From contig CP075497.1 of assembly GCA_021613535.1 (NCBI GenBank), positions 4,464,001 through 4,528,000 on the forward strand: a stretch of DNA of 64,000 bases, in the 5' to 3' direction. This document shows, one piece after another, positions 1-64,000 of this stretch; the first letter of the stretch is position 1, and each line of letters begins with the position of its first letter. Under the pieces are notes generated by a model. It was given only the letters and a program-made list of their open reading frames with translations. It was not told where the DNA came from and searched no databases. Source of the stretch: Adineta vaga. Taxonomy: Eukaryota; Animalia; Rotifera. The position numbers and the translations under genes were made by a program.

Positions 1-3000
1 AATCGAGAGAATATTACCGCTAAAGAAGTATCACCAATTAATGCTCTTGATGTCGCATTACTTATCTTTACTTTTAAATCACCATTTTTCAATCGAAAAT
101 TCATATCTTCAATATGTGTACGAAATGCTTGTATCCATCTATTTCAATAAAAGATACAAATGAATATATTTTCATAGTGAATTAGATCATTTGTTTCAAG
201 AAATCTTGCATAAATGATATTCTAGTGCAAGTCAAACTATAAGTTCGTAAAAACATACTGTCGAAGCCATTCATGTGACAAAGTTTTGATTCCTGTTCGT
301 CTTGGTTGTGTCAAATCAAGTTCCCATAACTTCCATGAATCCATTTCTGCATAAAAATGATCAAATGGATCTTGTAAACCACATTGATCGAATAGTTCTT
401 TAACGAATGGTCTAACAGAAAACAAAGAATTTTTTTACTAAAGAAATTCATAGAAGATAAAACATTTTTTTACCGAATTTGATCTCCACCTTCTAAATAC
501 CAAAAAATAAATTCACCAACAACGTCCATGCTCATTTTATTGAGAAAAGCTAATAAACGAAGATAAATGAAAATAAGTTCTACATCGTAAGTATCATAAA
601 AAAGTGGATTGAATTTTGTCAATTGTGTTAAAATTTTATCAATTAATGAATCTCGTGTTTGACCAGTTATTGAAACTGAACGAAAGTATTCATCAAGTTC
701 ATGTAAAACGGCAAATCTATCTTCGATCGAAGTAATCATTTCTAAACGTTGTAAGACATGAGCTGGAAATAAATCTTCATCACAAGTTTCAAGAAAAATC
801 TACGTTTAATCAGAGAAGATTAGTAAAAATTTGAAATGTTTTTGTAAATTAATTAACATACTTCAACTTTAATTAATGGATATTGTTCTGCAAACCAATT
901 CAATTCTACAAGTTTCTCAATGAATTGTAAAAATGTTGGAGAAAAGTCGCGTGGAGTTTTTCGACGTATTTCAATGGTTTGAGTTGCTTCATTAACGTAT
1001 GATGTAGATTCTTCGGGAACTGATGTTTGTTCATTTGTATATGGTGTTGCTGGTTTAGCACTAGGTGTTCGCACTGATTTAATTGGTGTTTGAGTTGATT
1101 TGATCGGTGAACCTGGTGTTCGTGGCGATTTAGTTGGTGAACCAGGTGTTTGAATTTGTTTTGTTGGTGAAGCAGGAGGAATTGTAGGTGAACGTCGCAA
1201 TGCTGTTTGACCAGTTGATCGAGTAGGTGCTCCTCTTGAAGCAATAGGTTTAGCAACTTCCTGGAGAAAAAAATTAAGTATTTTGAAAATAGTACATGTA
1301 GAGAATTTTGAAAGGACAAAGATTTACTTGACGTTTGCCTTTGGCTGTACTTGGTTCTTGTTCTGCTGGTGTATCTGGAGGCTGTTCAGTAGGTTGTTGA
1401 GCAAGACCAGTGAGTTGTTTCATATATTCACTTGGATCTTTTTGATTTTGTTTTTCTAAGCGATCAGCCATTTCATCATCATCAACACCAAGTTTCTTCT
1501 TCATCATAGCTTCCATCAATTCTCGCCATTCAGCTTCTTCATCCTATAGAACATGTTTTTGTGTCAATGAATGCTCTATACATATTATTATTCTGTTTAC
1601 CACTGGTTTATTTTCTTCTATTGCTTGTAATTGTTGATCTGATAATGCTGCTGGTTTCCATTCTTCTTGTTCTGATTTTTTAACCAGTAACGGATCGGGC
1701 CAAAGAAATTTCGTCTAAAAGTATGATATATTTTTCCGATAAAATTCACTTCTCTGTCTCTCTCTATTCCTTACCAAAACTGAATTGGGAACAGTTGTAC
1801 CGGGACCATAATGAGGACGTTGAAAAGGCAATGTAATCTTTTGCAAATTACTTTCTAATAATTTTTTCGCTTCAACTTTATCTTGTTCTAATTTAAGAAG
1901 ACGAATATCATCACTTGGATGAGATGATTGATAACGATATTCTTGCTGAATTTGAGATAATTTTTGTTCTCGATCATCATACATTTTCGATAAGGGATCT
2001 GAATTAGCTTCTTTCAATGAACGGAAGAATCCATTATCTTTGTCAATTATATATGGATCTGGTTCTAAATCAAATATGAAAATCATAACACTTCATTCGA
2101 ACAAGTAATTCTCAATTTTACTTGTCGGTGGTGGACCAAATAATTCTTCTTCCGTCATTTTGTACATATCTTCATCTAACATCTGAAGATTTTATAGTGG
2201 AAATAGAACTCATTGATAAAATAAATGACTTACTCCTTTCTTTGGTTCTTTTAGGAACATTTTCATATATTCATTGAATGCTTCTTTACGAACTTTTGAT
2301 GATATTTTATATTTTTTCGTTCGATGAAGTTTTCCTTCAGAAATTAGAGTTATTTCAGCATCGCGTTTTTCCAATTTTTCTAATTCCTTTTAACAACGAA
2401 ATATATTTTACGATTTCGCTCATTTATCGCCTACTTGATTTTTGCATTTTAGTTCTTCTGCTAGTTTCGCATGAAATGCAGCAAGTTCGGCATTCTCACG
2501 ATTCGTACTGATTGATCTAATTAGTTATTCGAAGAATTTTAAATGAAAAAATCTAATCGAAGAAACAAATTCTACATACATTTGATCAGCTTTATGAGCT
2601 TTCTTTAAACGAATGAGATCTTCAGATGACATACGAATCAATTGTGTTTCATCCGTTTCTTCTCGTTCTTTATTTTCTGGTTTTGTTGGTGTAAATTGCA
2701 TTGAAATTGTTTTGAAAACAATTGCTTTCGGTAAATCTTCATATCATAAATACAAAAGATCATCAGTATCTCTATTCTATTATTGAACTTACATGATAAA
2801 TGTGACATTTTATAAAGATGATCACCAATACCAATAATTAAATCTCCAGAATCATTGATAAAATGCAAGGAATGAATATTATCATGAATAATAATCATTC
2901 TAGAAAGAAATAAAACAAAATTATTCTAAGAAAAAGTCAAAGATTTATCTAAAACCTAATCAATTGATTATCTCCGTTCCAAATTCTTAATGTTCCATCT

Positions 3001-5711
3001 AGACTACTAGTAGCTAATAATTTCAATTTTGAACAACCTGATATTGCCGTTACTTTATCACAATGATCCTCTTCCGGTAGATGGTCATAACGTTCTATAA
3101 TAATATCAAATTTCAAGATTCAAAATTTTCATATGACAACAAATTACCATTATTATCTAAATTATAAAGCATTAATGAATGTGTTATTGTTGTTTCATCT
3201 CGAAAGGCAACAGCAAGTGAATTTCTCAATATTGTTAAATGAATCGGTGGTATAGCACAAAAGATTGAACGAGTTACTACAAGTGATTCCATAGCATAGG
3301 GAAATACTCGCCATATACGAATAATCAAATCTAAAATATTCACGAATAGATTGAAAAGTAACACAGAAAATATTTCATCATTACCAACACCACATGATAT
3401 AAGTTGATCAGCACTAGAATGAGAAATAACTTCAACAACTGGTCGAGTCGAATGCATCTAAATCAAAAACAATTCATTTTGTTTGTTTATTTGCTGACAA
3501 AATAAATTACACATACATCTAGTGCATAGTCAATTTCGCCAGTATCCCATTTTAATACAGCTACGCGACCATTACTTAATCCAGCAATCAATAAAGTTCG
3601 ACTAAAACCTCGAACACCAACTTGAATTAATTCACTACTTGATTTTGTTACTAAAGCTTTAAATGCTGGTTTTTCATTCATATTACCATTGGCAATATAT
3701 TCATATATAACCAAAGAATTAATTGTATCTAAATATACAAAAAATGATCTTCTTAATTAAGATTTCATATCTTTTTCTTTTTAGAAGACAAACATTCGGT
3801 AGCTTCGAACTGTTGAATGATTTTACATGGATTTAATGATGTATCTGCTTTTAAGATTCTAGTTCCATTACTGATAAATAATGTATCTAAAATTAGAAGA
3901 AATTTCTCAATCAAAATTTCTAAGAAAAAGAAAGAAGATTTTACTTTCAGCAATTGCATAAGCACATGATGTTGCTTGAAAATTTACATCATAGACCAGA
4001 CTTGTTAGAACATCACCTGTAGCACATGCAACTATTCGTACAGTTGAATCTTTACATAGAAGAACCGATCTAACAGGATAATCTGGATGTGTTGTACACA
4101 AGATTTTTAAAATTGGTGCTCTAATCAAATTGATTCAAATTTCTATTTTCTTATTCTTTCTTTTCTAACAAACCCGATAAAAGTTAAAAAATCACAATAA
4201 TGTTTTACACACCATAATTGTAAACATTTTGTTGATTTAACAATAAATTTCTCATAATTTAACGTCACATTCATTTCCGATATTGGTTCAGGAACATGAA
4301 TTCTAAATCCAATAAGATTTCATTTCCTCTTGTAATATATATATATATATAAATAACTTACACATCAACAACATCACCATATTCAAGACTCCATACACGA
4401 ATGGTTCGATCTTGACTACTAGAAATTAAATAAGGTCCAAATGGATGTTTACTTAAATATAATATTCGATCTTGATGACCAATATATGCATATAAAATAA
4501 ACCAACGATTATCCCAAACTTTAACTAATAAAACAAATAGAAATTAAATCTAAAATTATTTCCTTTCAAACAAACTTGATCCATCTCGACCAGCTGTAAC
4601 AAGAACATCACGTTGATCAATAAATATCATGGCAACAATCGGTCGAACATGTAAATCTTCTTTCTTATAGATAAGTCGTCCTTCTTCAGCAATATTATAT
4701 GTCTATAACAATGAAAACAAATTGATAAAATACTTGTTTTTCTTTTAAACAATAAATTTTCTTCGATTACCAAAACATCAAAATTAGCTGTAATAAATAA
4801 TCGTTGCATTGAACCATCTGTTTGTTCAGCAGCTAATATATTACAATTTAAATCAGATGAAACATTTTGACATTCAAATTTTGGAACAAGATGTTTTCGA
4901 TTAAAACGAAATAACCAAACCTTAACGTTGAATAATATTTTGATATTAATCTATATTTACTAATACATTATACGTACAGTAACACCTCCTTTTCCACATG
5001 TAAAAACGTCAGATGTTTTATCATTATAATTCAAATCAGTAATGTTATATTCACATGTTGATGTCGATAATACTTCAACATTTCCATTTAATACATGAAG
5101 TTCTTTTCCACCACGTGACCATGCAACAAATTCATCTTCATTTATACAATAGAATAATTCATCAAAATGAATATTAACTTTGAATTTTTTAGATATCCGA
5201 CCATCAGAATAATAAATACGAACAATTTGATCATGATCGACACTAACTATTTCCTATATTTACCATGCAATATATAATCGATGAAAATAAAATGTCAATA
5301 AAATACAGAAATCTTACATACTTTTTTCTTAATATTAAATGAAATACATTTTACTGTAATATCATGATTCATATTTCGAATAAAATGTAAACCATGAGAT
5401 CGTTCTATGTCTAAACATTCATCAATTAAACATCATATTACTAACTTATTTGCTGAGAATGTATCACAGGAGTGAACATATATTATACCTGTATCATCTG
5501 CACGTGCAACAGCATCAATCGTTCGTCGTATAGAACCTCGTAATAATCTCCACAAATATTGAGTACGATTTTCACCCCATTTCATCGGTGCTATAGATAA
5601 TTTCGTTCGATGTGTGCTATAATTTGATTGAGCACGAGATGCAGCTGGTGTGATATCATCAATTGTAGTTTGTGAATTTTCTTGAATTACATCACTTTCC
5701 TCGCTCATCAT
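1..5711 (-). CDS. WDR97: WD repeat-containing protein 97-like, multi-exon; 3' end runs off the window
   Basis: The N-terminus LWRLLRGSIRRTIDAVARADD...SHGLHFIR resembles vertebrate WDR97 LWLLLRTSLHEVVEKE...THGLEPLR. WD40 motifs are present (VTAGRDGS..KVWD, YIGHQDRI...SSSQDRTIRVWSL, ATSSLDGTLRIWN). Many short GT-AG introns. Coordinates are the gene span. Confidence 0.75.
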
Positions 5712-5958
5712 TGTTATTCTTTTGTTGATTTTAATCAATAAAATAAAAAATTCAATTTTTCACTTTTATTTCTTTCAGAACCAATCAATCATGGCAAAAT
5801 TGCCACCATTTACATTCAACATTCATAACTATTGCTAAGCAGCAAACAATATCAGAAGAAAAGAAAATTATATGTTGCACACACACATACAGTGAGAGAA
5901 AGAAAGAGAAAATTAGATTTGACATATACAAAATAATAATTATTAAATTCGACCATTT

Positions 5959-6709
5959 TTATCTGATTTATCATGTTGTTGAACACGATATTTTTTATCT
6001 GTTGTACTTGTAACTATATCTGGTTTGAAATTCATATTCTAAAAGAAAAATAAAATACAATTCGTAAGAAAGAAACGAAATAATTTACTTGAATAAAAGC
6101 TTCTTTCTGTCTACTTTTAGGTTTTAATACTGAAGCAATCATTTCTTGTAATAGCTGAGCACCTAAAAACAGATACAAAATTTGAATGTTAGATTATCTT
6201 TCGAGAAAGAAATCTAACCTTTTTCTTCATCATAGTCTTCTTCATCGTCATCATTAGTATTCTGTTGAAGTCGAGTCTAAAATGATATGTACACATGAAA
6301 TTGAAATAATAGAAAATGAAAAATAACATTACGGGAATAGTATCGTGTTCATTATCTTTATTTTCTTTTCTTGCTGCAGCTAATTTATGGATACGTTTTA
6401 ATCTTTGTTGTACATCATCATTTGTCGATAGATTTTCATTACAACGATTACTGGATATTGATCGTAATGAAATTGCACTAAGAGCACTATTAATCGACGA
6501 TGTTTCATCAGCTTCTTCACAACGAAAAACTTTGATTTCATCTGATAATGATTCTATGTTTTCATACATATTGAATGTACGAAATGAATCATTCATTTTC
6601 ATTACTTCATTGAGAACTAGAAGAATAATATATAAAAAAAAAAACTTGTCCTATTAAGATTCTTTAGAAAATTATCATTACCTTTCGTTTGATTTGGATT
6701 GTTTGCCAT
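5959..6709 (-). CDS. Hypothetical protein, about 5 exons
   Basis: Spliceable exons MANNPNQTK / ...MKMNDSFRTFNMYENIESL...HDTIP / acidic exon / AQLLQEMIASVLKPK / NMNFKPDIV...DKIR* with canonical splice sites. No domain recognised. Confidence 0.55.
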
Positions 6710-7985
6710 TCGAAGACAATTTCTTGATGTGTATGTCTGTCTAAAATGCAATCGGACAAATGTATGGATTAAAACAATGAATAGAAATGAATAGGACAAC
6801 CGTTACATGCCCTCTGTATATTGTTTTCTTTCATCTTTTTTTCCTTTCTGTTCTCTATATTCGCAGCTTGACGGCGGCGGCCGCGGCGGATGAAGGAAAA
6901 AAGTGACCAGCGTTTGTTTTTCGCTTTTTCTGTAAGGTAAGATAACATTTGATGTTTAGAAAAAACAAAATATCCCACACTTTTGTGAAGATCATTGAGA
7001 CATATGACAATTAGATGAATCAAAGACATGTTGAAAGAAACCAGATGGTTTTTTCATTCGCTTTCTTAATCAAATAAGTTTGTCAATATCTCTATTATAC
7101 GAATTAGCAAAAATTAAATATCCAATTTAACTTTTAAATTGGATATATATTTCAAACAATGATAAAAACATATGGTATCTTTTATATATTATTTCATCCA
7201 CATTCTGCGACATCGTCTCTATACGCTTGACTGTATATTTACGATAAGTTCATATATTTTTCTATTAGATGATCTTCTCGAATAGATGTTGTTTTAGCTA
7301 TAAGTATCGATATTTATAGTTCTCAATGCAGTTCAATATTTTATTTTATTTATTCGAATTCTAACAAGGTTTTAATCTATTAGAGAATGGATATTTGTAC
7401 TTGGCTCAACTATTTATTAATCATCTTCATTAGCGCGTAACAATTCCGATCGTTCATACGATTTAAAAATTTAATTTAATAATATTCTTATATTACTTAT
7501 GAATACTTTCTATATATTCAGTGTGATCTGGATAAAAATCTAAGCTACAGTTCTTCTCATGGTAGCTAAAACAAATTCTATGAATTATAATCATCTAGTT
7601 TGAATGTTTTATTCATCCGCACACATATATGAATATATGTACAGAAAACTACGTGAATCAAATAGCTAATAAACAAAACATAGAAATATTGATTGAGAAA
7701 TAGATAAGAAACAAAATCAAAATTATATTCACACATATGCACATCACCGGACGTATAGTTTTCATTAGAAGAGATTGAAAGAAAAGCGACTAGTGAAGTG
7801 CGACGATAATAATAACAGTAATAATCAAGTTTAACTGTTTCTATCACAAACAAGTCTTCAATATATATATATATGTATGTACAAGCACTACCGAAATAAA
7901 AACAAAATATGTAATAATGATAGATAAAATAGACAAAAAAATAGATCTCATCAAACATGCTTAATGGCGAGATTCTGGAAATAAA

Positions 7986-10723
7986 TTATTCGCTGTATTG
8001 ATTTTCTTTATTATTGTCATTTGATACGATCAATTGTTGATCATCAGATTTCAAGATGTCATATGTTGAATACCAGAGACGATTCGTTTGATCTTGCTGA
8101 CGAGTTATTAATGGAATTTTATTATTGACAGAATTTGTAGACCAATATAACCAGTACCAAAGAACAGTTCGAATTTTTCGAGTTGTTATACGTAAAATAC
8201 GTAAAGATTCAGCTAATTGTAAAACATCTAAATTTGAAAACACAAGAAATCCATTTTTTTATTTTGAATAGAATGACAAGATAAAGAATTTCACCTTTTT
8301 CATCAGGTAAACGTGGTTCACCGGTACGACATTTTTCTGTTGCATTCTCGATTTCTTGTCGTCGTCGATCTTGAACTGTATTGATTGCATTTAACCATTC
8401 GTCAAGAGTTTGTCCTGTTGCTTCAATATCTTGGATACTTATTCCTTCTTGAATTCGTTCATGTAAACGAATAATCTGATAGATAAAAAGGACGATTTTA
8501 TCATAAAGTTTTCAATACAATGAAATTTTCTTACTCGATTATATTCGTAATGATATTCGGCAATTAAACGATCAACACGTGATGGATTATTTGAGAGATT
8601 TGCAAAATTCGTATTGTTTATATCAGCAACAGATAAAGTAGATTTATGTAAAATTTGAATACCAATCTTCGATTCAGTCTAAACAATATATTGAAAAAGT
8701 AATACTCTATCTGTATTTTCAAAGTTATGTTTGCATCGAAAATGTGTGATACGATAATATTAAATTTTAAATTCAAACAGTAGATTAGTGTTACATATTC
8801 CTATAATCTGCAATTTTCTAACGGTAATTATTCCAATTCTGTCCTAGGATTTTTGCAAGTACCCGACTAACCATAAAACAACTTTTCAGAGATAACAATT
8901 CTTACTTCAGCATAGCTATCTCGTATGTAATTGAGTTGTTCGTAACATTTTTCGATTGCAATATCTAAACAATGAAATCATATCGGTACAAAAATAATCT
9001 ATCACAATAAATTCTTCACTTACGTAATGTGTTTGCGACACCAGTTCGTCTAAAATAAAAAGAAAACAGAGATTTTATTCATGATTATATAAACTACAAA
9101 ATTTTAATGAATTTAACAGATATTATTAAAACCATCGACAAAAGATAGATTGTTATTTGTGTACAACTGTTAGGTAAACAAAGTAAATGTGAAATAATCA
9201 AATACCTATTAGATCGATAGTAACTAAAGAAAAGATGATTTCTCAAAAAGATGTAATAGATATTAGTAGAAAACTTCATACCTCATTTCTTGACAAGAAG
9301 TAATAGGTGATGCTTGATTGGGATCGTTCATGGTCATTGTATCGTCTAAACTTAGATTTTATATCGAACTTTTCAAAATAAATCAATAATAACGTACGAG
9401 ATGATATGGGTATCATTGATAAATGTTGTCGAGAATGATTTTGTTGCTGATTTGAATTTATATCTTGAGACCATTGTTGATTAAAACCATTAATCAGACG
9501 AATATTTGTTGTAGGTAACGAAGATGATGAACTGGATGATGATAACGATTGTTGATTATGATTATTATGACGATTTCTACGTTCGTGAAATGTCGATGAA
9601 CCTGAACTACGTTGTAAACCAATTATCTGACGAAATTGTTGTAATGGAATGTTTTTTATTAGAGGATTCATTCCATTATGATCACTTTTATGTATTAGAA
9701 CTTGAACATCTTTTGGAGGATGATGTTGAATGGAACAATTATCTGTGTAATAGAGAAAAGAAAGAAATGAGTACAGGCGAAAGAAAGAGATCTGCTTTAC
9801 CTGGGATATTTCGTGGACAACCACTTTCAGAAAGTGTTGATGATAATGTCGATCTAGTTTGTCGTAATGGAAGTCTGCAAAAGAGAGATTTGTTTGATAT
9901 AAGTATAATTTGAAGAATAGAATTCTTGATAAAATTGTTAATAGAATGAAAAACTTCTCTCTGAGATTTGTATAGTATGGTGAAAGAGAAACGATCTATT
10001 TTATGATTAATATTTTAATGTAATTGCTTTCAGACGAGACATTTCATTCATACAAGTGTAATCTCGTGCACAGCTAGTTTAATAATGACAGATTTTAACA
10101 AAAAATTTAAATTATTCAGTAGTTCACTTTCAACACTGAGATATTCCTGTGAATTTAACATATATTTTATGAGACTCGGAAATTGAAAATAGAAATGAAT
10201 CTTAGAATAAAATTTCTTCATACAATAGATAAAGCCATCGACACTTATAAAACAATTTTTTTACCTTTTCATTTGTTGTATATAATGCATCTGTTGCTCT
10301 GTTTGTTCATGATTCATCCAAGATGTTTGTTGTTGTGGCATACATGTTGATATCATTCCATGTTGTTGTCGTTGATATTCATTATTTTCATCGATAATAC
10401 TCGATACCATTTCATTGAGATTAGCTGATCTATATGCATAATATTCTTTATTTTTATTAGCATTAAAATGTCTTCCTACTACCTCATTTCCGTTGGAAAA
10501 TGAACACTACTATTCAAAAACTTCTCTCCATTACCACTCGATGTTAAACCATAATGATCCATATGGCCGCTTTCATCTAAATTTCCTGTCGAATTCTGAC
10601 GTAAATATGCTCGTAGAAATCTATCATCAATCTAACGAATATAAATCTTATTCAATTATCCAAGAAAGAAGAATTTCTTACCATTGTTGCTGATGAAGAT
10701 GTTTGTAATGGCGATGATAACAT
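7986..10723 (-). CDS. MEIOC: Meiosis-specific coiled-coil domain protein MEIOC homolog, multi-exon
   Basis: The spliced C-terminus reads RTGVANTLHIAIEKCYEQL...NNPSRVDRLIAEY...VQDRRRQEIENA...DEKDVLQLAESLRILRITTRKIRTVLW. This matches the MEIOC conserved domain (RSGPASELHIRLEEC..NPSRVDRLI..RRKDEIVNA..DDRDVFALA..TRKARTALW). The N-terminus is Q/S/N-rich low complexity. Confidence 0.85.
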
Positions 10724-11138
10724 ATTTCAATCTGAAAGAATGACAATATAGAACACTTTTTTCTCTTTTCTTTTTCTTTCCTTCAATTTTTTATGAATAT
10801 TTATAAAAGTAAAAAGAGAAAAAAATTCTTAGTGTAATGTATCCATAACAAACACAAAACATTGAAAACTAACAGAGAGTTAATTGATTTGAAAAACTGG
10901 AAAAATTCATTTAAATCCAACAAATAATTCTTTAGAAACATCGATGTACTTTCTCAAAGATTCAAATGAAGAAAATCGTTTTTATTTTACAAAGAAATTT
11001 CAAAGAAACTGAACACTTATTTCAAATGGATTTTAAGTGACATCTATTCATTTTTTCTATTCGTTCGTTCGATTGAAATATACATACGTAGACAATTGTT
11101 GATCAAAAAGAGAAATTAGCATTGTAATAAACAGAAAA

Positions 11139-12333
11139 ATGTATGTTCCAATGTCACCTCCACCGGTAATTACTTCAAATAATACCACTACTTCAACGTC
11201 ATTAAATGTTGGAGATGGTTCATCATCAAATTCAATGTTTGATCGACATAGTGCAGCAGCAAAACGTTATAAATATCTTCGACGTTTATTGAAATTTCGT
11301 CAAATGGATTTTGAATTTGCTATATGGCAAATTATTCATTTATTCATAGCACCACAAAAAGTATTTCGTGCATTTCAATATCGAAAACGTATGTTTGTCA
11401 ATTCGAATGATACAAATTATTTAATTTGATTTTCTTCTCATTTTAAGAAACAAAAAATCAATGGGCAAGAGATGATCCAGCATTTCTAGTACTTCTGATG
11501 GTTTCTCTTGTCGGTAAGAATATTTACGAATGAAAATAGTTAAATTTGAAACTGACGTTTTTTTTTTCTTTTTTGAAAAATAGTTTCATCAATTATTATT
11601 GGACTTGTACTTGGAATGGGCTTTTTTGGTATTATCAAACTTGTTCTATGGGTGGTTTTAATCGATTGTGTCTTGGTTGGACTTTTGATATCGACGATTT
11701 ATTGGTTTGTTGATAGAGAGAAAGATAGAGAAGGTCTTCTAGAATTGCAATAGAAATCTAAATGAATATATTCAGATGTATAAATATTTTTTTCTATTGC
11801 AATTTTCCTTTTCCTTTTCAGGTATGTAGCTAATCGATATCTACTTGCAAATCCAAAATCAAATATCGATGTTGAATGGGCATATTGTTTTGATGTTCAT
11901 CTAAACGCTGTCTTACCTCTACTAACTATCCTACATATTGGTCAATTACCATTTCTCAACTGTTAGTTAAATATTCACTTTACAAATGAATTTAACATAT
12001 GAAATCGATTTTCTCTTTAGCATTTGCTACGAATACAGGATTTTTCTATTGTCTTTTCGGAAATACTGTATGGGTTATTGCAACTGGTTATTATGTTTAT
12101 ATATTATTTCTTGGCTTTAGTGGTAGGATGAAATTGAATGAAAATGTACTAATATTTGAATGAGATTCTTTTCTATTCTAGCACTTCCATTTCTTCGCAA
12201 TGTTCATGTACTTTTATATCCACTAACAGGTCTTTTTCTCGTTTATATTCTTTCAATTATTGTACAATGGAATTTTACACAAATGATCGTTTTGTTTTAT
12301 GAATATCGTGTCGGTCATAAACGATTACCATAG
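11139..12333 (+). CDS. UNC50: UNC-50 homolog (Golgi membrane trafficking protein), 6 exons
   Basis: KRYKYLRRLLKFRQMDFEFAIWQ...YRK.TKNQWARDDPAFLVLL and VEWAYCFDVHLNA motifs. Confidence 0.95.
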
Positions 12334-12621
12334 TCGAACATACACGTGTACAGTATTTTTGCCTTTTTTGCTCTAAGTGTTATTTATCATCTCTTACATT
12401 TCTTGTTTGGTTTTTTTTTGGTTGTTTTCATTTTGCGAAAAGAAAAGATAAATTGTGATCTTGGTCAATAGTCCAGATGAACAAATTTCTTTCAATAATT
12501 TTTTATAGATCTTTCTATCATTAATAATCGATGAGGTTTGAAAGCGATTGAGTCAATTTCGATATTTGAAGGATTTTTAGTTAACAAGTATAAATATATA
12601 CTAGAAAAAACGATGTAACGT

Positions 12622-12693
12622 GGTTCTATGGTGTAGCGGTTAGCACTTTGGACTTTGAATCCAGCGACCCCAGTTCAAATCTGGGTAGAACCT
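12622..12693 (+). tRNA. tRNA-Gln(TTG)
   Basis: GGTTCTATGGTGTAGCGGTTAGCACTTTGGACTTTGAATCCAGCGACCCCAGTTCAAATCTGGGTAGAACCT forms a cloverleaf with anticodon TTG. A T-run (Pol III terminator) follows. Confidence 0.97.
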
Positions 12694-13095
12694 CTTTTTT
12701 TTCTACTATATATTAGTAGATTTTTTCTTTCTTTCTTTCTTTCTTTCTCTTCTCACGATTTCCATTCGCTTAGACAAAAAAGAATGATACAAAACAAAAG
12801 GCAAATAAATAACTATGGAAAAAGAAAATGACGTCAGTTATCGCGTGTAGCCTTGCACAGAGAAGTAAACAAGAAATCGTAGTGTATTTCACCGATTTAT
12901 TCTTTGAAAGTGAGAATTTAGAATGTGATAAATTTATACTTTTCTACTAAATCTTTATCTTCGTTTAAGTTCTATCGTTCCTGTTCGAATTTTGATTACA
13001 AAGATGGGTGACCGTTCTATTCTATACGGTCTCTCCATCTAGAATATCGAACAGTATTTTTCTTCAAACAAACAATTAATAGAAAGAATTTAGTC

Positions 13096-14045
13096 ATGTG
13101 GCGTATAGCCAATTGTGTGTATCGTGCTTTTCGAAATACAGCTACTCATCGTTGTTCGCAAGATGTCCTTGTTCCATTAACAACTGTTTATAATACAGAT
13201 GATGATTCAAATTCAAATAAGTATGAAATGAAATTTAACCATTCATTTTACTTATAATTTCTTTTTTGTTTAGAGAGGAAAAATGTTCAAGTAAAAAACA
13301 ATGTGATATTTATCAAGTTTTGAAAAATAATCAATTTTCATATAAAAATATTGAAAAATTACAAGAACATTTGAAGAATATATCGTTACAGACGATTTCA
13401 ATACAAAAAACGGATGTTGTCAAAGCTATTGAGACTCCAAAAGCAGAATCTGCAGTTAAAGATATTCAATCAATTTCAAAAACAGAAGAAACTGTTGATT
13501 CAATACTCAAAAAAGATGAAACCTGTATGAAAACAATCAAAGAATTATCTGATTTACATGAAGAGACTATGTCAATAGTCAATCTCGAGATTGCTCTCAA
13601 TGCTTTCGAATCTGGTAATCTTCAACTTGGTATTGAAGCTCTTCAAGCAAGTGCAAAAACGAGAACAAATGCTGCTGCTTTATACAATCTTGGCATTTGT
13701 TATGAAGAAGGTATTGGTGTTGAACATGATCGAGCTAAAGTAATTGATTTCTTATAACTATTCAACTTCTATTCTAAATTTCATTAGGCATGTGATTATT
13801 ATCGTTGGGCAGCTGCTTTAGGTCATATAAATGCCCAATATAATCTAACACGTCTTTCAAATCATATTGATATTGATGATAATGAAGATGAAATACTAGA
13901 AGAAACTCTAAGTGAAAATTCTAGCAAACCATTACGTGAAACATTTTTTCGTATATCTTTATCAAATGATTATGCAGAAGAACAATCCTTTATTGACAAT
14001 CATCAATTCATTTTACAAAATCAAACAATTGCATGTTTGTCGTAG
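13096..14045 (+). CDS. Sel1-repeat protein with putative mitochondrial presequence, DELE1-like, 3 exons
   Basis: MWRIANCVYRAFRNTA is an Arg-containing, acid-free N-terminus. Sel1 repeat ALYNLGICYEEGIGVEHDRAKACDYYRWAAALGHINAQYNL. Confidence 0.65.
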
Positions 14046-14250
14046 ACATATTCATTAAAACTGTTCTTCTTTTTCTTGTTTCTATCAATCTTTTGTATGC
14101 AGTGACGTATAGCACCGAAAGATTTCCTGTTATCTTGTATTTTTCAACTGTTTGTTTACTTATAACTTTCTGATTCGTTTGAAAACAAAATAGAATACAA
14201 ATATTAGTTTCATCTTTGATGGTTATTTTTAGATAGATTCTACTGGGAAT

Positions 14251-15047
14251 ATGAGTAATCTTAGTACTAGGTAAGAAATTATTTGTATCTCCTATTACTT
14301 ACTGTTAATTAAAATATTTTCTAGAGCTCTTCGAGTCAATGTACCACATGCGATACGATCGAAATTAGTTGTTGGTGGTCAAGTTGCACGACATGAAAAG
14401 ATAAAAACAGTTCTGGGTGAATTATTTCGACAAGAAAGGTATAACTGAAATTTGCTCATTATTTCTCATGAGACAAAAGAATTTTTCTAGAGTAGAAGGT
14501 TACATTCGACCATATGATGAAGCAAGACAGTATGCGGAACGTTTGATTGAATTAGCAAAAAAATATGGTGATCGGTAAGATTGATATTCTCCTTTTAATC
14601 TTTCTATTAAATTGACTTTTCTTTAGACATGTTGGTACCATGCAATTGATGGTAAGAAACATTGAATTTGTATTTTTATTATTGAACTCATCTTGTTTTC
14701 TATATAGGATTATTGGATTACTGATAAAGATCTTATTCATAAAGTATTCAAAGTATATGTTCCTCGTTATGCAAATACTATCGGTCCATATACTAACGTA
14801 TGTTTTCTTTTCTCAATAAATTCATATGAAATTATGTTTTGATTTTGTGTAGTCCTATCGTTTACCGATTGAATATGGTAAATTTCAAGAAACATTTAAA
14901 CAACGACAGAATATTGTACTGGAAATGAAAAATAATCCATATCCACGAATTATACCTGATCCAAGAAATTATTCGAATATTTTAACTAACGTACTTCTTG
15001 ATGAAGCTCGAAAAGAATATCGCAATGAGAAAAAGAAAACAGAATGA
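14251..15047 (+). CDS. MRPL17: Mitochondrial ribosomal protein L17 (bL17m), 6 exons
   Basis: ELFRQERVEG...DEARQYAERLIELAKKYGDRH...MDYWITDKDLIHKVFKVYVPRY...LEMKNNPYP. Confidence 0.9.
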
Positions 15048-18000
15048 AATAAATAGATTTCGCAGGTTTATTATGACATTGTTTTTTGGTGCTTTCTTTT
15101 TTTTGTTAAAATCTGATGAATCTTTCATTGATAAATGTTATCTGTAAATCAAAACAAAAGATTTATAGAGCCGTATTGAGAATAAATTGGTATCATTAGA
15201 ACAAAACTTACAAATGTTGAAGATGGATTTAGTTTTGCATGAAACTATCAATTACAAAGGATAGATTTACATTATGAATAAGAAATGACAGAATATTGTC
15301 AAAAAAAATTGTAACCAGTAAAATAGTTGACAGAAGTGTCGTTGTCTTGTAGTTATTGTAATTAGTACAATAACTGTTGGATTGCTTGATGTATTTGGTA
15401 TATGTTAAACATCTGTGTTTAGTTTCAATCAAAAGTGCATATTGATAAATACATATTTTATATAATCACGAAAACTAGCGATTATTTGTCAAATTTTTGT
15501 TCGTTACAAAGAAAAATTGATTGATTATCAATCTATAGAAAATCTGATCACTCGCCTTTTACTCAAGTATACTTGAGTTAGGAGAGAAATTCGAATGAAT
15601 GTGAAAGACGATTAATGTTACACGACATCTGTTATTTCTGTTTTTGAAAAGTCGCTTCTTAAATCATCAAGTATTCTTAAAAATATTCTGTATTACATTG
15701 AGTACAGATAGTCATTATTCTATATCATTTTCTTTGAAACATCTTGTAATCAACATTGTGCTTCACAACATATTGTTTTTCCATACTTGATGTTTTCGTA
15801 ATCAGCATCAATCAAAGAATGTATAATATAACAGAAAAGTAGTCACAAATGTTATATATCATGTTACCATCGACTCATCTTCTATTCATTACATATAAAC
15901 AAGTTAAAATGGCGTGACGTGAGTTTTGATTGTATAAAAAAGAAGTTTTTTTTTTCAAAAGAGAAATATCTTGATTCGTTAGATCGATTAAAGTTATTAA
16001 GATATATGTTGAATTCTTTTGGTTATAGTGTCAATTTTTTTTGAGTTATGTACATTTTGACAACAAACAAACTGAATAATATCATTTTTCTATTTGTTCG
16101 TCTATCATTATGTCTTGACAGATGTGACAGATGAGACAGATATCTAAAAAAAAGTTTATTTTACTACACTATTTCATTTCGAATAAAACTTATTTAGAAA
16201 TATATATAATATTTATTGACTGATTTCTATCTTGAGAGTGTTTGAGTACATAAGATAATATTATCATAGAGACAATCATAGCTAAAATAATCAGTCCATC
16301 TATCGATAATATATTTTCCATCAACATCATAATGTCATTTATACTATTTTGAGTTCCTACCAGATCTATCCTATTCAAGGTGAAAAGAAAGAAACAGATA
16401 ATTATTTGTATATTCAGTATTACACAATGAACATAGAACTATTAACTTCAACATATTATGCATTAAGAAAGTTGATCTGTGTATAAGAATAAATAAACAC
16501 TATTTAGAGAATAAATCTATCCTTGATTTGATTACATTATGAGGTTTCATATATATTCTTTAATATCGTACTCTTCATATCATTATATTATATAAACTTT
16601 ATTTTCTATACAGGTATTGATCTGTTATCCAAAATACCAACTGTATTACTAGAAAACATTCAATATTCGATTACATATTCTCAATAGTACTATCATGGTA
16701 TGCAATATTGATTTGCCGTATTGATAACGATTACAACAACTAAACACTCGTTTCTGAAGGCGTCAAAACATCTTCTAATCAATTGATTGGTCTATATATG
16801 CCAAAAAAAGACTTCGAAGAAATATCATCGAACATTATATATCGTAAGAATGTCATTTACATACGCTATTCGTTTACTCGACTGATAGTCATCAATCATA
16901 TTGGATATATTTCTTCTTGATAAGTTTATATTCTAGTCTATATTCTTTTTTATTTCATATATATATATATATATATATTTCGACTAATAATAATCATAGA
17001 TGAGTTTTTCTTCTGTTTAATATTTTAGTTCGATATCATAGTTGTTAAACGAGTCATTTATACTGTTAAATAGTTGATAATACTAAGCACTATGATAGAA
17101 AAAAAATCAATCAAATTTATGATTTTTTTTGTCTCATTCGATTAGAATTTCGTTTAGCATTGATTCATATGCATAGCACATTTTATTTGTCTTGTTTGCT
17201 TATTACTCGTTGTTATAATCAAATTAATATATTGTGTTGATTAAGTATTTTCAATAGATTCGTAAACAGATGTATTTATATTAAAACTTGACCTTTTTTC
17301 CTACTACTTAATATTATCCTCAGAAGAATTATATCTTCGTAGAAATATTGATATGATCATATATACATACATAAAGATATTTATCTTTAATATAATTTCA
17401 TCGTAACAATGAATGATTTATTAGTAAAGTATAGTTTATCTCGTCAATGATTTTTTCTATATAAAGAGTTCTTCAATCTGTCTATCTAGTTATTGATATA
17501 AAGACAATCATTTCTGTTGGATTATCCAATAATATTAGATTTTTTAACAATCTGTTAGCTAGTTGAATTCTTCTTCTTCTTGATAGGAGATGTAATAAAG
17601 AAATGTTATTCGAATAGAAGAAAAACGAAGAAGAATTATGGAATGTTTTGTTTCTTTAGAACATTTGTGTTCTATTATTGGGTTTCTCACTCAATCCATC
17701 TTCTTTTTCACTGACATATCCTGAATCAAAAGTACCAGAAAAAAAATTCGAATAGATTATTCCTTCTCATTAATCTTAATTATATGTCGATTCATACCGA
17801 AGTCAATGAACTTTATATTGTAGGCGTATAAGGTGAGAATTAGAAACAAGAACTTTTCTTTCTTCATCAGTTCGTTTCAATTCAATCAGATCAGTGAACT
17901 ACTTGACAACAATGTCGTTTTTTCTATATTGTTAAGTCAAAATGCCACCATACCTCTTTTCTATATCTTTCATCACTTTGCCGAAGGTTATTATACTATT

Positions 18001-20343
18001 TGCAAAGATTATTCTTACATCGACAATCATTCTTACAGGAAATATCTCTACCGAACCATGTGTTTTATGCCTTAATCAAACATAAAAAAGAAGGAAATGC
18101 AAGTACAAAAAGCACTATTTTCCTTTGTTATAAATAGTAAGAGAGAGAGAGAGAAACACAAGAAATCTTTGCCGATATGACCTGAATCGATTGTTGGCAT
18201 ACTTTTATTCATTTGAAATTAAAATAAAAAGCAACAATTGAACAAAGAAAAAGACACTTTTCCACATTGTTAAAAGCAAAGTTTTCTTTTTTTTGAAGTA
18301 ACTTGAGGTTTTTTTTCGATATATATCTTCCAGTCGTATACTTCTCCCATCAACAAGGAAATGGTTGAAGATGTTTAAGTGAATAACTCTTCTTCTCGGA
18401 CAAAATATCACACTTTGAAAAGAGGAAATGCATTTCGATCTTCCGTTAATTAGATAGAGTATCGACAAGCAAGGAATTCTATTTGATTAAAAAGAAATCT
18501 AACGTAGATTGTTTATCCTACTTATTTAAATATAAAGATTAGTTGAAGATAAAATTCTCATTAGTAGTTAGAATTGACAACATTCTTCTAGAGTTTTGTT
18601 CGCTTAGAATATGAGAGTAGGAGAGTGAGAGAAAAGATGATGATGACGACAAAAAACTGAGATTTAGTTCATGAATGAGCTTGCTTTTTTGATCGGAAGG
18701 AAGCGCAAAAGAAACCGAAAAGAATAAGTAATAGAGAGAGAGCATTTTCTTAAAAAGATCCGAATAAGAAACAATCATCGAACACATGAACATTCTTCCG
18801 TTTCATCGAAGTTAGTCGGCCCGATCGGATATCGGCAATGTGGCTACTACGAACGTTTCTATTAAAACACATGGTACCCGCCTACTAGTAGAAGATTAAC
18901 ACATTTTCTCTCTCTGTGTCTCTCTCTTTCTTTTCTCTTTCATATATATATATATATATATCTGTTATGTGTCAATCAATTTTGTTCCTTTACGACATTA
19001 TTATTATGCACTAGTATATATCTTTTTTATTTTTAGTCTTTTCTAGCGGAACGAAGAGGGAATAGAAACGTTGTTGTTGATGATGATAATGATGATGATG
19101 ATGATGAGAATAATAGTGACATTTTCTTTTTTCTATCTTTCTTAGATTTTACCATTTTTCTTTCTTTCTCTCTCATGTTTCTGCTTAAGTTTATACTATA
19201 TTTTCTGGATTCTCGCTTTTTTCGCTTGCCTTTTTGCGCTTTTTCATAGACAATAGATGAGCAAGCAAGATGTTACCCGTCATCACCCTTAAAATACAAC
19301 AACGAACAAAATTGATAGACACTCGACAACATATACCCGTATATATGTTCGGATGTTTTTAACTATCGATATCAGTGAAAAAAAAGCTCTCATTCTCAAG
19401 TCATTTTCTTTTTGAATCGTGCATGATTGTGCGTAAAGAAAATTAAATGAATAAATAAATGTATATGTATATGTAAAGAAGACAGAAGAGCGGACGAAAG
19501 ATAAACTGGCTTTTAGTATTACAACGGGTAAGTTACTTTACGACACGCTTCTATTAGCTATTTGCTACACTGATTAATAACTATAGACGAAACATTTGTC
19601 TGTCAGTCAACAAGAGCATCTGTGTCATCCGACTGTCATTCCTGTTGTCTAATAAGAATAGACAATGACAAAAAACGAATAAATGAAATAACAAGAGGCA
19701 TAAAAATAAAGAATGTATATATATATATAAATGTAGACATATGTTATGAGTTGCTGCGTCAAGTTTTTATCGAGAAAGAATTAGATAGAAACATAGTTCG
19801 ACAGGTGATTTTTGTAAGGAATGCGAAAGACATAAAGATAAAAGGGTTTGATTAAGTATCTCATGCAATCAAATGCAATAATGTGTCGCTTTTCTTCGAT
19901 GGATACCCACGACACATTTGAAAACCGAACGAGTACCCCAGAGAAAACGACAGACACAGTCATTGTAAGAGGCGACACGCATATTAACGAAGAAGCATCA
20001 TTTTTATATGCACCCTATCTATTCTCGTTGACATGCATTGTCGCTTTCTCTATTTGCTTTAGGACTAATCGAAGTAATCGAGCGCAATACAAACAGCGCC
20101 AGATCAACTACAAGTTTCAAATAACTTTGACGATTCTAATAAAATCATCAATTATAAAAACAAATCATTCGTTCTCGCTTAGTTTTTCTCTCCATCAGAA
20201 CAACGTGTATTCTTTCTTCGCTGTCATTGGGTACGATGAAGTCCATATATGTATAGATTTGTATGGAATAATAGCATTGATAGTGTCAAACAACGAGACA
20301 GTTTTATCGTTTCTTTGTCATTTGATCTCATATCTGTTGGATA

Positions 20344-23005
20344 ATGTTGTTTACGCCTACTTTACCAATGCCTGTAGAATCAGTGTCATCTACTGAAAAG
20401 GATGAAACGTCATTGCCAACATTACCAACATCACACACACCTTCTGTATCCAATACTAAAGGCACTGAGAATCGACCTCGTGCTGTCTCTACATCATACA
20501 ATGCCACACATACTATCAACGGGCCACCAGATAATCGTTTTTTATCGACCAGTCAGACTCGTTTTTCTCAGTTACCCGATCAAGATTGGTTCTATTCTCC
20601 ATCTCCATCTTCACCATCTCGTCCATCGGTTCAGTATTTAACACCTGCATCGTCGAAAATACCAAAGAAAAAATCAGCAGCGGCTGGTCGACGCGTTTCT
20701 TGTCCAGTTGCACGTAATCCAAATAAAAAAGAAAGTCGTTTTCGCTTTCCCAGTACTATAACATCAACGATTCGTGATGTACTGATGACGAATATACATT
20801 CAACAAATCAAAATGATATCTCACATATTCCCAAGACATCAACAGCAGGAAGTGTTCGATTAAGTAGTGCTTTCTTACCCGTTGCAAATCCAGTAGCAGC
20901 CGCTGCTCTAGTCGAAGATGATGAATCAACAATCGAAGAAGGAAGGCAATCTATTACACCTTCCATAGATACACCGCGAGGTAGTGCACATTTTCATCGG
21001 ACATCAACCGAATGTTCTGCAAGTAATGCTCCAAATCAAACATATAATAATAAAGCAATTTTAAATGTTGGTGGTGTTCGACATGAAAGTAAAATTGATA
21101 GTTTTTATTAACGAGAATTATCTTGATATTTCTAGTTTTATGGCGTACACTTGCTCGTTTACCAAGCACTCGACTTGGTCGTCTAGCACGATTACGTAAA
21201 TCAACAGGCCCGTCAATACGGTCGATGCCACACGATGAATTAATACGTTTATGTGATGATTATGATTTGTCAAATGGAGAATTTTTCTTCGATCGTCATC
21301 CTCGTTCATTTACATCCGTGATTAATTTTTATCGTACAGGCAAACTTCATCTAGTCGATGATATTTGTGTTATATCATTTCATGATGATTTAGTCTATTG
21401 GGGTATTGATGAATATTATTTAGAATTATGTTGTCAAAATAAGTATCATCAAAAAAAAGAACATGTTCTTGAAGAAATGAAAAAAGAAGTTGAACTATTA
21501 AAAGTAGAAAAAGGAGAAAGTTTCGGTGAACATTGTTGTCCAAATACTCGACGAAAAGTTTGGGACCTTGTTGAACATCCTCATACGTCAAAAGGAGCAC
21601 GCGTATGTTATCTGTTTATTCTTTTCTTTTCTTTTTCTAAGAAAAATTATTTTATAATTAAATTTAGATTATTGCATTTGTCAGTATTGCCTTTATCCTT
21701 CTATCATCATTCACATTGACAATAAGTACAATCGAGGGTATAAAAGAAATCGAATGTTCCTATGTAAAAACATCATTTGACTATTTTTTGTAAAAAAATG
21801 TTTTAGGTATTGGTTGTACACCGAATATCACTGAAGCTGATGCTGCAATGGAAAAAGCAGCTGGAGTTGCTGATGCTGATGCTGTACATATTGCTGCAAA
21901 AGCTACTGCTCGCGAATTCACAACTGAACATCATGAAACAGAAAGTGATTGTCGTGAACCATTACCATTATTTATTATTGAAGCATTATGTATATCATGG
22001 TTTACAATTGAATATTTAATACGTGTTTATGCCACACCAAATAAATGTAAATTTTTCAAAGGTGTTCTCAATACAATTGATTTAATTGCTATTGTACCAT
22101 TTTATGTGTCAATTATTCTTGAAACATTAGATACAGGACATTTAAAGAATTTAAAATCCGTTCGAAAAGCTGTACAAGTCTTTCGTGTACTACGTATTAT
22201 GCGTATACTTAAACTAGCACGACATTCAACTGGTCTCCAATCATTAGGTTATACATTAAAACGAAGTTACAAGGAATTATCTATGTTATTGATGTTTCTT
22301 GCTATATTTATCTTATTATTTTCAAGTTTAGCTTATTTTGCTGAAAAAGATGGTAATGCTATTCAATTTCGATCGATTCCACATGCTTTTTGGTGGGCAA
22401 GTATTGTAAGTGAAAAAAAAACGTACTATTTAGTTTTATTTTCTTAATTATTTTCTTTTATTTTCAAAACAAAAAAGACAATGACAACTGTTGGTTATGG
22501 TGATATCTATCCGAAATCTGTGTGGGGTAAATTAATTGGTTCTGTTTGTTGTGTATGTGGTGTACTTGTTATTGCTTTACCGATTCCAATTATTGTTAAT
22601 AATTTCGCAGAATATTATAAAGAACAATTACGTCGAGAGAAAGCTTTAAAACGTAAAGAAGCTATTGATCGTGCTAAAAAGAATGGATCGATTATTTCTA
22701 TTCAATCACAAAGTTTAGCTAATTCAAGGCTATCGACTGGGGATATTCAAGGACGTCGAGCAAGTACATTGAAATGTCGTTCAAGCATAGTACAATCAAC
22801 TGATGAACCTTTACATGATCCAGCATGTTATGAGAAGAAAGTCCCAATAACATCGATGAAACAAATTCCATTTACACTTGATCTTTTTCCCGATGCACAT
22901 GAGAATTTAAAATTACATGAAGACGATGTTAAAGAAGCATTGCTGACTGTACAAGATAATCCCATTACAGATGAAAAGAATATTGCAACATCAACTGATA
23001 TTTGA
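20344..23005 (+). CDS. Shab: Voltage-gated K+ channel, Kv2/Shab subfamily, 5 coding exons
   Basis: T1 domain [46 protein letters not shown]; S4 [23 protein letters not shown]; pore TMTTVGYGD; S6 [14 protein letters not shown]. Confidence 0.93.
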
Positions 23006-23820
23006 AAACTTCGTACAGTGTCGATGAGTGAAGAAAAAAGAAGAAGAAGAAGAAGAAGTTTTTTTCGTTTGTTTATTTTTAATGTCTTGTGTATAATTTA
23101 CAATATTTGTTGTTGTCTGGTTAAATACGAAAGAGGAGATGTTATTTTTATGATAAGCCGGTTTTTTTTTGGATAAAATTTTAATTGATTTTCCAATAAA
23201 ATGTTTGTTTCTGCTCGAATGTTTTTCTCTTAAAAATTATTAATCAATAGATACTTTTTGACGATTGTCAAGTATCAATTGTCAATGTTTTTGATTCATT
23301 ATTTTACTCTTATATATGTTGATCAATGTTTTCAGAAGTTCATTTGTCGACAGGGTATATCAGTAATTGAATTTTTATTGTTACATAACTTGATTTAGAA
23401 ATCCATAGGAGACATGTTATGATATACATTAAATTTAACATTGAACTTGTAATTCAATAAACTTACAAAAAGTAATCTTAAATAGTCGTTACATTTTGTT
23501 TGAAAATGATATTTTAACATTAGTCGTGTATTTCGTGCATATAAAGTAGTCAATTTCTAAAAATATATCTGAAATCATATTTCATCTGTCTTATTATTAT
23601 TCTAATGAATTACAAAAGAAGACTTTTATTACAAGTGACTTCGTGATCAATGAAATAATTTCTTTTTTTGTTCAGTTTATCAAATGACAAATTTTTTTTG
23701 AAAAGATACATACTACATCAATGGTATACGTGTGCAATGTTTACTAGAAATTCTACAATCAAAGACAGAAATATTGGGAGATAAAGGTGAAAAAGAAGAC
23801 GAAGAAAAAATGAAATGTTA

Positions 23821-25334
23821 TTAAACGTTGCTCATATGATTTCTAGAAGAAGGTTCGAAATTTCGATATAGATGCTCGATGATTTGTCCAGCTGCTAATT
23901 CATCTGTATTATGAGCAATTATTTTAAAGATAAGAAATCCATCTAAATGCATATATTCTGTAAAATCTGTATCGTTAGCTCGTTGATCCACTCTGTTAAT
24001 TTTTGATGTCGTTGTCAATAAACTTTCCGTTTCCGGTGTAGTCGTTCTGCTCACATGTAAATATTTTCTAGTTGTAGATAATCGACGACCAGCAGTTAAT
24101 GAGATAATCCAAGTTATCATAGATATAACATTCAAAACTGTGAGTACTAACAGCCAAATCCAAATACCAAGAAAGATCTTTTCATTATACATATTAATTG
24201 GTAAATTACATTGAATTGCATACCAATGTTGATTTGATCCTAAATGTCGAATCATAAAATCACACATTGTTACACGAGGAAATCGAGGTGATTCAAACCA
24301 ATCGTCACCATTAAATAATTTATTCAATGCTTCAACACCATAACCAGTAAAATGAAATGAAAGAAATGCATTTAGTAAAAAGAATTGTGCTAATGTATTG
24401 ATAGTATAGAGTATCTTCACAATGAAATACGTTATTGTATAACCGAAATAGAAATTTCGACAACGAATACCACAACAGTTCGTTCCATGTAATGTATTCA
24501 ATCGATCTAAATAGGATTTAAGTGTTCGTTTGACGAAATCAACACCTTTTTCAGCATCTGGTTTATCTTTAATAGTTTGAACGAGCCGTCGAATATTGAG
24601 ACCAGCTAGTCGAGCGAAAGTATGCCAAACGAATTTAGGTAAGAGAAAGAACATAGCCATGCCAAGAAGAATAAAAGGAGTCCATTGATAGTAAGAACTA
24701 AAAATGGACAATGAACTAATGAATATGGATAATTTAAGTGAACAATTACGTACACATGGTAAAGACGTGGTTTCGATCGATCAGGAATGTTTACTAAAAT
24801 AAAATATATATATGAAAGATATGTGACAATTGAGAGTAAGATTATAAACTATTCTATCGCTCAGTATTATTATCATAGTACTTATTTCATCCTCAAGTAT
24901 GTTTGTTTATTTAGATCACAATAGACTCTTTTAATTTATATACATGGTGTGTAATAGAAACAAACGAAAGATAATTTAAATAAGATATTCTCTGACAAAT
25001 GTAACAATTAGACAAAATAAAACATACTTTCTTCTGTTGGGAGATAATAGGATCCTTTCAGCCAACAAATACTATTTGTATATGCATTATGTGTACCGGT
25101 AAATTGTGCTATAATATAAACAGAAATTAAATAATATGAAAACCTTGTACTAAATTAACCTGGTGTCCAACAATTGATCGGATCGCCTACATAAGTCTTC
25201 CCTGTAATTATGAAAATACACAACATTAATACCATTACAGTATATCGACTATTAAGACGATCGATAAAATCATCATCTTCAAAATGATTCAATTTTCGTC
25301 CATAACGATCTTCGGAAATTAAGATTTTTTCCAT
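23821..25334 (-). CDS. Innexin 1, 4 exons
   Basis: DDDFIDRLNSRYTV..VGDPINCWTPAQF..ICW, YYQWTPF, FPRVTMCDF..QCNLPINMYNEKIF. Confidence 0.95.
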
Positions 25335-27062
25335 TTTAAACCCAACTATTCAAAATTATACTATGTATCCAATAGACTTCCTTTGAATACGTATGTTTAT
25401 GTGAATCGAAGTAGTTTTTATTATTTCATTTTATTTTCATCGTCATGACGTTCGTTTTTTTTAAACATTTTTTGTGTATTTTTCTCTGTCACTCTATTCC
25501 TCTCTCTCTCTCTCCTTCTTTCCCGCTTAACCGCCGTGTTCTTTTGCTTTCGTTTGTCCATCAGCATATAAAGAACAAAGTATACAAAACTTGAAAATTT
25601 TTGTATGGTTCCCTCATCTACTTCTGGGCTTTTTTTTGCCTGTCAATGACATATCTACATTTTTTACGTCTCTTTCTTGCAGCTATTATATATGTCCGCT
25701 TTGTAGCAACACTGCTAAATGAAGTGTGAGGTATGTTTGTTATGAAAGTGGTAACGATCAAAGAAAAAAAACGAAGAAAACGAAGAAAAAATATTGGATT
25801 TGAAGTTGAGTGCGCCCAGAAGTGACGCGTCTTTTTTCACTCAGTGTCTCAATTCACATTTTTTTTTCATTTACTTTTACAGTTCTCAATGCCATCAGTT
25901 CGGCAATTTTTCAATAAAAATAATTTGAGTGTAGAGAAGAATTCAATTCGTTTTTATCGAAAATTGTGGTTACTTATTGATGTTGTTCATAAGTGTTATT
26001 CGAAGCCACAAAAACTACCAATCAAAGTAAACTCAATTCGTTGACAAATAATACTTTTCTTTGCGTAATATACCGAAGAGCAAAAGAAACGAATGAAGAC
26101 TCGATATACAATGATATTTCAATTGATTTGTTGTTCTTTTCCATTGAATAAAAAGTCTTTTCTTTACTTGTCAATGGATCAGATCAATCATGTCTGTAAT
26201 ATAGAACATCACTAATGTCGATACAAGTCTTGTGATATTAACTTTAAAGAAAAAAAAAGAAGAAGAAATATGTGAAAGAAAAAAATATGAATCTACTATG
26301 TGAAGAAACCTCTCAACAGCGTTTACATTATTATTTGTATTAGTAGAAAGGTTGATCGAACTAGATGAAAGCCAGTCAATATGAAATGTTTGAATAAATG
26401 TCAGTATTCTATAAAGCACGTCATTTCATTGGCTTAGTTTATGTCATTATGATTAAGTTTCGAAATAAAAATAATACTTTTTCTAAGTTAACAGGGAAAT
26501 TTACATTTGATTTAGTTTGTAACTTTAAATGAGGAACCTTTCGAAGATATTTCCGAATTAACATATATATATGCACACAAAACGTACTTTCAAATGTTGT
26601 TTTATGTTAATGACATTATGAGATATGATTTTAATAAATAAATTAACATACTAGTGTTTGCTCATTCAGAACAAATCGGATTATGGTAGAGAAAGTCAAA
26701 TCTAAAGTTTTGAATGAGTGAATACAGAGAAAAGAAAGAAGAAATTTACAAAATAATTATTAGATGTTGGGATAGCGGCATTATATACTAACGAATGTGT
26801 TGTATAGATATCATTTGTTCAATTGTAACTTATAAGAAACTGGATGTGCAATCGAATAGTATAAAATAGTGCTATAGAGATGTGTGATCATTTTATGTAT
26901 TGTTTCAGAATAAAGATAGTAATAAGCAATATTATAATTTGCACTTTTTCATTATTACTTTGAAATCTGTATTTTTTGCGAAAGAAATCATAGAAGAGTA
27001 ACATTCTTCTTATATTATGAATAAACTTTATTTAGTTATAAAAGAAAAAAAAATGTGTTCTT

Positions 27063-28525
27063 CTATCTTCGACTATTAATACGAAGGTAATCTCCACTTG
27101 ATGGAACTCGAGTATGATTATCATTATCTTTATTTTCTTGTTCAATTGAATATGAATAACTACTCAATAAACTACCAACTAGAGTAGCCATAAGAGTATC
27201 ATTTGTATTTTGAGCAATGATTCGAAGTACAAGTATACCATCTTGTCGTAAATAATTGTTGATAAAATCATCTTGTTCATTTGTTCTTAATTCAGGAGCA
27301 ATCATATGCAAATATTTATCAAGAAATCGAGAACCAATACTACTATAAATTGTTATAAGACATAAAATAAACGATACACATGTTAGAACAGTTAGAGATA
27401 TAAGCCATCCCCAGAGAATTACAAATATAAGCTCATTGAAGAGATTTATTGGTAAATTACATTGAATTACCCTAAAATATGATTTCAGTTAAGAAACAAA
27501 GTAAGATAAGGAACTTACATTCCATGTTGATTAGAACCAAGATGTCGTACCATGAATTCACACATAACAACACGTGGAAACCATTTGGAATCTTTCGGTT
27601 CAGTATTTGGTTTTCGATTAAGATTTTTCGTAATTGTTACCAACCATTCATAACCAAATTCCAGAAAAGAAAAGGATAAAAATTGACTTAACAAATAAAA
27701 TTGACATAAACAATTCAACATGTAAAGCAATTTAACAAATAGATAGAGAGAACAAAGAAAATTCTCTAAAATTAAATAAAAATATCGATCATACAATTGA
27801 TAATAGTTGTTATTTGAACTTACGACGTAAAATTGAACATTGAAAGAATTTTCCTAGATGATTATTAGATTTATAACGATGGTGAACATATTTCGATGAA
27901 TTATATTTAAGAGTTGTATGAATCTGCGATGCTACTCGATTAATATCATCTTCCGACCCTTGTTTTGTATCGCGAATTAATGAACGAAGATCAAAACCAA
28001 TTGATCGACTTAGAGTTCGCCTAAAAAACATTAATCACGAATAGATGATCTCTTTTTTCTTTGAAATTTTGATCATAAATCATTTACCAAAGCATATGAG
28101 GCAAATAGAACAACACAGCCATTGCAAGTAACATATACGGAATGAATTGATAATAAGCGACACGAAATTCCGGATTTTCCGTACGATGAGGAATCAGTTT
28201 TTGATCTACCTCCAAATAATACGTACCTTTAAGCCAGCATATACTATTTGTATATGAAATTTGAGATCCAGAAAAATGTGCAGGAGTCCAACAAGAAATG
28301 GGTTCTCTACGAAATCAAAAAAAGCAAAAGTATATGCATCGATTGTGTATCATTGTGTGTTTCTCGCTTTTTTTGTTACCCAACAAATTGTTTAGCACTA
28401 ATAAATGTAGTGAATGTTACAAGAAGTATAACTGTGAAACGATGATTGAGTCTATCAATAAGATCATCATCAGTCTTATGCAATTGACCAACTTGTTCAA
28501 ATACTTTTGTAAACGATGAAGTCAT
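27063..28525 (-). CDS. Innexin 2, 5 exons
   Basis: DDDLIDRLNHRFTV..CWTPAHF..ICWLKG, YYQFIPY, FPRVVMCEF..QCNLPINLFNE, YLRQDGILVLRI. Confidence 0.93.
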
Positions 28526-29771
28526 GATTATTCTAATGTATACGATTTTTTTTTCTTCTATTCTACGAAGACCTGTTTCACATGATAATAATATATAAAC
28601 GAGAAAGAAAAGAATACAAGGTTGATACGTGACTATATTGTTAATGAGTCAGACCATTCACATTAAAATACAAAGAGAAAAGAATGTGTTAAGTTAGTTT
28701 CATATCAATGTGAGATCAGGTTTAATTATGTGTGTTAGAATTGAATTCATAGCATGTTGAATAGAAGATAGTATATAAAATATGTATGTGTTTACTTTAT
28801 TGAACAATTCTCCAGTGTATATGATGATATGCTTCTCGATAGGATGTGTTTTTTCTCTGATTAAAATTATTAATGAAATATATATATATATATATCAGAT
28901 TTGAAACGAAGACATCTATCATATTGTAAAATAGAATTATGTGTTGAGGAATAAGTTCATACAGAAGAATGAAGAACATCTTTTCCATTTATGATTAATT
29001 ATTTTAATTTCAAGGAAAAAAATGCATTTATCTCGTGTGTCTACTTAAAACTATTTTCTTGCATTAGATTTCATTAGATGGAAGCTAAAAAGGGCATCAA
29101 ATTATTTTATATCACGACGTCAACTCAAATTTCTTATTTAATAATTCAAATAACTACTTCCCTAAGAAAAAGAAACGAAGAGAAGAGTTAAGTAACCGTA
29201 AAAATGAATATTTCATAGACATTCTTTTCTTTGTCAAAGATTTATTTCAACAAAATTCCCATGATACACATCAATCTTTGTGTGAATCGGTCGAAGTGTT
29301 GTTATCTGAATCGAGACAAGACATAGAGATTGCTCTAGTCAATTTCTGTGTTGAAATGCTTAATGAGATGACAAGTTTTCTTTTTCTCCCTCTCTCTCTC
29401 TCTTCTCGACATCATTCCTGGAACAGCAAAAGAATGTACTAGGCAAAGACATTGATGACGATAGAATAATTCATCATAATGAAGAGGAAGAAAACGAAGT
29501 GGAAGAGAGAAAGAGGCTGGTTCATTTAATTGTTCTCAAGTGAATAGATGTATGAAAACTTCGATTTGAATATAAGTCTTATTGAGTGAATGTATAGAAG
29601 AGAAAGAAAAGAAAAACGAGAGAAAGACATATACTAGTAAAATCTCCAGAGTGCTTTGAAAATAGATAGGACAGAGAGAGAGTGAGAGTGAGAGAAAAGA
29701 GTTTGTCGTGAATAATTGAGCGTGCAAGCACATAACAAAAGCATATAAAGTCAGTTGGTAACGTGGAAACT

Positions 29772-31084
29772 ATGGCAAGCTATCTCAAACGACCCTACCC
29801 AAGGTAAATATAGATTAGATTACTACATATCGCTTTTGATATAAAGAAATCAGATTCGGTGGACAAATTTGTCGAAAAATGAATTCGAATTGAGTTCTTG
29901 TACATCATTTGGAATATGATATAACTTTATTTTTAAATAGATTCGATATCTACGCAATTCTTCGTTATTACAGTGGTTTTGGCCGATGCGATGATGATTT
30001 TGTTGATCGATTATCACGTCATTATTCTGTTCTTATTTTTTCCATTTTTGTATTGATTGTTTCGTCAGTTCAATTTGTTGGTAAACCAATTTCATGTTTT
30101 ACTCCTGCCTCATTCACTGATGCTCATATAATTTATGCTGACTTTGTTTGTTGGATATCAGATACATATTTTGTTTCTATTGATGCAGAAATACCGGAAA
30201 TTGATCATACAGAAACACGACAAGGTTCACACATTATACGTTTTTATCAATACGTACCATTTATATTAATGTTACAAACATTTGGATTTTTCTTTCCGGG
30301 ATATTGTTGGAGAAATGGTTCAACACGTTTTGGAATATCTCTACAAAAACATTTAGATCAACTTCGTATGAGTCGTCGATCATTTGCTGAATCACCAATA
30401 TATCGTCGACAATTAATACGAAATGTTGCTACTCGTCTCGATCAATATTTTCGTCGACATCCAAGAAAACAATTTGCTAAATTAACTGTATTCTATATTC
30501 TTATTAAATTCATTTATTTAATTAATATTCTTATTCAATTAATAAGTTTACATTGTTTAATGAATTTTAATTTTGATATTAAACAACTACTTGAACGTTT
30601 TCTTATCTACAGTGATACAATACGTCACGCATCAGTACAATTTCCCACCAATGTTCTATGTGATTTTATTGTTCGTTTTCTTGGAAAAAATAAACATCGA
30701 CATACAGTTCAATGTGTTCTACCAATCAATGTTTTTAATGAGAAAATTTTCATTTTTTCTTATTTATGGTTAATATTATTATTTATCTGCACGGTATATA
30801 ATCTGTTTGTACAATGGATTTTGTTTCTCGTATTTTCTCGAAATATTATTGACACACGTCGTCGTGTACGTCGGAAATTATCGAAATTTTCTATGGATGA
30901 GCATCAAAATGATGAAAATGTGGAAATTTATGAATATCAGTATGTTACAAAGCCTTTTAGTGAACGTTATTTACAATGTGATGGAATTGTTATTCTACGT
31001 TTAATTAATATGAATACAGATCTAGTGACAATGAATGATTTAATGGATGATCTATGGGAATTATATAAAATTGATCCGTTGTGA
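29772..31084 (+). CDS. Innexin 3, 2 exons (short exon MASYLKRPYP plus one large exon)
   Basis: DDDFVDRLSRHY..VGKPISCFTP..VCW, FYQYVPF, FPTNVLCDF..QCVLPINVFNEKIF. A phase-consistent intron at 29804-29940 joins ATG 29772 to the long ORF. Confidence 0.93.
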
Positions 31085-31584
31085 ATCGATTATTCGTATT
31101 TATACACTTTCTTTTTTTGTCATTCATTAATGATGGAAAAAATAAAAATTTGTACACGATTTCATTCTGTAAAAGAAAGATTCTTGTAGATAGTATTTAA
31201 TCGATTGTTTGTCAACACAACATCGTATATTTTATATAAATCTTCCTTAATTTTTTCTTTGAAAGACAACAAACCGTGCATTATTTTCTTCATATCGATT
31301 TTCAATAAGCTACAAAAATTGCATCATCAACAATGTTTCGACTACTTCAATCATAAAATGTGTGACAAGAAAAAAAAAGAACAATGTTAATTTGTAAGAA
31401 ACGAATAAAGAAGAGCAAGAAGAAGAAGAAGAAGAAAATGTGATAAACTGAACTTATATTTGTACAAAAGGTACACGCACACACTGACATCAACATTTGT
31501 CTATTCGTGTTTTTTGTGTTGGTTTAGCACAGAAGAAAAAAGACAAGAAAATTCAGTGTTGTTGTTTTCCCGAAAAAGAAAATC

Positions 31585-34332
31585 TCACCATGATAAAAGA
31601 CAAAAGAAAAGAAAGAAAATGAGCAAATAACATGAAAGAAAAAAACAGAGATAAACACCAAGTAATTGATCATGTTCACTCTGTTTAGATACAATAGATT
31701 TTGATAATTGTTCAAGTTCTACTTGTTGCTGTTCAATTAATTGATTGTTATCATTCGTTTGTTTCGTAGAACGTTGTTTTAATTCAACAAGTTCATTACG
31801 TACTGAATCATATTCAGATGTTAAAGAACGATAACGTTCTTCTTCACTTTGATGTGCTTCTTCTATTGAAGCTAATCGGTCTACAAAAGAAAGGAAAACA
31901 AACATGATTTTCTTTACATTTTTGTTTAATTTTTCACCTTTGGTTTCAGTTAGATGTTCACGAAGTGAATCGATTTGTTTTTGTGCTTCAATGATTTCTA
32001 AATTATCTAGAATAAGTATGAACTTAGTCTTTATTCGATTATTTATAGAAATAGATTGTTTTACCTTCATGATTTGTCTCCAGCACTGGAGATACTTCAC
32101 TGACAAGAAGAAGGAGGAGGAGCTGTAAATGGTTTTTCATCTATACTAGTATCACTTTTCACATTTGTTTGATCTAAAATAAGGAATAAAAATTCATTTC
32201 ATTATGTTCTGATTTCTAAGAACACTCACTATTGTCTTCTTCTTCTTCTTCTTCATCTTTGTGATTATGGTTTGTAATTGCATCGATGTGAGAAGTTGGA
32301 ATAATTGTTTGACGTTGATAATTATCTTCATTTTGCTCAGGTGAGCTTGAAGATCGATCATCTTGTTCTCTTTCCTCATTATTAATGTCATCGATGTTAT
32401 TCGAATGTTCATTATTCAGAATTGGGTCTACAAAACGAATCACAATTGTCACATTAAATTTCAAATCAAAAGAAAAGAAAATTCTCTAAACCTTTTGAGG
32501 TTGATTTCACTTGAAATCGACCATGTGTTTCAATAGTATTCACACCATTCTAAAATCAAATGAATCATGTAAATAGAGAAGATCTCAAATGTATTATTAT
32601 ACCTGATTGATTTCCTCTGAATGGTTGTTAATTATAGATTTCTGCTGCTGCTGCTGTTGTTGTTGTTGTAACTCTTCTAGTTCATGCATTCGTTGATAAT
32701 AATTTTCAAACTCTGTTTGTATCCGTTGTCGTTCTTCTTCTAAATCAGTGCATCGAGTTTGAGAGTCCTGAAAAGGTAAAATTCATGATTGTTTTAGAAC
32801 ATAAATAGTTGAATCTGTACTCTAAGTTTAAGCTCGAATTCAGCGAGTCGAGAACGTTGTTCGTCAAGAGATTCGATAAGTTGTTGAATTTCTTGTGCAT
32901 GCTGTTCATTTTGTTCTTCATATCGTTTTAGTTCACTTTGAGCCATTTGTAATGAGCATTCTAAAGATTTACTACGACTTATTGCATCTGCTCGTTCAAG
33001 TACTGCTTTCTCTAGTTTTTCCTATGCAAACAAAATCACACATGAAAAAAAGGAATAATTCTTTGCAAATATTCTTACTTTTGATTCTTTTTCAAATCTA
33101 TTATGGGATTGTTTTAATTGAACTATTTCTTGTATAGGAATATCTTCATTCGGATGCTTAAATTAAAAAAACAAAACAAATATAATGATTAAACAGAAGA
33201 GAAACAGATTTTTTACCTTAGTATGATATACACGAATTTGATCTTCCAGTGTGTTGATACGTGCCAGTAAACGATCTTCATCAATAATGGCTTGCCATCC
33301 TTCGTTCGATGCTTGTTGCGTATCACGTATAACACCATGTAAATATTCTAATTTTTGTTCGAGCATTTGCTCGCGATGCATAGCTTCCTTCAAATCAAAG
33401 AATCGAATATTCGATAGAGTATGAAAAAAAATATAGAGTTGATCATTTACTTGAAGATATTGAGCTAATTGGTACAAAGTTTGTGTGTTGATATCAAGTT
33501 CTTTTGCTTGACCTAAAGGACGGTCAACAGGACTTGATAAAAAAGAAACAAAGAAAAAAAGAACGTTTCAATGATGTATTGAAAACATTTTAATCAATTA
33601 CTTTCGAGGTAGAGCTTCATTTCCATCACTATGATAAAGTTTAACTTCAATGATAATACAATTATGAGTAGCTAGAAAACGAAAATATTTGATTAGATCA
33701 AATATAACTATGAAAATTGGATTTCTTTACTTTTACGGTTATTCTCAGTAACATCAACACCAAATTGAACAATATCACCAGAAAAAATTTCAAATGGCAA
33801 ACTTTCTTCATTACATTTGCCCAATCGTTGATTATTAACAAAAGTACCATTCGAACTTTTTGTATCTTGTAACAAAAACTAAACAAAGTGTAAATCAATA
33901 CATCACAATTTCATGATTGAGTTGTAAACATACCTTTCCGTTTTCATACCAAAGTTTAGCATGTTGACGTGAGAGAACTTTACAATCAAAGATAGCATTA
34001 TTTGGAAGAGCTTTCAAACGTGCTACAGCTCGACCAACTTTAACTGGTTCATTTAATGGAATGCAACGTTCTTGGAACGAATGAGAATTAGGTCGACAAT
34101 GAAATACACAACAGGGAAAGGACATCTGATTTGATGATAACATGCCAAGTGATTGATGGGATGATGAAGGAGATAGACTTCCATTTGTATTTGATGATGA
34201 ATTTAATGATGATGGGGAAGAACCATCTTCCATCAATGTTAAAACTAAATCACTCGGATAAATAGAACCATTGGTATTTTCAAAAAGAAAACACGATGTA
34301 GGTGAATTTGAAGACGAATGATTATCCATCAT
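31585..34332 (-). CDS. SLMAP: Sarcolemmal membrane-associated protein (FHA, coiled coil, C-terminal tail anchor)
   Basis: [47 protein letters not shown]; [26 protein letters not shown]; hydrophobic C-terminus [24 protein letters not shown]. Confidence 0.93.
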
Positions 34333-34642
34333 CTAATAAGAAAAAAAAACAAATCGATATATATGTATATATATCTCACAGATTTATTTCCGAAGAAAAT
34401 TTACTGTAAATGTTTTACATTATCTGATTAATGACCATTTGACAGAAGTAATAAGAGATAATAGATAAGGACGAATAGAAAAGAGTATTAAAAATTTCAT
34501 TGAAGATTTTCTCTTTTGATATAATTGAAAAAAAATATCATCTAAAAAACATGTTAACTTATTTTCGTATAAAAACAAAAACAATAAACAAATTGAATTA
34601 TATAAGTAGACAGAAAAGGACGCTATTAATCAGAAACAAGAA

Positions 34643-37261
34643 CTAAAAAAGTGGCCGATTATTTGACATTGACATCGACGATGATGATGATGAAACAGTC
34701 GATGAGGGAAGACATTTTTTCGGAAATCGAAGCTGAACTGTTGGACAATATCGAGCGCGTTCATGTACAACAGGTGCTTTGATCCATTTTTGAGTATCCA
34801 AATCAAAAAAATATCCTTCTTGCATAACCATAAACGAATTTGATGTATGAAAGACTGATATATAGATTCGACGATTCACAGACCAAGTGATTGTGGCCAT
34901 GTTTTTGATATAGCACCAGGTATAGATGTTATGATTGTCCATTGATCACATTGAATATTATAGCTTTCAATTGATAACATACCATTACCATCATCATCGA
35001 AACCACCGACAGCTAGAAGAAAAGAATAGAGATTTTTTTTTCCATTTACAATAAAGATGATTCTTACCATATATTTTGTCATCGAATAGATGAAATGCAT
35101 GAGTAGTACGAGCATTAAGCATTGGTGCACGTCGTTCTACTTGACGTTTATCAATTGAAAAACAATAAAAGTCAGCTATTTTTGACCTAGAAATGAATAA
35201 ATTAGTATTCATTGATTCAATAGATTCTATAAATAGAATCTAATTGCTTTCTAAATTCTGATGATCTTATAGATTCTCTTTCAGACATTAATGAATATTT
35301 AACAAAATCAATTCTTTTCTTCTTGTCATATTAATTTTACAAGACATTATAACGTCATTCTTTGTATTCTCATCATCTATCGATATAAATAGAATCTACA
35401 TTTAACATACCATTGTCCATTTTTTCCACCACCTAAATAAATGCAACTTTCATATGGACATGCTGCTAGTGATGAAAGTTGTGGACTATCGGTTGAAAAT
35501 GGTTCCCAAAGATCATTCTCAATAGAATATCGTTCAATTGTATTCACATAGATACGTGTTGTTCGTTTAAAACCTTCAAATCCACCCATACTATAATCAA
35601 AATTACTTTTTAAGATATATTTCTTGGAAAATTTTCTACGTTACATATAGATATATTTATTGACATGAGCAGCAGCAAAACGTGATCGATCATGTAATAA
35701 ATTTTGTAATTTCGTCCATTCACATGTACGTGCTGAGAAGCGATAACATGATTTATATTCTTCCGATGATGATCGTCGTGTTCCAAGTACATATAAATAA
35801 TTATTTACAGTGATTGCACTAAATGGATACTAAAATAAAAATAGAAATCAATTGAATAAAACTGTGATTTGAATTGATAATAGATATTAGAGACTCAATC
35901 ATATAGAATTCTATTTGTAATGATTACTGAATTCTCATGAGATTAAAATAGTTTTTCACTAGATGAATTTGTGGGTAATCACAAACAAACATATACATGG
36001 ATTCTATACGATTAGATGATTGTTTTTCTAATCTATCATTTCATATAAAGGTTATGGGAAATGTCAAATCCCAGACAGATTTGTTGTCATAGAATAAAAG
36101 TAGAGCAAGATGCTTTTTATTTTGAGTAATCATTCTTACCGGATAGTTTTCTTCCAGTGGTGCTTGACAAAGTGTATCCCAATTATTTGACACTGAATTT
36201 AATGTAAATAGTTCTACTTCACCAACTGCAACTAATACTGATTCATTTCTTATTCGACATTGAATATCATTCATTAAAGACTGTCGTTTAGGTAAAGCAT
36301 AATAACATAAAGCATCTTCAACAAGTCTTCTCGATTCTTCATTTAATTTAATTAATTCATGTTGTCGAACATGATCACATAATTCTTCTGGTGTCATTAA
36401 CATAAATCGTATTAATTGAAATAATTTGACAGTATACTGTTCTCTTTCAAGACGTTTAGCTTCTATCCATGCACATATCATTGTAAATAGATCATATTCA
36501 CTGTATGTTTGCATTTCAATTGTATCATGTGATAATTCTTCACATAGTTGTTCGTAAGGTAATTGTTCGAATTGTTCACGTGCTTGAAACATTAATGAAA
36601 GGAAATTTTTCGATATAAATAATCTGACTTGTTGTAAAACATCTGTTAAAGAATATAAATCAGCAATTTTATATATATCAATACAATTATTGATTGAACG
36701 TGAATCAATGAGAAATTTCGAACATTGATCAATAGCATTTTGAATTTGTAAATGTGTTGCAGCATGTAATAATTCATCAATATTATCAAATGTTATATGA
36801 AGTAAACCGGAATAACAAAAATCAATCATTGATTCAACACCGATGGATGATTTTTCAAAACCTTTTAATTCAACATGATCAGAATGACTTTCACTCATAT
36901 CACCTTTAAGAAAAAAGACAAGAAAATATCGTTTACATAGATAACAAGAACTGAAACATACCATTGAACATTGCTTTAAAATAATCTGATGTTGCTACTA
37001 ACAAAAATTTATGACATCGAAATTGTTTATCATTAACATCAATACGAAAATCACATGATTCAATATTATCACGCATGGAAGAAAGTTTAGCAAGTAAATT
37101 TCGAGCATAATTGGATGTAGTCGTTAGACTTGTTCGTACTGATGCGGCATTTTCAAATAAAAGTAAATCATTATCGAATGTCTACAACAAATATTTGAAT
37201 AGAAAGAAAGAGAAATTCAATTAATTCTTACGCAATTTTCTTTCGAATTCAGTTGATTCAT
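34643..37261 (-). CDS. BTB-BACK-Kelch (Kelch-like) protein
   Basis: BTB CHKFLLVATSDYFKAMFNGDMSES; BACK NCIDIYKIADLYSL..IRFMLMTPEEL; Kelch repeats with GG..Y..W (MGGFEG..IERYSIENDLW, VGGFDD..IESYNIQCDQW). The start codon is uncertain. Confidence 0.9.
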
Positions 37262-37519
37262 TGATATTCTAAAACAAAAATTCATATGACATTCTCATTG
37301 ATTCTAAACTAATTGTCTGTCATCAATTCCCTTCGGAATCTTTCTTTGTATTCTAATCGAAAATAGACATTCATGTGTAATACTTACTTATATTAATTGA
37401 TCGAGCATAGTATCGATCAATTGAAATAGAGAATAAAATATATAATTTTATCTGAAATAAACAATAACAGAAGGAAATTTTTATTTATATATCAAAATAC
37501 AAAATACAACAAGAAGAAA

Positions 37520-37873
37520 TCATTCGGCACTTTGCCGATTTGCAATCGCTGATTTCACGCGATCTTCTAACATATCCATTTCAAAGATTAAATCTTTAAT
37601 TGCATTTTCCATTGCATGAACTGCCGAATAATCATGTGAAGCTGTTTGAACACGTAGAATAACTTTGTTTTCCAATGGATGAGGAATTTTATAACCTGCA
37701 AAAATTACTTGAGGATCTTTTAATAATTGTGCACGAAGCATATTGGCTAATGTATGATCTTCTTTACTAATTGTAAAAACAACAGCATTGGGTACTTTAG
37801 TATCTTTTTCGACAATGATTTTTCTTTCTCCATCTAATAATAAAAATGATTCGAAGGTTGCTGGTGCATTCAT
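37520..37873 (-). CDS. POLR2J: RNA polymerase II subunit RPB11, single coding exon
   Basis: [64 protein letters not shown]. Confidence 0.97.
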
Positions 37874-38066
37874 CTGAAAAAGAACGATCAAAACTAACTC
37901 TTTAAATACATCAATAGAATTTTCTTCATTTTCTGTTTTGACGAACACCAGGATTAGGAAGGAAAAATCTACTCGATATACAAGAGAGAGAATAGATAAA
38001 TATATAGAAATAGAGAGAGAGAGAAAACGAACGCCAGATTAAGATAATAGAAATATACACAAAAAT

Positions 38067-38757
38067 CTACAAATCTTTTTTCATTGTTCCATCCATTGTT
38101 TTCATATATTCCGAAAGAAGAATAATCGGTGGAATGAATTCCATACGACGATTTTCAACTTGAGTATATCGTTCGCCATCACGTGTAAAACCTTTTTCAA
38201 CGAAACAAAAGATACATTTCGATTAAATCAATATTAATTTATACTTTTTGAAATCAAATTTAAATATTGACAAACAGCATGAAGCAACATTCGATCGAAA
38301 CCATTATTTAAATCACGAAGATAAACGGAATCAGGATTTTCTTTAAAAAATGGTATTACATCATCTTCAAACCAACTTATACGTTCCTAAAAGCAAATTT
38401 AGTTTATATTTAAAACAGAAAAAAAACTTTCTTATATATTTACGAAAGGTAAATGATGTCGTTTCAGCATATTCTTCAATGTATAGCGAATATTCGGATC
38501 AATACGTCGATAACAAGCATTTGCTTCTTCTAAAAAAAAATAGTATTTTCTCTAATTATAAAAATGAAAATCATTTTACGAATAAAAGTAATACCTTGTC
38601 GATGTGTAAAAGTCTCTGATTCCTTATCATCAGTTGTTAAACGATTCTCAATAAGTACAAATGTTTCCAAAGTATCATCACTACTACAACTATTTGATGT
38701 TGTATTATGACTTGATCTTGCATTCTTTTTCTTTTTTTTCTTTTTATCAGTTGCCAT
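38067..38757 (-). CDS. R3HDM4: R3H domain-containing protein 4-like, 4 exons
   Basis: FDRMLLHAVCQYLNLISKS..VENRRMEFIPPIILLSEY matches the R3HDM4 C-terminus. Confidence 0.85.
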
Positions 38758-39141
38758 TTTAACAATATGTTCTTGTTGTTTTTCCGGTAATTCAACAAAT
38801 TCATTCCAAATCTAATTAATAGATAAAGAAAAAGGGTAAATTTCAACAACAAAAAAGTACAACAACATTTGATTTTGATTAAATAAGTGAAGTTTTTTTT
38901 TTCTTCTAACCAGTGAACTTTCTAATTCGATTAACTACAAATAAAGTTTATTCTACTTACACTAAATGATGAATGAAAAAGTTTATCAATCCTTTTTATT
39001 TTCGAAAACAATCAAACAGCATAATTCGCATGGACTTATGTTTATACATCTTTATCAATGATTTCCAGAGGCGAATGCTCATTTCAAAAATGAGCTACTG
39101 TGTGTTTTTATGAAAAGTTTATCAAACAATAAAACCCTTGA

Positions 39142-39791
39142 TTAGAGAGAACCTCTAGATAAGGAACAAGTAAACTGCAAAGTGTAGAAAAATGATAAAC
39201 ATACAGCTAAAAGATTATCAAATAAGAAAACTTACTTTCATTTTATTTTTACTTAATAATAATTGTGCAAATGCAGATATTGTCGTTTCAACAAGATCAC
39301 TGATATTAACTTCAGCAAAATCTTCATCTAAATCTCGAGCAAGATTGAGTAAGAAACACACTAAAATGATAAATAAAGAAAAGTGATGAGATATTCGAGA
39401 ACATCACAATTTCAACTGACTGTTTTCATGTCGTCGAGATTGTCGATTGCCTTGGGATTGTTTACTGCCAATACTTTTAACTTGTAAAATTGGTTTAGGC
39501 ATTTTCGAAAGGGGTTTTTTGACCTTGAGTGTTCGATTTGTCGTCAGAGGAATAGTTGTATTTGTTGGTGGAATTGGTACGATTACATTTTCTTGTGCTT
39601 CTTCATCTTCACTTGATGATGATGAATCGCTAGAAAGTTATGTATTACAAAAGAATGTTTAATTCGTATGAACTAAGAATATATATCGTTTACTCGAAAT
39701 TATTAGTATGTAATAATGGATCAATTTGTGTAACTGGATTGATATGGTCATTATCAAGCGCATCGCCTTCGAAATTTTTCAAGATACCCAT
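39142..39791 (-). CDS. Hypothetical small protein, about 4 exons
   Basis: Exons MGILKNFEGDALDNDHINP.. / DSSSSSEDEEAQENVIVPIPP.. / FLLNLARDLDEDFAEVNISDLVETTISAFAQLL with GT-AG boundaries. The 3' end is uncertain. Confidence 0.5.
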
Positions 39792-40460
39792 TTTATGAAT
39801 ACGAAATAGTTCGTTTTATTTTTCTAGAAGAAATGTATGACGAGAAGAGAAAGAAATAGATTATTTATTTGAAAATAAAGAAAAAATTACGCAAGATAAA
39901 TATGAAAACATTGTCTGATAGTTTCCAATCGATAGAGGCTGGAGGGAAAATGATCTATTCAATATATTTTTCATGATTTATAAGTCAATCAGTGACTAAT
40001 TTATGACAAGAGACATCAGCAGATAAACAAACACAAACAAACAACTGACGACAAGACGACTTCTATGTTAAGTATGGAACCATTGAAAGAACGTCATCTA
40101 TCAATAAACGAATATTTTTGTCGCTAGTTGACGGTCATAATTGATCCTATAATATAAAATGCATTAATTCTAATTGACAATTTCGACCTTTGATTTTATG
40201 TTTGAATTACGAAAAGAAATTTCATAAGAATATACAAATTAAGATTAATATTGCTCAATTTCAAAAGGTAATTATGTAACAATGAAACAAAGTGAAAAAG
40301 CATTTCCTTTTCGAAAAATAGTTTATCACATATGTGAAACCTTTTTAGAACATTTCTTTCTCAAAATTAGTTTGATTTATTTTCAATAAAATATCTTGGC
40401 TGAAAATAAATATGTATATTTAAATAAAATGACATTTCCAATTGTTTTGAATGAGTGTTT

Positions 40461-41497
40461 TTAATATCCATAATACCATAAATCTCGTGTAGATGGAGAG
40501 TTATAATGTGGATGAGTTCTTGTCATATGTGGAAAAGCATTTCGCGTACTTAAATGACGATACATTGGTATACCAAATTGACCATTCAATGGATATTGAA
40601 AATTAGTTATCGGTGGTTGTGAATGATGAGCAGACATAGCTCGGCGATGTCGATGGTGTGATGAATCGGGATATGCTGAAAATATAAATAAATATAGAAA
40701 GCTAGTACAGTTAAAAATAACTTACGAACAATTGATTTTCCTCGCTTAGCATGAGGTAGCATCGGCATATGATATGCTTGTTGACCTGCGAGATAAATCA
40801 TTTCATTACAACTACTATATCGAAAAGGTATTTGTTTATTTTCTGAATCTTTTTGAACGGCAGCACCAACATGTCTCAAAACAGTTTCGATGTCAGTATT
40901 TGGAGTTCGAAGATAACGAAGTAGATGATAAGTATATAAACTATTTCGGCCATTTCTTGATCGAGGTGAAGCAGTATCATCTGCTGCACAAGCATAAACA
41001 ATGATAGTCGATGGTGGAGCTTGCATAGGTGCAAAACCAGCTTGAGTTCCAGCTAATGCTGCTTTATGAAAACTCATTGCATCTAATGGTTCATTTGGTG
41101 GATCAGTTCGGCAACAATCAAGTACGCATATGATAAGTCGTGGTTTTCTCTCATGCATATCATTGACTAATTTTTGAGCATCAATGGCAGTTGATCTTAT
41201 GTTATCTGCACAGATACCAACCGCATCCCGTGCAATTAAATAATTATTACCATCGGATTGAACACCATGACCGGAGAAGTAAAAGAGAACAACAGCACCG
41301 GGTCGAATAGATCTTATAAATTTTTGAGTAGATAATTTCATTGATTTTAAATCGAGATCTGCTTCGTATTGTGTATGAAATCCAATTGATTGTAAAGCAT
41401 GATGCATATCAGCTGCATCGTTAATGCATGGACGTAATCTCAGATGACTTGGTGAATAGGCATTAATACCGATAGAGAGAGCTTGTTTAATACTCAT
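40461..41497 (-). CDS. Peptidase C14 caspase-like protein of bacterial (paracaspase/orthocaspase-like) type, one 50-nt intron at 40676-40725
   Basis: ALSIGINAY..L..CINDA..M..ALQSIGF; catalytic His in LFYFSGHGVQ.DG.NYLI; catalytic Cys in VLDCCR; RNSLYTYHLL; QIPF. His/Pro-rich tail in exon 2. Confidence 0.9.
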
Positions 41498-43096
41498 AGT
41501 TAAAATTGAGATGAAGTTAAGTGTCGGTTGTGTCAAAGCTTTCCTAGTGAAATAATGACTAGCAATAAAATTGAATGTAGAAAAGAAGTTACTTACCAAC
41601 TTTATAAGGATGAAAATATTTAACTGAAATTCGTATATCTATCGATAGAATAAAGAAATTATCAGCATAAATTTAAGAAATAATTACGAATAACTTTTTT
41701 TGAAATTGATTGTTTTTAATGTCAAAGTTTCGCTTATTTTACGGAGAAATTTAGACTACCAAAGATTTTTATTCTAATATACTTTTCATGACATAGAAAT
41801 ACAAATAAATAAGAAATAATATATTACTTTTCAAATCGAATACTAATTTAATACTTCATTCGATATGATCAATCGAGCGAAGAAATGTGACAGGCATGTT
41901 TTTTCCCACAGAAGTATATTCTCATTAAGCAGAACGGAAGAATCATTATCGATGACTGGTTTTTTTTTGAAGGAACTATCGTTAGTATTTAGAAAACATC
42001 ATTAGGCGATCAATTATTTTCCAAACAACTAATTCATTGCAGAAACAGTATCATTTTGTTGGAATAATCTCACTTGTTCGACGAAAAAATATAGAAATCA
42101 TCACCTATTCATATCAAAGGAACGAATGACAGTATAAAGCACTCAATAAACAAAATAGGAAAGTGAAATGATCAGTTTATTTTCTTCATACGCATTTTTG
42201 TTACTAATTTATTATTCATTTAGACCGAGGAAGAGAGTAGTCTGATTGATTGATTCTTGATCAGTAAACAAATGACATGTTTGTTTTCGCGTTTCACGCT
42301 CGTCGATACTTTTGATATGAAAGTCATAGGAGAGAATGACAAGCCCACACAAAAACAACTGCTTTTAATCGTTGCAACTGTCACGGAAGTGACCCATTCC
42401 TATTGTCTTTGAATACTTACATCTAAATGAATGAGATGAATAATTAAATATGTTGATGGAAAGTAAACCTTCGAAAAGTAGCCATTGATAATCATTGTAA
42501 ATCGTTCTCTGTCAAACGCTATTTGATAAGTGAGAAAAATAAACATGTGATCAAAAAATCATGATATACATAAAAATGCACTGAAATGGTACATATAGGT
42601 TATCAGATGTTTTTCTCAATCAGTCCTAATCTTTTTTCCAAATTTAGTTCTCTTGGTATATTCAATTGAAATATGTATTGAATACTATTTTTTTTTCATT
42701 GACTTGAGTATCACAGAGTCAACATAATGTCACGTATGTATGAATTTGGATGTAAGCAAAAGAGCGACACATACTCAAAAAGATATTGATTCTTGATGAA
42801 TCTCACTGTTATTTAAACTGATAATTTATGCAAAATTGAACATCAATGTTTGTTATTTTCATATTTTATATTAAAATACAGCTAACGAGAAAAAGCGAAG
42901 TGAGTGATGTGATTTAGAAATGAATGAATGAATTAATGAATAAATAGAGAGTGACACGTTTCTGGTTGGCTCGTTACTCCTCGAATACCTGCAGTCGATC
43001 AATAAAATCGGAGTAAAAAAAAATAACAACCGACACGTCAGTTGGACTTGAATTCTTCATAAAATCGATTAATTTAATTCAGTTTAGTCAATCATC

Positions 43097-45199
43097 ATGG
43101 TCTTATTAGCAGCATCCATTTGTACAAAAGCAGGCAAACGTAACTAACCTATTTTGTTTTCTTTCTATAAAATAATTTGTTTGATGATTTCAAATAGCAC
43201 TTGTTTCACGACAATTCGTAGAAATGAGTCGATCACGTATTGAAGGTTTACTTGCTGCATTTCCTAAACTAATTGGTGCTGGTAAACAACATACATTTGT
43301 TGAAACTGATACGGTTCGATATGTGTATCAACCGTTTGATAAACTTTATATGGTTTTATTAACGACAAAATCTAGCAATATATTGGAAGATCTTGAAACG
43401 TTAAGACTTTTTTCTCGTGTGGTAATTATTGATCATTCAGTAAAATGAACAAATTTTGATAGTTTTTAATCTGCTTTTAGATTCCCGAATATTGTAAATC
43501 AGTTGATGAAAAAGAAGTTTTTGAACATGCATTTGAATTATTATTTGCGTTTGATGAAATTGTTGCATTAGGTTATAAAGAAAATGTGAATTTAGCACAG
43601 ATTCGTACATATACAGATATGGATTCTCATGACGAACGTGTTCATGATGCAATGAGATTGGTATGATTTATTATAAATTATCTTTTTCAAACGATATAAA
43701 AGAGCTATTTTCTTCTTGTTTAAAGTGTCAAGAACGTGAAGCTAAAGATCGTATGAAACAAAGAGCAAAAGAACTCGATTTACAAAAACGTGCACAACGT
43801 GGTAGTGGATCTAAATCATATGGAAGTTCTACAGGTATCTCTTCAAGTATGTACAGTAGTTCATCATCAACAGATAATAAACCTGATGTAACACCATCAC
43901 CTGTCACGTATCAATCGAATACTTCATCGTAAGTATGATTTAATTCATGAGAAATAGTCGTTAAAAATTTTGCATTAAAATAGTTCAAGTATCCGTCCAA
44001 GTACGACAGGCAAAGCGATGAAACTAGGTACAAAAGGAAAAAATGTCGAATCATTTGTCGATCAACTTAAGTCGGAAGGTGAAACCGTTGCAAATAATGT
44101 TCCAGTAACATCTGGTGCAGGTGGTGCAACTACTAAAACTAAAACACAAAGTATCTCTTTATCAGAAGCTGAAAAAGGAGAGTAAGTTTTATAATAAAAA
44201 GAAAACAGTCACGTAAACATGTCAAATAACTATTTCTTGCTCTTAGCATTCATTTAAAACAAGAAGAAAAATTAACTGTCAGTTGCGGTCGTGATGGTGG
44301 TGTTGAAACTTTAGAAGTGCATGGTATGATTATGCTACGTGTTAAATCCGAAGAACATGGACGTATTATTGTTGCTCTTGATAATAAAGAATCTCGAAAT
44401 ATTCAATTACAAGTAAAATATTTCTTTGTATTTGAAAGAAATCATTTTTGTTTCTTTCTAGACACATCCAAATATCGATAAGAAACTTTTTACCAATGAT
44501 TCAGTGATTGGTTTGAAAAATGCAGATAGACCATTTCCAGCAAATCAAGAAGTTGGAGTATTAAAATGGCGTTACACATCGACTGATTCCAAGGAAATTC
44601 CACTGACTAGTAAAATAATCACAATGAAATTAATAAAAAAAAAAGAACGTCTCCGAAATTTTCTTTTAGTTAATTGTTGGCCAAATGAAACACCTAATGG
44701 TGGTTGTGATGTTAATATTGAATATGAATTACAACATACAAATCTGATTCTAAAAGATGTTCAAATTAATGTTCCATTACCGTAATATAAGAGAATTTTT
44801 GTGACGATATTTTATTTCCGATATCTTTCTTTCTCTCTCTATTGAAGGGGCGGTGGTCAAACACCAGTGATTGGAAAAATTGATGGTGATTTTCAATTTG
44901 ATAGTCGAAAAACAACGTTAACGTGGTCTTTACCTGTAATCGATCAATCGAACTCAGAAGGTTCATTGGAATTTTCTGTTCGAGGCAAAGCTGCTGATTT
45001 CTTTCCAATTCAAGTTGATTTTGTTGCTGAAACACCTTATTGTGATATTAGAGTAAGTAGAAAAACGATTTAGTTTCTTTTCGATTATAAAAAAATTGAT
45101 TTATTTCAGGTCGCTGATGTAAAAGCAGTTGATAGTCGTAAATCTGTACCGTACTCGCATGAAACAAATCTCATTGTCGATAAATATGAATATGTTTAA
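43097..45199 (+). CDS. ARCN1: Coatomer subunit delta (delta-COP), about 10 exons
   Basis: [67 protein letters not shown]; C-terminal mu-homology domain ([19 protein letters not shown]). Confidence 0.97.
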
Positions 45200-45474
45200 T
45201 GGGACAAACGAAACTTTTCTTTTTCCTTTTTTTTTATATTAATCATCTATTACAGAGTATATTAACATAATTTTAACTTATTCTCTATTGGTTTGTTGTT
45301 ATTTTACTAAAAGAAAGAACAAGCAACTTATATGTTATCCTATTGTTATCATTTGAAGCTTCGTTTTTTTTCTTTCGTTAATTTAAAAATAAAAATAGTA
45401 GAAAAGAAATATCTGAATGATTGGACTGAATTATATGGGAAAGAAAAAAGAACGAGAAAAGAAAAAAAAAGAAC

Positions 45475-45547
45475 TGGAGAAGTTGGGCATCGATCCCAAT
45501 ACCTCTCGCATGCTAAGCGAGCGCTCTACCATATGAGCTACATCCCC
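45475..45547 (-). tRNA. tRNA-Ala(AGC)
   Basis: Reverse complement GGGGATGTAGCTCATATGGTAGAGCGCTCGCTTAGCATGCGAGAGGTATTGGGATCGATGCCCAACTTCTCCA has anticodon AGC and the G3:U70 pair. A T-run terminator lies downstream. Confidence 0.96.
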
Positions 45548-45554
45548 GTGTTGA

Positions 45555-46724
45555 TTACATGTTTGAAAATGAATGTTGATTTTCCTGTGTTGCAGTATTG
45601 TCACTATCATGATCCATCAATTCACTTTCATCAATATCACGAACACCATCATCCTAAAAATAAACGAATAATTCAGATTTGCCAATAGAAAATGCATGGT
45701 AAATGAAATAGTTCATTTCTATTTACAGTTATTTTAAAGAAAGTTGACATTTCTGGTAAATGAGGTGATTTTAACACACGAACTTCTCGCTTATTCAGTT
45801 TCCATGATAGTTGTATTCGTAATTGAGACATATGACCAAATGCATCACCAAGTGCTAAAATAAATATTCGATTAAAATTATAGTCTTTACAATAATTTGA
45901 AATTACCTGGAGCACAATATGCTTCATGTTTAGGTGAGTCTACTTTCGCTACCATATGATTGACAACAACGGCCTATGTCAATAGATTAAAGAATTATCT
46001 GAATACAACACTATTAACTTACCGCACAATTATAATTAGAAGCTAGTTGCTGTAACATTGTTACGATTCGAACTGTATACTTATGTCGAGCTAAATGATC
46101 ACCATCGATAATACTTCGAATTGGATGTGCAAGACTATCAAGAATAATTAATTTCACATTTCGTTCAGGTGTCATAAGTTGTTTTAATTGAATAAGACAA
46201 GCAATCAATTCTGCAACATTCATACAACGAAAATAAGTGACATTTTTCAATATTTGTTCAACTGAATTCGTATCTAATGGAACTTGATTGTCATTTTTAT
46301 AATGATTCTCAGCTGCCATAGCCATATTCTGTAAACGTATAGGTACAAAACTTCCTTCAGTATCAATATAAATTGCTGTTCCTGTACTCTCTAGATTAAT
46401 TCCATATTTCATTTGTACTGAAACACATAATTGAGTACTAATACAAAAATCAACTGTTATAAATCAATACTTAGAAAGAAAATTGAACAAACCATAAATT
46501 TGATTTTCCACTTCCTGGATTTCCACATAATTCAGTCATTACACCCAAACGAATACCACCATCTATCAACGAGAAACAGTAGTTGAAACAATGGATCTTT
46601 TTTTTCAATCAAAGTTTTCTTCTTTACCAAGCATATCATCGAACTTTTTTGAATATGTTGATATACATCCAATATTGGATTTAAATATATCCATAGCAGT
46701 CCGACTTTTTCTTGTTAAAGCCAT
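45555..46724 (-). CDS. RAD51C: RAD51 paralog C, 6 exons
   Basis: Walker A TELCGNPGSGKSNLCTQLCVSVQ; AIYIDTEGSF; Walker B VKLIILDS; VVNHM..PALGDAFGH..KSP..DGVRD. Confidence 0.85.
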
Positions 46725-46914
46725 GTTTAGTTCAGAAAAGATCGTAGTGAAAAAAAGAATAAAATATTCCTAAGTGTGATTATTTCTGCGAACATAGCGC
46801 TCGAAATCTGACTGGTTAAATATGATTCACTGAATACTTCTTCTTCTTTTTTCTATCCCTCCCTCTCTCAAGGCATGTTTTTATTGTGTTTAAGCATTGA
46901 TTCAAAACAAAACA
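46725..46914. promoter_or_regulatory. Probable bidirectional promoter between RAD51C and WDR11
   Basis: Head-to-head start codons only 190 bp apart. Confidence 0.55.
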
Positions 46915-49900
46915 ATGAATCTCGTATCTCGTATCATTCCGGGTGCATTAAATAATGCAAATAAAGATGCAATTGATTGGAATCATCAAGGTCTTATTGC
47001 ATATGGTTGTCAATCGAGTATAGTTGTACTTGATCCACAATCATTTCGAGTAGATGAATAACCGTTTTTTTAGTAATTTTCAAATAATTCATGATTTTTT
47101 TTCTTAGATTTTGCAATGTATGGAAAAATATCATGAACCAATTATTAAAGTATTTCATCGAAAACTTTCTTTGAATTCAATCTTAAATTTATAATTAGGT
47201 TAAATGGGCACCGGATAGTTTTTATCATAATATCGATGATGCATATAATTTAAAACTTGCCAGTGCTGATTCAACAGGAAATATTCTTATTTGGGATGTT
47301 TATAAATCTTCTATTCAATCGGAATTTCGTGATGGAACTAAACCAATTTCTGGTTGAGATATACTCATTTACTTTTTTTTCCAAATAATAATTCATTTGT
47401 TTACTCGATAGATATGATATGGTATTCAACTGATACAAATCCTCAACTTCTATTAGTAATTCATTCACCAAATATTGTTATTTTATGGAATACACAAACA
47501 GGAACGAAGATTTGGCGTGTTGCTTATGATCAAGAACGACAACGAGAAACTGAATCATTTCTACAGATTATTCAAGATCCATTTAATCATCAACGAACAA
47601 TATGTAAATTTTATTTGACATAAAAAATCAATTCGAAAATAAAATTTCAATTTTATTTCAGTACTTGGTCAATCAAGTTTAACATTTATTGAAGATTTCT
47701 CACCGGTTAATACACCAAGTGGTCAATCTCGTCGATTTTATATATCGAATACAAATAATAATAACAATACAAATAAACCAAATGTTTCATCACAAAATTA
47801 TAAACGAAGTACATCGGTTAATTCTATATCATCAACAAGTTCTCAATTAACAACTCGTTTAAAAGCAATTATTGAAGGAAGTGAACATACAAAGTAATCA
47901 TTTGAATTTTAATGAATTTATTTATCGTCTTTTCTTTCTTCTTCTTTTTGCTTGCAGACAAGATGATCAATTATTATCTACTGTTGTTAGTTTAAATGAT
48001 TGTATACAAATCTTATTTCATCCAATACATCGTCATTTAATATTAATCGTTTATCCACGTGAAATTTTAATATTTGATTTACAAATTTTACAAACTGTTG
48101 GAACAATTTTATGTGAAAAGAATTCCGCAGCATTTTATAAGGTTAATTTTTTGTTTTCTTCATTTTCTTATTTTATTGGAAATCTTTATTTCAATAGATT
48201 TATGGATGTTGTCGACGTGATGCATTTATATGTTTTCATGAAAGTGGAACAATTAGTGTACGAAATAGACGCTTAGAAAATAGTACAATACAAGCATTGC
48301 AATCCCCAAATAGTATGATTGTCTATTTTGCAATACACACGATAAATTGATTTTGTTTTAGCATCATTAACGGAATTTGTCATTGATTTAACTTATGATC
48401 TTGTATATTATTCTGATCCATTTCGTTTGGTTAAAAATACACGTATCTGTTCATTTTGTGTATCACCCAAAGATGAAACGGCTATAAGTGTGATTCTAAC
48501 AGATGGAAAAGTTTTATTTTGGAATATTGATCAGAAGGATTTATCAATCTCTCCAGACATTGACGTTAATAATGAAGGAAATAATGGAAATCGTATTCCA
48601 TTAGGTGGAGTAATGTTTGCTCCACCGCCTGCTCCATATACAATATCAATGTGTCCATCAATGACAGCAAAAAATTGGAAAGATTGGACGCCATTATTAG
48701 CACTTGGTAATGAAATTGTCGAAACTTTTGAATTTCTTATTTCGAATATTATTCAATAGGTTGTACAAATGGAGATATCGTTATTTTTGATCTTAATGAT
48801 GGAAGTATTCAACGACAATTAGCTGTTCATTCCTCTCCTGTTCGGTAAATCTATGAAGAATATGTCAAGACCGATTGTCATCTTTATTGTTGTTCTAGTG
48901 GAGTAGTTTGGTTATCACCACAAACAATTCTTTCATGGGGATATCAAAATCCGGGTGATGGTCGTACAGCTGTTCGTAATGAAATTTTTATGATTCATAT
49001 TCCATCAGGTTAGTTCTTAGCAGATTCGTTAAATAATTCACTGTATGAATTTCATTTTTATAGGAAGACAAGAACCATTTCGAACAGAAATTAATCATGA
49101 TGAATCTCCAATTGAAAGTTTCAAAGTATCACATACAAAGTTTGTAATGAAACGTTCGTGAAATCTAAATCTTATTTGTTTTTTAATTTGAAAAGAAATT
49201 ATCTAATTATTCTATTTCGTGATCAACCATTTGAATTATGGGATTTGAAATCATTTACATTAATTCGACGATTACCTAAGAAATGTCCGAAAATCTTAGC
49301 TTTGGTAATTGAAATTTGTCGTCTATACTGATATGTAATGAATTCTTTCTAGGATTGGTCACCAAATGTATTAGTAATGAAAAAATCACTTGGAGAAATG
49401 AATTCATCTGCAGCGGCGAAATTAAATAGTAGTACTGAATCTGAACAAGACCTTCATCGAATTGCTAATACAGAAGCCGAGTATGAAATACATGGAATTT
49501 GTTTATCGATAAAGATAAGAATTCTATTCTTATAGAACAAGTTCAAATAATGATCATGATAAAAAATCATCACGAGAAAATTTTATTTTTACGGATGAAT
49601 ACAATTTATTATATCATTTTTATGTTGAAGGAAGAACTATTAAAGAAGTAGCAACTGTTCCACCTGATGTAATGCACTTCTTCTTCTCTTTTCCAAACAA
49701 AATATTTCTCTTATTCTATTCTAGCATTCATCATCGGCAGCAACTGATCTTGGTATTTACCTTTCATCTTCTTGTATTATTTATGAAGTTTTGCGGGTTT
49801 TTTTTCTAGTTTTAAAAGGTGATTATCTTCTTTCGGGTGATGTCGATGGTATCTTACAAGTATTTAATATAAAATTGAAACAGAGCAAGTAAGAATAAAT

Positions 49901-51562
49901 TCTTGAAAAGTTTGAATAGAATGTTTGTGGATAATCATTTTTTGTCAAGATCTTTTAATACGAAACGAAGTCCAATTCGTAAACTTCGTTTTGCACCTGG
50001 GAAAGGTAATTTTCGTGCATTTGTTTTATTCAATGATGGAGTCGATATTTGGGATATTCGTGATGTAAGTTATCATTCTTTCAAATTCATGTACTTTTGA
50101 AAGTGTTGATAATGATTTACTTTGTAGAGAGATCGTATAAGTACATTGAAATATCCACGAGATACGATTCAAGTTACGGATGGTGATTGGACTAGTTCGG
50201 ATAAAATTGTTTTGGCATGTTCGGATCATTGTATAAGAATATATGAAATGAATCTGGTTGATTCATCAAGTTCATTGGAATTTCAAACAATTGAACGTAT
50301 GTTATTTAAAACAGTTCTTCCGGAAAACTCTTTTCTAGAGAAATTTGATGATTAATTGACAAATCAGGATCGCCTGCAGGCGAAAATGTTCATTATAGTT
50401 CTATTTTTGAACAAAACAGTTGCTTTGACTTGTTTTATATTTAGAAAAAACCTTAATACCCTATATGATGCCAGCACGTAATGGCAATCTATTGAAACAT
50501 TTATTATGTACCAATAATGGTCCATTAAGTGAATTAATAAAGAAATGTGAAGATACTAATTTTAACGGAATACTTGAAAAAGAATTATCAAAATTTAATC
50601 AGTAAATCAAATGTTTTTTTCTTCTATCGAAATCTTTATCTATTGAAAATTCTTCTAGAGAATTCAAAGATTCTTTAGCAAATACCAAGTCTACAATCGA
50701 TCGTTGTTTATTAATTGCTAATTTATTTAATGATCCATGGGAACAACGTTTTTGGCGATTAACGAAATATTATCTCAATGAATATGGTTCATCGAATGCA
50801 AATTCAACTGATTCATTATCACTTCTTCCATCTTATGATTTACTTCTTGATTCTAAAACATTCGAACAACTTCAACTAGAACGAACAATTCGTCGTGATA
50901 TTAAATGTACATCAACACCATCATCAACAATTCTATCACATTGTATTGATTCATATATTGCTCTAAAACAAAATGATCGTGCTGTACAACTTTTACTTGA
51001 TACTGATCCAAACGATGAAACATATGCATTAAATTGTATTAAAGCTTGTCTTATATCTACAATGCAAAAACAAACTAATGAAACATCAAAAAATACAGTC
51101 ACGAAATTAGTTGCGACAAATCTAATTGCCAATGGTAAGATTAATGAAGGTGTACAACTCTTATGTACGATTGATTTAAGTGCTGAGGCATGTCGATACT
51201 TACAAGATTATAATCAATGGGAATATTCAATATGTTTGGCAAAATTACGTTTGAAACCAAATTCTACTGAATATATAGATATTCTTAAACGATGGTCGGA
51301 ACATATTCGTCTTTATTCTCAAACATCGAAACTAAATTCGGCTTTAGTTTTAATCTCATGTGGACAATTTCGTCGTGCGATTGAAGTTTTACATAGTCAA
51401 GGTGCAACTGAATTGGCAATACGTTTATTTGAATGTTGTAAACAATTCGGTATTGATGATGGTACAATCGGACAGAAATTATTCGATGATTATATTGATT
51501 TAATGCAATCTTTTGGTTTTATGTCCATCGCAAACGATTATCGAACAACAGTAGTTGTATAG
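46915..51562 (+). CDS. WDR11: WD repeat-containing protein 11, many exons
   Basis: SRIIPGALNNANKDAIDWNHQGLIAYGCQS; IRKLRFAPGKGN; DRAVQLLLDT; KLVATNLIANGKINEGVQLLCTID..ACRYLQ. Confidence 0.95.
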
Positions 51563-52044
51563 AGAGACGAATTTTATTTTTGTTTTTAAAGTAAACAGTG
51601 ATTGTTTCTTCCGGGTTTTTAACTGTATGTGCAATCGATTGTGAAAAAAAAAGAAATATATGTCAAAAACTTATCAATAAACAGAGTCAATAAAGCGAAT
51701 AGATAATAAGTATGCGTAGGGACTGAAACGATGACAATAATTGTAGAGAATTACCTATGATTAAAGAAGACATGATCGATGTCGTGTCTATAATTTCCGT
51801 TGAATGTTTCAAATAATGATTATTTCCCGTAAAGATTTAACTATGTGTTTCGGGACTTTTTTCTCTTTATTTGGTTATTTTTCGTTCAGTTTTCTTTCGG
51901 AATAGTTCTGACGTGTAAACAGTTCAATTCATTGACATTTACCGCCTTCGAAGTGATTTTTCTTCATTCATTTCAAGTTTGCTCATCTCGTCATCAGTCC
52001 TCTTCTCTCATCATTTCAATCTCGTTACAAATCTTAAAGCCAAT

Positions 52045-52374
52045 ATGAAATTCTTCTCTATTGTTCTCATCATCTGTTGTTACCTTATGAGTCAAACAAG
52101 GGTCGATGCACGTGCAACAGGACTAAGTAAAAGCTATTGGCCACTTTCCATCAATGGTGACTATCAGGATGATTTACTCCATCAAAAACTTGAATCGAAA
52201 CGACAAGCTGGTACACAAAGTTCTTTTACAATTCTTTTATAGTTTCTCTTTTCATATTTAGGTTGGGGCAAACGTCGCGATTTAATGACTGATTATGACG
52301 ATAGTGATCTACCACCCTATCATCCATATGCTGCACTTCGCCATTCTGCACGTACTTGGTTTGATTATGAATAA
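52045..52374 (+). CDS. Neuropeptide precursor yielding predicted pQAGWamide (GWamide-type), 2 exons
   Basis: Signal peptide MKFFSIVLIICCYLMSQTRVDA. Splicing out intron 52211-52261 gives ..ESKR-QAGW-G-KRR.., with dibasic sites and an amidation Gly. Confidence 0.8.
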
Positions 52375-52630
52375 ATAAAACTTTCTCTTATTCCTATTTC
52401 AATGAGACATATGCATGAAAAAGAAAAAGTTTTAAATAATATTAAATAAAAAAAAATACGAACATATTTATATTTACTGTTCAACAACAAAAACCAACAA
52501 CAACAACAATAAAATGCTTACGCATTGAATTTATTAAAATTTCAATTTCCATAAAAATCTGAAGAGATTTCAAATAATATGACTGACTATTGCAATGAGA
52601 GAAAAACTCTTATATTGCTTTCATCAATTT

Positions 52631-53059
52631 CTATTTCTTGTCTCCACTGTACCGCCATAATTTTCTCATTAATCTCTTGAAAGAAACGTCATCTTCTTTG
52701 AAATAAGGTGGTACCACATGAAATGATCGTTTTATCGGTAAATGAATATTTGCTGAAGAAGTTAATTCAAGATCAATATTATTCAAATCAGGAGTAAAGA
52801 GATTTTCATTTGATTCTAATGATGATGATTGTTTGTAACCACATAGAAAAATCCATGTTGCTTTTTGTTCATATGTTTCTAATTGAGAGTATGGCATTGA
52901 ACAGTCAGTTGTTGTATAAATAGATGATTCTTCGGGTAGACTTCTTTTTCCAGGATTAGGATAATGCGCAAGTTTTGCTCGATCACTTTTTTTTATGAAC
53001 CATTGAGCATTTGTGGTCCATAGAATTGAAATAAAGAATATCAAATGTAAAGTATACAT
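52631..53059 (-). CDS. Neuropeptide precursor yielding predicted pQWFIKKSDRAKLAHYPNPamide, single coding exon
   Basis: Signal peptide MYTLHLIFFISILWTTNA is directly followed by Q..YPNP-G-KR. Further KR sites and a Cys pair lie downstream. Confidence 0.75.
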   Translation of the reverse strand: MYTLHLIFFISILWTTNAQWFIKKSDRAKLAHYPNPGKRSLPEESSIYTTTDCSMPYSQLETYEQKATWIFLCGYKQSSSLESNENLFTPDLNNIDLELTSSANIHLPIKRSFHVVPPYFKEDDVSFKRLMRKLWRYSGDKK

Positions 53060-56000
53060 TGGGATAAAGAAGAAAAAGTATCTAGCAGATCTGAAATAGA
53101 CGAATGAAACCAAATATATAAAGAGAAAAAAATGGTGTGGAGGAGGAGGAGGAGGCCGCAAGTCGTCAAAAACAGAAATTAAAAGTGTGCCTGAGCATGG
53201 TTACGAAGGTGAAAGTACATATTGATGTTAGTTAAACAAATTAGAACTATATTTCCCTAGAAAATTACATTTCCTCACAAGTATTCGATGAATATTTATT
53301 AACAATACTAACTGCAACTGACAACTGCTTGCAACCATGTTTAATAAACAGAAGTTATTACATACCAATATCCTATTTAACGTCACTGAAAATCCTGATG
53401 TATATATACACATAATAAAAAAGGAATTGAGTAATGACGAATCATTGTGCGTCATTGCTTACTGTTTTCACAACATTGGACGGTTTCAATCACTATGTAA
53501 AAAATTGCTAAGGCAATCGAATGAAAGAAAGGTAACATGAGACGTGTATGAATAACTTATTGCACGTTATATTCATAATATCTGCGATATTTGCCTACAT
53601 AAACATTCTCTCTCGCAAATATATTTCTTATATTCATTTTTTTTAAATGAACTCAATTATATTGTGTTGTTCATGGTATGATCATGCTATAAATGGTGAC
53701 TACGCAAGGATACGGGCGTTCAACTGATGTCATAGAAAATTACTTTTTTTATTATTTATGTACTGCTAACATCTATATTAAGAAAAATCTTTCAACTCCT
53801 CTACAAAATGAGTTTTCTACTGCAATTCCATGATTAATTTGTTCTACTCGAGAATGTTCCTTTTCAAATCAATATCATATTAGTCTCTTTTTCTTCTTGT
53901 CCGCAAAAAAAAATAAGTAATATCACAAACAATTGATCAATACATATACTTACGATATTACTTTAGTAGATTCACTAGATGTTTCAATACTAATCGGTAA
54001 AAATCTCAATTCGATGCAAAAGTCATTATGTTCTTAAAAGCTATATTGTATATTAAGAATTCCTATCAGTCATATTGTCTTATATATATATATATATGTA
54101 ATAATACCATTTGACAGGATGTCATTGGAAAACGAGAGAAATATGTAGAAGAAAAGAAAGATAGATTACTGAACGGCTAAACGCGTCGTAGTTTTTCATC
54201 AACCTCCGCAAAAAGTATATGAATTATTGATAGACATATAATAAGGACTTTGTTCGCTGTGATATATCAATAATGTATTGTTCCAAATAAAACATCATGC
54301 TTAATTGGACTTTTGTTCTGTTAACAAAATAGTTGATAGGTTTTCTCGAGTTTAATAGAGCTCAGATGCATAGTGTGAATTATTTGATCTCAGAACTAAT
54401 TTATATATTCTCTGTTCGAATGAGTATGAATGTCAGCTGACCTAACTACGATTTAATTATTTAAGAAAATACCCATGAGAAGTGTTCTATTTGTAATGAA
54501 ATGTAAATTCATTACGAAATTTTATCTGAGAATAAGAGAATTAATATCATATGTTCTTCGCAAATATGTTGAACGAGAATATTTTCATAGACTTAATCGA
54601 GAATTGAATGAACACTATATGTGTTATTTATGAGCGAAAACTAAATACGCCTACTAGAACTAATCACTTATGGTTAAAGAATAAACTTTTCTTTTTTTCT
54701 TCGTGTCAGTACCCCCGTATGGCCTTCAGAAATCTATGATGGAATGAGTGGGATGAAATATGATGCTTAATTGTATCAGATAAAAAAAGATCGTAAAACG
54801 TGGCATTACATATTTTCTGAGTACATAACATGAAAATTAAAAGCTTTTTGTTATATTATACAAAAATCAATTGTTTTGTGATAAAAGCTATTCAGGAAAC
54901 AAATTAAAATCTAATAACAGAAACTCTATGATCCTGAAAAAAGTTAGATGTTCCTACAAAAGTCGTGACTATTCACCTTACTCAGCTGGTGTCTTTTTAA
55001 TGCCCTGAGAGAATTGTATCCGGCTTATATCGGAAATACTATAGTATAAAATAAGGAAATTAAGTAATGGTTATTTACTGTTATAGTCAATGCATCACAA
55101 TCTTTCTTAACTTATAAAATATTAAGAGAAAAATTCAACTTGAACATCTATTCAATAACAATAATGTTTTTTTTTAAAAGAATAAATATTTATACAAGAC
55201 GCTTAGAATTTGCTAACGATACTTTTATTACGCATGAAAGAATTTCTTCTCTACTACGCTGATGAAATTTTTGTTACGTATGTGTCATTAAACAAAGAAA
55301 CGAAATGAGAAAGATTTCAACATTATTTCGTCATCATCAACTTCAATTTATGCAGAGTCGGATGTGACTAAAACAAAATTTATGATGCCATCGATATTAA
55401 GAATAGGTTATCAGATCGGAAATTTGAATAAAATGTAATTACAATGTAAAAGACTAATATAAAATAGAGCGTGGGCCAGAGTAATATGTCATCGTGAGGA
55501 TGAGTGTCAGAGAATGCCATGCCTACTCACAATCTATTCATGTCAATACGATTTCTTGTCAATAGATAATCCAATCACTTCACGTTACATTTTAAAATGA
55601 AATCAAACCTAAATATACCTAATATTATCTTCGTGTTCCTTATCGAAATAATTATAACAAAGGAAAATATTGATGAAAGTTTTTTTGAACGAACAAATGA
55701 TTGACCTAGAGTAAGATTTTTTTATTTATTACAATTAAAATTATTTCTTATTGACATGAGTAATTTATAACCTATGAAAAGATTTGATAAATGAGTTAAA
55801 TGCGTAATTATGTTCAAAAGAAATCGTACAACGTAATTAACATGTATATCTCGAATATCAGGAAATTTAAGATGTGAGAATGTGATTAATGTTAGTGACT
55901 GTTAATTGTATTTTTGTAGCCAACTAGAGTGAAGTTCAAATTTAATATTCCTAAAACAGATCTCTGTCTTGGTATTGAATATAAAAAATTTTTAATCGTG

Positions 56001-56098
56001 TCATATCAATGAATCCCATCAATATAATTGCAGTTCATCAAGATGTATCATTCAACGAAGTAATTAAACAATTAAAATATCATTTGTTTTTACATTTC

Positions 56099-56160
56099 AT
56101 AGAATGATTTCCGTTTTTTGAATCCAAAACGCGAGTCGATCTATGGCAGAAGTCCCAAGG
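56099..56160 (-). pseudogene. Degenerate relic of the U2 snRNA 3' part and downstream flank
   Basis: 56132-56148 matches U2 57908-57924 at 14/17, and 56099-56115 matches the U2 downstream flank 57843-57859 at 16/17. It occupies the same position relative to a minus-strand SL gene. Confidence 0.6.
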
Positions 56161-56293
56161 AACTCAATTCAACTTTACCGATCTTTCCACTTTCATGAGA
56201 GAAAGAAAGGAACGTATCTAACGACCCTCAAGATTGATCTTTCTTTCATTTCGCAATGCAGAGGAGTGATGTTAATTTTGTATTAAAAGAAAA

Positions 56294-56404
56294 GTGTTGC
56301 TCTGGCAGATCAGTGTTGCCACTAATTCGCACGATTTCGTCATCGCAACATTTGTTTGATCTAGTAAGATCATTTACCTCTTGGTATAAGTTGTAATACT
56401 AAGC
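56294..56404 (-). ncRNA. Spliced-leader RNA gene A (variant leader GCTTAGTATTACAACTTATACCAAGAG)
   Basis: A leader-like exon is followed by the GTAAAT donor. The SL intron is homologous to copy B (TGTTGCGATGACGAAATC..TGGCAACACTGATCTGCCAGAGCAACAC) and keeps its stems. Confidence 0.8.
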
Positions 56405-56536
56405 AACTAGCTCGTTGGTTGTAAAGTAAAGTACTTTTCTTCAGTCTCTATATATTTAGTTTCAGAGCGAACGTAGGAAAAAGAGAAAGTGTAGAGACAC
56501 GCTAGAGGGCGTGGATCTTTGATCGTGGAGAAAGTT

Positions 56537-56641
56537 GCTTATTACAACTTACCAAGAGGTATATATCGAAAAAGATAGAATACATGTTGCGATGACGAAA
56601 TCAAGCGGATCGATGGTAACATTGATTTGCCAGAGCAACAC
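56537..56641 (+). ncRNA. Spliced-leader RNA gene B (canonical bdelloid leader GCTTATTACAACTTACCAAGAG)
   Basis: The 22-nt exon 56537-56558 matches, from memory, the bdelloid SL GGCUUAUUACAACUUACCAAGAG minus the first G. A GT donor follows immediately, then a ~83-nt structured intron (TGTTGC/GCAACA and TGGTAA/TTGCCA stems). Confidence 0.9.
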
Positions 56642-57878
56642 TTTTCATAATCGAATATAAATTAAAAAAAATAGAGAGAGAATTGACAATAGTGTCAAAG
56701 TTGAAATTTATTGAAAATCAATCCATTATTAAAATCACATGTACGATGGCGTCACACCGTAGTGTATTCAAATTGTCTGTTGTACATTTTATTAAATAAA
56801 AGAGAGTGTTCTTTCAATGTGGACGGGCGTTGTCTTAAAGGTTGGGTGTGGATGTATATGACACTATGCTTTTAACCCACACCCTATGTATAGTACAGTG
56901 AGAAAATCTTGAGAATACTAAAGCATGCAGGCAAATAAGCACCCATATATAGCATTTTCATTCTTTCAACCGTCAGTCATTTTGCATTTGATTCAACTTT
57001 ACCCATTGAATCCGACCATTTCTTGGATTCTGTACAAATGCGCAAAAACAATAGAAGATGTTTCTCATGCGTTTAACCAACTATATTTGAGTTCATTGTT
57101 ATTACTAATAAAACAAAATACAATAAGAAACTGCTTCTGTTCGAACATCACATGATATTAACAGTTGCGAATTACAATATAGAATCTTAGACTAAAAAGT
57201 GATTTCATCGGTATTATTGTTCGTTTTTCCACAATAATGCCCGCTTATGTAAGAAACAGTCTATGTGACAACCTTCTATCTACTCGTAAGGTACAGAATC
57301 ATTTACTTTATTCTTTCTTATATTTGGTGCAACTAGTTGTTTTATTAATATTGTACTCCATTCTGACGACAACTTTGTGAACATAAATTAGAAGAAGAAT
57401 TTCAACAATATGATCATCAACATTCTTCGAGAGAGTAAGCGTTCGGAAAGGTAATCCAATTCATTTGATAAACCTTTGAATATCGAGACGTTCAGATCTG
57501 GATAACCAAAAGATACGTATCTTTTCAATATTCTGCTTTTCTTTTCTATGAGTATCATTTCAAACATTTCTTGTAATATAGCTACAAAGTAAAAATAGAA
57601 CTTCGCGGATCTTTACCGGACCAGCAATAAGATCTTCATTTTATATATAATGGTTTTCCAATAATTGCATCTCAGTAACATGATGTGAAGAATGATTTAT
57701 CTCAGCAATTAAAATCTATGCTCGACAACGGAAAGATATCGACTGATGACAATATTGTTATGCCTGAACAGCACTTTCACCTTAAAATAACGAAAATCAA
57801 ATAAGAAAAGAAATATGTTTTATTTTCATTTTGAATTTGTTGATAGAATGATTCCCGTTGTCCCGAAAGAGAACGGGA

Positions 57879-58069
57879 GTGGACCAAACTCGACGGCACT
57901 GCAGTGTCGAGACGATCCGTGGCACAGGTCCGAGTGAACTCGGGTGATCCTGGCCCATGTCCAAAAATCTGCTTGAAAGAGCCTGGCCTCAATGAGACCA
58001 GCGCCGGCTTTCAAACCGACGAGAACAGATACTACACTTTGATCTTAGCCGAAAAGGCCGAGAAGCGAT
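57879..58069 (-). ncRNA. U2: U2 snRNA
   Basis: Reverse complement ATCGCTTCTCGGCCTTTTCGGCTAAGATCAAAGTGTAGTATCTGTTCT.., with branch-point pairing GTAGTA, Sm site AGATTTTTGG and stem-loops III/IV. About 190 nt; the 3' end is approximate. Confidence 0.97.
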
Positions 58070-58226
58070 AACTAACTGCAACATTTCCTTTCTCTTTTCT
58101 CCACCATGTCTGCACACATTTCATTTTTAGTTTTTTTTACCCGAACGAAAATAGTCATCGAATTATTTCGTAATGAAACGAAATTACATTAGATTGTTTT
58201 TTCTTTGCTTTGTTTTGAATGAAAGA

Positions 58227-58321
58227 GTGCTGCTCTGGTAGATCAGTGTTAATCACCAATCTACACAACATGAATTTGATTTAGTAAGATCGTTTACCTC
58301 TTCGTATAAGTTGTAATAAGT
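58227..58321 (-). ncRNA. Spliced-leader RNA gene C (variant leader ACTTATTACAACTTATACGAAGAG; internal deletion, possibly a pseudogene)
   Basis: The leader, GTAAAC donor and 3' end AACACTGATCTACCAGAGCAGCAC are homologous to copy A. The GATGACGAAATC block shared by A and B is missing. Confidence 0.7.
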
Positions 58322-58623
58322 AACTTTATTCGATGATGTGAAGAGAACGATATTGTTTTAGTCTGTACATATCGGACGTATGTAAACAAAAGAAAAGTGA
58401 CGTCATTAGGATATGATGTCATCGATCGACTGCTTGTTTAATTAATACAATGATCATGAATGACTATTGTGCATTCTCAATGAGAATAATGATAAGATGT
58501 AGAATTAGAGATGGAGTTTTACGTAGAAAGTGTTGAATGTTAGGAGATCTTGTGTTTGGGGAAAACCTCTGATGTGATAGTTGAACGATTGTAAAGTGTA
58601 AAGTGCATGAACAAAATAGATGA

Positions 58624-58672
58624 CGTGGATCTTCGACTAAGAAGAAAGTTGCTTATTACAACTTAACAAGAG
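58624..58672 (+). promoter_or_regulatory. SL RNA gene D remnant: upstream element plus genomically encoded SL exon fused to the downstream ORF
   Basis: CGTGGATCTT at -27 and AGAAAGTT at -8, exactly as in copy B. Then GCTTATTACAACTTAACAAGAG (21/22 to SL B) follows with no GT donor. Confidence 0.85.
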
Positions 58673-58682
58673 ATAATGAACC

Positions 58683-60185
58683 ATGTATAATGGTCTGATG
58701 CTAGTCAAATTTTTTTATTTCTTTGTCGTTCTATTTTTATCTACGACAAAATTAAGTATCGGACAGCAAACGGTTGTTTATGTTAAACGTGGTGAAACAG
58801 TAGAATTATGCGACAATCGTACAACATCGATCTATGCTTATGGATATCGAAGTTTTGATGGAAAGAAAAATTCTATCCTTGAACCACCTAAACATCAACG
58901 CTATTCCAATCCATATGGAACAAGTGTTTTACGAATTGATAATGTTGTTGACAGTGATAGTGGACTATATAAATGTCCACAAGATGATACTGAATGGCAA
59001 AAACTTCAAGTGTATGTACCCGTCCAACATGTCCATTTAACTAATTTGCATACATCATCTCGTGTATATAATAATGATCTTTGTGGTATTGATGGTACAA
59101 ATTGTTTAACAATGATTGAAGATGAATTGTTAGATGTTATTTGTGCTGCAGATGGTTCTCCACGTCCAGCACTTTCAATAACATTAGATAAAAATGGAAC
59201 GACACCAACGATTATGGTTTTAGCAAGTAATACTCCAATACCAACAACGATCAATGATCAATTTAAACCGACTGTGTATGAAGCACATCGTATAACTGGA
59301 TTGACATCAGCAGATAATGGAAGAAATTTAACATGTCATGTTGATATGAAACAAATGGATAAAAGTCTTATTCTATCATCAACAAAACAACTTAATATTG
59401 AATTTCGACCTGTTGTAGCTGAAAAATCGAAGAAAATCTATTGTGGAATCAATCAAACACGTACAATTAATTGTACTGTTTTACGGGCTAATCCATCTAA
59501 TATACGTTATTCAATCAATGGCTTATCATCATCATCAGTAGTACGTCGAACATATGGTGATCAAAATAATTTATTTTATACATTTGATATAACACCAACA
59601 TCAATCGAACAATATCATTCATTTAATGTAACAGCGAATAATAGTATTGGTTTCGATACGTGCACTTATGAACTGATACATGGAGGTATACCTGATGCAA
59701 TTACACATTGTACAATCGATACATATTCATCGAAAATAACGACAACGATTAATTGTACAAAAAGTTACGCTGAAGGTGATAATGAAGGTTATACTTGTAT
59801 ATTATTTAAGTACAATAGTAAATCTAATCATGAGATGTTCGAAGAAATAGCCCGAACAAAATCTTGTATATTTGCTCTTGAAAATTTCAATGAACCTGTA
59901 GAATTTCGTGTCGCAGCATTTAATCGTTATGGATTATTGCCGATTCATACATTTGGATATGTTATTCGATTGAATCAACCATTCAACGATACTATCGCAC
60001 ATCTGGTTCCAGATGGAAATGAATCACCTGTATATTCGACTACGACTGATGTTATGTCAGAAAGTGACTCATTTCTTGTACCATCATCATCGAAACGTAA
60101 TGAACCACCTCCACCTAAACCACGTTCACGTTCAAATTCTCGAACACGTTTAAATAATCCTACAGTTCGTGGGACTGAAAGTTAA
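58683..60185 (+). CDS. Intronless Ig-superfamily protein (signal peptide, about 3 Ig-like domains, FN3-like domain), probable retrogene
   Basis: 500-aa uninterrupted ORF with a hydrophobic N-terminus. Ig motifs VKRGETVELC..LRIDNVVDSDSGLYKC, VICAADGSPRP..DNGRNLTCHV and INCTVLRANP..VTANNSIG; FN3-like FRVAAFNRYG. Confidence 0.88.
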   Translation: MYNGLMLVKFFYFFVVLFLSTTKLSIGQQTVVYVKRGETVELCDNRTTSIYAYGYRSFDGKKNSILEPPKHQRYSNPYGTSVLRIDNVVDSDSGLYKCPQDDTEWQKLQVYVPVQHVHLTNLHTSSRVYNNDLCGIDGTNCLTMIEDELLDVICAADGSPRPALSITLDKNGTTPTIMVLASNTPIPTTINDQFKPTVYEAHRITGLTSADNGRNLTCHVDMKQMDKSLILSSTKQLNIEFRPVVAEKSKKIYCGINQTRTINCTVLRANPSNIRYSINGLSSSSVVRRTYGDQNNLFYTFDITPTSIEQYHSFNVTANNSIGFDTCTYELIHGGIPDAITHCTIDTYSSKITTTINCTKSYAEGDNEGYTCILFKYNSKSNHEMFEEIARTKSCIFALENFNEPVEFRVAAFNRYGLLPIHTFGYVIRLNQPFNDTIAHLVPDGNESPVYSTTTDVMSESDSFLVPSSSKRNEPPPPKPRSRSNSRTRLNNPTVRGTES

Positions 60186-61358
60186 ATCTATTTCTTCTTC
60201 TAATGTGTTGTTGTGTGTATATATATATATATACAAAGTTTGTTTGTTTATCTTTCTTCATACAAATCTCTTTATATGTATATGTTCTATGAGTATTCTA
60301 ATCGAACAACTCAAGACTATATTGGGAAAAAAAGAGAAAAGAAAACAAGTTTAAACGCAACTATCAAAGATGATGAACTTGTGATCTTTTGCATTCGTTT
60401 GTTATTATATAGTTTATTGTCTTCTTTTTATACATGCGTTTCAGTGCAAATGTGTGTGAGTTCTTTTCTTTTTGTTCTTTATTTGCTACTGTTGATTCTC
60501 ATGATACGATGATCTCTCCAGATTTCTCCTTTCTTTTTTCCTTCTTTTTCTTTGTACTTGTATGAAAAAAGACTGTAGATAAAACTCGAACATTTTGTAT
60601 TAATGCAAAGAATAAAAAAAATAAAATATAAGAGGGAGAATTGACAGATTATGATACTGGTGGATGAACGAGTGGTGGAATACGATTAAAGCGGTAGTCA
60701 CATTTTGAAGGTGGTTTTTTTCATCAAACTTTATACAACTCAAAAGTTATTGTCATATTCTAACCCCTGGATATTACTACTAGAAACTGACTAACGTGGA
60801 GAAAATTCAGCAGATTTATTTTTGTATGACTTTGGTCTGCATGATATATAAGATCAAAAGTATTATTTCAAGTAAATTAATCAATGAAGAATTTATTGTT
60901 CCAAATTTTTCTGTCTTGATACATGATTTTCGTTGCGACACATAGTTATCATGACTACATGCTTGATAATTAGTTCAATGTGATATAAATATAGAAAGTC
61001 TGGAAATGAAAAATAATAATTTGTTTTTATATCTCGTTAGAAAGAGTGGTTGGGAAAACTATTTCATTATTTTGACAAGATAATTTCCGTTGAAATATCA
61101 ACGTCATCCATTTCACCGTATATGTATGATTTTTAGAGACGACTGAATAATAACTGCTATGTATTGAAGACCTATTTAAAGTTTGATGAAAAAACGACCT
61201 AGAAGTCGTAAATAATTTTTGTCCTATTCGTTGAGTAAGTTTTGAGATTTATGACTTATTGCTTTGATTCGAAAGAAACCTTAATAATACACTGATACGT
61301 GTCAATCTGAATTTCAATAAGTATTTCTGTCAAATATGTAATTCATCTTCTAAATTAA

Positions 61359-63990
61359 TTGATCATGTTTATCCAAATCAATCAACTGATAACCGGATTG
61401 AGAACAAATTATATTCTTGTTACAGAACAGTTTGGATTGTCACAACAGATGAAATCACACGTAAAGGTAAGTTCAATGCAAGTATCTTTATACTCTGGTA
61501 TATTTGGAAACAAATATATACAAAAACGTTCTGCTATACCTTGTTCATGTCCCCTACCTGATAATCTTTATTTGTCTTATATGACGGAACAATTTGATAT
61601 TTATGATATGAACAAAATTGAATCAAATGAAAGTTTATCACTACAAATGACATTTGCATCAATATTAGAATGTATGTTGGTTTCAGCAATCATGTTTAAA
61701 TCTTCTTCTCTCATCTTATCAAACAAGTCGCTTCCATCCAACAACAACAATTCAATCACTGCTCAAAGCACTTTTCATTGAAGAAATTTTAAATGAAACA
61801 AACTATGAAGAATACTATTTAATATGCTTGTCAAATGGTTATAGCTATTATTTTATGTATCGATTTAATTGGCTATATGTGTTGACAACTTTGATCGATC
61901 TTTGTGGAGGATTATTACTACTACTATATGTCACCACACTATGTGTAATCATGAATAAATACATTACTTTAGATGAACGTTTTTTTACATTGTTTGAAAA
62001 ATATACTTATGAAAACCAAAGATCAACTGATGGAATTCAATCTATATCATAAAAATACACATGACCCAATACTTATTTATCGTGACCGTTTATCCACACG
62101 ATTGTATCGTATTTTATTAGTTTTTTCGATATGTATACCATTATTATTCATTAAAATCTAACAGTTAAATCGATTAGTGAGATCGTTGCAAACCCATCTA
62201 ACGAAATATATGAAGTATTGAAAAAAAATATTCATCAACATTAAGATGTCCTTGTACACAAATGTCTATTCAATATGAAGATTTTATCAACATACCAATG
62301 AGATATCATCAAATTTGTTCGAGTGATTTTATTCAACCATGGTGGTACCAAAGTATACTTCCTCAAAATACTTCAGATATGGTAATACCTAAATTTGTCT
62401 CATTAAGACTGAGTTTATCTATCGCATATCTTTGACGAAAACATTACTTCATAGTAATCAATATGTAAGTAATATGTAATATGTGAACATTCTTATTCAA
62501 GAATAAAAACGAAACCAACATATTCTCTCAATGAAAATAATACAAGATGTTATTGTGTTATTGATTCAATATGTAATTTAGACAATCGATCTGTTAGTAG
62601 TGGTCTATATATTCAATTTGATTGGCAACTTGAAGGAATACATGAAGGTTACTCCATAGTTGATTCTGTATTAAAATCATCAATAATATGTTGGTTCAAA
62701 ATCAATTGTATCAATAAGTTAAAACAACTTTTGAATGAGTCGAAAATTCCAATACCTTTCTCAATTACTCCATTTAATTCAATACTACCTAGTCGATATT
62801 CTTCTGCAGCACCATTTGAATCTTATTTTGTTTATTCACTTATCAGAAGGAAAATGATTTTACATACATAATCATTATCAATATTAGTTTTATTGGTGGA
62901 ATCAGTATTATTACTCATTATTAACATTATTTGTAAATTGGACATGGCGATTAAACATCTATGACAATGAATCAAATGATCCTGGAACTATTAATCGCGA
63001 AAGATTGAGTACAAGATTAAATTTTGTCATCTTATTCATTTTATTTTATACCTTAACTATATATTCAATGATCGCTCAAGATAGACCTATCAATATAGTT
63101 TTTTCCAATCCAGCTGAAAGTGATTATAAAAAGTTAATGATATTGTATTCAACACAACTTCAGTATCCTCGTCAGAAAATATCTGTTGAATACAAATATT
63201 TCACTGATATTAGTACAACGTTCCATCAAATTTGTTAGTATAGTATGGCGTGAGTGTGTGTTTCTTGATGAGTATTGCTATAATTATTCAAGAACTGACA
63301 TTCGTTCACGTGGTAGTATCTATTTTTTATTTCTTTCAACTTTATGTCGACTATCCCAAACAATCGTAAATAATGCTATTGATCAATTTCTCAATAAATC
63401 ATTCATCAATACTCGAGTCATATCAAAATCTGAATGTCCTCTTCGAATTAACGACACATTATTGAATGATAATGGAAGATGGATGTTCTTCCGAAACGCA
63501 ACGTAATTGCAGTGAATCAGGTGAAATTTATTATGATACTTCAGATAAGCGAATATTTGCACTACCTGGATGGAATATTGGATGTTCAGTAGTTGAAACA
63601 ATCTTACAATCAACACTTGAATGCTTTTATGATCGAGTATGTCTACAATCCTTACTATTCTATGCAACAACAGTCTTAAATCGATATCCCTATGAAATGA
63701 ATATAACAGCTATGGATTCTTCGAAAACAAGCCGTTTCAGACGTGATACTTTCATTCAAAACATAGTTGATGAATTATTCGTTGGAGAATGCAAAATAAA
63801 TAAATATTATTCATTATTTTATCATGCGTGTGCTCCAATTTATTGTTCATATACAATTCGTAAAGAAAATTATTATATATATACAACAGCAACATTGTTA
63901 GGATTATTTGGAGGAATAACTATTGTATTGAAACCAATTGTTCCAGTTTTCATAAAACTAACCTTCAAAATTATACATCGATACCAATGA
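61359..63990 (+). pseudogene. Disrupted member of a Cys-rich repeated-module membrane protein family
   Basis: Repeated modules (STRLY..TM..NPS..LRCPC..YHQICSSDF; GC..S.LEC.YD..C; YHACAP.YCSY..LLGLFGG) occur at least twice but are broken by stops and frameshifts (FIKI*, FHQIC*). Confidence 0.65.
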
Positions 63991-64000
63991 AGTAGAATTG

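What the first reader, a model, noticed from the sequence alone, without database searches (positions are those of the whole stretch)
58624..60646. A trans-spliced mRNA appears to have been recombined into an SL RNA gene: retrogene with a captured SL promoter
Seen: (1) The SL exon GCTTATTACAACTTAACAAGAG (58651-58672) is fused, with no GT donor, 10 nt before the ATG of a 1503-nt intronless ORF, in a window where almost all long genes are intron-rich. (2) The DNA upstream of this leader is homologous to the upstream of intact SL gene B, with CGTGGATCTT at exactly -27 and AGAAAGTT at -8 in both. An mRNA-derived copy cannot carry that sequence. (3) After the 3' UTR, an A-rich tract (about 60607-60630) is followed by AGAGGGAGAATTGACA (60631-60646). 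This is 15/16 identical to AGAGAGAGAATTGACA (56673-56688), which follows the A-run downstream of SL gene B. (4) The locus sits in the SL(+) slot of a duplicated U2(-)/SL(-)/SL(+) cassette. Inference: a cDNA of an SL-capped polyadenylated mRNA replaced the SL intron by recombination, using SL homology at the 5' end and polyA/A-run homology at the 3' end. Every trans-spliced mRNA shares the leader, so SL RNA genes could act as general landing pads that give retrocopies a ready-made strong promoter. The intact 500-aa ORF suggests recent origin or selection.
Basis: partly seen in the sequence, partly recalled or inferred. Interest (0 to 1): 0.95.

Follow-up and report, generated by a model that had tools for sequence, protein, structure and literature searches.

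The report
Retrocopied gene inside a spliced-leader gene
In the rotifer Adineta vaga, a reverse-transcribed copy of a trans-spliced mRNA has replaced the intron half of a spliced-leader RNA gene and so inherited its promoter; two more genes and a spliced-leader-specific LINE in the same genome have the same layout, which suggests a route by which retrocopies land next to a ready-made promoter.

Summary

**The copy.** Window 58673-60614 is an intronless copy of an Ig-domain gene on contig C1, about 96% identical in nucleotides. Four introns are removed at canonical sites. The leader joins exactly at the parent's trans-splice acceptor (AG|ATAATGAAYCATG). Homology ends at the parent's 3' end, followed by 5-7 extra A.

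**The site.** The same slot on the duplicated (ohnologous) chromosome C5, and a 96.6%-identical paralog 9 kb away, both hold an intact SL gene. The copy replaced 90-92 bp, which is the whole intron part.

**It is recurrent.** All three GT-less SL exons in the 100.8-Mb genome sit behind SL promoters and lead straight into retrocopies: this gene, a methionyl-tRNA synthetase, and TFIIA-gamma. A three-copy APE/RT LINE found only in SL genes has the same layout. One LINE copy shows a 5' join inside the SL exon. The TFIIA-gamma copy's A-tail abuts the LINE's own cut site.

**Likely mechanism.** Target-primed reverse transcription, with the 5' end resolved by annealing in the leader. cDNA-templated break repair is not excluded.

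**Limits.** This copy is young and truncated (500 vs 757 aa, no transmembrane exon) and evolves neutrally. Transcription is suggested but not proven. No read contig covered the 5' junction.

The parts
57874..58069 (-). U2 snRNA gene of the cassette
   Evidence: Rfam RF00004, 141 bits, full length
58196..58322 (-). Head-to-head SL(-) partner gene C. Variant exon, GT donor present, central intron core (TTGCGATGACGAAA) missing.
58398..58593 (.). About 196-nt spacer absent from the C5 ohnolog but shared with the C6 paralog. It explains the 345-nt rather than 157-nt spacing of this SL pair.
   Evidence: the ohnolog alignment jumps from 58397 to 58594; the paralog L049 is continuous
58594..58650 (+). 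SL RNA gene promoter retained from the target gene. PSE-like box GTGCATGAACA at 58603-58613 (consensus GTGTAGAGACA), CGTGGATCTT at 58624-58633, AGAAAGTT at 58643-58650.
58651..58672 (+). SL exon with no GT donor after it. C>A at 58666 is unique among the 61 genomic SL exons.
58673..58682 (+). 5' UTR of the parent mRNA, starting at the base after the parent's trans-splice acceptor AG
58683..60185 (+). Intronless 500-aa ORF with signal peptide and Ig domains. Exon joins at 59016|59017, 59403|59404, about 59685|59686, and 59985|59986 (transmembrane exon skipped). Microhomology deletions at about 60023, 60126 and 60165; the last shifts the frame.
60186..60614 (+). 3' UTR of the parent mRNA (88.6% identical, with indels). 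Homology ends at GCAAAGAATA.
60615..60621 (+). Remnant of the poly(A) tail: 5-7 A that neither the parent nor the empty site templates
60622..60760 (+). Downstream flank of the former SL gene, colinear with the C5 ohnolog. Includes the conserved AGAGGGAGAATTGACA at 60631-60646, which may be a 3'-end formation element of this SL subfamily (inference).

Best explanation
This is a processed retrocopy of a spliced-leader-capped, polyadenylated mRNA that integrated into an SL RNA gene. SHOWN: the copy runs from the first base after the parent's trans-splice acceptor to the parent's 3' end plus a short A tail. It lacks the parent's introns. It replaced 90-92 bp (the whole intron part of the SL RNA gene), while the SL promoter, the SL exon and the downstream flank stayed in place. 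INFERRED MECHANISM: reverse transcription was primed by the poly(A) tail on the A/T-rich stretch just past the SL RNA 3' end, by a LINE endonuclease/reverse transcriptase. The far end of the cDNA, which is the complement of the 22-nt leader, then annealed to the gene's own SL exon. That sealed the 5' junction without a target-site duplication and removed the DNA in between. The three internal deletions at 5-10-nt microhomologies fit template slippage during reverse transcription. A resident LINE family that lives only in SL genes uses the same layout (SL promoter, SL exon, payload, A tail, rest of the SL gene). It is the leading candidate for the machinery, or at least shows that the pathway operates here. 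CONSEQUENCE: any transcript starting at the SL start site carries a genome-encoded leader and needs no trans-splicing. STATUS OF THIS COPY: it is young, truncated (no transmembrane exon, most of the tail deleted) and evolving neutrally, so it is best seen as a new, probably transcribed retrocopy rather than a selected gene. Confidence in the structure is about 0.95. The figure below is for structure plus the reverse-transcription mechanism together.
For: The parent on C1 matches in eight blocks at 88.6-96.9% nucleotide identity; an ohnolog with the same exon pattern lies on C4. Canonical GT-AG sites are removed at four joins, and the transmembrane exon is skipped at canonical sites. The 5' join is at the acceptor: parent ...tttcttAG|ATAATGAATCATG, copy ...CAAGAG|ATAATGAACCATG. 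The 3' end reads parent GCAAAGAATA|gatatc; copy the same plus A(7) then ATAAAATATAAGAGG...; empty site CTTCTAATA|ATAAAATATAAGAGAG.... Empty-site comparators with intact SL genes exist: the C5 ohnolog, colinear on both sides, and a 96.6%-identical C6 paralog; 90-92 bp were replaced. Recurrence: a genome-wide scan found 3 GT-less SL exons behind an SL promoter, all fused to retrocopies, plus one promoter-less chance match. The MetRS copy keeps the 3' two-thirds of the SL intron after its stop codon. The TFIIA-gamma copy has A8 followed by the SL intron from position 8 (21/32 in register, P=2.5e-4). The LINE has ORF1 with zf-CCHC and ORF2 with Exo_endo_phos, RVT_1 and zf-RVT. It has exactly 3 copies, all in SL genes and in the same orientation. 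Its A(10-18) tail abuts intron position 8. Copy C5:10915938 has a promoter of one SL subfamily and an intron start of another, so its 5' join lies within the SL exon. A 48%-identical relative on another contig also sits between an SL exon and the rest of an SL intron. Independent runs hold contigs that span junctions specific to the retrocopy, and one contig spans the 3' junction.
Against: The 3' junction of this copy lies after the SL RNA 3' end, not at the LINE's own cut site (intron position 7/8). Trans-mobilisation by that LINE is therefore not shown for this locus. There is no target-site duplication and the A tail is short, which fits cDNA-templated repair equally well. No contig in any of the four runs covered 58648-58721 at my 98% threshold, so reads did not independently confirm the 5' fusion. 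The promoter box at this slot (GTGCATGAACA) departs from the consensus at 4 of 11 positions, so promoter strength is unknown.
Confidence: 0.6

Rival explanations
1. A free cDNA (or the mRNA itself) served as template or donor in homologous or microhomology-mediated repair of a break in the SL gene. The 22-nt leader provided homology on one side, and poly(A) pairing with the A-rich stretch after the SL RNA provided it on the other. No retrotransposon endonuclease acted at the site.
For: Both junctions lie in sequence shared by the mRNA and the target: the SL exon, and the A-rich AATAATAAAATA stretch. There is no target-site duplication, the tail is only 5-7 A, and exactly the intervening 90-92 bp is replaced. 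The 3' junction is not at the LINE cut site. From my own knowledge: bdelloids repair many desiccation-induced breaks, and cDNA capture at breaks and cDNA-mediated recombination are documented in yeast.
Against: The TFIIA-gamma copy's A8 tail abuts the LINE cut site in register. The LINE itself shows SL-exon 5' joining. Together these show that a reverse-transcription route into SL genes exists here. A/T-rich 3' junctions are also typical of APE-type endonuclease nicks.
Confidence: 0.3
2. This is a selected new gene: a soluble, transmembrane-less Ig-domain isoform expressed from the SL promoter and kept by selection.
For: The 500-aa ORF is open, with a signal peptide and Ig domains. The exon skip and two of the three deletions are in frame. 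Contigs specific to the retrocopy occur in two runs that look like RNA. The older MetRS copy does show constraint: omega 0.39 against its parent, and P<=0.02 of staying open by chance.
Against: The retrocopy lineage has 4 synonymous and 21 nonsynonymous changes, while the parent lineage has 11 and 13. The ORF stays open by chance with P about 0.3. The third deletion shifts the frame.
Confidence: 0.12
3. This is an assembly artefact or cDNA contamination that created a false SL-ORF fusion.
For: No contig in four runs covers 58648-58721 at 98% identity.
Against: The parent gene has no leader in its DNA, so an assembler cannot create this join from genomic reads. Both flanks are syntenic with the ohnolog. 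A 2013 run spans the 3' junction, and a 2015 DNA run spans junctions specific to the retrocopy. Two further loci have the same layout. The read gap may come from my strict 98% threshold applied to short contigs.
Confidence: 0.02

Closest known systems
LINE-mediated processed pseudogenes and retrogenes (L1-type target-primed reverse transcription acting in trans on mRNAs)
   Same: An intronless full-length mRNA copy with an A tail, a 3' junction on A/T-rich DNA, and microhomology at the 5' end.
   Different: The landing site is not random: all 3 SL-bearing copies are in SL RNA genes. The 5' join uses the 22-nt leader shared by the mRNA and the target. There is no target-site duplication, and 90-92 bp of target is replaced instead. 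The copy inherits a promoter and a transcription start.
Dinoflagellate and Paulinella 'mRNA recycling': retrogenes with relic spliced leaders (Slamovits and Keeling 2008, as cited in PMC9311404; PMC6050394; PMC12014239)
   Same: DNA-encoded leader at the 5' end of an intronless copy of a trans-spliced mRNA.
   Different: Those copies are described as integrating by non-homologous recombination at other loci and being trans-spliced again, which leaves tandem relic leaders. Here a single leader is the SL gene's own exon position, with the SL promoter upstream and SL gene remnants downstream.
SL-gene-specific retrotransposons: SLACS/CZAR of trypanosomatids and NeSL-1 of nematodes (PMC4640811 and my own knowledge)
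   Same: Multicopy SL RNA genes used as a safe, specific landing site. The A. vaga LINE found here also lives only in SL genes.
   Different: Those elements carry a restriction-like endonuclease and cut in the SL exon. The A. vaga family is APE-type (L1/Tx1-like domain set) and cuts the intron at position 7/8. In the finding itself the payload is a host mRNA, not a transposon.
5' junction formation by co-transcript homology in site-specific LINEs such as R2/R1
   Same: Target-derived sequence at the 5' end of the RNA anneals to the target and gives a precise 5' junction. LINE copy C5:10915938 shows this with the SL exon.
   Different: Here host mRNAs acquire the same homology tag by trans-splicing, so any trans-spliced mRNA mimics the element's RNA.

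Membership tests
Processed retrocopy of an mRNA | Parent's introns missing at canonical splice sites | tested here: met
   four GT-AG joins, one of which skips the transmembrane exon.
Processed retrocopy of an mRNA | Copy starts at the mature mRNA 5' end (leader joined at the trans-splice acceptor) | tested here: met
   parent AG|ATAATGAATCATG; copy CAAGAG|ATAATGAACCATG.
Processed retrocopy of an mRNA | A tail at the parent's 3' end | tested here: met
   5-7 untemplated A after GCAAAGAATA.
Processed retrocopy of an mRNA | Target-site duplication flanking the insert | tested here: not met
   no duplication; 90-92 bp of target replaced.
Functional retrogene | Purifying selection on the copy | tested here: not met
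   4 synonymous and 21 nonsynonymous changes on the retrocopy lineage; the open ORF is expected by chance with P about 0.3.
Functional retrogene | Transcribed from its new locus | tested here: inconclusive
   contigs with retrocopy-specific alleles and deletion junctions in runs X10 and X12, with no flank coverage. The RNA nature of those runs is only a guess, and the 5' end is not covered.
SL RNA gene (snRNA-type) | SL exon followed by a GT donor and an intron with the conserved core | tested here: not met
   no GT and no intron. The promoter, exon and downstream flank remain, so this is a former SL gene.
Insertion made at the cut site of the SL-specific LINE | A tail abutting SL intron position 8 | tested here: not met
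   the junction of this copy lies after the SL RNA 3' end. The feature is met by the TFIIA-gamma copy and by the three LINE copies.
Dinoflagellate-type relic-SL retrogene | Integration at an unrelated locus, with re-trans-splicing and tandem relic leaders | tested here: not met
   a single leader, located in an SL gene slot.

The most novel reading that the evidence does not exclude
In bdelloid rotifers, trans-splicing tags mRNAs with the same 5' sequence that an SL-gene-specific LINE uses to home into SL RNA genes. Host mRNAs are therefore occasionally retrocopied into SL genes by that machinery. They arrive with a working snRNA-type promoter, a start site and a genome-encoded leader, and some (MetRS, TFIIA-gamma) are kept as working genes. 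This would be a built-in answer to the 'promoter problem' of retrogenes.
Probability: 0.5. Interest if true: 0.88.

Novelty: new variant of a known kind. Interest (0 to 1): 0.8.

Why it matters
Retrocopies normally arrive without a promoter, and most die for that reason. Here the leader that trans-splicing puts on mRNAs also serves as a homology tag. It directs full-length cDNAs into SL RNA genes, just downstream of a promoter and start site.

Three independent cases in one 100.8-Mb genome, two of them housekeeping genes with signs of constraint, suggest a reproducible route to new expressed genes.

The finding also links three things so far treated separately: SL trans-splicing, target-specific LINEs and retrogene birth. 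It gives a testable prediction for any trans-splicing lineage that has SL-targeting elements, such as nematodes and trypanosomatids.

I found no description of retrogenes inside SL genes in the searchable literature.

Tried and rejected
- **Reads.** Only contigs were available, and I set 98% identity to keep the 96%-identical parent out. As a result no contig was laid on 58648-58721 in any run, so the 5' junction and the diagnostic A remain untested by reads.
- **Possible second parental haplotype.** Contig X16_17 joins retrocopy-type exon 1 alleles to the parent's intron 1. I first took this as evidence for an unassembled parental haplotype. At depth 2.7, with a 34-nt shared stretch at the join, it may instead be a chimeric contig, so I make no claim.
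- **Exact-protein look-ups** of the three retrocopy proteins in public assemblies returned nothing.
- **Metagenome scan** for GT-less leaders returned only two contigs that look like transcripts, with Rab-like ORFs starting at the leader. They are not informative.
- **Other candidate sites.** Orphan SL-intron cores on C3 and C6 (L057, L058, L060) are diverged SL genes. L059 and the C6:4305773 hit are chance matches.
- **TFIIA-gamma tail, free alignment.** A free local alignment of the tail region to SL introns was not above shuffles (43 vs 36 +/- 4.5). Only the anchored, in-register test was significant.
- **MetRS 3' junction.** It could not be placed to the base. The parent's 3' UTR no longer aligns.
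- **Promoter comparison.** An ungapped comparison anchored at +1 mis-registers the Ig and MetRS subfamilies, so only the TFIIA-gamma figure (24/26) is meaningful.
- **Spliced models.** Parent genes were compared exon by exon throughout.
Full report
**Identity of the genome.** The window is C6:4464001-4528000 of a 100.8-Mb, six-contig assembly. Proteins encoded at the loci studied carry Adineta vaga names in public databases (I4U23 locus tags).

**The observation**

The 22-nt bdelloid spliced leader lies at 58651-58672. It has one change, C>A at 58666, that none of the other 60 genomic SL exons share.
- It is followed by ATAATGAACC and an ATG ORF at 58683-60185 (500 aa), not by a GT donor.
- Upstream lie a head-to-head SL(-) gene (about 58196-58322) and a U2 gene (57874-58069; Rfam 141 bits).
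- The first cassette in the window has no detectable U2.

**It is a retrocopy**

A six-frame search of the genome found the ORF in pieces at two other places: C1:2484607-2488253, and with lower identity on C4, which is the ohnolog of the C1 gene.

Exon-by-exon alignment of the window to C1 gives eight blocks at 88.6-96.9% nucleotide identity, covering 58671-60614.
- Four joins fall at canonical GT-AG sites. One of them skips the parent's transmembrane exon.
- Three further gaps, at about 60023, 60126 and 60165, are not introns. They have no GT-AG and lie between 5-10-nt direct repeats. The last one shifts the frame and gives an 8-aa new tail.
- The annotated parent protein is 757 aa, and its bdelloid orthologs are 696-816 aa. 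The 500-aa product is therefore a truncated form with no transmembrane segment.
- Pfam sees only Ig-type domains.

All parent comparisons were done exon by exon.

**The two junctions**
- **5' end.** The parent reads (polypyrimidine tract)AG|ATAATGAATCATG. The copy reads ...CAAGAG|ATAATGAACCATG. The leader therefore sits exactly where trans-splicing would put it.
- **3' end.** Homology to the parent stops at GCAAAGAATA (60614). Then come seven A. Then comes sequence that matches the SL gene's downstream flank.

**The empty site**

The flanks are syntenic with a cluster on C5. Window 57450-58397 and 58594-58675 align on one side, and 60617-62892 on the other. In between, C5 holds an intact SL gene, C5:10928265(-).

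A paralogous cassette 9 kb downstream on C6 is 96.6% identical over 877 nt, right up to 58675. It also continues into an intact SL gene.

Compared with the ohnolog, the copy replaced 90-92 bp: the whole intron part of the SL RNA gene, up to the A-rich stretch after it. There is no target-site duplication.

**The pattern recurs**

I collected all 61 SL exons in the genome with their flanks. I then relaxed the search to three mismatches. Exactly three SL exons behind an SL promoter lack a GT donor; a fourth GT-less match (C6:4305773) is a promoter-less chance hit. Each of the three has a recognisable SL promoter upstream and runs straight into an intronless ORF with an intron-bearing parent elsewhere.

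| Case | Locus | Parent | 5' join | 3' side |
|---|---|---|---|---|
| Ig-domain gene (this finding) | window 58651-60621 | C1, four canonical introns removed plus one exon skipped | AG\|ATAATG... | A(5-7), then the flank just past the SL RNA |
| Methionyl-tRNA synthetase, 636 aa | C3:6910782 | C3:9709997-9712544, about ten short introns | AG\|ATCATGG | 18 nt after the stop codon, then the 3' two-thirds of an SL intron |
| TFIIA-gamma, 118 aa | C3:16762070 | C6:8889542-8890011 | AG\|AATGGCC | A8, then the SL intron from position 8 |

For TFIIA-gamma, homology to the parent's 3' UTR ends at ...TCTTTCAG. The match to the SL intron after the A8 is 21/32 in register, P=2.5e-4.

No partial-leader copy was found outside SL genes with an exact 15-mer.

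**A LINE with the same layout**

Three SL genes are interrupted at the same intron position by a 5.1-kb element, in the same orientation as the SL gene.
- ORF1 has a CCHC knuckle. ORF2 has APE-type endonuclease, reverse transcriptase and zf-RVT domains.
- The genome holds exactly these three copies. Two have an intact 1137-aa ORF2.
- The A(10-18) tail abuts intron position 8. Positions 8-19 also occur at the 5' side.
- Copy C5:10915938 has the promoter of the local SL subfamily, but its first 19 intron bases belong to another subfamily, and after its A tail the local subfamily resumes. The 5' part must therefore have travelled with the RNA, and the 5' join lies inside the shared SL exon.
- Relatives occur across bdelloids, at 48-83% identity. 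A 48%-identical relative on another contig lies between a variant SL exon with its promoter and A(24) plus the rest of an SL intron.

**Mechanism**

A trans-spliced mRNA looks like this LINE's RNA: leader at the 5' end, poly(A) at the 3' end. The simplest account has two steps.
1. Reverse transcription is primed at a nick in the SL gene.
2. The new cDNA end, which is the complement of the leader, anneals to the gene's SL exon.

The TFIIA-gamma copy fits use of the LINE's own cut site. The Ig copy's 3' junction lies instead on the A/T-rich stretch after the SL RNA. For this locus the enzyme is therefore unknown: an off-site nick, another LINE, or a repaired break. The three microhomology deletions fit a slipping reverse transcriptase.

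**Age and selection**

| Comparison | dS | dN | omega | Source |
|---|---|---|---|---|
| Ig copy vs assembled parent | 0.056 | 0.033 | 0.59 | |
| Ig parent vs C4 ohnolog (background) | 0.54 | 0.15 | 0.28 | |
| MetRS copy vs parent | 0.17 | 0.067 | 0.39 | |

- **Ig copy.** Polarised with the C4 ohnolog, the retrocopy lineage has 4 synonymous and 21 nonsynonymous changes. The parent lineage has 11 and 13. With 25-29 random substitutions the ORF stays open in about 30-35% of simulations. The copy is therefore young and unconstrained.
- **MetRS copy.** It changes 2.5-3 times faster than its parent in amino acids: 44-53 vs 18-19, polarised with three other bdelloids. Even so, it would stay open by chance with P<=0.02. 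That suggests it is, or was, functional.
- **TFIIA-gamma copy.** It matches 24 of 26 strongly conserved promoter positions, while its SL exon and intron remnant have decayed. This fits continued use of the promoter.
- **This slot's promoter.** The promoter box here is off-consensus. The same variant is present at the intact ohnologous gene.

**Reads**

DNA runs from several studies hold the stretch. All four runs laid were contigs only, at 98% identity.
- A DNA run (X2) and two small runs that look like RNA (X10, X12) hold contigs with retrocopy-specific alleles. These contigs span the exon-skip and deletion junctions with 0-2 differences.
- X10 and X12 have no contig on either flank, whereas X2 does.
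- A 2013 run has a contig that spans the 3' junction (60439-60745).
- No run has a contig on 58648-58721.

Transcription is therefore suggested but not proven, and the 5' junction rests on the assembly and on the logic of the structure.

**Literature**

The searchable library describes two related things:
- retrogenes with relic leaders in dinoflagellates and Paulinella, integrating non-homologously (PMC9311404, PMC6050394, PMC12014239);
- SL-specific elements with restriction-like endonucleases (PMC4640811).

I found nothing on retrocopies inside SL genes, or on an APE-type SL-specific LINE in rotifers. Absence from this library is not proof that the finding is new.

Noticed in passing
L056 (C3:6908000-6917000) 2720-4800: Second case. 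SL promoter, then SL exon ATTTATTACAACTTACCAAGAT, then an intronless 636-aa methionyl-tRNA synthetase ORF (2806-4716), then the 3' two-thirds of an SL intron. The intron-bearing parent is at C3:9709997-9712544. Omega is 0.39, and an open ORF is unlikely by chance.
   Followed up: yes
L065 (C3:16757500-16763000), minus strand, about 4060-4630: Third case. SL promoter (24/26 conserved positions), then SL exon ACTTATTACAAATTACCAAAAG, then an intronless 118-aa TFIIA-gamma ORF, its 3' UTR, A8, and the SL intron from position 8. The parent, with introns, is at C6:8889542-8890011.
   Followed up: yes
L044 3937-9053 (C5:10915938+); also L062 and L063: A 5.1-kb APE/RT LINE (ORF1 with zf-CCHC; ORF2 of 1137 aa) present in three copies, all inside SL gene introns in the sense orientation. 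The A tail abuts intron position 8. Relatives occur across bdelloids, and L071 shows a 48%-identical relative that is also inside an SL gene.
   Followed up: yes
L044 3880-3975 and 9040-9100: This LINE copy is a hybrid. Its promoter and post-tail intron belong to the local SL subfamily (gtatatatcg...), but its first 19 intron bases belong to the gtaaatatc subfamily. This implies that the LINE RNA starts at or before the SL exon and that the 5' end joins by SL-exon homology.
   Followed up: partly
window 59016-59364: In DNA run X2 a 349-nt contig starting at the exon-2 boundary carries parent-type letters at six of the eleven sites that separate copy from parent, and copy-type letters at the rest. 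This could be an allelic variant, gene conversion between copy and parent, or an unassembled parental haplotype. It is unresolved.
   Followed up: partly
window 56673-56688 and 60631-60646; also L044 about 9160-9176 and L045: The 16-mer AGAGRGAGAATTGACA recurs shortly after the SL RNA 3' end in this SL subfamily, although the surroundings diverge. It may be a 3'-end formation signal.
   Followed up: no
window 56260-56405 (-): SL gene A has a variant exon with inserted bases (GCTTAGTATTACAACTTATACCAAGAG) and lacks the promoter motifs of gene B. The neighbouring region at about 56100-56250 resembles only the 3' end of U2 and scores with no Rfam family.
   Followed up: partly
L057, L058, L060 (C3:4975674, C3:5966259/5966500, C6:5166934): Diverged SL genes with variant leaders (for example GCTTCCTGCAACTGTAACAAGAG and ACTTATTACATTTACCAAGAG) that keep the intron core TTGCGATGACGAAA.
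   Followed up: no
window 22490-22603 (+): Rfam match to K_chan_RES, the potassium channel RNA editing signal: 65 bits against a gathering score of 51, full length.
   Followed up: no
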